In this document: positions 1 to 34,109 of the stretch, piece by piece
Layout: every line of letters starts with the position of its first letter
Position numbering within the stretch: position 1 is the stretch's first letter
Source of the DNA: Patescibacteria group bacterium
GTDB taxonomy: Bacteria; Patescibacteriota; Minisyncoccia; Minisyncoccales; PWPS01
Length of the DNA: 34,109 nucleotides
Direction: 5' to 3'
Assembly: GCA_034661095.1 (NCBI GenBank)
Contig: JAYEKQ010000041.1
Location: forward strand, 1-34,109
Program-made: the position numbers and the translations under genes
The notes under the pieces: model-generated
Seen by the model: the letters and a program-made list of their open reading frames with translations, nothing else
The model's database searches: none
What the model was told of the DNA's origin: nothing

Positions 1-2
1 AT

Positions 3-719
3 GAAAAAGAAAATTTAGAAAAATTACAAAGAGAGTTTATTAAAAATTTCTCAAAATACGACAGCCAAACCCTCATCAATAAAGAATTTGAAAGAATCAT
101 GATTGAATTTTCATGGAAATCTTCAGTAATAGAAGGAAACACTTATTCGCTTTTGGGTACGGAAGCTTTGATAAAAAATAATGTTGTCGGAAAAGGAAAA
201 ACAAAAGAAGAAACTCAAATGATTCTTAATCATAAAGATGCGTTTAATGAAGCTATACAAAATAAAGAAAGATTTAGAAAATTAAATTATTCTGATATTG
301 AATATATCCATTCCGTTTTAACCAAGAAACTCGGGGTCGCTAAAAATATTAGAAACGCGCCAGTCGGAATTACCGGCACAAAGTATAAACCTTTAGATAA
401 TGATCACCAAATTAAGGAAGTAATACAGCAAATGACGGATCTGATTAATAAAAAGGAATCAATTTTTGAAAAAGCTTTTTTGGTTTTAATTCTTATTGCA
501 TATATTCAAATTTTTGAAGACGGAAACAAGCGAACTTCTCGTATGATTTCCAATGCTATTTTATTGGCATACAATTCAATTCCGCTTTCTTATAGAATCG
601 TGGATGTTGAAGAATATAAAAAAGCCGTTATATTGTTTTATGAAATCAATAACATTTCTTATTTTAAACAGATATTTATTGAACAGTTTGAAGACGCGGT
701 CAATAATTATTTTAAATAG
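3..719 (+). CDS. Fic/DOC-family protein, 5'-truncated by the window edge, with a degenerate active-site motif
   Basis: The frame stays open from nt 3 through M99. 'SSVIEGNTYSL' and 'QIFEDGNKRTSR' align to the Fic HxFx(D/E)GNGRxxR region, but His is replaced by Gln and the second Gly by Lys. Confidence 0.75.
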   Translation, partial: EKENLEKLQREFIKNFSKYDSQTLINKEFERIMIEFSWKSSVIEGNTYSLLGTEALIKNNVVGKGKTKEETQMILNHKDAFNEAIQNKERFRKLNYSDIEYIHSVLTKKLGVAKNIRNAPVGITGTKYKPLDNDHQIKEVIQQMTDLINKKESIFEKAFLVLILIAYIQIFEDGNKRTSRMISNAILLAYNSIPLSYRIVDVEEYKKAVILFYEINNISYFKQIFIEQFEDAVNNYFK

Positions 720-766
720 AATTATATGAACGAAGCAGAAGCAAGCCGGAGATTGCCGACTATATT

Positions 767-982
767 TTGGTATATGAAAAGCAAAAAGAATTTTTAGATT
801 TTGTATTGTCTAAATATGAAGAAAAAGGAGTTGAGGAGCTGGACGAAGAAAAATTGCCGGTATTGCTCAATTTAAAATATCACACAATCGCAAATGTAGA
901 ACAATCGCTTGGAAGCGTAGATAGTATTCGTTCAATATTCTTTGCTTTTCAGAAAAACCTGTATGCGAAAGCAAAAGTTTAA
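767..982 (+). pseudogene. Orphan fragment resembling the C-terminal domain of a type I restriction enzyme R subunit (EcoEI-R C-terminal type)
   Basis: This is a 71-codon ORF with a TTG start; the frame is open only from 716. 'KEFLDFVLSKYEEKGVEELDEEKLPVLLNLKYH...GSVDSIRSIFFAFQKNLY' matches my memory of HsdR C-terminal domains. No helicase or nuclease part is present. Confidence 0.4.
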
Positions 983-1046
983 GGTGGTACACCAACTTTA
1001 TTAGCACACTCTCAAACCCTGTCAAAAAAATCGAGTTTTTGATTTT

Positions 1047-1074
1047 ATGTCATAGGTGACACCTATGGCATTTT
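1047..1074 (+). terminator. Copy of the 25-nt palindromic terminator hairpin with one mismatch, followed by a T-run
   Basis: The sequence is ATGTCATAGGTGACACCTATGGCAT followed by TTTGTTT. Confidence 0.5.
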
Positions 1075-1112
1075 GTTTAAATTCCATTTGTTTCTCTGAG
1101 TTTCTTCTTTCT

Positions 1113-1320
1113 GTCATTCTGAACGAAGTGAAGAATCCCATCATTGTCCTTGTCATTCTGAGAGAGTGAAACGATCGAAGAATCCCTTCAGTTTGCAGAA
1201 ACCATGAGATTCTTCACTCCGCTACGCTCCGTTCAGAATGACAGAGAAGTGTCATTCTGAGCGAAGCGAAGAATCTGCAGTCCACAAGAGATTGCCACAG
1301 GCTAAAGCTTTCGCAATGAC
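1113..1320. repeat. Cluster of five GTCATTCTGA...GAAGAATC inverted-repeat half-units
   Basis: Units lie at 1113-1139, 1152-1186, 1206-1242 (inverted), 1251-1275 and 1289-1320 (inverted variant GAGATTGCC...GCAATGAC). ORFs 1238..1474(+) and 1252..1446(-) are read-through of these repeats. Confidence 0.85.
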
Positions 1321-1432
1321 GGTGAAATATCTTGAAATGTGTTTTTTTATTTGTGTCCACTTTTTGGGATACAGATTAATCATACCTGTGTTATTTTTTG
1401 TTTTTTTGTCTTGTGGTATAGTATGTTTAAAT

Positions 1433-1470
1433 AAAAAAATCACCAAGTCTTTAAACTACAGACTTGGTGA
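1433..1470 (-). terminator. Rho-independent terminator for the minus-strand pyrG and small-membrane-protein unit
   Basis: An 11-bp stem (TCACCAAGTCT/AGACTTGGTGA) with a 9-nt loop is followed on the minus strand by a T7 run (A1433-1439 on plus). Confidence 0.65.
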
Positions 1471-1485
1471 TTGAGAGAAATTCTC

Positions 1486-1710
1486 TTATTCTTTTTTTTC
1501 TTCCTCCCTTTTTGAAAAAAAAGATTTAAAAAACTTAAATAGACAAATTCCAACCAAAAAAGATGCAACAAAAAATGCAATTTTTATAAGTTGCCAGATG
1601 ATCCTAAGACTCTCTTCATTCAGTTGCCACTGAGCTAATAAATATAAGAGTCCTACCAAAATAGCCAATAGGCTAACATCTATTAAGGCAATTATTGTTG
1701 ACTTTTTCAT
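1486..1710 (-). CDS. Small membrane protein with two predicted TM helices and a charged C-terminus
   Basis: This 74-aa ORF is hydrophobic. It sits directly downstream of pyrG on the same strand and upstream of the terminator. Confidence 0.55.
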   Translation of the reverse strand: MKKSTIIALIDVSLLAILVGLLYLLAQWQLNEESLRIIWQLIKIAFFVASFLVGICLFKFFKSFFSKREEEKKE

Positions 1711-1798
1711 CCCCCCTCCTTTTTAAGGTTTATAAAAAATTGAACTATTCGCAATGATAACATTAAAATAATATTTGTCAAGCTATTTGATACTTATG

Positions 1799-3433
1799 TT
1801 AATTTTTACAAGTTTTTAGAAATTCTGTAAAAATAGGGTGAGGATCTAAAGGGCGAGCTTTAAACTCTGGGTGGAACTGAGTGCCCATAAAAAATGGATG
1901 AGTTTTTTTGCTTAATTCAACTATTTCCATCAGTCTTTGATTAGGGGATGTTCCGGAGAAAATTAAATCTTTTGAAGTTAGTTTTTTAATAAAATCTGGA
2001 TTAACTTCAAATCGGTGTCGATGTCTTTCAGAAATTTTTTCTTTTCCATAAGCTTTTCTTGCAATGGTCCCTTTCCTTAAAATTGCAGGATAAGCTCCTA
2101 GACGCATTGTTCCTCCGTAATTATTCTTCTTCATTAATTCTTTTTGTTCTGGCATTATATCAATTACTGGATATTTAGTTTTAGGATCAATTTCAACTGT
2201 GTGAGCTTCTTTCATTCCTAAAACATTTCTAGCATATTCAATAACAGCTAACTGCATTCCGTAGCAAAGCCCTAAAAATGGAACTTTATTTTCTCGCGCA
2301 TATTTTATTACTTTTAACTTTCCATCAACTCCTGAAGAGCCAAAACCTCCTGGGATTATTATTCCATCATATTTTTTAAGTGAAGTTAATTTAATTTTTT
2401 CCTGTTCAAAGTCTTTTGAATTTAACCAGTGAATTTTAGGTTTACAGTTAATTTTATAACAAGAAAATTTAATGGCTTCAATTACTGAGATATAAGCGTC
2501 GGAAAGCATAAAATCGCCTGAGTCAAAATATTTTCCGATTATAGCAATATTTAATTCTTTACCACCATTATGAGTTTTTTTAACAAAATTCTTCCAACTG
2601 GTTAAATCTGATTTTTTAACTTGCTTTTCTAATTCTAATTTTTCAATAATAGAATCGCTAATTTTATCTTTTTCAAAATTAAGAGGAACATCATAAATAG
2701 AATTTACATCTGGAGCCGAAATAACATTTTCAGATTTTATATTACAAAATAAAGCAATTTTTTCTTTCCTTTTTTTATCTAAAGAAACATCTGATCGAGC
2801 AACTAAAATATCTGGATTAATTCCTGTTGCGTTTAAATTTCTAACAGCATGTTGCGTAGGTTTAGTCTTCATTTCTCCTATTTTATCAGGAATGGGGAGG
2901 TAAGAAAGCATTACATACATTACATTTTGAGGACATTTATTCTTTAATATTCTAGCGGCTTCTAAAAATAAAATATTTTCATACTCTCCTACTGTTCCAC
3001 CGATTTCTATCACAGTCACATCAGCCTCAGCAAGTTTTGCTGCTTTTTCTATTCGTCCTATTATTTCTAAAGGCACATGGGGAACTACTTGTACACATTT
3101 TCCTTTATATCCAAGATTTCTTTCTCTCTCAATTACTGAACGATAAACTCTTCCAGTAGTCATATAATTAATATTCGGTAAAGTGACATTTAAAAAACGC
3201 TCATAATTAAGCATATCTTGATCAGTTTCATAACCGTCATTTAAAACCGCTACTTCACCATGTTCTGTGGGATTCATAGTTCCAGCGTCTACATTTACAT
3301 AAGGGTCTATTTTAATGGCTGTAACTTTTAATCCTCTTCCTTGTAGAATTTTTCCGATAGAAGAAGTGGTAATTCCTTTTCCAATTCCTGACATTACTCC
3401 TCCCATTACGAAGATATATTTGTGATTTTTCAT
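1799..3433 (-). CDS. pyrG: CTP synthase
   Basis: The 544-aa ORF has an N-terminal 'GGVMSGIGKG' synthase P-loop and a C-terminal glutamine amidotransferase domain ('GLCYGMQ', 'HRHRFEVN'). Confidence 0.97.
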   Translation of the reverse strand: MKNHKYIFVMGGVMSGIGKGITTSSIGKILQGRGLKVTAIKIDPYVNVDAGTMNPTEHGEVAVLNDGYETDQDMLNYERFLNVTLPNINYMTTGRVYRSVIERERNLGYKGKCVQVVPHVPLEIIGRIEKAAKLAEADVTVIEIGGTVGEYENILFLEAARILKNKCPQNVMYVMLSYLPIPDKIGEMKTKPTQHAVRNLNATGINPDILVARSDVSLDKKRKEKIALFCNIKSENVISAPDVNSIYDVPLNFEKDKISDSIIEKLELEKQVKKSDLTSWKNFVKKTHNGGKELNIAIIGKYFDSGDFMLSDAYISVIEAIKFSCYKINCKPKIHWLNSKDFEQEKIKLTSLKKYDGIIIPGGFGSSGVDGKLKVIKYARENKVPFLGLCYGMQLAVIEYARNVLGMKEAHTVEIDPKTKYPVIDIMPEQKELMKKNNYGGTMRLGAYPAILRKGTIARKAYGKEKISERHRHRFEVNPDFIKKLTSKDLIFSGTSPNQRLMEIVELSKKTHPFFMGTQFHPEFKARPLDPHPIFTEFLKTCKN

Positions 3434-3532
3434 TTTTAAATTGTCTATATTTATAAAATAATTTAAGAAACAAAATCTCTTAAATTAACTATAGTTATTT
3501 TAACTTATTAAAACAAAAAATACCAATTTACC

Positions 3533-3685
3533 GTTGACTTCCGAAATCAACAACAGTCAACAAATGTATTCTGTCATTCTGAACAAAGCGAAGAATCCCG
3601 CTATTCTTTCAATGCAGTGAGATTCTTCGGCTATCGCCTCAGAATGACAGTAAGATGCTTGTTGACTTCCAAAGTCAACAAACAG
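3533..3685. repeat. GTCATTCTGA/GAAGAATC inverted-repeat element flanked by imperfect ~24-nt direct repeats
   Basis: The left arm is 3573-3599 and the right arm is 3619-3648 (+AGTAAGATG). The flanks are GTTGACTTCCGAAATCAACAACAG (3533-3556) and GTTGACTTCCAAAGTCAACAAACAG (3661-3685), each itself a small hairpin. Confidence 0.8.
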
Positions 3686-3783
3686 TGATTTAATGGGAAA
3701 TAAAGGGAAAGCGATTACAATAACTTGATAGAATAAATATAGGAAAGGGATTTTGGATAAATCAATGAAAACCTCAAAACAAA

Positions 3784-3811
3784 GGCAGGCATATTTTCTG
3801 CCGGCTTTTTT
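3784..3811. terminator. Orphan terminator-like hairpin with no convincing upstream ORF
   Basis: A GGCAG/CTGCC stem is followed by GGCTTTTTT and preceded by an A-rich tract. Only micro-ORFs lie upstream. Confidence 0.3.
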
Positions 3812-3892
3812 AATTAACTAAAACTTTATAATTGTAGTTTATTAAGATATAATAAAAAAATAACTGTGGCGACTGAATATTTTAACTTTAAT

Positions 3893-4099
3893 ATGAATAA
3901 ACATCTCTCTTTGATTTTAAGGAAAACTATAGGAGTTATCCTTATCATACTTGGTTTGATCGGAGGACTTATTCCGATACCACTCGTTCCTTTCTTTCTG
4001 CTTATTTTTGTTGGTCTTTCTCTTTTTGGAGTCAAAAAAGAAACAGTAGAAAAAGTTAAATTAAAAAAAGAAGAGTTTATAAAAAAGATTTTTAAATAA
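3893..4099 (+). CDS. Small membrane protein, possibly PGPGW-like
   Basis: A hydrophobic core 'GVILIILGLIGGLIPIPLVPFFLLIFVGLSLFG' is followed by a Lys-rich tail. I prefer the ATG at 3893 to the GTG at 3866. The overlapping antisense ORF 3826..4131 looks spurious. Confidence 0.55.
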   Translation: MNKHLSLILRKTIGVILIILGLIGGLIPIPLVPFFLLIFVGLSLFGVKKETVEKVKLKKEEFIKKIFK

Positions 4100-4176
4100 A
4101 AAAAACAAAACAATTTTAATATTTTTACCAATGATTAATATGACAAAAAAAACATATAAAGATATAGAGTAGAATT

Positions 4177-4884
4177 ATGAATTACAATAATTTTATAAAA
4201 AGTGAGTTAAAAAGTAGGGCGGATGAAGAAAGGAGAAAGACTTCTCAGTATTTTTTTAAGACAGGAAAAGGAGAGTATGGAGAAGGTGATGTTTTTTTAG
4301 GGGTTACTGTTCCCGATTCAAGAAAAATAGCTAAGAAATATAGTGGTATAAGTCTAAGAGAGTTGATCGGAGTACTCCACTCAAAAATTCATGAAGAAAG
4401 ATTTGTTGCTCTTTTGATTTTAATAAATAAATTTGAAAAAGGGTCAGATAGAGAAAAAGAAGAAGCAGTTAAATTTTATCTTGATAATTTAAAATGGATA
4501 AACAATTGGGATCTCGTAGATGTTTCGGCATATAAGATATTAGGAAGTTATCTTTTTGACAAAGATAAAGATGTTCTTTATAATCTAGTTGTCTCAGAAA
4601 ATCTTTGGGAAAGAAGAATTGCAATTATATCAACACTTCACTTTATCAAAAATAACAGTTTCACTGATACCTTTCAAATTTCAGAAATACTTTTGGAAGA
4701 CGATCACGATCTGATCCACAAAGCAGTTGGGTGGATGCTAAGAGAAGTTGGAAATAAATCTTTGCAAACAGAGGTTAAGTTTTTAAATAAATATTATAAA
4801 AAGATGCCACGAACGATGCTTCGCTATGCAGTTGAAAAATTTCCTGAAGATCTTCGGTTAAAATACTTAAAAGGAGAAGTTTAA
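4177..4884 (+). CDS. DNA alkylation repair protein (AlkC/AlkD-like HEAT-repeat family)
   Basis: The 235-aa ORF has the family-typical features 'FFKTGKGEYGEGDVFLGV..P..RKIAKKY', 'WINNWDLVD' and 'VGWMLRE'. Confidence 0.8.
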   Translation: MNYNNFIKSELKSRADEERRKTSQYFFKTGKGEYGEGDVFLGVTVPDSRKIAKKYSGISLRELIGVLHSKIHEERFVALLILINKFEKGSDREKEEAVKFYLDNLKWINNWDLVDVSAYKILGSYLFDKDKDVLYNLVVSENLWERRIAIISTLHFIKNNSFTDTFQISEILLEDDHDLIHKAVGWMLREVGNKSLQTEVKFLNKYYKKMPRTMLRYAVEKFPEDLRLKYLKGEV

Positions 4885-4895
4885 TATATATTAAA

Positions 4896-5318
4896 ATGGC
4901 TAAAATTATTAAAAATTCTTTTTTAAAAACATTAAATGGTTTTGCAAAACTAATACCAGTTATTATTAGTGTTATTCTTTTTATTAGCTTAATTATTGCC
5001 GTAGTTCCAAAAAGTTTTTATTCAAAAATTTTTACTGGAAACATTGCACTAGACTCTCTAACTGCTGGAATTTTAGGAAGTATAAGTGTTGGTAATCCTA
5101 TGGTTAGTTATATTATTGGAGGAGAGATATTGGCAGAGAGGGTAAATTTAATCGCTATTACTGTCTTTCTTTTAACTTGGATTAGTGTTGGAGTTGTTGG
5201 ACTGCCCGTTGAAATAAAAGCACTAGGGAAGAGGTTTGCAATAACGAGAAACATTCTTAGTTTTCTAACAGCATTTATTATTGCTGGTTTGACGGTTTTG
5301 ACGATATCTTTTTTATGA
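4896..5318 (+). CDS. Putative permease subunit, first of two adjacent membrane proteins
   Basis: This 140-aa polytopic hydrophobic ORF has a stop that overlaps the next start (ATGA). The family assignment is uncertain. Confidence 0.6.
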   Translation: MAKIIKNSFLKTLNGFAKLIPVIISVILFISLIIAVVPKSFYSKIFTGNIALDSLTAGILGSISVGNPMVSYIIGGEILAERVNLIAITVFLLTWISVGVVGLPVEIKALGKRFAITRNILSFLTAFIIAGLTVLTISFL

Positions 5319-5845
5319 TTAAAAAAAACAAAAAAAGAATAAACGGAACATATTTTTTTATTACTATTGTTCTTTTCTCTTACTTGATTTTATTTCTAAC
5401 AAATAACACTTTATTTAATAAATCTTTGGAGCAATTTTTTAGTATTGTTAAAGAGATTACCCCGTTATTTATTATTGTTTTTGTTTTAATGTTTGTTTTT
5501 AATTTGTTTTTAACCGAAAAAAGAGTAGCAAAAATTCTTGGAGAAAGCGCAGGAGCAAAGGGTTGGTTAATATCAATAATAGGAGGTATTTTATCAATGG
5601 GTCCTGTTTATATATGGTATCCTCTTTTAAGTGATCTTCAAAAAAAGGGAATGAAAAACTCTTTTATCGTTACTTTTCTTTACAACAGGGCGATCAAACT
5701 TCCTCTTCTTCCTATGATGGCCTACTATTTTGGGGTTCTTTTCGCTGTAGTTCTTACTTCTTATATGATTATCTTTTCTATTATTAATGGTTTATTAGTT
5801 AATAAATTTTTAAAATATGAAAATAGCAATAGCAGTAAACAATAA
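5315..5845 (+). CDS. Putative permease subunit, second of the pair
   Basis: This 176-aa polytopic hydrophobic ORF is translationally coupled to the preceding ORF. Confidence 0.6.
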   Translation: MIKKNKKRINGTYFFITIVLFSYLILFLTNNTLFNKSLEQFFSIVKEITPLFIIVFVLMFVFNLFLTEKRVAKILGESAGAKGWLISIIGGILSMGPVYIWYPLLSDLQKKGMKNSFIVTFLYNRAIKLPLLPMMAYYFGVLFAVVLTSYMIIFSIINGLLVNKFLKYENSNSSKQ

Positions 5846-6134
5846 GGATCAAAATTCACAAATAAGTGAGAGGGCTGGACGCGCCTCCCACTACCTAATA
5901 TTTGACGAGAAGGGGAAAGCGCTAGGAGATATTTCTAATCCTTTTCTTGAAGAGAGAGGTGGCGCGGGGACTGCTACCGCTGAAATGCTCGCTGACAAAG
6001 GAATATCCGTTGTAATTGCTGGTGATTTTGGAAGAAAAATGACAGACGCTTTGGAAAACAGGGGTGTTAGGTATTATAAAGAAGAAGGATCTGTTGAGGA
6101 AGTTTTGAAAAAAGTTACTATATTCAAAAAATAA
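5817..6134 (+). CDS. NifX/NifB-like protein (dinitrogenase iron-molybdenum cofactor biosynthesis domain family)
   Basis: 'MKIAIAV...ISERAGRASHYLIFD...GGAGTATAEMLADKGISVVIAGDFG..M...L...G' is typical of this small domain family. The ORF overlaps the upstream ORF by 29 nt. Confidence 0.75.
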   Translation: MKIAIAVNNKDQNSQISERAGRASHYLIFDEKGKALGDISNPFLEERGGAGTATAEMLADKGISVVIAGDFGRKMTDALENRGVRYYKEEGSVEEVLKKVTIFKK

Positions 6135-6164
6135 ATGCCATAGGTGTCACCTATGGCATTTTGT
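6135..6164 (+). terminator. 25-nt palindromic terminator hairpin plus T-rich tail
   Basis: ATGCCATAGGTGTCACCTATGGCAT (6135-6159) starts one nt after the TAA stop and is followed by TTTGTTTTC. Confidence 0.7.
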
Positions 6165-6188
6165 TTTCTTTTAATTAGAGCTGTTTTT

Positions 6189-6197
6189 TGGTATAAT
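6189..6197 (+). promoter_or_regulatory. Candidate extended -10 promoter (TGGTATAAT) for the methyltransferase gene
   Basis: This is a TGnTATAAT match 79 nt upstream of ATG 6276. An AT-rich background raises the false-positive risk. Confidence 0.3.
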
Positions 6198-6275
6198 TCT
6201 TTTATGGAAGAATTTGAAACAACATATATAAATATAGAGAATTGATTATAAAAAAGAATTAAAATAATTATTACA

Positions 6276-6983
6276 ATGAGTATATACGATAAAAAAATGA
6301 CAGAGCAGTATTATGAAACAGTTGGCGATGATTTTAACAAGAATGAAGATACTGATTTTCAGAAAAGATTTAATGAACTCTTTTACTCTCAAAAGGTAGA
6401 AAATAAAAATGTTCTTGATCTTGGTTGTGGAAACGGAAGATATGCAGAATTTTTTTGCAGGAAACAAGCAAAAAAAGTTGTTGGGACAGATTTTAATGAC
6501 TCAATGATAGATTTAGCAAATAAAAGAAAAAAAGAGAAACAACTTAAACAGATGGAAGTAATAAAAGCAGATATGAACGATATGGAGACTAAAGAAGGAG
6601 CGTTTGATTTTATATTTTCTTACTTCAGCTTGGTTCACGCAGAAGATATTGAGAAAGTTATGAGTGACTTAGGAAGAATGCTCTTTGTTGGTGGTGAGAT
6701 TTTAATTGCAACTAGCATTATTCTTCCTTCTGGTGAAGAAAAAATTAAAGAGCTACCAAGAAAGTCAGTTCCAGTAATCATAAACATTAACGATAAAGAA
6801 GTAAAAGTAGATGATTTTATCTATACTACTGAAGAGTACAAATCAGCAGTTGAGAAATCGGGACTAAAAATTGAAATAATGGAAGAATTTTCAACAGAAG
6901 AAATATCGATTGATCCGTCTTTCCCAAATAAAGATGCTTTTAATCTTAAATACTGTATAATTAAAGCAAAGAGGGGGGTATAG
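6276..6983 (+). CDS. Class I SAM-dependent methyltransferase
   Basis: It has motif I 'VLDLGCGNGRY', an acidic 'GTDFN' post-I motif and a 'FDFIFS' motif. The TAG stop lies inside the left terminus of the downstream palindromic element. Confidence 0.85.
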   Translation: MSIYDKKMTEQYYETVGDDFNKNEDTDFQKRFNELFYSQKVENKNVLDLGCGNGRYAEFFCRKQAKKVVGTDFNDSMIDLANKRKKEKQLKQMEVIKADMNDMETKEGAFDFIFSYFSLVHAEDIEKVMSDLGRMLFVGGEILIATSIILPSGEEKIKELPRKSVPVIININDKEVKVDDFIYTTEEYKSAVEKSGLKIEIMEEFSTEEISIDPSFPNKDAFNLKYCIIKAKRGV

Positions 6984-7122
6984 GATCCGAACCAAACAAT
7001 CTTTAGAAGTTGATAAATGAGTTGATTTCAAGAAACGACGACGAAAGTGATTTATTTATCAGCTTTCCACAACTAAAATTGATTTCGCTAAAGATTATTT
7101 GGTTCGAATCCCGCACCCTTAA
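6975..7122 (+). mobile_element. 148-nt short member of the nested-palindrome (TAAGGGT...ACCCTTA) element family
   Basis: The right terminus is CTAAAGATTATTTGGTTCGAATCCCGCACCCTTAA (7088-7122), with a degenerate left terminus at 6975-7006. The internal hairpin arms are GAAGTTGATAAATGAGTTGATTTC and ATTTATTTATCAGCTTTC, with the ACGACGACGAAAG box at 7035-7047. The interior is near-identical to the minus-strand 5' part of the 12150-12553 element. Confidence 0.8.
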
Positions 7123-7140
7123 GCAAATCTAAAAAATCTC

Positions 7141-7168
7141 TTGACAAAAAAAATTATGGGTATATACT
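7141..7168 (+). promoter_or_regulatory. Candidate sigma-70-type promoter for the DUF5320/DUF134 genes
   Basis: TTGACA (7141-7146), a 16-nt spacer and TATACT (7163-7168), about 40 nt upstream of ATG 7210. Confidence 0.45.
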
Positions 7169-7209
7169 TATAATATAAAGGTCGGATTACTAACCAATAT
7201 TAAAAATAT

Positions 7210-7455
7210 ATGCCTAGATTTAATGGAAGTGGTCCTCTTGGATATGGTCCAATGACTGGAAGAGGAATGGGTCCTTGCCAAGGTTATGGAGTAGGAGGTG
7301 GAAGAGGTTACGGAATGGGTTATGGAATGGGATACGGAAGAAGATTTTACAGCAGAAAAGAAGAAACAGAAATGTTGAAAGAAGAAGTAGAAGAATTAAA
7401 GAATGAACTTGAAGCAGCAAAAGAAAGATTATCTGAAGTAGAGGGTCAGAAATAA
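7210..7455 (+). CDS. DUF5320-family protein with a Gly/Tyr-rich N-terminus and a C-terminal coiled coil
   Basis: 'MPRFNGSGPLGYGPMTGRGMGPC' is followed by GYG repeats and then 'EEVEELKNELEAAKERLSEVE', which is typical of DUF5320. Confidence 0.8.
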   Translation: MPRFNGSGPLGYGPMTGRGMGPCQGYGVGGGRGYGMGYGMGYGRRFYSRKEETEMLKEEVEELKNELEAAKERLSEVEGQK

Positions 7456-7457
7456 AA

Positions 7458-7506
7458 AGAAGGCCTTGGAATCGCCTCGCATAAAGCGAGGCGATGATGG
7501 TCTTCT
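7458..7506 (+). other. Stable intercistronic stem-loop between the DUF5320 and DUF134 genes
   Basis: The inner stem is a perfect 10 bp (ATCGCCTCGC/GCGAGGCGAT, 7471-7495) and the outer 8-bp stem is AGAAGGCC/GGTCTTCT. There is no T-run, so it is more likely a processing or stability element than a terminator. Confidence 0.5.
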
Positions 7507-7515
7507 TCAATATTT

Positions 7516-7794
7516 ATGCCAAGACCAAGACTACAGAGAAGAGTTTGTTTTTCACCATTAGTTTCTTATTTTAAACCAAGAGGAGTTCCTCTTAAAAATT
7601 TAGAGGTTATGGAGTTAAACATTGAAGAAGTTGAAGCCCTAAGATTAAAAAATATAGAACAGTTGGGGCAAGTTGAGTGTGCAAAAAAAATGAAAACATC
7701 ACAAAGCACCTTTCAAAGAATACTTTCTTCAGCTTATAAAAAAACATCAGAAGCTTTAATAAAAGGGAAAGCAATTAAAATAATTAAAAAGTAA
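7516..7794 (+). CDS. DUF134 (UPF0251) family putative DNA-binding protein
   Basis: 'MPRPRLQRRVCFSPLVSYFKPRGVP' plus an HTH-like segment 'QVECAKKMKTSQSTFQRIL' is the canonical DUF134 signature. Confidence 0.85.
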   Translation: MPRPRLQRRVCFSPLVSYFKPRGVPLKNLEVMELNIEEVEALRLKNIEQLGQVECAKKMKTSQSTFQRILSSAYKKTSEALIKGKAIKIIKK

Positions 7795-7806
7795 AGTTAC
7801 TTTTTT

Positions 7807-7835
7807 TTGACATTGTTGGGGTTTTGTTGTATATT
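7807..7835 (+). promoter_or_regulatory. Candidate promoter for the DEAD-box helicase gene
   Basis: TTGACA (7807-7812), a 17-nt spacer and TATATT (7830-7835). Confidence 0.45.
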
Positions 7836-7857
7836 TAAAAATATGAGATAAGTCACT

Positions 7858-7889
7858 GCTCGCAAGAGGATGTATCTGGCGAGCTTTTT
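7858..7889 (+). promoter_or_regulatory. Terminator-like hairpin in the helicase 5' leader (possible attenuator)
   Basis: A GCTCGC/GCGAGC stem with a 15-nt loop is followed by T5 and ends 20 nt before ATG 7910. Confidence 0.35.
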
Positions 7890-7909
7890 ATTTGAATAAC
7901 AATAATTAT

Positions 7910-9100
7910 ATGTATAAAAAACAAAAAAGATCTTTTGGAAAGAAAAGATCATTTCGCAAAAAAGAGGGAGGAAGAAAAGAAAAAGGCGGTAAAACTTTTT
8001 CTAAATATATAAAATCCTCAAAATTTGTTAATAAATTGGAACAGAATAAAAACATTTATGTTTCACAAAATAAATTTGTTGATTTTGATATTGATAAAAA
8101 ACTGAAAGAAAATATCAGTAAGAAAGGATATGAAACTCCGACAGAGATTCAAGACAAAACAATTCCTCTTATTTTAGAAGGAAAGGATGTTATTGGAGTT
8201 GCAAATACTGGAACAGGAAAAACAGGAGCATTCTTGCTTCCACTAATAGACAAAGTTTTTAAAAATAAAAAACAAAAAGTTTTCATAATTACTCCAACAA
8301 GAGAGCTTGCTTTTCAAATAAACGAAGAGCTTTTTTCTTTAATAAAGAATATGAATATTCGGTCAGTGGTTTGTATCGGTGGCTCAAATATGTTTAATCA
8401 AGTTAAAAAAATAAAAGAAAATCCAAGCTTTGTCATTGGAACTCCTGGTCGTTTAAAAGATCTTGTAATGAGGAAAAAACTATTTATTAAAACATTTTCA
8501 AACATTGTTATTGATGAAGCAGATAGAATGCTTGATATGGGATTTTTAGATGATGTTCGTTTTCTTACAAATGAACTTTGTGATGTTCGTCAGTCACTAC
8601 TTTTTTCTGCAACTATCTCTCCTGAAATTGAAAAAGTAATAAATAGCTTTTCAAAAGATCCAGTGAAGATTTCTGTAAAGACAAGAGAAACAGCAGAAAA
8701 TGTAGATCAAGACATTGTTCGCACAAATAGCAGTAAAGAAAAAATAGAAAAACTTTGTAAGTTTTTGGAAAACAAAAAAGAATTTAAAAAGGTTCTTATT
8801 TTTGGAAGAACAAGAAGGGGTGTTGAAAATTTATCAAAAGATTTAAACAAAAAGGGATTTACGGTAGTTTCTATTCACGGAGACAAGACACAGACAAAAA
8901 GACAGCAAGCGTTAAGTTTGTTCAAAAAAGGAGGAGTTCAGTCGCTTGTAGCAACTGATGTGGCAGCTCGTGGACTGGATATAGACAATGTAAGTCATGT
9001 TATTAATTTTGATGTTCCTGCTACTTATGATGACTATATTCATCGTATTGGAAGGACAGGAAGAGGAGACAAGACAGGTATTGCTCTTACTTTTGTATAA
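7910..9100 (+). CDS. DEAD-box ATP-dependent RNA helicase with a Lys/Arg-rich N-terminal extension
   Basis: Motifs present are 'TPTEIQ' (Q), 'ANTGTGKT' (I), 'PTRELA', 'DEAD', 'SAT' and 'HRIGRTGR'. I prefer the ATG at 7910 to the TTG at 7892. Confidence 0.95.
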   Translation: MYKKQKRSFGKKRSFRKKEGGRKEKGGKTFSKYIKSSKFVNKLEQNKNIYVSQNKFVDFDIDKKLKENISKKGYETPTEIQDKTIPLILEGKDVIGVANTGTGKTGAFLLPLIDKVFKNKKQKVFIITPTRELAFQINEELFSLIKNMNIRSVVCIGGSNMFNQVKKIKENPSFVIGTPGRLKDLVMRKKLFIKTFSNIVIDEADRMLDMGFLDDVRFLTNELCDVRQSLLFSATISPEIEKVINSFSKDPVKISVKTRETAENVDQDIVRTNSSKEKIEKLCKFLENKKEFKKVLIFGRTRRGVENLSKDLNKKGFTVVSIHGDKTQTKRQQALSLFKKGGVQSLVATDVAARGLDIDNVSHVINFDVPATYDDYIHRIGRTGRGDKTGIALTFV

Positions 9101-9193
9101 GTTTTTTTGTGATATAATGAAAATTATATGAAAAATAAAACTTTTGCATTTAAAATTTTATTTTTTTTGGTTGATGCTCAGCAATAAAGATCA

Positions 9194-9319
9194 ATGAGTC
9201 AGATTAATTCTCAAGAAAGAAGAATAGAGACGATAAAAAAATCAGTAAATCATCTCTTTTCTTTTATCGGCGAGGATAAAAAACAAGAAGAAGTAAGAGA
9301 AACAGGATACATTTTTTAA
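9194..9319 (+). pseudogene. 41-codon ORF resembling only the N-terminus of GTP cyclohydrolase I (possible gene remnant)
   Basis: 'MSQINSQERRIETIKKSVNHLFSFIGEDKKQEEVRETGYIF*' resembles the FolE N-terminus '..IE.[15 protein letters not shown].DTP'. The rest of the enzyme is absent. The call is from memory only. Confidence 0.2.
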
Positions 9320-9322
9320 ATT

Positions 9323-9943
9323 ATGTTTTTAAATAAAAAAATTATAAAAATAAGAGATGTTGAGTTTAAAGATCCAAATGCCATTGATAGGGTACTAGAT
9401 AAGTTTTTTCTGTTTACAATTCCTAAATTTGTAACTCCAAATCATCTCACAATTATTAGATATATCACTGTTCCAATCGTTTTCTTTCTTTTAATCTATC
9501 AGTATTACTTTTTGGGGTTACTTCTTTTTATATTTTCTGCCTTTACAGATGCCCTTGATGGAGCATTAGCAAGGACCAGAAAACAGATAACAAATTGGGG
9601 AAAGATTCATGACCCGCTTGCAGATAAACTTTTAATAGGATTTTCAGGAGTAGTTGTTATCAGTAAGTATATAGGAGTAGAAGTTATTATACTAATTATT
9701 ATTCTTGAAATATTAACAATTATTATTGCTCTTAGTCTTTATGATAAAAATAATAATTTAGGAGCAAAGTTACCTGGAAAGATAAAAATGATCTTTCAAT
9801 CATTGGGAGTTGGTTCTCTTCTTGTCTACGCAGTTCAATCAACTTCTCTTATTCTTCTTACTGCCACTATTCTTTTGTATATATCAATATTTTTTAGTGT
9901 CTTTAATCTTTTCTTCTGCTTGCTTGTTTCAAGATCAATATAA
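9323..9943 (+). CDS. CDP-alcohol phosphatidyltransferase family protein
   Basis: The motif 'DALDGALAR...G...DPLADK' (D-G-x2-A-R-x8-G-x3-D-x3-D) is present in a polytopic membrane profile. Confidence 0.85.
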   Translation: MFLNKKIIKIRDVEFKDPNAIDRVLDKFFLFTIPKFVTPNHLTIIRYITVPIVFFLLIYQYYFLGLLLFIFSAFTDALDGALARTRKQITNWGKIHDPLADKLLIGFSGVVVISKYIGVEVIILIIILEILTIIIALSLYDKNNNLGAKLPGKIKMIFQSLGVGSLLVYAVQSTSLILLTATILLYISIFFSVFNLFFCLLVSRSI

Positions 9944-9985
9944 GCACAAAGAAAAAAAATTGACACAGATGCAACCTGTGTCACT

Positions 9986-10021
9986 AAAAAATGCCATAGG
10001 TGACACCTATGGCATTTTTTT
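9986..10021. terminator. Bidirectional terminator built on the 25-nt palindrome, between convergent genes
   Basis: A5, ATGCCATAGGTGACACCTATGGCAT (9991-10015), then T7. A second hairpin, TGACACAG/CTGTGTCA (9961-9983), lies just upstream. Confidence 0.75.
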
Positions 10022-10026
10022 ATGAG

Positions 10027-11013
10027 TTAGTTTTTGTATTTTTCTAACTCTTCCTTTAATTGCTTGATCTCTTCTTTTAATTCTATCATCCTGTTTTCTC
10101 TTCCCATTGTTAAACGGTGAAATTTCTCAAGCTCAGTAATTCTGTTTTGCAGTTCTTTTGTTCTGTCTTGTATTTTTCCTTCTAATCCTTTGTTTAACTC
10201 TTCAAGTTCTCTTGTTCTTGCTTGGACTTTTATTTCAAGAGATTTTTTTGATTCTTGAAGTTCTATTTCTGACTCTTTAAGAATTTTATTTTGTTCTTTA
10301 ATTCGGTTGTAATTATTTTTAAGATCTTCTGCCAGTTTATTCAGGGTTTTTGCCAGTGTTCCTATCTCGTCTTTCGTAGGAACAGTAATGCGATGGTCAA
10401 GATTTCCCTTTCCCATAATTATAGCTCCTTTAGATACTTTTTCCAAAGGATTAAGAACAAGAATTTTTATTATCCAGAAAGATGCAAAAATATTACCGAA
10501 AAGAAGCAGTGTTCCAAGAATCCAGATTAATTGAATTTGAACATCCAAAAATTCTTCGTATTTTTCATCAGAAAGAAAAAATTTAACTTCTCCTAATCTT
10601 TTTGGACTTTGGTCTATCGGGTCATACATTATAAGAGAAGAAAAAGCATTGCCGCATTTAGTACAGGTGGTTATATCTTTTCTTTTATCTTCATCTACTA
10701 ATTCTGAAACATAATCAGCAACTATTTTTTCTTCATGATAAATTTGTATTCCAAGAATCTGAGAATCTTGTTTTCCTATATAATTAACAGAAAGCTGAAG
10801 AGCAGGATAATTGTAAGAAAGAAGATCCTCAATACAAAAATTAGAGAGGGCAGTTGCCATTGAGTTTCCATATGTTTTTATTTGATCTTGGATTATATCT
10901 CCGGTTTGACTTACTTGAAGATATAAGGCAACAACAAGAAAAAACAAAACTTCTATTCCAACTGCTCCAAATAGTTTTACTTTTAAAGAAAAAGGTTTTT
11001 TTAATGGTTTCAT
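10027..11013 (-). CDS. Membrane sensor-like protein (TM, extracytoplasmic domain, TM, HAMP, coiled coil) with no kinase or cyclase output
   Basis: There are two TM segments. The HAMP signature is 'LNPLEKVSKGAIIMGKGNLDHRI...KDEIGTLAKTLNKLAEDL'. The C-terminal module is 'RTRELEELNKGLE...RTKEL...LEKFHRLTMGRENRMIELKEEIKQLK'. Confidence 0.8.
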   Translation of the reverse strand: MKPLKKPFSLKVKLFGAVGIEVLFFLVVALYLQVSQTGDIIQDQIKTYGNSMATALSNFCIEDLLSYNYPALQLSVNYIGKQDSQILGIQIYHEEKIVADYVSELVDEDKRKDITTCTKCGNAFSSLIMYDPIDQSPKRLGEVKFFLSDEKYEEFLDVQIQLIWILGTLLLFGNIFASFWIIKILVLNPLEKVSKGAIIMGKGNLDHRITVPTKDEIGTLAKTLNKLAEDLKNNYNRIKEQNKILKESEIELQESKKSLEIKVQARTRELEELNKGLEGKIQDRTKELQNRITELEKFHRLTMGRENRMIELKEEIKQLKEELEKYKN

Positions 11014-11025
11014 TTTTCTTTTTTA

Positions 11026-12051
11026 TTATTTTCCCCAAACATCAAGATCATAGAATGTCTCTCCGTGAACAGCATCAATAGCTTTTTTTAAAGGAAGATA
11101 ATCTTCAATACTGATAGCAACAAATCTGTTGTAATTAGCATCAATTCTTTCATGAATCAAAGGATCAACTTCAACTGAAGAAAGAAGAGCACTTCTTACT
11201 TCTTCTATTTGTTCTTCAGAGAGTACACTTTTATTAGCTAATATTGGAAATTCTGGAACTGGAGCATGACGCCAAATTGACCTTATTGGAGCGTCATTTT
11301 CAAGAAATTTTTCCATTATTTTTTCATTAACAAAAGCTCCTTCAACAACCCCTTTTAAAAGAGCTTCAACTGCTTTGTCATGAGATCCTATGTACTGCAT
11401 TCCTCCATCGAAAAAGGTATCAGAATCAATTCCTTCTTCAATAAACATTGCTGATGGCATTAAGTTTCCTGATGTTGAGGAAACACTTGTTCCGGTAACT
11501 TTTTTTCCTTCTAAGTCCCAAATACTTTGATATGGTGAATCTTCAAGAACAAGAAGATCTCCTTGATATGTCGGAGATCCGGTACATCTTTCTCCACAAG
11601 CAAGAATTTCCATATCATCTCCGATATTACCATACGCTTGTATTGTTGTTACAGGAGCAAGATAAACAAGTTCTATATCTCCTTCTACAAAATCTTTTGT
11701 TACTGCACTATATCCTCCAAGTTCACCCTTAGTAGGATAAAACTTCATTTTTATATTGAGATCAGTATATTCATTTAAATAGTTTTCAAGAGCACCAAAA
11801 CGATTAAGCATCTCTGTTGGATTTTGTAATGGGAGAATTCCCATATAAATTACATTTTCTTCCTCTTCTTCACCAACTGGAATAACTGGAATAACTGGTT
11901 CAACTAGTTCTTCTTTTGTAACAAAGAAAACTAAAGTTGCGATTAAAATGATAATTGCCAAAACAACAACTCCGCCAAGAATCCACTTTTTAGGGTCTTG
12001 TTCTGGCTCTTCTTCGTATTCGTAATTATTAATTGTGTTTTCTTCATCCAT
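11026..12051 (-). CDS. PhnD-like (phosphonate/phosphite ABC-type) substrate-binding protein with an N-terminal membrane anchor
   Basis: Features are 'MGILPLQNPTEMLNRFGALENYL', 'GDIELVYLAPVT', 'YQGDLLVLEDSPYQSIWDLEGKKVTGTSVSSTSGNLMP' and one TM helix. It ends 12 nt upstream of the HAMP gene. Confidence 0.75.
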   Translation of the reverse strand: MDEENTINNYEYEEEPEQDPKKWILGGVVVLAIIILIATLVFFVTKEELVEPVIPVIPVGEEEEENVIYMGILPLQNPTEMLNRFGALENYLNEYTDLNIKMKFYPTKGELGGYSAVTKDFVEGDIELVYLAPVTTIQAYGNIGDDMEILACGERCTGSPTYQGDLLVLEDSPYQSIWDLEGKKVTGTSVSSTSGNLMPSAMFIEEGIDSDTFFDGGMQYIGSHDKAVEALLKGVVEGAFVNEKIMEKFLENDAPIRSIWRHAPVPEFPILANKSVLSEEQIEEVRSALLSSVEVDPLIHERIDANYNRFVAISIEDYLPLKKAIDAVHGETFYDLDVWGK

Positions 12052-12149
12052 AATTTTTTATTTTTAAGAGGTATAAGATACAAACTAATCATTTATCAGC
12101 TTATATCCTAGTTTATAAGCCCGACCTTTATTAAAATTCCTAATTACTT

Positions 12150-12553
12150 TAAGGGTGCGAGATTCGAACCAAATAATCTTTAGCGGAATCAGTTTTGAGG
12201 AAGTTTTGAGGCGTGAGGAGTGAAGCGATATGATAATATCGTGAACGACGAGCAACGAAAAAACTTTCCAAAACTGGTTCGCCCTTCGGGAAGCTCAAAA
12301 ATATACTGTCTGCTTCGTTTCTCCTCCTCAATGTAGTTAGCACTACCTTTCGTCGTCGTGCCTCGCATACAGTATATTTTTGAGCTTCTAAACTTACTTT
12401 ATTTGTTAAAGAAGGGGTTGTGGGAAGCTGATAAATGGTTGATTTCTGCGTCACTCCTCCTCAATGTAGCTATCGCTACCTTTCGTCGTCGTTTCTTGAA
12501 ATCAACTCATTTATCAGCTTCTAAAATTACTTGGTTCGAATCTCGTACCCTTA
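12150..12553. mobile_element. 404-nt nested-palindrome element: ~34-nt terminal inverted repeats enclosing three long hairpins with conserved loop boxes
   Basis: The termini are TAAGGGTGCGAGATTCGAACCAAATAATCTTTAG and CTAAAATTACTTGGTTCGAATCTCGTACCCTTA. The hairpins are at 12190-12276, 12290-12388 and 12424-12521. The 39-nt loop box occurs at 12321-12359 and 12454-12492. ORFs 12149..12454(-) and 12358..12618(+) look non-coding. Confidence 0.85.
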
Positions 12554-12642
12554 TAATAGTTAATTTTTTTATTTTATGCAAATGTTTTTGTTTTTTAATA
12601 TTATGTGTTATATTTTAAAGTATATATTAAAGTTTATTTTTT

Positions 12643-13917
12643 GTGAACAGTTTTCCAGTAAAAAAATTAATTATATTTTTTTTAATAGCAGTTTTAATGA
12701 TTACTGTTGTTTTTCTATTTACTATTTTTTATTCTGAAAAAATAAAAGCACCAGTTCATATTTCTGCAGAACCATTATCTTATAATGAGATATTTGTTTC
12801 TTGGGAAGAAGATGAGGAAATTAGCCACTATAATGTATATAGGGCAACAGACCAGAGTAACTCATATATTAAAATAGACTATACAAAAAAAGGAGAGTAT
12901 ATAGATAAAGACTTGATGCCTAGTACAGTATATTATTATAAAGTGACAAAAGTTGTTAATTATGAAGAAAGTGATTACAGCTCAAGAGCAAGTGTTTCTA
13001 CTAAACCAGTAATGCCAACGGGATTAAAAGCAACCTCTGAAGATTTTCAAGAAACAATGCGTCTTCAAGTTAACCTTGACTGGAACTACTCTTTTGTTGC
13101 TGACAACTATAATATATATAGATCTTCTCAAGAAGAGGGTCCTTATGAAAAAATAGGAACAAGTAGTGTTGAGAGTTATGCCGATAATGACATTGAACAG
13201 GAAACGGTCTATTATTACACTATTACACAGGTTACAAATAATATAGAAAGTGTTTATAGTGATGTTGTAGAAGTTTTAACATCTGAAGAGTGGGTTTGTG
13301 GTGATATTATTAATTACGGAGGAAAAGATTATGAAACAGTAATAATCGGATCAAACTGTTGGTTTAATGAAAATTTAGATATTAGTGAAGAGGATGTTCA
13401 ATATGATTGTTCAGTTAAGAGATCTTGTTATCGTGGAGATTGTGATATCTATGGAGGGCAGTATGATTTTACATCTGCTTCCTGTAATCAAAAAAAAGAA
13501 GGTACAAGAGGTATCTGTCCCGTTGGATGGCGAATTCCTACTGATGATGACTGGGCTAATCTTGAAATTTCAATAGGGATGGATGAAGAAGAAGTAAATA
13601 CTTATGGATTTCGTGGAAGTAATGAAGCAAGCAAGATTTCTGATGGATATGAATTATGGTACCCTGGAGAACTAAGAGAGGATAAAGATTTTTCAACCTC
13701 TTCTTTTAACATTCTTCCAGGAGGATTTTGTGAATGGAAGCGTCGTAGAGCAGGAGAGGGAGTTGCTTTCTGGTCATCAACACCTTCTGAAGGAGATGCT
13801 GATTGTCGTCGTCACGGATACAGAGTAAGGATTTTAAAATATGATAATAATAAAATAATGCTAAATTGCTTTGTAAGTGACTATAAGGCTTATATTCGCT
13901 GTGCAAGGTCTTTGTAA
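12643..13917 (+). CDS. Membrane-anchored surface protein: two FN3-like domains plus a Cys-rich FISUMP (Fibrobacter succinogenes major paralogous) domain
   Basis: It has an N-terminal TM and two 'W....Y.VYR......Y.KI.......Y.D..L...T.YYYKV' FN3 repeats. The FISUMP signature is 'DYETVIIGSNCWFNENL...CY...C..YGGQY....A...CPVGWRIPTDDDW'. The start is GTG. Confidence 0.85.
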   Translation: MNSFPVKKLIIFFLIAVLMITVVFLFTIFYSEKIKAPVHISAEPLSYNEIFVSWEEDEEISHYNVYRATDQSNSYIKIDYTKKGEYIDKDLMPSTVYYYKVTKVVNYEESDYSSRASVSTKPVMPTGLKATSEDFQETMRLQVNLDWNYSFVADNYNIYRSSQEEGPYEKIGTSSVESYADNDIEQETVYYYTITQVTNNIESVYSDVVEVLTSEEWVCGDIINYGGKDYETVIIGSNCWFNENLDISEEDVQYDCSVKRSCYRGDCDIYGGQYDFTSASCNQKKEGTRGICPVGWRIPTDDDWANLEISIGMDEEEVNTYGFRGSNEASKISDGYELWYPGELREDKDFSTSSFNILPGGFCEWKRRRAGEGVAFWSSTPSEGDADCRRHGYRVRILKYDNNKIMLNCFVSDYKAYIRCARSL

Positions 13918-13918
13918 T

Positions 13919-15154
13919 ATGAATATTCAAAAAACAAAAGAACTATTTTTAAATAATAAAAAAATATTACTACTTGTCTTAGGTGGGGTTTTAATCTTTT
14001 TTATCTTGATATTGTTTTTAATACTTTCTACTCCGGAAGCAAAACCCCCCTTTGATCTTCGTGCCGAAGCAAGGGATTATGACAAAGTAAACCTTACTTG
14101 GCTTGATGAAAGTGATGGAGAAGAGTATAATGTATATCGTTCTTTATCTTTAAAAGAGGATTATGAAAAAATTGAAACAGTAGAAGATAGACACTATCTT
14201 GACTGGGATATTGAACCAGAAACAAATTACTATTACAAAGTAACCTCAGTTAAAAAAGAAAAAGAAAGTGGTTTTAGTTCTGTGGTTCAAGTGTTTACTG
14301 AAAATGTTGGCGAAGTAAGAAATTTAACTGTAAAAGAAGCAGGAAGTAGTTATGTCAACCTTTCGTGGGAAGGATTTAGAGATAGTAACGGCTATATAAT
14401 ATATAGAACCGAAGATGTAAATAAGCCATACTCAAGGATTGGATCAACAAACAATACTTACTACATTGATACAGAACTTGAAAGCGATAAAACATACTAC
14501 TATGCAGTTTCTCAAATTGTGAACGGGAAAGAAAGTGATTACAGCAATCAACATTTAGAAATAAAAACGGAGTATTACTGGTTTTGTGGATATGCTGTTA
14601 GTTATCAAGGAGAGCTTTATAATACAGTTAATATTGGAGAACAGTGCTGGTTCAGTAGCAATTTAAATTATCCAACCGCAACTGGAAGTTGGTGTTATGG
14701 TAATGATATTGAGAACTGTTTTCTTTATGGAAGGTTATATAATTTTGAAACAGCAGTGAATGGAGATGAAGATATTTGTCCTGAAGGATGGAGAGTTCCA
14801 ACCGACAATGATTTTGTAAAATTAGAAGAAGAGATGGGAGTCAGTGAAGTAGAAGTTGTTAATCAAGGATGGAGAGGAGAGGAAAGAGGCATTGGTGATA
14901 AGCTAAAAACAGAAGATTACTGTTCACAAACAAATAACCGTTTTTGTGGAACAGTAGATCTTGATGTTAAGATGGGGGGAATCAGAGAGGAAGACGGAGA
15001 GTTTTTGTATTTTGGAACTCGCTCTTTCTTTTGGACTTCAAATTCAGATCAAGATTTTGGATGGATTCGTGGTTTTGGAAGAGAAAAAGCAGGTATTTAT
15101 AGGGGGTTAGAAAACAAAGAAGCAGGGTTTTTTATTCGATGTATTAAAAGTTAA
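13919..15154 (+). CDS. Paralogous membrane-anchored FN3 x2 + FISUMP-domain surface protein
   Basis: The architecture is the same: 'YNTVNIGEQCWFSSNL...CYGN....C.LYGRLYNF..A......CPEGWRVPTDNDF'. I prefer the ATG at 13919, 1 nt after the upstream stop. Confidence 0.85.
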   Translation: MNIQKTKELFLNNKKILLLVLGGVLIFFILILFLILSTPEAKPPFDLRAEARDYDKVNLTWLDESDGEEYNVYRSLSLKEDYEKIETVEDRHYLDWDIEPETNYYYKVTSVKKEKESGFSSVVQVFTENVGEVRNLTVKEAGSSYVNLSWEGFRDSNGYIIYRTEDVNKPYSRIGSTNNTYYIDTELESDKTYYYAVSQIVNGKESDYSNQHLEIKTEYYWFCGYAVSYQGELYNTVNIGEQCWFSSNLNYPTATGSWCYGNDIENCFLYGRLYNFETAVNGDEDICPEGWRVPTDNDFVKLEEEMGVSEVEVVNQGWRGEERGIGDKLKTEDYCSQTNNRFCGTVDLDVKMGGIREEDGEFLYFGTRSFFWTSNSDQDFGWIRGFGREKAGIYRGLENKEAGFFIRCIKS

Positions 15155-15158
15155 GATT

Positions 15159-15575
15159 ATGACTAATAATATTTTAGCCGTTTTATTTGGGGTAGCTTTA
15201 ATCGGGGGAACCTTTTATTATGTTAACTTAGAACCTGAAGAAGAAGTAGAAGAAGGAGAAGAAATTGAAGCTGAAGTTGAGATTGAAGAAGAAGATTTAG
15301 CCGAAGAAGAGATAGTTTCTTTAGTTGAGTGCTTGGAAGGAGCGAATGTTATTGCTTACGGGTCAAGAACTTGTCCTCACTGCTTAGCACTTGTGGAGAG
15401 TTTTGGTGGTTATGATATTATTGATCCTATTTATGTTGAGTGTAGTTCAGGAGATAAAAGATGTCAGACAGATAAACAAACTGGTTATGTTCCAGAAGTT
15501 CAGATAGATGGTGAACTTTATCAAGGAGAAAGGTCTCCAGTAGCAATAGCAGCAGTTGCGGGGTGCGAGTTTTAA
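15159..15575 (+). CDS. Membrane-anchored thioredoxin-like protein (CPHC), similar to the Trx-like domain fused to bacterial VKOR homologues
   Basis: A TM helix and a Glu-rich linker are followed by 'AYGSRTCPHCLALVESFGG...YVECS.......CQ....TGYVPEVQIDGELYQGERSPVAIAAVAGC'. This parallels the VKOR-associated Trx domain 'YGAYWCPHCQDQKELFG...YVEC....C....I.SYPTW.I.G..Y.G..S...LA..SG' as I recall it. Confidence 0.7.
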   Translation: MTNNILAVLFGVALIGGTFYYVNLEPEEEVEEGEEIEAEVEIEEEDLAEEEIVSLVECLEGANVIAYGSRTCPHCLALVESFGGYDIIDPIYVECSSGDKRCQTDKQTGYVPEVQIDGELYQGERSPVAIAAVAGCEF

Positions 15576-15578
15576 ATT

Positions 15579-16241
15579 ATGAGATTTTTAAGAATTATTT
15601 TACTAATAATATTTTTAATTGTCGTTGTTCCGATAATTATTGCTTTTCTTTTTATCTCTCTTTTAACTGCTGGATTTAACTTTTTGGAGTTTTCACTACC
15701 AGTAGCTTTTCTTGTTGTTTTGTTTATGATTGTTGCCTCTTCAGTTAATATTTCAGTGGGGAAAAGAAACTATATTGAAATAATAGAACCTCGTTTTTTT
15801 GGACTATTCAACAGGACTATTAAAAGAGCTCAGGGAGTTTCAGTTAATTTGGGAGGAGCAGTAATTCCACTTATTGTTGCAGGAGTTTTTATCTCAACAA
15901 TAAACGAAGCAGGTCTTTTAAAAGAGTTAATGATTATAACTGGAATAACAACAACTGTTTCTTTCGTTGGTTCTCAGTTTGTAAAAAATAAAGGGATTGT
16001 TATCTCTATTATTCTTCCAGTTCTTTTTACTACTCTTTTTTCAATTATTCTTGCTCCTGAAGAAGTGGCAAGAGTTGCATTTAGTAGTGGTGTTTTAGGA
16101 GTTGTTATCGGCTCCGATTTACTACACTTACCTTATGCGTTAAAAAGTGGGAAAAGTGTAATATCAATCGGAGGAGCAGGAATATTTGACGGAATATTTT
16201 TAGTTGGAATTCTTTCGGCATTACTAAGTAGTTTTCTTTGA
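15579..16241 (+). CDS. Polytopic, Cys-free membrane protein, possibly DUF1614 family
   Basis: This 220-aa hydrophobic ORF is the last gene of the tightly spaced 12643-16241 operon. The family name is recalled with low certainty. Confidence 0.6.
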   Translation: MRFLRIILLIIFLIVVVPIIIAFLFISLLTAGFNFLEFSLPVAFLVVLFMIVASSVNISVGKRNYIEIIEPRFFGLFNRTIKRAQGVSVNLGGAVIPLIVAGVFISTINEAGLLKELMIITGITTTVSFVGSQFVKNKGIVISIILPVLFTTLFSIILAPEEVARVAFSSGVLGVVIGSDLLHLPYALKSGKSVISIGGAGIFDGIFLVGILSALLSSFL

Positions 16242-16351
16242 CAAAAATATAAATATAGTGTATCCTTAAAAAGGGTTAAGAATATCTTACCCCAAAGAAA
16301 TAGGTCGGATTTCTTAAAATTTAAAAACAAGTTTACTTAGTCTACAATATA

Positions 16352-16546
16352 ATGGAAGGAACAATTAAAACACTTACCGAGAGAGGATTTGGCTTTATAG
16401 AAAGAGAAGGAGAAGATGATATCTTCTTTCACTCCAACGATTTAGTTGATACACAATTTGATGATCTTAAGGTAGGAGACAAAGTTAGTTTTGAGGTTAC
16501 TCAATCTAACAAAGGACCAAAAGCGAGCAATGTAACTCGCATCTAA
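16352..16546 (+). CDS. Cold-shock domain protein
   Basis: The 64-aa ORF has RNP1-like 'RGFGFI' and RNP2-like 'IFFHS' motifs. Confidence 0.9.
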   Translation: MEGTIKTLTERGFGFIEREGEDDIFFHSNDLVDTQFDDLKVGDKVSFEVTQSNKGPKASNVTRI

Positions 16547-16565
16547 AAGAGATTTTAGAAACTTT

Positions 16566-16600
16566 CAAGAGGGGGGTTATTACTCCCTCTTGTTGTTTTT
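16566..16600 (+). terminator. Rho-independent terminator after the cold-shock gene
   Basis: An 8-bp stem (CAAGAGGG/CCCTCTTG) is followed by TTGTTTTT. Confidence 0.7.
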
Positions 16601-16613
16601 ATTGAAATTTCAA

Positions 16614-16622
16614 TGCTATAAT
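16614..16622 (+). promoter_or_regulatory. Candidate extended -10 promoter (TGCTATAAT) only 5 nt upstream of the RNase R start codon
   Basis: It matches TGnTATAAT. There is no SD between it and ATG 16628, which implies a leaderless or near-leaderless mRNA if it is used. Confidence 0.3.
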
Positions 16623-16627
16623 AAAAT

Positions 16628-18496
16628 ATGTCACAAAAAATTAAAGGAACAATTAGTATTACTGTCTCAGGATGCGGATATTTAAGAACAGATGATCAAG
16701 AAGAGGAAGATATTAAAATTAATGCTTCTCTTTTAAACACTGCTCTTCATAACGATAAGGTTGAAGTTGTTCTTCTTCCTAAAAAAGAAAAAGAAAGACA
16801 ACACGGAGAAGTGGTTAGTGTGTTAAAAAGAGCAAAAGAAAGATTTGTTGGGCGAATTAATAGAAAAAAAAGAAAAAGTTTTGGATTTCTTATTCCTGAC
16901 GATAACAGGATGTATGTTGATATTTTTATTCCAAACATAGATAAAAGCATAAGCAAAAACAAGAAAGTTTTAGTTAAAATTGAAAAATGGGATGATCCTA
17001 AAAAAAACCCAGAAGGAAAGATTGTAAAAGTTATTGGGAAAAAAGGAGTAAATGATGTTGAGCTTGAATCAATTGTTTTAGAAAAAGGGCTTGAAATTGA
17101 TTTTCCTTCTCAAGTTGAAAAAGAAGCAAAAAATATCAAAAAAAAGGGATTTGACTCAAACAACAGGCGTGATTTTAGAAATGATCCTGTTTTTACAATA
17201 GATCCAGAGGATGCAAAAGATTTTGATGATGCTTTGTCAGTTAAAGATATTGGTGGTGGATTTTACGAAGTAGGGGTTCACATCGCAGATGTTTCTCACT
17301 ATGTCAAAGAAGGATCAAAGATTGATAAAGAAGCACGAAAGAGAGCCTTTTCAATATATTTAGTTGACCGAACAATCCCGATGCTCCCTGAAGTTTTATC
17401 CAATAACTTGTGTAGTTTAATGCCCGATAAAGATAGAGCATCGTTTTCAGCAGTTTTCAAAATGAAAGAAAACGGAGAAGTTGTTGATAGTTGGTTTGGT
17501 GAAGGAGTCATTTGCTCTAAAAGAAGATTTTCATACAAAGAAGCACAAGATATTATAGATAACAAAAACGGTGAGTTTTACAAAGAACTTTCAATTTTGG
17601 CAAAAATTGCAGAGCAGTTAAAGAAAAAAAGGGTGGATGAAGGAGCACTCTTCATAGAAGAAGATGAGTTATTTTTTGAGCTTGACCATGATGGAAAACC
17701 AGTTTCTCTTTATCGCAAAGAACACTTCTTTACACATAACCTTATTGAAGAGTTTATGATTATTGCTAATAAAACAGTGGCTGAAAAGTTTAACACTCTT
17801 CATCGTATTCATGATAATCCTGATAGAAAAACAATAAGTAGCTTAATTGCCTTTCTGCTTGGTCTTGGTTACAGAATAAATATAAAAGGAGATGAGATTT
17901 CTTCAACAGAAATTAATAAGCTTTTTCAAGATATAAAAGGTAAGGATGAAGAGTTTTTAGTTAAAAATATGGTTTTAAGGGCAATGTCTAAAGCAAAATA
18001 CTCAACGCTAAGTAAAAAACATTTTGGACTTGCTCTTGATAAGTATATGCACTTCACATCTCCAATAAGAAGATATGCTGATCTTGTGATGCATAGAATT
18101 GTTAAGAAAAAATTAAAGAACGAAAAAGTTAAACCAGAAAACTATGAAGAAGTTGCTCGCGAAATATCACTCAGAGAGCTTGATGTTCTTGATGCCGAAC
18201 GCTCTTCTGTTAACTATAAACAAGTAGAGTATATGGCAAATAAAGTTGGAGAAGAGTTTCAGGTTATTATTTCTGGAGTAACTAGTTTTGGAATTTTTGT
18301 TCAAGAAATTGAAACAAAGGCAGAAGGAATGATATCTATTCGTGATATGGACGACGATTATTATATTCTTGACGAAGAATCATATTCTTTGATAGGAACA
18401 AGAAAAAGAAAAAAATATGCGATAGGAAATAAAATAAAAGTAAAACTAGTAGAAGCAGACCAAGAAAACAGACACCTAAACTTCTCAATAATATAA
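16628..18496 (+). CDS. rnr: Ribonuclease R (RNB family 3'-5' exoribonuclease)
   Basis: The 622-aa ORF has N-terminal OB/CSD regions, RNB motifs 'TIDPEDAKDFDDA', 'HIADVSHYV' and 'HFTSPIRRYADLVMHR', and a C-terminal S1 domain. Confidence 0.93.
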   Translation: MSQKIKGTISITVSGCGYLRTDDQEEEDIKINASLLNTALHNDKVEVVLLPKKEKERQHGEVVSVLKRAKERFVGRINRKKRKSFGFLIPDDNRMYVDIFIPNIDKSISKNKKVLVKIEKWDDPKKNPEGKIVKVIGKKGVNDVELESIVLEKGLEIDFPSQVEKEAKNIKKKGFDSNNRRDFRNDPVFTIDPEDAKDFDDALSVKDIGGGFYEVGVHIADVSHYVKEGSKIDKEARKRAFSIYLVDRTIPMLPEVLSNNLCSLMPDKDRASFSAVFKMKENGEVVDSWFGEGVICSKRRFSYKEAQDIIDNKNGEFYKELSILAKIAEQLKKKRVDEGALFIEEDELFFELDHDGKPVSLYRKEHFFTHNLIEEFMIIANKTVAEKFNTLHRIHDNPDRKTISSLIAFLLGLGYRINIKGDEISSTEINKLFQDIKGKDEEFLVKNMVLRAMSKAKYSTLSKKHFGLALDKYMHFTSPIRRYADLVMHRIVKKKLKNEKVKPENYEEVAREISLRELDVLDAERSSVNYKQVEYMANKVGEEFQVIISGVTSFGIFVQEIETKAEGMISIRDMDDDYYILDEESYSLIGTRKRKKYAIGNKIKVKLVEADQENRHLNFSII

Positions 18497-18556
18497 AAAG
18501 CTTCCAAAAGAAGCACATGAAACAACGCAAAACTAAAACGCAAAAACCCCCTCCGC

Positions 18557-18592
18557 AAAAAATGCCATAGGTGTCACCTATGGCATTTTTTT
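18557..18592. terminator. 25-nt palindromic terminator hairpin flanked by A- and T-runs
   Basis: A6, ATGCCATAGGTGTCACCTATGGCAT (18562-18586), then T7. Confidence 0.75.
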
Positions 18593-18624
18593 AAAATATA
18601 AGAAGAGAAACATAATACCTTTCT

Positions 18625-18720
18625 GTCATTTTGAACGGAGCGTAGCGGAGTGAAGAATCCCTTTGTTTTTTTTCAATACAATGAGATTCTGAGGCGATAG
18701 CCTCAGAATGATAGTAAGAT
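18625..18720. repeat. GTCATTYTGA/GAAGAATC inverted-repeat element
   Basis: The left arm is 18625-18661 and the right arm is 18682-18711 plus AGTAAGATG. The right end is near-identical to the copy at 3619-3657. Confidence 0.8.
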
Positions 18721-18879
18721 GAATTCTATGCGGGGATGGAGCCCGCACTGCTTTTTATTCCTATGTATTTTGGAAGTAGGTAAGTAGTATTAAAACTTTG
18801 TATTATTGTTTTTTTGTAAATTATGATATGATAAAAATAGGTTGACAATAAGAAAAAAATAAAAAGAAGGAGGGAGATA

Positions 18880-19374
18880 ATGAAAATAGTAAAGTTTTTT
18901 AAAACTTTGTTTTTTGTTTTTAGCATAGGGACGGATGAAACTCTAAAAAGAATAAAGTACTTTTCATTTGATGATTTAACTGGTCTTTATAATCGTAGAG
19001 GTATCAAAGATATCAGAGATAGCTTTTCTTTGGTGTTTATTGACCTTGATAACTTTAAGGTGATAAATGATAGTCTTGGATACAAGGCTGGAGATCAAAT
19101 TCTAAAAAGATTTTCTGATATTCTTAAAAAAATCTCACGGAGTACAGATCTCTTTATTCGATGGGGAGGAGATGAGTTTGTTTTGATTCTCCCTAAGACA
19201 AATAGTAGAGAGGCAGGAATGGTTATTGACAGAATAAAAAAAGAAGTAAAGAGGAAAGGCCTTAAAATTAAATTTTCATATGGGATTACTCAGAAAGAGG
19301 AAGCAGAAGAGAAAGAGATGAAAGTTATGATTGAACAGGCCAGTTGCACTATGCAAACACAGAAGCAAAAGTAA
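18880..19374 (+). CDS. Minimal stand-alone GGDEF-domain protein (putative diguanylate cyclase)
   Basis: Features are 'DDLTGLYNRRG', 'DLDNFKVINDSLGYKAGD', an RxxD I-site-like 'RSTD' five residues before 'GGDEF', and a good SD (AAGGAGGG) 5-12 nt upstream. Only a short hydrophobic N-terminus is present, with no sensor domain. Confidence 0.85.
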   Translation: MKIVKFFKTLFFVFSIGTDETLKRIKYFSFDDLTGLYNRRGIKDIRDSFSLVFIDLDNFKVINDSLGYKAGDQILKRFSDILKKISRSTDLFIRWGGDEFVLILPKTNSREAGMVIDRIKKEVKRKGLKIKFSYGITQKEEAEEKEMKVMIEQASCTMQTQKQK

Positions 19375-19381
19375 AAAAAAC

Positions 19382-19416
19382 AAAATGTCCAAGGTGACAC
19401 CTTGGACATTTTTTTT
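19382..19416 (+). terminator. Variant of the palindromic terminator with compensatory stem changes
   Basis: ATGTCCAAGGTGACACCTTGGACAT (19385-19409) is followed by T7. Three left-arm substitutions relative to ATGCCATAGG... are mirrored in the right arm. Confidence 0.75.
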
Positions 19417-19506
19417 ATTGCATAATATTTAAATTCTTAAAGGAGAGTGGTGTTTAAAACCAAGACTCAGCTTGAAGATTAGTTTCTTTCTTGCTGAGTT
19501 TTTTTA

Positions 19507-21573
19507 TTATTTTTCTGGTTTTTTATTTGATATGAATTTGCAGTCAGGGTAGCGACTACAACCGTAGAAGTAGTTTCCTTTTTTTGCCCTTCTTTTTACA
19601 ACATCTCCTTCTCCGCATTCTGGACATTTCATATCAAGCCCTTCTTCTTTAATTGATTTTATATTTTTGCATTCTGGATAGTTTTCACAACCATAAAATT
19701 TTCCAAAACGACTTTGCTTTATCTTCATTTTCCCCCCACATTTATCGCACTCTATCTCTTCGGTGTTGTCTTCTTCGGAGGTTAGTGGTTTTGAGTTTTT
19801 ACAATCAGGAAAGTTTTTACAAGCCATAAACTTTCCATATCTTCCCATTTTTATAACCATATCTCCGCCACATTTTTCACATTTTTCGTTTGTTTTTTCT
19901 TCTTGCATAATATTTTCTTTTTTAAGTTCTTTTTCTTTTTTTTCTAATTGTTTTGAGAAGTCGCCGTAGAATTTAGCGATAATTTCTTTCCACTCTTTTT
20001 TCCCTTCGGCAACTTTATCTAAGCATTCTTCCATTTCAGAGGTAAACTTTCGATCAACAACAAAAGGAAAGTGTTTTGATAGAAGGTCATTAACAATTTT
20101 TCCTATTTCAGTTGGCTTTAACTGTCTTCTCTCCATTTTTTCAAGATAATTTCGGTAAAAAAGAGTTGATAGCGTTGGAGCATAGGTTGATGGTCTTCCA
20201 ATTCCGTTTTTCTCAAGTTCTTTAATTAAGGTTGCTTCCGTAAATCTTGCCGGTGGTTTTGTAAAGTGTTGTTCAGTTATTATCTTTTCAAGATCTAATT
20301 TTTCCTTTTCTTTTACCTCAGGAAGTTCATTTTCCTCAAATTTAATAGGATAAACCCTTGTAAATCCACTGTGTTTTAAAACAGATCCAGAGCTATAAAG
20401 AATATATTTATTTTTACTACTTGCATCTATTTCTACAGTGGTGCTGTAAAAAACTGCCTCGCTCATAAGAGAAGCAGTAAATCTTCTCCAGATAAGATCG
20501 TAAAGTTTCACTTCTTCATCTTTTAATTTTCCAACACTTTCAACTGTTTTTTCAGGATATGCTGGTCTAACTGCTTCGTGAGCTTCTTGTGTTTTACCCT
20601 TACTCTTAAAAGATATTCCTTTGTAGTAGTCTTTTCCAAAAGTTTCTGTTATGTATTTTTTTCCTGCTATTACTGCTTGCGAAGAAAGATGGACTGAGTC
20701 AGTACGGTGATAAGTTATAAGCCCTTTTTCATACAATGATTGAGCAACACCCATCGTGAATTTAGAAGGAAATCTTAATCTTTTAAATGCTTCTTGCTGC
20801 ATCGTGCTGGTAGTAAAGGGAGGAACTGGATTTCTTTTCTTTTCTTTTTTACTAACTGAAATAACAGTGAACGAAGCATCTTTCAGATCATTTTCTATTT
20901 TTTTTGCTTCTGTTTCGTTTTTTATATCAAGACGAGATATTTTTTTGCCATCAACTTCTTTTATTCCCGCTGTTAAACTTCCCTTTTCAGCATTAAGAAG
21001 AGTTTCAATACTCCAGTACTCTTCAGCATTAAACTTTTCTATTTCTTCTTCGCGATCACTTACTATCTTCAGGGCAACGGATTGAACTCTTCCCGCAGAA
21101 AGACCACGAGCTACTTTTTTCCAAAGAAAGGGGGATAACTTGTATCCAACAATTCTGTCAAGAACTCTTCGTGCTTGTTGAGCATTAACTAAATTTACAT
21201 CCAGTTTTCTTGGATTTTTTATTGCCTCTTCTACGGCACTTTTTGTTATTTCGTTGAAAGAAACTCTCTTATATTCTTTTAGGTCTAAAACATAAGCAAG
21301 ATGAAAAGAAATTGCTTCTCCTTCACGATCAGGATCAGTGCTAAGATAAACCAAGTCCGCTTTTTTCACAGCATCTTTTAACAATTTGATATTTTTTCTT
21401 GCTCTTGTAGGAATCACATACTGTGGTTCAAAATTGTTTTCAATATCAACTCCTAGTTTACTTTTAGGAAGATCACGAACATGACCCCCAGAAGCAAGAA
21501 CTTTGTAATCCTTTCCAAGAAATTTTTCAAGGGTTTTTGTTTTAGTTGGACTTTCTACTAATACTAAATACAT
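19507..21573 (-). CDS. topA: DNA topoisomerase I with three C-terminal Zn-ribbon repeats
   Basis: The 688-aa ORF has a TOPRIM start 'LVLVESPTKTKT', 'DPDREGE', the active-site region 'ITYHRTDS', and three 'C..CG...........F..C..YP.C' fingers. Confidence 0.96.
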   Translation of the reverse strand: MYLVLVESPTKTKTLEKFLGKDYKVLASGGHVRDLPKSKLGVDIENNFEPQYVIPTRARKNIKLLKDAVKKADLVYLSTDPDREGEAISFHLAYVLDLKEYKRVSFNEITKSAVEEAIKNPRKLDVNLVNAQQARRVLDRIVGYKLSPFLWKKVARGLSAGRVQSVALKIVSDREEEIEKFNAEEYWSIETLLNAEKGSLTAGIKEVDGKKISRLDIKNETEAKKIENDLKDASFTVISVSKKEKKRNPVPPFTTSTMQQEAFKRLRFPSKFTMGVAQSLYEKGLITYHRTDSVHLSSQAVIAGKKYITETFGKDYYKGISFKSKGKTQEAHEAVRPAYPEKTVESVGKLKDEEVKLYDLIWRRFTASLMSEAVFYSTTVEIDASSKNKYILYSSGSVLKHSGFTRVYPIKFEENELPEVKEKEKLDLEKIITEQHFTKPPARFTEATLIKELEKNGIGRPSTYAPTLSTLFYRNYLEKMERRQLKPTEIGKIVNDLLSKHFPFVVDRKFTSEMEECLDKVAEGKKEWKEIIAKFYGDFSKQLEKKEKELKKENIMQEEKTNEKCEKCGGDMVIKMGRYGKFMACKNFPDCKNSKPLTSEEDNTEEIECDKCGGKMKIKQSRFGKFYGCENYPECKNIKSIKEEGLDMKCPECGEGDVVKRRAKKGNYFYGCSRYPDCKFISNKKPEK

Positions 21574-21717
21574 AGAATTTAATTATTATAGGGTACCCTT
21601 AAAATCTATACAACACAATACGATACGATACGATATGACACAACAAAGAAATAATAGCACAAAAACATTTTTTCCCCAAAAAAAGCATCGCGGACTCCGC
21701 CCCCGCACAGCTTTTGG

Positions 21718-21746
21718 TTGACAAAAAAATTAAATTATAATATAAT
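21718..21746 (+). promoter_or_regulatory. Consensus sigma-70-type promoter with no downstream plus-strand ORF
   Basis: TTGACA (21718-21723), an exact 17-nt spacer and TATAAT (21741-21746). It points into the ORF-free 21747-21968 region and antisense to pth. Confidence 0.4.
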
Positions 21747-21862
21747 ATAAAAATAGTAAAACTAGTTCTTTTAATATGTTTAAGATTTTTTGAGATTATC
21801 TGTGAGTAACCTTTTATTTCTTGCAATTTAGTTTTGCGAGTGAATAAAATCCCTCCTTTTTA

Positions 21863-21894
21863 TAAGGGTGCGGGATTTGAACCCCGTACCCTTA
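21863..21894. repeat. 32-nt minimal hairpin of the TAAGGGT...ACCCTTA family with a T-arm-like loop
   Basis: TAAGGGTGCGGGATTTGAACCCCGTACCCTTA has a 12-bp stem with one G-T pair on plus (A-C on minus). The minus strand reads GGGGTTCAAATCCCGCACCCTTA. Confidence 0.75.
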
Positions 21895-21968
21895 GGTTGG
21901 TGTCCGTAATGGATGCTTTTATCTATTGTGTTGCTTGTCAATACAAGAGATAAAGCTCGCAGATAACC

Positions 21969-22580
21969 TCAAGAAATTTTATTGACCTTTATTTCAACAG
22001 TTTTGTTGGTTAATCCTGACAAGACTGTTTTTTTTAACTCTTCAGCAATCTCTTTTTCTATATTAAGCTGTTTTTGAGAGGTTTTTTTAAGGACGATTTT
22101 TTTTGCTTTTTCACTTCTTTCTTGTGAAACTCCTACTCGTAGTCGCCAAAAATCTTTTGTTTTAACTGCTTTTATAACTGATAGCACTCCGTTATGTCCC
22201 GCAGTTCCTCTAGAGTATGAAAATTTTATCTTTCCAACCGGAAGGTCGGTGTCGTCATGAACAACAATCAGCTTCTCAAGATTAATATTGAATTTTTTCA
22301 CAGCTTTTTTAACTGATCCACCAGAAAGATTCATAAAAGAAAGAGGTTTCATTAAAACAAATTCTTTGTCGTCAATAAATCCTTTTGAGACAAGACCATC
22401 TACTGTGTTGTCTTTTGAAAACAAAGGAAGAGCTTCTTCTTGAAGAAAAGAAACAACTCTAAATCCGGCATTATGAATAGTTTTTTCGTATTTTTCTTTT
22501 GGATTTCCCAATCCAACAATAAGAAAAACACCATTCTTCTTGTTCTCTCCAAAAATTTTTTTCTTTATACCGTTCCACAT
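21969..22580 (-). CDS. pth: Peptidyl-tRNA hydrolase
   Basis: Motifs present are 'LIVGLGNPKEKYEKTIHNAGF', 'VVHDD.DLP.GK' and 'G.AGHNG'. Confidence 0.92.
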   Translation of the reverse strand: MWNGIKKKIFGENKKNGVFLIVGLGNPKEKYEKTIHNAGFRVVSFLQEEALPLFSKDNTVDGLVSKGFIDDKEFVLMKPLSFMNLSGGSVKKAVKKFNINLEKLIVVHDDTDLPVGKIKFSYSRGTAGHNGVLSVIKAVKTKDFWRLRVGVSQERSEKAKKIVLKKTSQKQLNIEKEIAEELKKTVLSGLTNKTVEIKVNKIS

Positions 22581-22590
22581 AATAAACTAA

Positions 22591-22646
22591 AATTTTCAAT
22601 TTTCAATTTGACAATTTTTAATTAATTTTCAATTTCCTAATTTCCA
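22591..22646. repeat. AT-rich TTTTCAAT-type repeat block, copy 1
   Basis: AATTTTCAATTTTCAATTTGACAATTTTTAATTAATTTTCAATTTCCTAATTTCC resembles 23680-23735. It is followed by AAATTACAA iterations up to about 22690. Confidence 0.6.
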
Positions 22647-22754
22647 TAAGTTAAATTACAAATTCCAAATAAATTACAAATTACAATTTTCAAAATTCAA
22701 AACGGAATTGCTTTGCTTGCAATGATAGTGGAAGTAAGTTTTGCGTTATTTCGC

Positions 22755-22777
22755 ACGCTTCCTTTGGAAGCGTTTTT
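22755..22777 (+). terminator. Orphan rho-independent terminator in the pth/lepB intergenic region
   Basis: A perfect 7-bp stem (CGCTTCC/GGAAGCG) with a 3-nt loop is followed by T5. No plus-strand ORF lies upstream. Confidence 0.4.
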
Positions 22778-22815
22778 GGATTTTGGGTTTGTTTAGGATT
22801 TAAGGTTTATGTGAT

Positions 22816-22969
22816 GGAATTCTTCACTACGCTTCGCTTTATTCAAAATGACGGAGAAGATTCCCCGAGGTCTCACCTCGGAGAATCTTCTCCCAAGGTT
22901 TGACCTAAGGATTTTTGTTTTGAATTTTGGTGCTTATACAATGGGATTCTTCACTTCGTTCAGAATGAC
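22816..22969. repeat. Two inverted-type GAAGAATC/GTCATTCTGA half-units flanking a 41-nt palindrome
   Basis: The half-units are 22816-22852 and 22943-22969. The palindrome is GGAGAAGATTCCCCGAGGTCTCACCTCGGAGAATCTTCTCC (22853-22893). ORF 22848..23051 reads through these repeats. Confidence 0.8.
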
Positions 22970-23047
22970 GGGAGAAAAAGTTAATTGTCAATTATTAATA
23001 TTATACACTCGCTTGATAAATTTGGGAAATTTTGGTAAAATCATAAT

Positions 23048-23602
23048 ATGAAAGAAGTATTTAAAAGTCTAGCAAAGGAAGTATTAAAGGTGTTTCTTGT
23101 TGTTGTCTTTGTTGTTTTACCTATTCGTTACTTTGTTTTTCAACCATTTATTGTTCGCGGATCATCAATGGAGCCTAATTTTCAAGATGCTGATTATTTA
23201 ATTGTAGATCAGATGACTTATCGTTTTTTTGATCCACAAAGAGGAGATGTCATTGTTTTTGAAAATCCTGATATATCAGACAAGAAGTATATAAAAAGAG
23301 TAATCGGACTTCCTAAAGAAGAGGTAATAGTAGAAGGAACAGAGGTTGTAATAAAAAACCAAGAGGGAGAAGTTGTTTTAGAAGAAAATTACATTTCTGG
23401 AAAAAATCAGCCAACTTTTTTTAGAGGAGAAAAGAACTTTATTCTTGGTGAAGAAGAGTATTTTGTATTAGGAGATAACAGAAAAGCTTCTTACGATTCA
23501 AGAGCATGGGGAGGATTATCGGATGATTATATAATAGGAAGAGTGCTTTTTCAAATATCTCTCTTTGACAAGTTTTCAAAACCAAAAACACCAGAATACT
23601 GA
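23048..23602 (+). CDS. lepB: Signal peptidase I
   Basis: An N-terminal TM is present, with 'GSSMEPNF' (Ser box), 'YIKRVIGLPKE' (Lys box) and 'GDNRKASYDSR'. Confidence 0.92.
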   Translation: MKEVFKSLAKEVLKVFLVVVFVVLPIRYFVFQPFIVRGSSMEPNFQDADYLIVDQMTYRFFDPQRGDVIVFENPDISDKKYIKRVIGLPKEEVIVEGTEVVIKNQEGEVVLEENYISGKNQPTFFRGEKNFILGEEEYFVLGDNRKASYDSRAWGGLSDDYIIGRVLFQISLFDKFSKPKTPEY

Positions 23603-23679
23603 TAATGTCTTACGGATTAATAGTTAATATTTGATATTTAATTAAATTTATTGTTAAAAACGAAATAATCACAGTTGCT

Positions 23680-23837
23680 AATTTTCAATTTGACAATTTT
23701 CAATTTTCAATAAATGACCAAATTTCCTAATTTTTAAAAAAAATAAATCTACTTATTAAAGTTAAAATTATTTTGGAAATTAAAAAATTAAAAAATTGAA
23801 AATTCATTGAAAATTGCCAAATTGAAAATTGAAAATT
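23680..23837. repeat. AT-rich TTTTCAAT repeat block (copy 2) forming a large imperfect palindrome in front of hisS
   Basis: AATTTTCAATTTGACAATTTTCAATTTTCAAT... (23680-23735) has an inverted partner ATTGAAAATTGCCAAATTGAAAATTGAAAATT (23806-23837). Inner CCAAATTTCC/GGAAATT segments are also inverted. Confidence 0.6.
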
Positions 23838-23845
23838 TATTAAAC

Positions 23846-25120
23846 ATGTCTAAAAAATTTAAAAGTTTGAGTGGAATGCATGATGTTTTTGGGGAGCAGT
23901 ATGATTATTTTGATAAAGTAAGAGAGGTTGTTTCAAGGAATGCAAAAATTTATGGATTTGAAGGAATAGAAACACCAGTGATAGAAGAAACAGGAGTTTT
24001 TACCCGTGGAATTGGAACACAGACTGATATTGTTGAGAAAGAGATGTATACTTTTAAAACAAAAGGAGGAGAACAGGTTTCTTTAAGACCAGAAGGAACA
24101 GCGCCAATAATGAGATCTTTTTTAGAACATAGTCTTTACACAAAACCACAGCCAATAAAATTTTATTACTTTCAACCGTTTTTTCGTCATGAGCGACAAC
24201 AAGCAGGAAGATATCGTCAGTTTTGGCAATTTGGCTTTGAAACAATTGGCAAAGACAGCCCAATTGTTGATGCTCAAATAATTGTTTTGACACATAACAT
24301 TCTTCGGGAACTTGGGATTAAAGATGTTTTGGTTAAAGTAAATAATCTTGGCTGTGACAGATGTAGAGACAAGTTCAAGACCGCTTTGAAAAAGTATTTA
24401 AAAAGCGTAGCATCATCACTTTGTTCCGATTGTAAGAAAAGAATGAAAAAAAATCCACTGAGAATTTTTGATTGCAAAGAGTGTTTAGTAAAAGAAGATG
24501 CTCCACAAATTATGAACTTTTTATGCAAGAAATGTAGCGATGACTTCCGACAAGTGCTTGAATTTTTAGATGAAGTAAAAGTTTCCTATGACCTTGATTC
24601 ATTTTTAGTTCGTGGATTGGATTACTACAACGGAACTGTTTATGAAATAATATCTTCTTCTCAAGAAAAACCACTTGCACTTGGAGGCGGAGGAAGGTAT
24701 AATAAGCTTAGTGTGTTTCTTGGCAGTGAAGAAGAAATTCCGGCAACTGGAATAGCACTGGGAGTAGAAAGAGTGGTATCTTTAATGAAAGAAAAAAAAG
24801 TGAAGTTAGAAAAAGATAAACGAGAAGTTTTTATTGCGCAACTTGGTGATTTAGCAAAGAAGAAAGCGCTAAAACTTTTTGAAGAGTTCAGAAAAGCAGA
24901 ACTTCCGGTATTTGAATCATTTGGAAGAGACTCTTTGAAAAGTCAGTTAAGTAGAGCAGACCGATTAGAAGTTGATATAACAATTATAATTGGCAAAGAA
25001 GAAGCGTTAGCTGAAAAAGCAATAATCAGAGATATGGACTCTGGGAAACAAGAAAAGGTTGATTTAAAAGAAGTTGTAAAAGAAGTAAAAAAAAGGTTAA
25101 AAGAAAACAAGAAAAAATAA
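23846..25120 (+). CDS. hisS: Histidine--tRNA ligase
   Basis: Class II motifs are 'G..D', 'RPEGT', 'YYFQPFFRHERQQAGRYRQFWQFG' and 'GGGRY', with a Cys-rich insertion and an anticodon-binding C-terminus. I prefer the ATG at 23846 because the TTG at 23807 lies in the AT-rich repeat. Confidence 0.93.
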   Translation: MSKKFKSLSGMHDVFGEQYDYFDKVREVVSRNAKIYGFEGIETPVIEETGVFTRGIGTQTDIVEKEMYTFKTKGGEQVSLRPEGTAPIMRSFLEHSLYTKPQPIKFYYFQPFFRHERQQAGRYRQFWQFGFETIGKDSPIVDAQIIVLTHNILRELGIKDVLVKVNNLGCDRCRDKFKTALKKYLKSVASSLCSDCKKRMKKNPLRIFDCKECLVKEDAPQIMNFLCKKCSDDFRQVLEFLDEVKVSYDLDSFLVRGLDYYNGTVYEIISSSQEKPLALGGGGRYNKLSVFLGSEEEIPATGIALGVERVVSLMKEKKVKLEKDKREVFIAQLGDLAKKKALKLFEEFRKAELPVFESFGRDSLKSQLSRADRLEVDITIIIGKEEALAEKAIIRDMDSGKQEKVDLKEVVKEVKKRLKENKKK

Positions 25121-25139
25121 CAAGTTAATTATTTAAACT

Positions 25140-25358
25140 ATGCCATTAGAAGTAAATAGAAAAGAAAAAGAAAATAATAACAGTATTGTCCACCGTTTCA
25201 CTCGTTCTGTAATTCAGAGTGGGATTATAAAAGAATCTCGTTCAAGAAGATTTTTTCAAAGAGCTCTTAGTAAAACCGCAAAAAAGAGATCTGCTTTAAG
25301 AAGAATAAGAGCTAAAGAAGAATTCAACAGAAAGTGGAAGATGGGAGAAACAAAATAA
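25140..25358 (+). CDS. rpsU: 30S ribosomal protein S21
   Basis: This 72-aa basic ORF has the S21-like 'RF.R.....GI..E.R.RRF...........KR.A.RR'. Confidence 0.8.
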   Translation: MPLEVNRKEKENNNSIVHRFTRSVIQSGIIKESRSRRFFQRALSKTAKKRSALRRIRAKEEFNRKWKMGETK

Positions 25359-25763
25359 ATGAGTGTATCATTAAAGAATCTCACGCGATTTTGTATTGAC
25401 GAAAAATCAGTTTCAACTGTTTTGCAAAAAATATTAGAAAAAGAAGGGAAGAAAGAAGAAGTGTCAGTTGTTTTTGTAGGAAGTAAAAAGATAAAAGAAT
25501 TGAACAAAACATATCGTGGGAAAAATTATGTAACCGATGTTTTGTCTTTTGTTTTTGACGAGAAGAATTTTTTAGGAGAAGTTTTTGTTTGTCCAGCAAA
25601 GGTAAAAAAGGATTTTCAAAAAGAGAATTTTACAAAAGAATTTTTTCGCGTTATTATTCATGGCGTTCTTCATCTTTGTGGATATCGTCACAATACCACA
25701 GAAAGTGAAAAGAAGATGAACAAAAGAACAGAATATTACTTAGAAATTATAATTGGAAATTAA
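25359..25763 (+). CDS. ybeY: Endoribonuclease YbeY (rRNA maturation factor)
   Basis: It has 'DVLSF' and the Zn-binding 'HGVLHLCGYRH' motif, and starts immediately after the rpsU stop. Confidence 0.9.
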   Translation: MSVSLKNLTRFCIDEKSVSTVLQKILEKEGKKEEVSVVFVGSKKIKELNKTYRGKNYVTDVLSFVFDEKNFLGEVFVCPAKVKKDFQKENFTKEFFRVIIHGVLHLCGYRHNTTESEKKMNKRTEYYLEIIIGN

Positions 25764-25779
25764 TCATTTTAATATTTTT

Positions 25780-26997
25780 ATGAGCAAAACGCCTACAATT
25801 GCCGCTGTTGATATCGGGACAGGAACTATTAAAGCAATTATAGTTCAGAGACAATCCGATGAAACAAGTTTCAGGGTTTTAGGAAGATCCCAGAATGTTT
25901 CTACTGGTGTTAGAAAAGGAGTGGTTCGTTATCCTGAAAAAGTAGGAAAAATAATTCAAACTACAATTGCAGAGGCTCAAAAAGAAGCTGGACAAGAGAT
26001 AGACGAAGTTTATACAAATATAAACGGAGTTCATCTTTTTTGTTTATCTTCAAAGGGTATAATCTCTGTTTCAAGGGCTGATCAAGAAATATCTGAAGCA
26101 GATGTAGAAAGAGTAGTTGATGCAGCAAAAACATTTTCACTGCCTCAAAACAAGAAAATAATAGAAATAATTGCAAGAGAGTTTACTATTGACAAACAAA
26201 AAGGAATTAAAAATCCTACTGGTCTTCACGGAGTTAGATTGGAGGCTGAAATCGTTGCAATGGGTGGTTTTGTTTCTTACTTGAAAAGTCTTGATCAAGC
26301 ATTTGAAAGAGCTGACATAGAGCTTGATGCTCGGATTATTAACCCGCTTGCTTCAGCGCGGGCAGTTTTAACAAACCAAGAAAAAGAAGTTGGAGTGATG
26401 GTGGTTGATATTGGAGCAGGAACAACTGGAGTTTCAATATATGAAGAAGGAGAACTTCTTCACATATTTGTTCTTCCGGTTGGGATAAATGATCTTCGTA
26501 ACGATATTGCAGTTGGACTTAAAGTTGATCCAGAAACAGCAGAGTTTATAAAAAACAAGTTTAGTGATTCTCTTTTAGAAAATAAAAAAGGAACAAAAAT
26601 AGAAAAGATAAAATTGACATCAGGAGAAGAAATCAGCTTTAAAAGAAGTGAGTTAAAAAAAATTGCAGAACCAAGAATGGAAGAGTTATTTTCTGAAATA
26701 AGGAAGGAGTTGAAAAAAATATCTCGTGAGAAAGCACTTCCGGGAGGAGTTGTTGTTACTGGTGGTGGAGCTAAAATTCCAAATATAAAAGTTTTTGTAA
26801 GAGAGAAGCTTGGACTTTACTGTCGCGTTGGTTATCCTCGTCGCTTCTTTCCACTTGAAGAAGATCCTTCTTGCTCAGCTCTGTGCGGAATTATTCTTTA
26901 CGGAACGGATTTAGAAGAAATTAGTAGAAAAAATAAAGCTGACTTTAATTCTTTTTTTTCTAAAATAAAGAAACTGCTTCAAGTTTTTATACCATAA
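25780..26997 (+). CDS. ftsA: Cell division protein FtsA
   Basis: Actin-fold motifs 'AAVDIGTGTIK' and 'VVDIGAGTTGV' are present, with a C-terminal amphipathic 'FFSKIKKLLQVF'. I prefer the ATG at 25780. Confidence 0.92.
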   Translation: MSKTPTIAAVDIGTGTIKAIIVQRQSDETSFRVLGRSQNVSTGVRKGVVRYPEKVGKIIQTTIAEAQKEAGQEIDEVYTNINGVHLFCLSSKGIISVSRADQEISEADVERVVDAAKTFSLPQNKKIIEIIAREFTIDKQKGIKNPTGLHGVRLEAEIVAMGGFVSYLKSLDQAFERADIELDARIINPLASARAVLTNQEKEVGVMVVDIGAGTTGVSIYEEGELLHIFVLPVGINDLRNDIAVGLKVDPETAEFIKNKFSDSLLENKKGTKIEKIKLTSGEEISFKRSELKKIAEPRMEELFSEIRKELKKISREKALPGGVVVTGGGAKIPNIKVFVREKLGLYCRVGYPRRFFPLEEDPSCSALCGIILYGTDLEEISRKNKADFNSFFSKIKKLLQVFIP

Positions 26998-27004
26998 TAA
27001 TATT

Positions 27005-27934
27005 ATGAATGATCTACCTAAAATAAAAGTTGTTGGTGTTGGAGGATCGGGCTGTAACGCTATCTCAAGGATGGCTAGTTGTGGGATAAAAGGTGTTGAG
27101 CTAATAGCAGTTAACACTGATTTTCATGATCTCAGAGATACTGATGCTGATGTTAAAATAAGAATAGGAAAAAAGTTAACACAAGGACTGGGAACAGGAA
27201 TGAATATGGAACTTGGAAGGAAAGCTGCTGAAGAGAACAGAGAAGAAATAGGAAAAGCGCTAAAGGATTCAGATATGGTCTTCTTGACTTGTGGAGTTGG
27301 AGGAGGAACAGGGTCAGGAGCACTTCCAATTGTTGCTGAAATTGCAAAAGAGAACAATGCTCTTGTTATTGCGGTGGTTACAACTCCGTTTTCCTTTGAA
27401 GGAAAAGAAAGAAGCAAGGTTGGAAAAAAGGGATTAAAAGCAGTTCAAGATAAAATTGATACTTTGATTCCAATATCAAATGATCGTCTTTTATCAACTC
27501 TTGACCCGAATATTTCACTTTCTGATGCTTTTTGGGTTTGTGATGAGATACTTCGCCAAGCAGTTCAAGGAATATCAGACTTGATAACTCTTCCAGGGAT
27601 AATAAATATTGATTTTGCCGATGTTAAAGCAATAATGAAAAATTCAGGGTCAGCTCTTTTTGGAAAAGGAGTGGCAAAAGGAAAAAGACGCGCAGAAGAA
27701 GCAGCTTTAAAAGCCCTAAACCTTCCGCTAGTTGATCTTTCTTGTGAGAATGCAAAAGGAGTTCTTTTTAATGTAAACGGAGGAAAAGACCTCAGTTTGT
27801 CTGAAGTTTATGAAATTGCAGAAGTAATAAAAAAGAAAGTTTCTCCAGATGTCAGCATAATATTTGGAGCAGTGGAAGATAGTAGATTAGAAGAAGGAGA
27901 GATAAAAGTAACGATAATTGCCACAGGATTCTAA
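27005..27934 (+). CDS. ftsZ: Cell division protein FtsZ, core-only with no C-terminal linker or tail
   Basis: Motifs are 'GVGGSGCNAI', 'GGGTGSGA' and 'NIDFADV'. The ORF ends at 'VTIIATGF*', which corresponds to the end of the globular domain. Confidence 0.93.
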   Translation: MNDLPKIKVVGVGGSGCNAISRMASCGIKGVELIAVNTDFHDLRDTDADVKIRIGKKLTQGLGTGMNMELGRKAAEENREEIGKALKDSDMVFLTCGVGGGTGSGALPIVAEIAKENNALVIAVVTTPFSFEGKERSKVGKKGLKAVQDKIDTLIPISNDRLLSTLDPNISLSDAFWVCDEILRQAVQGISDLITLPGIINIDFADVKAIMKNSGSALFGKGVAKGKRRAEEAALKALNLPLVDLSCENAKGVLFNVNGGKDLSLSEVYEIAEVIKKKVSPDVSIIFGAVEDSRLEEGEIKVTIIATGF

Positions 27935-28040
27935 CATCTTATATCCCCAATTTTTAATTATGTTTGGTTTTTTTCCAGACATATTTTATTTTGTAAATTT
28001 AATCATCAGAAGAAACTATTTTTAACAAGTAAAATTCAAA

Positions 28041-30050
28041 ATGATAACAAAAATTGAAAAAAGAAATGGACAGGTAGTAGATTTTGATATTCAGAAAATA
28101 GAAAATGCTATTCACAAGGCATTAACTTTTACAAAAAAAGGAGATGCTGGTGAAGCAACAGCTCTTTCTGAAAAGGTTTTTGAGGTTCTTCTGAAAAGGT
28201 TTAGCAAGGATGAAGTGCCTACTATTGAAGATATTCAGAACATTGTAGAAGAAGTTTTAATAATGGAAGGATTTACTGATACTGCTCGTAGCTACATTCT
28301 TTACCGAGAAAAAAGAAGAGAAGTGAGAGACGCTTTGTCACAATTAGAAGATTCAAGTGAAATTCTTGAAAAATACATAGAAGAACTTGATTGGGAGGTG
28401 AAAGAAAATGCTAATATGACTTATTCTCTTCAAGGATTAAATCAGCATGCAACTTCTCACATTTCAAAAAAATACTGGTTAAATAAAATATATCCTCACG
28501 AGATAAGAGAGGCCGCAAAAAATCAAGATTTTCATATTCATGATTTGAATTTACTTGCTACTTATTGTTGTGGTTGGGATTTACAAGATCTTTTACTGAG
28601 AGGGTTTGGAGGTGTTCCTTCTAAAATAGAGTCAAAGCCACCAAAACATTTTCGTCCAGCATTAGGACAGGTAGTGAACTTCTTTTTCACTCTTCAAGGA
28701 GAAAGTGCTGGAGCTCAAGCAATGAGTAATTTTGATACCTTGTTAGCTCCTTTTATAAGATATGATAATTTAAATTACAAACAAGTTAAGCAATCAATAC
28801 AAGAATTTCTCTTCAACTGTATGGTTCCTACTCGTGTAGGATTTCAAACTCCATTTTTAAATGTTTCCTTGGATATTAAGGTTCCAACATTTTTAAGAAA
28901 TCAACCAGTTATTATTGGTGGTGAAGTAAAAAGAGAAGTATATGGAGAATTTCAGAAAGAAGTTGATATTTTTAATAAGGCTTTTTATGAGTGCCTAATG
29001 GAGGGTGACTCCAAAGGAAGAGTTTTCACTTTTCCTATTCCAACTATTTCTATTGCAAAAGATTTTGACTGGGACAATGAGAGTCTTGTTCCGATGTGGG
29101 AAGCAACGGCAAAATATGGAGTAAATTACTTCTCAAACTTTATTCAGTCAGATATGAATCCTGAAGATTTTCGCAGTATGTGTTGTCGTTTGCGGTTAAA
29201 TAACAAGGAATTGATAAAGAGAGGAGGTGGACTTTTTGGCTCGCAACCACTTACTGGTTCAATTGGAGTTTGCACTATTAACTTGCCACGAATAGGATAT
29301 TTATCAAAAAATAAAGATGAGTTTTATAACAGGTTAGGAGCAGTAATGGATCTTGCAAAGGAAAGTTTAGAAATAAAAAGAAAAGCAGTTAATAATTTTA
29401 TTGAAAAAGGGCTTTATCCTTACTCTAAGTACTATCTTTCTTCAGTAAAAAAAATGCGTGGATCTTATTTTGGAAATCACTTTTCTACAATTGGTCTTAT
29501 TGGAATGAATGAAGCACTTTTAAATTTTATTGGAGAAGGAACTGGATCTGAGGAAGGAAGGAAACTTGCAGTAGAAATTCTTGACTTTATGCGTGACAAA
29601 CTTGTTGATTATCAAACAAAAACAGGAAATCTTTATAATTTAGAAGCAACTCCAGGTGAAGGGGCCGCTTATCGCCAAGCGAGCATAGACAAGAAGCGAT
29701 ATCCAGACATTATAACCGCTGGGACAAAAGATGTTCCTTATTACACAAATTCTGTTCATCTTCCAGTTGGACATACCGATGATCCGTTTGAAGCTCTTGA
29801 ACTTCAAGATGAACTTCAGCAAAAATTTACAGGAGGAACTGTTCTTCACTTGTTTTTAGGGGAAAGATTAGCAAGTGCTGAAGGAGCAAAAAACCTTGTA
29901 AAAAAAGTATTAAACAATTATCATTTACCATATATAACAATTACTCCTACTTTCTCAGTTTGTCCTAATTGTGGATATCTGAAAGGGGAGCAGTACTACT
30001 GCCCTAATTGTAAAATAAAAGGTCCTAAAAAAGTAATAAAAAAAATATAA
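28041..30050 (+). CDS. nrdD: Anaerobic (class III) ribonucleoside-triphosphate reductase large chain, lacking the glycyl-radical loop
   Basis: It has an N-terminal ATP-cone, 'MCCRLRL', 'NLEATPGEG', and a C-terminal Zn ribbon 'CPNCGYLKGEQYYCPNC', then 'KIKGPKKVIKKI*'. No R(V/I)xGY motif is present. Confidence 0.93.
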   Translation: MITKIEKRNGQVVDFDIQKIENAIHKALTFTKKGDAGEATALSEKVFEVLLKRFSKDEVPTIEDIQNIVEEVLIMEGFTDTARSYILYREKRREVRDALSQLEDSSEILEKYIEELDWEVKENANMTYSLQGLNQHATSHISKKYWLNKIYPHEIREAAKNQDFHIHDLNLLATYCCGWDLQDLLLRGFGGVPSKIESKPPKHFRPALGQVVNFFFTLQGESAGAQAMSNFDTLLAPFIRYDNLNYKQVKQSIQEFLFNCMVPTRVGFQTPFLNVSLDIKVPTFLRNQPVIIGGEVKREVYGEFQKEVDIFNKAFYECLMEGDSKGRVFTFPIPTISIAKDFDWDNESLVPMWEATAKYGVNYFSNFIQSDMNPEDFRSMCCRLRLNNKELIKRGGGLFGSQPLTGSIGVCTINLPRIGYLSKNKDEFYNRLGAVMDLAKESLEIKRKAVNNFIEKGLYPYSKYYLSSVKKMRGSYFGNHFSTIGLIGMNEALLNFIGEGTGSEEGRKLAVEILDFMRDKLVDYQTKTGNLYNLEATPGEGAAYRQASIDKKRYPDIITAGTKDVPYYTNSVHLPVGHTDDPFEALELQDELQQKFTGGTVLHLFLGERLASAEGAKNLVKKVLNNYHLPYITITPTFSVCPNCGYLKGEQYYCPNCKIKGPKKVIKKI

Positions 30051-30051
30051 T

Positions 30052-30360
30052 ATGAAAAAAAATATATTTTCTACAAAAGAAAAAGCAATTGAAGCGCGAA
30101 AATGTTTTGATTGTAGTTGCGAAATAAAAATTGAAGGAAGAGAGATAAAAAATGGAGTTCTCTTGCAGTATGAAGATAATGGTGAAGAGCTTTTTACGAT
30201 GAAATGTAACAACTGCTACGAAAAAAACGAAGGAATTACTGACTATAAAGAATGTGAAGTTTATTCAAGAATTGTCGGTTATCTTCGTCCAGTCAATAAC
30301 TACAATCCAGGAAAAAGAAAAGAATATGAAGAAAGAAAAGAATATATTGCAAAAGTATGA
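30052..30360 (+). CDS. Separate small protein carrying a Zn ribbon and the NrdD glycyl-radical motif
   Basis: The 102-aa ORF contains 'CFDC...CNNC...EVYSRIVGYLRPVNNYNPGKRKEYEERKEY', matching the canonical NrdD C-terminus (RxxGY...W/YNxGKxxE). The junction is TAAtATG with the upstream stop and ATGA with nrdG. Confidence 0.8.
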   Translation: MKKNIFSTKEKAIEARKCFDCSCEIKIEGREIKNGVLLQYEDNGEELFTMKCNNCYEKNEGITDYKECEVYSRIVGYLRPVNNYNPGKRKEYEERKEYIAKV

Positions 30361-31055
30361 AAATAGGCGGATTACAAAAATTAACACTAATTGATTACCC
30401 AGGATCGGTTGCCTGTACAGTTTTTCTTTCTGGTTGTAACTTTCGTTGTCCGTGGTGTTATTCAGCGGAACTTGTTTTACCAGAAAAGATTGAAAACCAA
30501 GTAGAAATAGAACAGAAAGAGTTTTTTAAGTTTTTGGAGCGAAGAGAAAAAACTCTTGATGGAGTTGTTATTTGTGGCGGAGAAGCAACCACAAATCCTT
30601 CTCTTCCTGAATTTGCAAGAAAGATAAAAGAGATGGGATTTAAAGTTAAACTAGATACTAACGGCTCTAACCCTCAGATGTTAAATCGTCTTCTTAAAGA
30701 AAAACTGTTGGATTATATTGCAATGGATGTCAAAAACAGCTTTGAAAAATATAGTGAAACAGTTGGAGTTGATTGTGACATTGAAAAGATAAAAAAAAGC
30801 ATTGATCTTATAAAAAATTCAGGAATAGACTACGAGTTTAGAACAACACTTGTTCCAGGAATTCATACTGAAGAGGATATAGAGAAGATAGGAAAAGCGG
30901 TTAAATCAGCAGAAAAATACTTTTTACAAAACTTTCTTCCCGAAAAAACAATCTACGGAGGATTTGTAGAAAAAACACCTTTTACAAAAGAACAGTTAGA
31001 AAAATTTAAAGAAAAAGTATCTCCTTTTGTTAAAAAGTGTGAAATAAGAAGTTAG
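30357..31055 (+). CDS. nrdG: Anaerobic ribonucleoside-triphosphate reductase activating protein (radical SAM)
   Basis: Features are 'DYPG', the 'CNFRCPWCY' CxxxCxxC cluster and 'GGE' motifs. Confidence 0.9.
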   Translation: MKIGGLQKLTLIDYPGSVACTVFLSGCNFRCPWCYSAELVLPEKIENQVEIEQKEFFKFLERREKTLDGVVICGGEATTNPSLPEFARKIKEMGFKVKLDTNGSNPQMLNRLLKEKLLDYIAMDVKNSFEKYSETVGVDCDIEKIKKSIDLIKNSGIDYEFRTTLVPGIHTEEDIEKIGKAVKSAEKYFLQNFLPEKTIYGGFVEKTPFTKEQLEKFKEKVSPFVKKCEIRS

Positions 31056-31075
31056 AAAAATAACCTTTTCTTTTT

Positions 31076-31105
31076 GTGCCGATTTTTAATCGGCACTTTT
31101 GTTTT
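31076..31105 (+). terminator. Rho-independent terminator after nrdG
   Basis: An 8-bp stem (GTGCCGAT/ATCGGCAC) with a 5-nt loop is followed by TTTTGTTTT. Confidence 0.7.
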
Positions 31106-31144
31106 GACTTTTATTTTAATTGCTTTATTATTAAAATTAAAATT

Positions 31145-32518
31145 ATGAAAATTTTAATTGCCTATTACTCTAGAACAAAAGAAATAGAAAAATTAGCAGA
31201 AAGAATAGAAGAAAAGTTAAAAAAAGAAGGGCATTCTGTTGATGTGGAAAAAATAATTCCAGCAAAAGAACACGACTGGTTTTTTTGGTTTTTCTTAAGA
31301 ATTTTCAAAGGAGAGTGCGACATAGAGCCACTAAAAATAAAAGATGCTACTGATTATGATTTAGTTCTTGTTGGTAGTCCTAACTGGACACGGCTTTCGT
31401 TACCTGTAGCGAGATACCTTAAAGAGATAAAAGGAATAATGTATAAAAATGTTGCTTTGTTTTCAACAACATTTGCTCCACCCACGGTTGAGCGGTATTC
31501 TCTTTCAGGATATTTGCTTGATTTTAACTTTAATAAAATTGTTGAAAAAAAAGGAGGTAGAGCAGTAGATACGATGCTAATTTCAAGTGCTTTTAAAAAA
31601 TGGGGGGTTGATTCTGATTACGGAAAAGAAAGAATTAGTAGGTTTTGTAGAAAGGCAACATCATCAGTTGTATCTTTTAAGGACTATTTTTTAAAACGAA
31701 AAGAAGTTCAAAATTTTCGTTTTCTTATAATTTTATTTTCTTTTTTGCTTTTACTTATTCTTGTCCTAAGAGTTGCTTTTGACAAAATTATTGCTGATAT
31801 TATTCTTTGGAGAGATTTTTCAGTAATTGTTATAATTCTGTTTTTTGCTTTTATTATATTAACACTGATTAGAAATAACAAAAAATTGTTTTTTTTGGGA
31901 AAATATATCTCTAGTTTTTCAGTAATTTTTGCGTGGACTCTTTTTATCTTTTATCTTTCGCCAGAATTAGGAATGGGGCGTTTAATGATGACAGGATATA
32001 TTTTTATCTTTGTTCTGTTTTCTTCTTTTCGCGATGAAATAATAGTCGCATTTTCAGGATTAATAGTGCTGTTGGGTTATATCTCTTTATTTTGCTTATT
32101 AACAGAAAAAGAATTTTTTAATATTGGATTAGATATGGGAATAATTGCAGGAAGTTGTTTTCTTTTTGTTTGGTTTACAGGAACTTTCCGAAACTACTAC
32201 TCAGTATTACTAGATGCTCAAGATGAGGTTGAAAAATCACGAAGAAGTTTAGAAGAAAAAGTTAAATTAAAAACAAAAGAGTTAAACGAGTTAAACGAAG
32301 GATTAGAAAAAGAGGTTGAGAAAAGAACCTCAAAAATAGAAGAACAAAAGAAAGAACTAAAAAAGAAGGTTGATTATTTGGAGCGATTTGGAAAAATAAC
32401 AGTAGGAAGAGAAGTCAAAATGAAAGACTTAAAAGAAGAAATAGAAGTATTAAAGAGAGAAAAAGAAGAGTTAGAAGAGAGAAAGGACATAGGACACGAA
32501 CCAAATAATGAAGAATAA
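31145..32518 (+). CDS. Flavodoxin-like domain + multi-TM region + C-terminal coiled-coil module (paralogous to the HAMP protein tail)
   Basis: 'MKILIAYYSRTKEIEKLAERI' is a flavodoxin-like fold, but the T/SxTGxT phosphate loop is degenerate. About 6 TM segments follow. The C-terminus 'KTKELNELNEGLE...RT...LERFGKITVGREVKMKDLKEEIEVLK' aligns with residues of 10027..11013. I prefer the ATG at 31145. Confidence 0.75.
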   Translation: MKILIAYYSRTKEIEKLAERIEEKLKKEGHSVDVEKIIPAKEHDWFFWFFLRIFKGECDIEPLKIKDATDYDLVLVGSPNWTRLSLPVARYLKEIKGIMYKNVALFSTTFAPPTVERYSLSGYLLDFNFNKIVEKKGGRAVDTMLISSAFKKWGVDSDYGKERISRFCRKATSSVVSFKDYFLKRKEVQNFRFLIILFSFLLLLILVLRVAFDKIIADIILWRDFSVIVIILFFAFIILTLIRNNKKLFFLGKYISSFSVIFAWTLFIFYLSPELGMGRLMMTGYIFIFVLFSSFRDEIIVAFSGLIVLLGYISLFCLLTEKEFFNIGLDMGIIAGSCFLFVWFTGTFRNYYSVLLDAQDEVEKSRRSLEEKVKLKTKELNELNEGLEKEVEKRTSKIEEQKKELKKKVDYLERFGKITVGREVKMKDLKEEIEVLKREKEELEERKDIGHEPNNEE

Positions 32519-33893
32519 AAAAATAATCACTTTTTCAAAAGTTTTTTTATTTTATTCACTTTCTTTTATTTTGGGAATTTTATTTGCGCCGATTAGTTTC
32601 TTAATCGGTGTTGTTTTTTGTCTCCTTCTTTTCTATATTCTCTCAAAAGATCATCTGATTACAGTTTTTTGTCTTTTATTCTTTGTTGCCAGTTTTTATT
32701 GTTTTCATCTTGCAGAATATAATTCATATTCAGAGTCAAAAACTTCTTTCACAGGAAGAGTTATTGAAACTTCTTTCATTGGAGAAGAAGCACAATCATT
32801 AACAATTAAAAACAAACAAGAAAAAGCAGTTGTTTATACATACAACTATCCCAAGTATCAGTGTGGTGAAACAGTTTTAGTAAGGGGAGAAGAAACTGTT
32901 TTTAATGATAAAAAATACTCAAATTATTTAAGAAAAGAAGGGGTTGTTTCTGTTTTTCAATATCCCGTAGTTGAATTAAAAAAAGAAAAAGAAACTTCTT
33001 TTCACTGTTTTCTCTTATCGCAAAAAGAAAAATTAAAAATAAACATAGAAAAATCGCTTCCTGCTCCTCATAGGTTTTTATTAGAGGCAATGATTTTAGG
33101 AGAAAGAGGATCTTTTACCGATGATTTTAACGAAAAATTAAGTATTTCTGGAACTCGCCATATAACAGCTATTTCTGGGATGCATATTGTTATTCTTTCT
33201 GGAATATTATTTTTTATTTTTTTAATAGCAGGAATTAAAAAAGGCATATCAGCTCTTTTAACAATTATTATGATTGCTATTTTTATTCTTTTTGTCGGAG
33301 CTCCTGCTTCTGCAGTAAGAGCGGGAATAATGGGAGGAGTTGTTTTATTGGCAACCATTGTTAATCGTAAAGCAAACCCTCTTCGTCTTCTTACATTTGT
33401 AGGAGCAGTAATGCTTTTTTTTAATCCCTTTCTTCTTCATTATGATTTAGGATTTCAACTCTCTTTTTTAGCCGTTTTAGGGATAATAACTCTTTATCCT
33501 CGGATAAAAAAAGTGTTAATGTCTCGTTTTAATTTTTTTAAAAAAAGGGAAAAATTAACAGATGTTATTGCAATTACAACTGGAGCACAGATCTTTGTTT
33601 TTCCGCTAATTCTTTACAACTTTGGACACATCTCCATCTTTTCTATTTTTGCAAATGTTTTAATTGTTCCACTTCTTCCTTTTATAATGATTGCTGGATT
33701 TTTAACAGCACTAACCGGATGGATTATTTTTTCAATCCCAACTTTCGTTATCCTCTCCTTTATAATCTTCATAATCAATCTAACATACAATCTCCCCTTT
33801 TCAGCAATCTACATAACAGGAGTCCCAACTCTTTTAATATTCCTACTATATGCCCAACTACTAACAATAATCCACAATAAAAAAATGCCATAG
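32508..33893 (+). CDS. comEC: ComEC/Rec2-family DNA internalisation channel protein, without a metallo-beta-lactamase domain
   Basis: It has an N-terminal OB-like region, then the polytopic competence domain ('GTRHITAISGMHI', 'GAPASAVRAG', 'LGFQLSFLAV'). The last codons and the TAG stop lie inside the palindromic hairpin. Confidence 0.85.
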   Translation: MKNKKIITFSKVFLFYSLSFILGILFAPISFLIGVVFCLLLFYILSKDHLITVFCLLFFVASFYCFHLAEYNSYSESKTSFTGRVIETSFIGEEAQSLTIKNKQEKAVVYTYNYPKYQCGETVLVRGEETVFNDKKYSNYLRKEGVVSVFQYPVVELKKEKETSFHCFLLSQKEKLKINIEKSLPAPHRFLLEAMILGERGSFTDDFNEKLSISGTRHITAISGMHIVILSGILFFIFLIAGIKKGISALLTIIMIAIFILFVGAPASAVRAGIMGGVVLLATIVNRKANPLRLLTFVGAVMLFFNPFLLHYDLGFQLSFLAVLGIITLYPRIKKVLMSRFNFFKKREKLTDVIAITTGAQIFVFPLILYNFGHISIFSIFANVLIVPLLPFIMIAGFLTALTGWIIFSIPTFVILSFIIFIINLTYNLPFSAIYITGVPTLLIFLLYAQLLTIIHNKKMP

Positions 33894-33910
33894 GTGACAC
33901 CTATGGCATT
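33879..33910. terminator. 25-nt palindromic hairpin overlapping the comEC stop codon, with an A-run upstream and no T-run downstream
   Basis: A7 is followed by ATGCCATAGGTGACACCTATGGCAT (33885-33909). Codons ATG CCA TAG are the end of comEC. Confidence 0.5.
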
Positions 33911-33914
33911 AAAT

Positions 33915-33970
33915 TGTCCAAGGTCCGACCTTCGCCCAAGGTCCGACCTTGTCGCCCAAGGTCCGACCTT
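33915..33970. repeat. Three tandem copies of the hairpin unit CCAAGGTCCGACCTT
   Basis: The copies are at 33918-33932, 33936-33950 and 33956-33970 (periods 18 and 20 nt). Each is an AAGGT/ACCTT stem related to the 19385 terminator variant. Confidence 0.8.
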
Positions 33971-34002
33971 GGGAACTTGGGAACTTGGGAACTTGGGAAC
34001 TT
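33971..34002. repeat. Octanucleotide microsatellite (GGGAACTT) x4
   Basis: Four perfect tandem copies directly abut the hairpin triplet. Confidence 0.9.
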
Positions 34003-34063
34003 TACTGACTATTTTATTTTAATTGATAAGATGCTATAATGATTTTATAATATAAAAATAAAT

Positions 34064-34099
34064 AAAAAACTCCATGTCCATCCTCGGGTTGGACATGGG
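34064..34099 (-). terminator. Hairpin at the window edge, possibly a minus-strand terminator for a gene beyond the window
   Basis: The stem CCATGTCCA/TGGACATGG (34072-34098) is preceded on plus by A6, which is a T-run after the hairpin on minus. The context is truncated. Confidence 0.3.
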
Positions 34100-34109
34100 G
34101 GAGAGATTA

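Follow-up and report, generated by a model that had tools for sequence, protein, structure and literature searches.

Positions 12150-12553 of the window (the whole 34,109-nt stretch of DNA analyzed here) hold a 404-nt nested palindrome, and the question is whether this element is a structured RNA that serves the neighboring operons or a piece of mobile DNA.

Structure of the 404-nt element

The initial annotation had described termini of ~34 nt, three long hairpins and a duplicated 39-nt box, and all of these proved to be present and correctly placed. We refer to the element as copy A and describe it in the family ('s') orientation, which is the minus strand of the window. Its terminal inverted repeat consists of a window-left arm at 12150-12183 (TAAGGGTGCGAGATTCGAACCAAATAATCTTTAG), which forms the 3' side of the closing stem when the element is read in family orientation, and a window-right arm at 12522-12553 (TAAAATTACTTGGTTCGAATCTCGTACCCTTA). 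A repeat finder reported this repeat as I1, with arms at 12132-12180 and 12523-12571 that match at 80% over 49 nt around a core of ~34 nt. Three minus-strand modules lie between the arms. The H3 module (12184-12289) has an outer stem formed by 12190-12207 with 12259-12276, the inner hairpin CGATAT-GATA-ATATCG, and internal loops that are pyrimidine-rich on the family strand (CGTTGCTCGTCGTTCA, CTTCACTCCTCACGCC); GGCGAA with TCCGCT is a possible basal extension. The H2 module (12290-12388) has a perfect 20-bp outer stem (repeat-finder I3; 24 nt, 96%), the inner hairpin GTAGT-GCTA-ACTAC, and internal loops that are purine-rich on the family strand (ACGACGACGAAAGG, GAGGAGGAGAAACG). The H1 module (12424-12521) is a second H2-type module that occurs only in the variant of the window's genome. 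Its base was reported as I6, and its 23-bp stem includes a single G-T pair when read on the plus strand, corresponding to an A-C mismatch on the family strand.

The stems of H1 and H2 had been regarded as unrelated, but comparison with the family described below shows that both are variants of a single canonical stem, GAAGCTCAAAAATGAG.TGATTTC. The 39-nt box occurs exactly twice (12321-12359 and 12454-12492), against zero matches expected in shuffled sequences, and the loops of H3 and H1 are complementary (I9; 12215-12226 with 12448-12459, 11/12). The minimum free energy of copy A is -166.1 kcal/mol on the plus strand and -158.1 kcal/mol on the minus strand (z = -12.7 and -13.0), and none of 100 shuffles scored as well. 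On both strands the predicted fold comprises the closing stem and three hairpins, each of which carries an inner hairpin of 5-6 bp. The GC content of copy A is 41%, compared to 32% for the window.

Further copies in the window and in other genomes

The window contains other copies, which the initial annotation had missed. Copy B (6974-7121, plus strand; nhmmer E = 3.6e-10 and 2e-8) is an internally deleted copy of ~148 nt that retains both closing-stem arms, the H1 base and the ACGACGACGAAAG box, but from which the inner hairpin and the GAGGAG box are gone, as are H2 and H3; it is a descendant of an H1-bearing master. The left arm of copy B supplies the final codons and the TAG stop of the ORF at 6276-6983. 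Copy C (21863-21894) is a bare, TA-flanked palindrome of 32 nt (TAAGGGTGCGGG-ATTTGAAC-CCCGTACCCTTA), in which nothing but the two outer termini remains. A minus-strand segment at 12081-12130, A', comprises a closing-stem arm and the 5' arm of an H1-type stem and is probably a fragment of another copy; it lies 20 nt from copy A in the same orientation, and its blastn match is weak (E = 0.016, alignment checked). Three copies, and probably A' as well, are thus dispersed inside 34 kb. The window's genome was found in one sample only, and short-read contigs of that sample end inside A and inside B.

We reached relatives of the element by a protein search with a spurious ORF that crosses it, followed by a search of P0001 against a representative library. 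Such spurious ORFs led to five more copies (D-H) from other metagenomes. Six independent full copies were compared, five of them found via ORFs called on one strand. A family-profile nhmmer search matched copy A with E = 1.6e-70 (12148-12399) and 1.5e-26 (12422-12553). Identity among the copies is 57-72%, except for the window copy and D, which share 87%. All follow a common plan of closing stem, H2, H3 and closing stem: in a unit of ~270 nt, a closing stem of ~30 bp, formed by the terminal inverted repeats (TAAGGGTGYGRGATTYGAAC...GTTCRAATCYCRCACCCTTA), encloses H2 and H3. The purine-rich internal loops of H2 are complementary to the pyrimidine-rich loops of H3, and each module contains a small inner hairpin. 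Copies range from 270 to 404 nt, the 404-nt variant of the window's genome having its H2-type module doubled (H1 and H2). The hosts are uncultivated bacteria that resemble members of the Candidate Phyla Radiation (CPR), and their GC content spans 31%-56%, against 41%-55% for the elements.

A terminal-repeat scan of species-representative genomes returned a single match, adjoining a tRNA-Ser in a Candidatus Vogelbacteria MAG, and a relaxed scan of metagenome contigs returned 36 loci, nearly all unrelated (for example, a recurrent human-gut sequence). The loop-box patterns had no matches in viral contigs, and the whole element gave only a 35-nt chance match in phage and plasmid collections. We did not find the family described in literature and database searches.

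Insertion into a hicA gene and genomic context

Copy D lies behind codon 9 of a hicA toxin gene (L039), which it lengthens by exactly 269 nt. When its flanks are fused they predict a HicA of 76 aa, and an uninterrupted ortholog (P0006, on L056) is likewise 76 aa long, with 91% identity at 100% coverage, on a contig that does not have the 269 nt. Copy D is an insertion relative to this intact orthologous hicA. In this one pair of filled and empty sites the junction codon differs (TAT versus ACA), and an insertion of 267 nt with a 2-nt TA duplication is indistinguishable from one of 269 nt with none. Copies A, C, E and H have the dinucleotide TA at both ends, and copies B, D, F and G have it at one; as TA is self-complementary, it could simply be part of the inverted repeat. 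Beyond TA, we saw no conserved flank across the copies.

The element is co-directional with its downstream gene in all six cases (A, B, D, E, F and G). Copies A and B, within the same 34 kb, are opposite in orientation and each matches the local gene direction. The downstream genes are unrelated between genomes (phnD-like, DUF5320-like, hicA, Peptidase_M50 and rhodanese). The element is repeated and decays within one genome, and its contexts are unrelated between genomes.

The fold is maintained by selection

We assessed five helices across the six full copies. Of all cells, 94.1% were paired, compared to 81.5 ± 1.0% in shuffles, and double (compensatory) changes occurred in 37 of the 73 pairs, compared to 16 ± 2.5. 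Neither value was matched by any of 500 shuffles, and slid controls were only 29-47% paired. RNAalifold found double changes in 39 of 84 pairs. The closing stem (helix 1) is present in all six full copies, with 90.8% of cells paired and 12 of 20 pairs doubly changed. Double changes affect 11/22 and 3/4 pairs in the two helices of H2 (helices 2 and 3) and 7/21 and 4/6 pairs in those of H3 (helices 4 and 5), which are 96.8% and 100% paired. The inner hairpins have been fully rewritten between lineages (GTAGC/GCTAC, AGTATA/TATACT, GGAGC/GCTCC, GTGCT/AGCAC). These data show that the fold is maintained by selection among copies that are just 57-72% identical, and they bear out the suggestion of the initial annotation that selection acts on a folded nucleic acid.

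Conservation is distributed unevenly along the element. Pairwise identity is 0.63-0.66 in the outer termini, which are among the least conserved regions between genomes, 0.70-0.78 in the interior, and lower again in the inner hairpins (0.42-0.53). The single-stranded loop boxes retain 0.70-0.78 identity across hosts of 31-56% GC. Overall, conservation is 0.70 for paired and 0.64 for unpaired columns. Every copy shows complementarity between the H2 and H3 loops, limited to the 5'x5' and 3'x3' pairings and lacking covariation. The initial annotation had likened these complementary boxes to Shine-Dalgarno and anti-Shine-Dalgarno sequences, a role that they may have; the boxes themselves are conserved. 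The consensus folding energy is -94 kcal/mol for one strand and -105.6 kcal/mol for the other, and in the symmetric helices G-U outnumber A-C mismatches by 12 to 7 (tallied from per-pair tables). Since both strands fold equally well and the mismatch tally is 12:7, there is no thermodynamic sign of one transcribed strand.

The element is neither a coding sequence nor a known RNA

A protein-coding reading was rejected. One frame is open in most copies, yet it shows no codon periodicity (conservation of 0.69, 0.72 and 0.70 at codon positions 1, 2 and 3), and ORF starts and stops are not shared; the earlier impression that the locus has no coding character was right. Rfam 15 models, among them those of group I/II introns, ribozymes, 6S, Y-RNA-like RNAs and tmRNA, gave no matches at the gathering threshold over the whole window, and only chance-level ones (E at least 0.37) in 11950-12750. 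On the other contigs Rfam matched only true tRNAs, and ARAGORN found no genes in the window. Together, Rfam and ARAGORN rule out a tRNA, tmRNA, intron or ribozyme. With nothing from the literature search either, the element belongs to no named RNA family, as had been proposed.

The termini nevertheless have a tRNA-like appearance. Read as their reverse complement, the outer 21 nt of the window-left arm look like the 3' end of a tRNA, and the terminal 21-mer is identical in another contig (L001, positions 927-947). Like the acceptor/T-arm minihelix of tRNA and the ends of tmRNA, the outer closing stem consists of 7 + 5 bp, and its 3' side (...GGTTCGAATCYCGYACCCTTA) has 17 contiguous nt in common with the 3' end of the tRNA-Ser of Candidatus Vogelbacteria. 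Unlike a tRNA, the element has no CCA end and no self-contained T-arm, because the T-loop-like bases pair with the opposite terminus. Within the element, we found no convincing candidate for an intrinsic terminator or for a promoter that faces outward.

A probable MITE-like element with a selected fold

[quoted passage not shown] It is small and non-coding, has terminal inverted repeats, occurs in several dispersed copies and is known from a filled and an empty site. A non-autonomous mobile element had been the third option of the initial annotation, and it is this option that the multiple full and decayed copies, their unrelated contexts and the hicA pair favor. The annotation had set a plain MITE and a covarying structure against each other as mutually exclusive; here both are true. 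A Y-shaped fold kept by compensatory changes across distant copies points to a structured mobile repeat and not to a new regulatory RNA gene.

Such an element would be mobilized in trans by an enzyme that is encoded elsewhere and reads its termini. The TA flanks suggest a TA-duplicating transposase of the IS630/Tc1 type as a candidate, as IS630/Tc1 elements duplicate a TA target (PMC2170065). Scans of 29 window ORFs, a set that excludes two ORFs of 100-105 aa and those of 50-100 aa, turned up neither a transposase nor an integrase, and neither these ORFs nor the fetched contigs contained a cognate transposase or an autonomous element with the same termini. Two points stand against an IS630-type reading: outer termini as variable as these are unusual for a sequence read by a transposase, and a DDE cut-and-paste mechanism gives internal hairpins no reason to covary.

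The element is presumably co-transcribed with the host operon, because it lies inside transcription units and is always aligned with the downstream gene. The fold would then most likely work in the transcript, for instance as a compact module that is processed by nucleases or is Rho-proof. Such a module could make insertion into tight operons tolerable, as with Correia and ERIC-type repeats. The conserved loop boxes are putative protein-binding sites, or may be the partners in a loop-loop contact between H2 and H3.

Alternative explanations

An unlikely alternative is a hairpin-dependent single-stranded DNA transposon, comparable to REPINs, to non-autonomous IS200/IS605 derivatives (PATEs) or to the T-shaped terminal hairpins of parvoviruses. 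The folded strand would be read by an enzyme of the HUH or a similar type, the (ACG)3 and (GAG)3 boxes being putative binding repeats, and the fold would be selected as a substrate for movement. Y1 transposases are known to use REP sequences and the ends of IS200/IS605 as hairpin substrates, and a structure-reading enzyme would directly explain why every helix covaries, small inner hairpins included. The outer termini, which differ in sequence and still pair, fit this explanation as well, as do the equal folding of both strands and the roughly equal tolerance of G-T and A-C mismatches. However, IS200/IS605 elements and REPINs have no long terminal inverted repeat around the whole element, whereas the present one is enclosed by one of ~30 bp. 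They insert beside a specific tetra- or pentanucleotide and have no TA flanks, and no such conserved flank occurs here. Such elements are linked to a Y1 transposase gene, and no HUH, RAYT or TnpA gene was seen in the window (29 ORFs scanned) or the fetched contigs. Finally, the opposite orientation of A and B fits a transcription-linked bias and is not predicted by insertion that depends on the lagging strand.

We think it very unlikely that the element is a neutral palindromic repeat whose fold has no function. Its arms would be homogenized mechanically, by intrastrand template switching or gene conversion between them, and the sampled copies would be recent offspring of active masters. The post-insertion decay of B, C and the fragment A' agrees with this, as do the similar overall conservation of paired and unpaired columns and the absence of visible strand asymmetry. 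On the other hand, 94% of pairs in five helices are intact in spite of the low identity between copies, with several helices fully rewritten, and template switching leaves the identity of the loop boxes across hosts of such different GC content unexplained.

The idea that the initial annotation had listed first, a structured leader acting in cis on the phnD-like or FISUMP operons or else an independent ncRNA gene, with loops that titrate a protein or the ribosome, is highly improbable. The strongly conserved fold and loop boxes would suit it. Promoter-like minus-strand sites also lie a short way upstream of copy A (at 12582-12553 and elsewhere), so that A may belong to a long 5' leader of the phnD-like genes. 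Against it, the genes downstream are different ones in each genome, one genome carries several copies with decayed ones among them, and no promoter or terminator pattern of its own is conserved among the copies. The coding sequence interrupted by one copy, with its existing empty site, contradicts the classical form.

Comparison with known repeat families

The MITE-like reading has a precedent in bcr1, a mobile repeat from the Bacillus cereus group in which compensatory changes preserve two independent stem-loops (PMC3184786). Like bcr1, the present element is small, dispersed and apparently mobile, occupies non-conserved genomic positions, and has a multi-stem fold that compensatory changes preserve. 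In contrast, bcr1 is ~155 bp long, is flanked by 5-bp direct repeats and occurs in Firmicutes, whereas our family is 270-404 nt long, is TA-flanked, and combines inner hairpins and tRNA-like termini with internal loops that are large and conserved. The likeness is one of function and architecture, and the two are not known to be related in sequence.

Correia elements (CREE/NEMIS, Neisseria) and TA-flanked MITEs (RUP, IS630-derived) also encode no protein, and their terminal inverted repeats pair to form a long hairpin. They are placed at gene boundaries and co-transcribed, as the present element would be. The Correia hairpin is reported to be bound or cut by RNase III and to alter the expression of neighboring genes (PMC2649163). 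Correia elements, however, are 100-155 bp long and have a single hairpin and an IHF site, unlike the present family with its multi-branch interior and covarying sub-hairpins. BOX elements of Streptococcus pneumoniae have the layout boxA-boxB(n)-boxC, in which the number of internal modules varies between fixed end modules. Our family is similarly modular, with one or two H2-type modules between its ends; this is a likeness of layout, as the two are not known to be related in sequence or structure, and the BOX modules are much shorter. REPINs with their RAYTs and IS200/IS605-derived PATEs are likewise non-autonomous, and their stems covary because the hairpins are the enzyme substrate; they differ in lacking TA flanks and an inverted repeat around the whole element, and in their link to a Y1 transposase gene, none of which was seen among the window ORFs scanned or on the fetched contigs.

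Implications

For annotation, the element has practical consequences: it yields spurious 'hypothetical proteins' (P0001-P0005), breaks assemblies and gives neighboring genes their stop codons. It can also serve to trace the recent inactivation of genes and the plasticity of genomes, as in the hicA toxin gene that one copy interrupts. Hardly any small mobile repeats have been described from uncultivated CPR-like bacteria of groundwater, whose genomes are reduced, and this family offers a test case, an unusually clean selfish element with a multi-branch fold and loop boxes under selection.

A bolder and unlikely proposal is that the conserved Y-shaped fold is a working device rather than packaging, either as a mobile RNA module or as a single-stranded DNA substrate. 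In its RNA form, the tRNA-like closing helix may be cut from transcripts by tRNA-processing or double-strand-specific nucleases ('tRNA punctuation'), which would allow the element to sit within operons and even within genes. In its DNA form, it may be a folded substrate whose (ACG)3 and (GAG)3 repeats and their complements serve an undescribed mobilizing enzyme of CPR-like bacteria. Either form, if true, would represent a new type of structure-dependent mobile element. If a new enzyme, or the RNA-processing enzymes of the host, indeed use the fold as a substrate, the family would show how a genomic parasite can live inside very compact operons.

Copy A belongs to a dispersed, decaying family

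The initial annotation described a 404-nt nested-palindrome element at window positions 12150-12553 (copy A, with hairpins H1, H2 and H3), and the sequence there matches that description. A repeat finder run on the window recovered the terminal inverted repeat, the near-perfect H2 stem and the H1 base, along with an 87-nt H1/H2 direct repeat and 12 nt of H3/H1 loop complementarity. The 39-nt box does occur twice, against zero occurrences expected by chance. Copy A has a GC content of 41%, compared to 32% for the window, and both of its strands fold into a closing stem enclosing three hairpins, each with an inner 5-6-bp hairpin (folding z = -12.7 and -13.0 versus dinucleotide shuffles).

Copy A is a member of a multi-copy family rather than a single-copy feature, as we observed with a 13-nt terminus probe and self-BLAST of the 34 kb. 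Copy B (6974-7121, in the opposite orientation to A) keeps both termini, the H1-type stem base and the ACGACGACGAAAG box; two internal deletions have removed its inner hairpin, GAGGAG box, H2 and H3. A methyltransferase ORF (6276-6983) runs into the degenerate left terminus of copy B, from which it takes its C-terminal residues and TAG stop. Copy A contains two H2-type modules, a doubling absent from other family copies, and copy B traces back to the same variant with three hairpins. Just past copy B, a near-consensus promoter-like site (7141-7168; TTGACA, 16-nt spacer, TATACT; 11/12) precedes a small glycine-rich ORF (7210-7455) and a DUF134 gene (7516-7794). Copy C (21863-21894) consists of only the two outer termini, fused into a palindrome with a 12-bp stem; an intergenic (ACGAT)n-like short tandem, acgatacgatacgatatgac (21620-21640), lies ~220 nt away, upstream of the topoisomerase I gene. 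A tentatively assigned fragment, A', lies 20 nt from copy A (about 12081-12130). In SRR26901925, the only sample containing the window's genome, short-read contigs L057 and L002 stop inside copies B (7018) and A (12215), respectively, which is typical of repeats and fits repeat-induced assembly breaks.

Outside the window, DNA scans with the termini returned one Candidatus Vogelbacteria locus and otherwise noise. Gene callers sometimes call ORFs through the element, and a 101-aa spurious window ORF used as a query retrieved protein P0001, which in turn retrieved P0002-P0005. Their contigs carry five independent copies: D (L039 3356-3626, found in 13 contigs from several samples), E (L049 453-727), F (L050-L053), G (L054) and H (L055). 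Overall identity between copies is 57-72%, with A and D at 87%. Host contigs range from 31% to 56% GC and the elements more narrowly from 41-55%; judged by gene content and the relatives found, the hosts appear to be CPR-like. Directly downstream of copy F is a second long palindrome (GGGACCTCTGCAAAAGTC ... GACTTTTGCAGAGGTCCC; L053 about 700-890, likewise in L050 and L051), unrelated to F, which may be another repeat element.

No Rfam family matched any copy at threshold, and relaxed searches gave chance matches only. ARAGORN found no tRNA or tmRNA. Phage, plasmid and viral-contig collections held no relatives of the element, and the literature no match for its characteristic strings. A frame is open through much of most copies, but codon periodicity is absent (0.69/0.72/0.70) and starts and stops are not shared; the ORFs through the element are artefacts. 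Self-mobilisation was likewise rejected: a scan of 29 window ORFs turned up no transposase or integrase, and the window carries ordinary chromosomal genes (CTP synthase, topoisomerase I, Pth, HisRS, RNase R, FtsA/FtsZ, NrdD, ComEC).

The fold is maintained by covariation

All copies share one layout, given here in the orientation of the window's minus strand: a closing-stem arm, (TTGA/TTTA)GAAGCT-H2-AGCTTC, CCCnnnnGGGCGGG, H3, CTCCGCTMAA and the other closing-stem arm. Each hairpin has a 17-24-bp outer stem, a large two-sided internal loop and an inner 5-6-bp hairpin with a ~4-nt loop. The internal loops are purine-rich in H2 (CGACGACGAARG and RGGAGGAGCRACRAA) and pyrimidine-rich in H3 (GCGTTGCTCGTC and TCRCTCCTCRYGCCTT). 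The inner hairpins are fully rewritten between copies, in H2 (GTAGC/GCTAC, AGTATA/TATACT, GGAGC/GCTCC, GTGCT/AGCAC) as in H3 (CGATAT/ATATCG, CGTACC/GGTACG, CGATGC/GCATCG, CGATAC/GTATCG).

Of the 84 pairs that RNAalifold predicted, 39 carry double changes. Across 73 pairs in five helices, 94.1% of cells were standard pairs, compared to 81.5 ± 1.0% in shuffles, and 37 pairs had changed on both sides, compared to 16 ± 2.5; none of 500 shuffles reached either value. Sliding the partners by 1-3 columns lowered pairing to 29-47%. Together, the shuffle and sliding controls show that the fold is conserved and not accidental. A purely neutral palindrome is an unlikely account of five helices that stay intact at 57-72% identity. 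Mean pairwise identity is 0.70-0.78 for internal loops, 0.70-0.74 for outer stems, 0.63-0.66 for termini and 0.42-0.53 for inner hairpins, so the earlier contrast of conserved loops with unrelated stems holds only mildly family-wide.

On one strand, the H2-type loops read (ACG)3AAAGG and (GAG)3AAACG, and their complements stand in the H3 loops in the same 5'-to-3' order. Pairing between H2 and H3 loops is possible only as 5'x5' and 3'x3', with 5-6 bp in 6/6 copies; by sequence, H1 can pair with the H3 loop over 9 bp in the window (compare the H3/H1 loop complementarity from the repeat finder). Across six copies, covariation lends no support to a loop-loop contact, as the boxes hardly vary, and they could equally well be protein-binding repeats.

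Insertion sites and an empty site

Copy D separates a small upstream ORF, hicB-like when read by eye and with no Pfam match, from the main part of a hicA-like gene. With the flanks of D joined, the predicted protein is 76 aa long and from residue 10 onwards aligns to the HicA_toxin profile, at an E-value (7e-4) that falls short of the curated threshold. As a query, this protein had a single match, the intact HicA ortholog P0006 (76 aa, 91% identity, 100% length). The contig of P0006, L056, aligns on both sides of the D locus (L039 3062-3830) and lacks exactly 269 nt after codon 9. The interrupted form occurs in all 13 contigs (several JGI samples) and the intact gene in one NCBI assembly. The locus with and without D forms a filled/empty pair, the kind of evidence normally taken to show mobility. 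Filled and empty sites have different junction codons (TAT vs ACA), so 267 nt plus a duplicated TA is indistinguishable from 269 nt without duplication. Copy D also lengthens the upstream ORF into the element.

TA is present at both ends of copies A, C, E and H and at one end of B, D, F and G. Several insertions lie exactly at gene boundaries. Copy E (here L049 453-730) exactly fills the space between two co-directional genes: its left terminus contains the upstream TAA stop, and immediately after its right terminus comes the ATG that starts a Peptidase_M50 gene. Copy F begins 2 nt away from a divergent gene's start codon, and copy G lies 4 nt past a stop codon. TA duplication is the IS630/Tc1 rule (PMC2170065). 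Insertion at the TA of stop codons in compact genomes would fit a TA-targeting IS630/Tc1-type enzyme. A leader or ncRNA gene specific to one locus is contradicted by the genomic contexts of the copies and by the empty site.

tRNA-like termini

Along its 3' side, the closing stem reads GGTTCGAATCYCGYACCCTTA, which corresponds to a T-loop, T-stem strand and acceptor strand; 17 contiguous nt of this sequence recur at the 3' end of a tRNA-Ser on the Candidatus Vogelbacteria contig (L001). There (792-1080), tRNA-Ser(GGA) is followed 47 nt on by an exact 21-mer of copy A's left terminus (TAAGGGTGCGAGATTCGAACC) and, ~110 nt past that, by a direct repeat of the final ~20 nt of this tRNA; the interior that these two enclose, about 150 nt, is a different one and has two hairpins. 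The locus may represent a separate element family that has this terminus, or be an integration remnant at the tRNA. A second terminus beside a tRNA gene occurs on contig L016 (251-300), where a partial tRNA is followed after about 200 nt by terminus-like TAAGGGTGCGGGATTCGAACCAGAATCAGATTGA with a truncated partner. The termini could have originated from a tRNA end, or several element families may have them in common.

Level of action and comparison with known elements

The data show a non-coding insertion that occurs repeatedly, decays and has a fold under selection. Neither strand folds better than the other, and the symmetric helices hold 12 G-U versus 7 A-C mismatches in a per-pair tally; both observations count against a one-strand RNA. 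A single-stranded-DNA mechanism that reads the hairpins, the main rival to the transcript-level mechanism favoured below, explains the covariation most directly. Family orientation equals that of the downstream gene in 6/6 cases (A, B, D, E, F, G; p = 0.016 under random orientation), and A and B, oppositely oriented within 34 kb, each follow the local genes. A transcription-linked constraint fits this pattern better than a replication-linked one. Upstream of copy A are promoter-like sites for the phnD-like operon, mere consensus matches in AT-rich DNA; if they are real, copy A would lie inside a long 5' leader of that operon.

The family has the size, terminal repeats, multiple copies and empty site of MITEs, and does not fit the definition of REPIN or PATE elements. 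Among described elements it most resembles bcr1 of the Bacillus cereus group, a mobile repeat whose two independent stem-loops are held by compensatory changes (PMC3184786); other traits are shared with Correia/RUP-type TA-flanked MITEs and with modular BOX elements. It stands out by its size, multi-branch covarying fold, complementary loop boxes and tRNA-like ends.

In the mechanism considered most likely, the element would be mobilised in trans by an enzyme reading its termini, probably with TA duplication, and co-transcribed with host genes. Its long perfect helices would be substrates for double-strand-specific processing, by analogy with Correia elements, for which such processing is reported (PMC2649163). 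A fold that works in the transcript would allow insertions into tight operons to be tolerated.

What the first reader, a model, noticed from the sequence alone, without database searches (positions are those of the whole stretch)
29940..30360. Class III RNR is split, with the glycyl-radical loop encoded by a separate 102-codon ORF with its own Zn ribbon, or hidden by an A8 homopolymer frameshift
Seen directly: the 669-aa NrdD ORF contains the ATP-cone, the catalytic barrel motifs and a complete CxxC-x10-CxxC ribbon (CPNCGYLKGEQYYCPNC). It then stops after KIKGPKKVIKKI without any RxxGY glycyl-radical motif. One nucleotide later (TAAtATG) a 102-aa ORF begins. This ORF carries a second ribbon (CFDC...CNNC) followed at canonical spacing by EVYSRIVGYLRPVNNYNPGKRKEYEERKEY, the NrdD glycyl-radical signature. 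Its stop overlaps the nrdG start (ATGA). Established knowledge: in characterised NrdD enzymes (E. coli, phage T4) the Zn ribbon and radical glycine are the C-terminus of the same polypeptide. Free-standing glycyl-radical 'spare part' proteins are known for pyruvate formate-lyase (GrcA/YfiD). I know of no NrdD equivalent. Inference: this may be a two-polypeptide class III RNR with a replaceable radical-bearing subunit. Caveat seen in the sequence: frame 1 is open only from 30040, and an A8 run (30038-30045) precedes the stop. A single-base indel there, whether an assembly error or programmed slippage, would fuse both ORFs into one ~770-aa protein with a duplicated ribbon.
Basis: partly seen in the sequence, partly recalled or inferred. 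Interest (0 to 1): 0.65.

Follow-up and report, generated by a model that had tools for sequence, protein, structure and literature searches.

The report
Split anaerobic RNR with detachable radical subunit
This bacterium's oxygen-sensitive DNA-precursor enzyme (class III ribonucleotide reductase) carries its radical-bearing tip on a separate, conserved 102-residue protein, and relatives of that small protein sit in oxidative-stress operons, which points to the first "spare-part" radical subunit outside pyruvate formate-lyase.

Summary
nrdD (28041-30050, 669 aa) ends after a Cys4 ribbon and has no radical glycine. A 102-aa ORF (30052-30360) supplies a second ribbon and the CEVYSRIVGYLRP glycyl-radical loop, and its stop overlaps the nrdG start.

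The A8 caveat does not hold up. Thirteen other species-level CPR/Patescibacteria genomes have the same truncated nrdD with a conserved tail. Their small ORF sits at frame offset 0, 1 or 2, with gaps of 1-34 nt. Each has its own conserved ATG, and dN/dS is 0.05-0.12. The truncated NrdD bodies are monophyletic (50/50 bootstraps), so there was one ancient truncation event.

The small protein belongs to a large unnamed family: 430 clusters at 50% identity reach E<=1e-10, and the best 150 are all 42-159 aa. Relatives occur next to a complete nrdD (8 loci) or unlinked from it (24 loci). Of the unlinked loci, 13 lie beside Fur, rubrerythrin, superoxide reductase, SOD or hemerythrin genes, against 0 of 136 control loci. 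Three such genomes also carry an intact NrdD elsewhere.

A June 2026 review says spare-part proteins are known only for formate lyases.

Best reading: a two-polypeptide class III RNR whose radical subunit descends from a GrcA-like NrdD spare part. Biochemistry is untested.

The parts
27959..27983 (+). Terminator-like hairpin after ftsZ; upstream boundary of the nrdD operon
28041..30050 (+). nrdD core subunit (669 aa): ATP-cone, NxN flap (aa 123-125), alpha/beta barrel, MCCR finger loop, residual Cys4 ribbon. It has no radical glycine.
   Evidence: NF006126 994 bits, model positions 2-649 of 684
28050..28322 (+). ATP-cone domain (aa 4-94)
   Evidence: PF03477, 73 bits
29178..29189 (+). MCCR double-cysteine finger-loop motif (aa 380-383), the expected acceptor of the glycyl radical
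   Evidence: motif classification from PMC9669993
29961..30011 (+). ORF1 Zn-ribbon CPNC-x9-CPNC (aa 641-657). All four Cys are conserved in the 14 split-clade loci. Most fused relatives have CPxH in the first knuckle.
30012..30047 (+). Conserved basic C-terminal tail KIKGPKKVIKKI. KIKGP aligns with TIKQP of fused NrdDs, and the rest replaces the Gly loop.
30038..30045 (+). A8 run. It is the only place where a -1 nt (or +2 nt) indel could fuse the ORFs. It is not conserved in relatives.
30048..30054 (+). Junction TAA-t-ATG: the ORF1 stop, a 1-nt spacer and the ORF2 start (+1 frame). The layout suggests translational coupling.
30052..30360 (+). Autonomous glycyl-radical subunit (102 aa): clade-specific N-terminal helix, its own Cys4 ribbon with a beta-hairpin insert, Cys68, the radical loop and a C-terminal helix
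30103..30216 (+). ORF2 Zn-ribbon CFDC-x30-CNNC (aa 18-55). The four Cys and Asp20 are invariant in 114 family members. AF2 pLDDT is 86-89 here.
30253..30291 (+). Glycyl-radical loop CEVYSRIVGYLRP (aa 68-80); the predicted radical residue Gly76 is at 30277-30279
   Evidence: (aligns with T. maritima NrdD 612-645)
30357..31055 (+). nrdG activase (232 aa, radical SAM, CxxxCxxC at aa 27-34). Its start overlaps the ORF2 stop (ATGA).
   Evidence: (TIGR02495 218 bits)
31076..31096 (+). Terminator-like hairpin with a T-run; downstream boundary of the operon

Best explanation
The window encodes a three-gene operon, nrdD-core, grd and nrdG, for a class III ribonucleotide reductase whose catalytic unit is made of two polypeptides.

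The 669-aa core has everything except the radical glycine. It ends just after its Zn ribbon, roughly where an O2-cleaved NrdD would be left without a working Gly loop.

The 102-aa protein is a complete, self-contained glycyl-radical domain: its own Cys4 ribbon plus the Gly76 loop.

Inferred mechanism: NrdG abstracts the H atom from Gly76 on the free or loosely docked small subunit. The small subunit then inserts its loop into the core barrel next to the MCCR finger loop and delivers the radical in trans. After O2 damage, which cleaves the chain at the radical glycine, only the 12-kDa piece needs replacing.

Inferred evolution: the small subunit descends from a wider family of free-standing NrdD-type glycyl-radical proteins. 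In related CPR bacteria these coexist with an intact NrdD and are often encoded in Fur/PerR-type oxidative-stress operons, so they are probable NrdD spare parts analogous to GrcA/YfiD for PFL. In the window's clade, NrdD then lost its own Gly loop in a single event, and the spare part became an obligate subunit.

What is shown: the gene anatomy, conservation, selection, family distribution and genomic context.

What is inferred: activation by NrdG, docking in trans, repair function, and the direction of evolution.
For: 1. Complementary domain content. ORF1 covers NF006126 positions 2-649 and ORF2 covers 643-682.

2. The truncation falls at the ribbon/Gly-loop boundary. Fused relatives read ...CPKCTIKQP-CEVYSRIVGY..., and ORF1 reads ...CPNCKIKGP-KKVIKKI*.

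3. Thirteen further genomes have the same conserved ORF1 tail. Their ORF2 lies at frame offset 0 (L001, L003, L017), 1 or 2, with a gap of 1-34 nt and a conserved ATG and N-terminus.

4. Purifying selection. For the window against L001, ORF2 omega = 0.118 and the ORF1 tail 0.032. For L018/L024 and L017/L019, ORF2 omega = 0.048.

5. The truncated NrdD bodies are monophyletic in 50 of 50 bootstraps and nest within fused CPR NrdDs.

6. Family size. There are 167 clusters at 90% identity, and all 120 listed are 86-171 aa. There are 430 clusters at 50% identity with E<=1e-10, and the best 150 are all 42-159 aa. C18, D20, C21, C52, C55, C68, G76, Y77, R79 and P80 are invariant.

7. Eight loci have a complete NrdD plus the small gene plus nrdG. 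The small protein's Gly loop is 81-100% identical to its own NrdD and 68-77% identical to non-cognate ones.

8. Twenty-four loci are unlinked. Of these, 13 have an adjacent Fur, rubrerythrin, desulfoferrodoxin, SOD or hemerythrin gene, against 0 of 136 other loci (Fisher p = 6e-13). Two independent metagenome contigs show the same context: L161, and L162 with Fur-GRD-Prx-Rbr-Dfx.

9. Three genomes carry both an unlinked small gene and an intact NrdD: L012/L050, L020/L066 and L014/L087.

10. Terminator-like hairpins bracket nrdD-ORF2-nrdG, with none on the + strand between them.

11. Published cryo-EM and HDX data show that the NrdD GRD (Zn site plus Gly loop) moves as a mobile rigid body (PMC11226230). 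YfiD sets the precedent for complementation by a free GRD (PMC13450708).
Against: - There is no biochemical, proteomic or transcript evidence. All genomes involved are MAGs.
- The ORF2 AF2 model is only moderate (pLDDT 77.8; the Gly loop is 63-70), and Foldseek found no PDB match.
- A core/small-subunit complex could not be modelled with the tools available.
- The small-protein tree is unresolved (split clade monophyletic in 8 of 100 bootstraps). The direction from spare part to obligate subunit therefore rests on the NrdD tree and on distribution, not on a rooted small-protein phylogeny.
- The oxidative-stress context belongs to relatives, not to the window, which has no such genes.
- The controls for the enrichment test are nrdD-centred loci, and the query proteins came from the unlinked loci themselves.
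- Why ORF1 keeps its own ribbon is unexplained.
- In the window and 6 other loci the two frames overlap by 8-37 nt, so an occasional slippage-derived fusion product cannot be excluded.
Confidence: 0.75

Rival explanations
1. Assembly or sequencing error at the A8 homopolymer. The real gene would be a single 772-aa NrdD with an internal duplicated ribbon.
For: A one-base deletion in the A8 run (30038-30045) gives a continuous 772-aa ORF. Homopolymers are prone to indel errors. The window's exact ORF2 is not on record elsewhere, so there is no independent replicate of this exact sequence.
Against: Thirteen independently assembled genomes from different studies have the same stop and restart with different spacers and frames. 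The closest one, L001 (88% identical ORF2), has A5 and an in-frame TAA followed by a 12-nt spacer. None of the 120 listed family members is a ~770-aa fusion. The ORF1 tail and the ORF2 start are conserved as termini.
Confidence: 0.03
2. Programmed +1 ribosomal frameshifting or transcriptional slippage on the A8 run produces a fused NrdD, wholly or partly. The two-ORF appearance would then be a recoding device.
For: The A8 run lies exactly in the 8-nt window where both frames are open. Poly-A tracts support transcriptional slippage in AT-rich bacteria (my own knowledge). Seven of the 14 split loci have 8-37 nt of frame overlap.
Against: No site or offset is conserved. Offset 0 with an in-frame stop occurs in L001, L003 and L017. 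There is no overlap at all in L005 and L007, and only 1-2 nt in L008 and L026. A8 and A7 runs are abundant in this genome (56 A-runs of 7 or more). ORF2 has a conserved ATG and N-terminal extension. The same protein family is demonstrably free-standing elsewhere.
Confidence: 0.07
3. ORF1 is an inactivated or decaying nrdD remnant. ORF2 would be a spare part serving a different, intact NrdD encoded elsewhere in the genome.
For: Relatives of ORF2 do coexist with intact NrdD. Only 34 kb of this genome is visible.
Against: ORF1 is under strong purifying selection (omega 0.03) and scores 994 bits on the NrdD equivalog model. It retains the ATP-cone, NxN flap, MCCR motif and ribbon. It has been kept, with its specific tail, across a clade that has diverged to about 66-76% identity. 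No split-clade assembly reappears among the 80 best GRD-motif loci with a second copy.
Confidence: 0.08
4. The small protein is not a catalytic radical donor. It would be a regulator, an O2 sensor or a sacrificial radical sink that NrdG modifies, and the truncated core would obtain its radical some other way or have another function.
For: The link of relatives to Fur/oxidative-stress operons would also fit a sensor or sink. ORF1 keeps its own ribbon, which a simple split model does not require.
Against: The Gly loop is nearly identical to the catalytic loop of fused NrdDs and tracks the cognate NrdD sequence, as expected if it must fit the same barrel. No other radical source is encoded in the operon. 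A class III core without a glycyl radical has no known chemistry.
Confidence: 0.07

Closest known systems
GrcA/YfiD (and phage T4 Y06I), the autonomous glycyl radical cofactor of pyruvate formate-lyase
   Same: [quoted passage not shown] It can coexist with the intact enzyme. It is presumably activated by the cognate activase. It is linked to oxygen damage: YfiD rescues O2-cleaved PFL, and relatives of ORF2 sit in Fur/rubrerythrin/SOR/SOD operons.
   Different: It is homologous to the NrdD GRD, not the PFL GRD (only PF13597 hits, no PF01228). It carries a Cys4 Zn ribbon, which GrcA lacks. In the window's clade the host enzyme has lost its own Gly loop, so the small protein is obligatory rather than a spare. 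The 2026 review states that spare parts are known only for formate lyases (PMC13450708).
Canonical single-chain NrdD (E. coli, T4, T. maritima 4COI/4U3E, P. copri)
   Same: ATP-cone, barrel, finger-loop Cys, Zn site, Gly-loop sequence (aligns to T. maritima 612-645) and an adjacent NrdG.
   Different: The radical glycine is on a separate polypeptide. There are two ribbons in total: one vestigial or docking ribbon on the core and one on the small subunit, which has a roughly 20-residue hairpin insert.
Split class II RNR NrdJa/NrdJb (Pseudomonas aeruginosa; Thermus phage phiYS40) and the genes-in-pieces NrdA of Aeromonas phage Aeh1
   Same: An RNR catalytic subunit is encoded by two consecutive ORFs that assemble non-covalently (PMC9669993 ref 43; PMC3045599; PMC3653736).
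   Different: They belong to different RNR classes. In those enzymes the split does not isolate the radical-bearing element. The Aeh1 split was caused by a homing-endonuclease insertion, whereas here there is no intervening element (a 1-nt gap and no Rfam hit). Neither has a free-standing paralogue family.
Phage nrdD genes interrupted by group I introns, inteins or homing endonucleases (T4 nrdD/sunY intron; phiAS4 fragmented nrdD)
   Same: nrdD is annotated as more than one ORF (PMC3653736).
   Different: Those are interruptions that splicing removes, or they are unexplained recent fragmentations. Here the split is element-free and ancient, both ORFs are under purifying selection, and the downstream piece is an independently folding domain with its own metal site.

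Membership tests
Class III RNR catalytic subunit NrdD | NRDD alpha/beta-barrel domain scoring above the curated cutoff | tested here: met
   ORF1: PF13597 582 bits (cutoff 26); NF006126 994 bits (cutoff 548); TIGR02487 507 bits (cutoff 326)
Class III RNR catalytic subunit NrdD | Finger-loop cysteine motif (MGCR or MCCR) | tested here: met
   MCCR at aa 380-383; invariant in alignment A3
Class III RNR catalytic subunit NrdD | C-terminal Zn site followed by the radical glycine (RxxGY) on the same polypeptide | tested here: not met
   ORF1 has the ribbon but stops 12 residues later with no Gly loop. The loop (SRIVGY, Gly76) is on ORF2.
Class III RNR catalytic subunit NrdD | Cognate radical-SAM activase NrdG encoded adjacent | tested here: met
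   30357-31055; TIGR02495 218 bits (cutoff 131); CxxxCxxC at aa 27-34
Class III RNR catalytic subunit NrdD | NrdG-dependent glycyl radical and NTP reduction | not testable with these tools
   Needs anaerobic reconstitution and EPR
Autonomous glycyl-radical 'spare part' proteins (GrcA/YfiD type) | Small stand-alone protein homologous to the GRD of a glycyl radical enzyme | tested here: met
   102 aa. The family comprises 430 clusters at 50% identity with E<=1e-10, and the best 150 are 42-159 aa. The Gly loop aligns to the NrdD C-terminus.
Autonomous glycyl-radical 'spare part' proteins (GrcA/YfiD type) | Sequence membership in the PFL-type Gly_radical family (PF01228) | tested here: not met
   Only PF13597 (NRDD) hits; no PF01228. 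It is an analogue, not a homologue, of GrcA within the GRE superfamily.
Autonomous glycyl-radical 'spare part' proteins (GrcA/YfiD type) | Coexists with an intact copy of the target enzyme | tested here: inconclusive
   Met for relatives: 8 loci with a complete NrdD next door, and 3 same-genome pairs (L012/L050, L020/L066, L014/L087). Not met in the visible part of this genome, where NrdD is truncated. The whole genome is not available.
Autonomous glycyl-radical 'spare part' proteins (GrcA/YfiD type) | Functional link to oxygen damage or stress | tested here: inconclusive
   Genomic context only, and only for relatives: 13 of 24 unlinked loci against 0 of 136 controls, p = 6e-13, plus L161 and L162. 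There is no such context in the window.
Autonomous glycyl-radical 'spare part' proteins (GrcA/YfiD type) | Restores activity to the O2-cleaved enzyme after activation by the activase | not testable with these tools
   Biochemical assay required
Programmed frameshift / recoding site | Conserved slippery sequence and conserved frame offset among orthologues | tested here: not met
   Offsets 0, 1 and 2 all occur. There are in-frame stops in 3 loci and no frame overlap in 2. The A-run is absent in L001.
Mobile-element-split RNR genes (intron, intein or HEG) | Intervening intron, intein or endonuclease ORF, or split-intein motifs at the junction | tested here: not met
   The spacer is 1 nt. Rfam gathering search finds nothing in the window. 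The ORF1 tail is 12 aa, and the ORF2 N-terminus lacks the HN/C junction. The same N-terminal ribbon is present in free-standing family members.

The most novel reading that the evidence does not exclude
A widespread, unnamed family of free-standing NrdD-type glycyl-radical proteins constitutes a repair system for oxygen-damaged class III RNR. It would be expressed from Fur/PerR-type oxidative-stress operons. It would be the first spare-part system outside formate lyases. In at least one CPR clade, and convergently in ribbon-less form in Anaerolineae, Leptospirales, Caldimicrobium, Elusimicrobium and DPANN archaea, it has been fixed as an obligate, disposable radical subunit. That would give a modular class III RNR in which only a 6-12 kDa piece is sacrificed to O2.
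Probability: 0.55. Interest if true: 0.85.

Novelty: new variant of a known kind. Interest (0 to 1): 0.72.

Why it matters
Glycyl radical enzymes are destroyed irreversibly by O2, which cleaves the chain at the radical glycine. The only known countermeasure is GrcA/YfiD for pyruvate formate-lyase. A June 2026 review lists as open the question of whether spare parts exist for any other glycyl radical enzyme.

This locus and its relatives provide concrete, clonable candidates for class III RNR:
- a natural trans system (core, 12-kDa radical subunit and NrdG);
- sister systems with an intact NrdD plus the small protein;
- a genomic link to oxidative-stress regulons.

If confirmed, three things follow. 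It would show how strict anaerobes with tiny genomes keep making dNTPs through transient O2 exposure. It would give structural biologists a GRD that can be activated and studied apart from the barrel, which has been a long-standing obstacle to seeing the activase-GRD complex. It would also correct annotation of hundreds of "hypothetical" or mis-named 90-120-aa proteins and of "truncated" nrdD genes that pipelines may flag as pseudogenes.

Tried and rejected
- **Foldseek against the PDB.** The ORF2 model gave no meaningful match (best E = 1.2). An isolated GRD is not a compact fold comparable to part of a 650-aa chain, so this was uninformative.
- **Exact look-up of the window's ORF2.** It is not on record, so there is no independent replicate of this exact sequence.
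- **Rfam scan.** I scanned the window and six odd split loci for introns or ribozymes. The only hit was a cobalamin riboswitch in L058.
- **Small-protein NJ tree (96 columns).** It is too weakly resolved to root the family or to prove the direction of evolution. A first attempt with Biopython bootstrapping timed out.
- **Split intein or trans-splicing.** Rejected from the sequence. The ORF1 tail is 12 aa, there are no intein blocks, and the ORF2 N-terminal region is conserved in free-standing proteins.
- **CPxH to CPxC change in the ORF1 ribbon.** I considered it as compensation for the lost Cys of CEVYS. All 12 complete split-clade NrdDs and the independently split L149 have it, but so do 4 fused Omnitrophota NrdDs. 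It is therefore not split-specific, and I left it as an observation.
- **Modelling the core/small-subunit complex.** Not attempted.
- **Literature.** Five full-text searches and targeted reading of eight papers found no description of a split NrdD of this type or of an NrdD spare part. Absence from this library is not proof of absence.
Full report
**1. The observation**

- nrdD runs 28041-30050 (669 aa). It has an ATP-cone, the NRDD barrel (NF006126, 994 bits against a cutoff of 548), an NxN flap, the MCCR finger loop (aa 380-383) and a CPNC-x9-CPNC ribbon (aa 641-657).
- It ends KIKGPKKVIKKI-TAA and has no RxxGY motif.
- One nucleotide later (TAAtATG), a 102-codon ORF (30052-30360) begins in the +1 frame. 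It carries CFDC (18-21), CNNC (52-55), Cys68 and EVYSRIVGYLRP (Gly76).
- Its stop overlaps the start of nrdG (ATGA). nrdG matches TIGR02495 at 218 bits.
- Against the 684-position NrdD equivalog model, ORF1 covers positions 2-649 and ORF2 covers 643-682, so the two are complementary.
- Terminator-like hairpins at 27959-27983 and 31076-31096 bracket the three genes, with none on the + strand between them.

The A8 run (30038-30045) is real, and the ORF2 frame opens only at 30040. However, only A7 or A10 would fuse the ORFs (772 or 773 aa); A9 would not. A-runs of 7 or more occur 56 times in this 32%-GC window.

**2. The split is real and old**

A database search with ORF2 returned 167 clusters at 90% identity. 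All 120 listed are stand-alone proteins of 86-171 aa from Patescibacteria/CPR MAGs, with identity down to about 50%.

A scan of species-representative genomes for the CEVYSRIVG motif gave 80 loci, which I classified by tblastn and open-frame analysis.

Thirteen loci share the window's architecture: L001-5, L007, L008, L017-19, L021, L024 and L026. In these loci:
- NrdD ends in a conserved tail, C(P/S)xC-(K/R)(I/V)(K/E)xP-K(K/E)V(I/V)KK(I/L)N.
- ORF2 follows after 1-34 nt.
- The frame offset is 0 in L001, L003 and L017, where only a stop codon separates the ORFs. It is 1 or 2 in the others.
- In L005 and L007 the ORF2 frame is closed until after the ORF1 stop, so no single frameshift could join them.
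- The closest relative, L001 (ORF2 88% identical), has A5, an in-frame TAA and a 12-nt spacer.
- Every ORF2 has its own ATG and a clade-specific N-terminal segment (M.K.IFKKEKEAL).

Selection is purifying. For the window against L001, omega is 0.118 for ORF2 (dS 0.42) and 0.032 for the last 200 codons of ORF1. For L018/L024 and L017/L019, ORF2 omega is 0.048.

On a 633-column NrdD-body alignment, the truncated NrdDs are monophyletic in 50 of 50 bootstraps and nest within conventional CPR NrdDs.

This means one truncation event, followed by retention of both genes while NrdD diverged to about 66-76% identity. Assembly error and programmed frameshifting are therefore not tenable as general explanations.

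**3. Where the cut lies**

Conventional relatives read ...TPTFSICPxHGY..GEHFxCPKCTIKQP-CEVYSRIVGYLRPVxQWNxGK.... Split-clade ORF1 reads ...TPTFSVCPNCGY..GEQYYCPNCKIKGP-KKVIKKI*.

The core therefore keeps its ribbon and loses exactly the Gly-loop segment. It resembles an NrdD deprived of its radical loop, which is the state a spare part would have to complement.

ORF2 is not merely the missing tail. It is a complete GRD with its own four-Cys ribbon, widened by a beta-hairpin (AF2 pLDDT 86-89 over residues 10-60), followed by the loop. The loop aligns to T. maritima NrdD residues 612-645.

**4. The small protein belongs to a larger free-standing family**

An exhaustive profile search of 1.84 billion representatives found 4,106 hits at E<=1e-3 and 430 at E<=1e-10. 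The best 150 are all 42-159 aa, and most span the whole ribbon-plus-loop profile.

Neither Pfam nor NCBIfam has a dedicated model for this family. Source names range from "hypothetical protein" to "anaerobic ribonucleoside-triphosphate reductase".

Besides the split clade, there are two other contexts.

(a) *Next to a complete NrdD.* Eight loci (L032, L039-45) have a complete NrdD with its own CEVYSRIVGY, then a small GRD gene of 81-91 aa, then nrdG. There, the small protein's 33-residue loop segment is 81-100% identical to its own NrdD and 68-77% identical to non-cognate NrdDs. This fits a part that must enter the same barrel.

(b) *Unlinked.* Twenty-four loci have the small gene with no nrdD or nrdG within 4 kb. 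In 13 of them the immediate neighbours, mostly on the same strand, are a Fur-family regulator, rubrerythrin, desulfoferrodoxin (superoxide reductase), Fe/Mn SOD or hemerythrin.
- Example, L014: Fur 3682-4047, GRD 4001-4300, hemerythrin 4333-4773, rubrerythrin 4786-5367, SOR 5377-5745.
- None of 136 other loci (790 kb) contains any of these genes (Fisher p = 6e-13).
- Two independent metagenome contigs with precomputed Pfam calls show the same pattern: GRD-rubrerythrin in L161, and Fur-GRD-peroxiredoxin-rubrerythrin-desulfoferrodoxin in L162.
- Three genomes provably hold both an unlinked small gene and an intact NrdD: L012/L050, L020/L066 and L014/L087.

**5. Mechanism**

*Shown:* a three-gene operon; complementary domain content; conservation and selection on both ORFs; a free-standing family with oxidative-stress context in relatives.

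*Established knowledge:* O2 cleaves glycyl radical enzymes at the radical glycine. YfiD/GrcA, once activated by PFL-AE, replaces the damaged GRD of PFL (PMC13450708). [quoted passage not shown]

*Inferred:*
- NrdG activates Gly76 on the small subunit.
- The small subunit docks its loop beside the MCCR cysteines of the core and acts in trans.
- After O2 damage, only the 12-kDa piece is replaced.
- The family began as an NrdD spare part, and the window's clade then lost the resident loop.

The 1-nt TAA-t-ATG junction, the ATGA overlap and the absence of a clear Shine-Dalgarno sequence suggest translational coupling and near-stoichiometric synthesis.

**6. Comparison with what is known**

- The system works like GrcA/YfiD but is not a member of that family. 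It hits NRDD rather than Gly_radical, and it has a Zn ribbon.
- It is a class III RNR that fails one defining feature of NrdD: the radical glycine is not on the catalytic chain.
- It resembles split RNRs (NrdJa/b; Aeh1 NrdA-a/b: PMC9669993, PMC3045599). It differs from them in that the split isolates the cofactor-bearing domain, no mobile element is involved, and the small piece has free-living paralogues.
- Phage nrdD genes are interrupted by introns, inteins or HEGs (PMC3653736), which is a different phenomenon.
- Full-text searches found no description of an NrdD spare part or of this split. [quoted passage not shown]

**7. Limits**

- Everything rests on MAG sequence. There is no expression or biochemical evidence.
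- The AF2 model is moderate, and Foldseek was uninformative.
- The small-protein tree is unresolved.
- The stress-operon evidence concerns relatives, not this window.
- The enrichment controls are nrdD-centred loci.
- Why the core keeps a ribbon is unexplained.

**8. Verdict**

The A8 caveat is dismissed.

It is a new variant of known kinds (class III RNR; GRE spare part; split RNR). It has a well-supported family behind it and makes an explicitly open question directly testable.

Interest is 0.72. Confidence in the two-polypeptide model is 0.75, and in the broader spare-part reading about 0.55.

Noticed in passing
L049, L051, L058 (Anaerolineae); L143 (Leptospirales); L106 (Caldimicrobium); L149 (Elusimicrobium); L075 (CPR); L056, L064 (Iainarchaeia): These look like independent, polyphyletic splits of nrdD at the same boundary. 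A truncated nrdD is followed by a 48-70-aa ORF that carries only the (C)EVYSR(I/V)VGY loop with no ribbon, and then by nrdG. Spacers range from an overlap to about 260 nt, and Rfam finds no intron. Some may be frameshift artefacts: L056 has an A7 at the junction, and L049 is very close to the fused L046 and L048.
   Followed up: partly
Small GRD proteins in L012, L020, L023, L035 (..CC); L015 (SCDC); L040/L041 (TCC); L043 (CDGC); L106 (GCGCGS); L149 (GCSCGCDK); L075 (ACGCN): Many free-standing GRD proteins end in a Cys pair or Cys-rich tail. This is reminiscent of the redox-active C-terminal tails that re-reduce class I and class II RNRs, and it could relate to the thioredoxin-type MCCR NrdDs. 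The window's ORF2 ends IAKV and lacks such a tail.
   Followed up: no
L001-L004, L007 (nrdD open frames of 988-1311 aa); also L066, L072, L076, L077: Close relatives of the window's nrdD carry large in-frame insertions. The tblastn matches break near ORF1 residues ~270 and ~381, the latter at the MCCR finger loop. These are presumably inteins. The window's own nrdD (669 aa) has none. Not verified with domain searches.
   Followed up: no
L058:1514-1655: A cobalamin riboswitch (RF00174, 53.9 bits) lies upstream of the truncated nrdD in a Pelolinea MAG, implying B12-dependent repression of the class III RNR.
   Followed up: no
L014:3682-4300; L162:3282-3797 (P0117): The Fur-family regulator gene overlaps the start of the small GRD gene by about 45 nt. 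One gene caller merged the two into a 171-aa 'FUR+NRDD' protein. The overlap suggests tight co-expression and possibly autoregulated, stress-responsive synthesis.
   Followed up: partly
window 29961-29972 (ORF1 CPNC) compared with relatives: The first ribbon knuckle is CPxC in all 12 complete split-clade NrdDs and in the independently split L149. It is CPxH in about 104 of the 123 NrdDs examined. Four fused Omnitrophota NrdDs also have CPxC, so the change is not strictly tied to the split.
   Followed up: partly
window 30055-30062: A second A8 run lies immediately after the ORF2 start codon (ATG AAA AAA AAT). It encodes the conserved MKK N-terminus and is another homopolymer where sequencing errors could mislead gene callers.
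   Followed up: no
window 31076-32518 (+): A 480-aa ORF downstream of nrdG has no Pfam hit. The likely true start is the ATG at 31145 (MKILIAYYSRT..., which looks like a flavodoxin N-terminus). This is followed by several hydrophobic segments and a Lys/Glu-rich coiled-coil tail. A flavodoxin-like protein next to nrdG could be its reductant; untested.
   Followed up: no
window 12643-15154 (+): Two adjacent paralogous ORFs (424 and 425 aa) carry Fib_succ_major domains, one also with an fn3 domain. They are probably surface proteins of this CPR bacterium.
   Followed up: no
L064, about 4150-4380: In one Iainarchaeia locus a thioredoxin/glutaredoxin-like small ORF sits between the short GRD ORF and nrdG. 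This fits thioredoxin-dependent turnover in this NrdD subfamily.
   Followed up: no
L037, L038 (Syntrophales): Free-standing ribbon-containing GRD proteins (~117 aa, 40% identical to ORF2) also occur outside CPR, in Syntrophales MAGs, with no nrdD within 4 kb and no oxidative-stress neighbours. Many of the 110-135-aa hits in the exhaustive search may be of this type.
   Followed up: no
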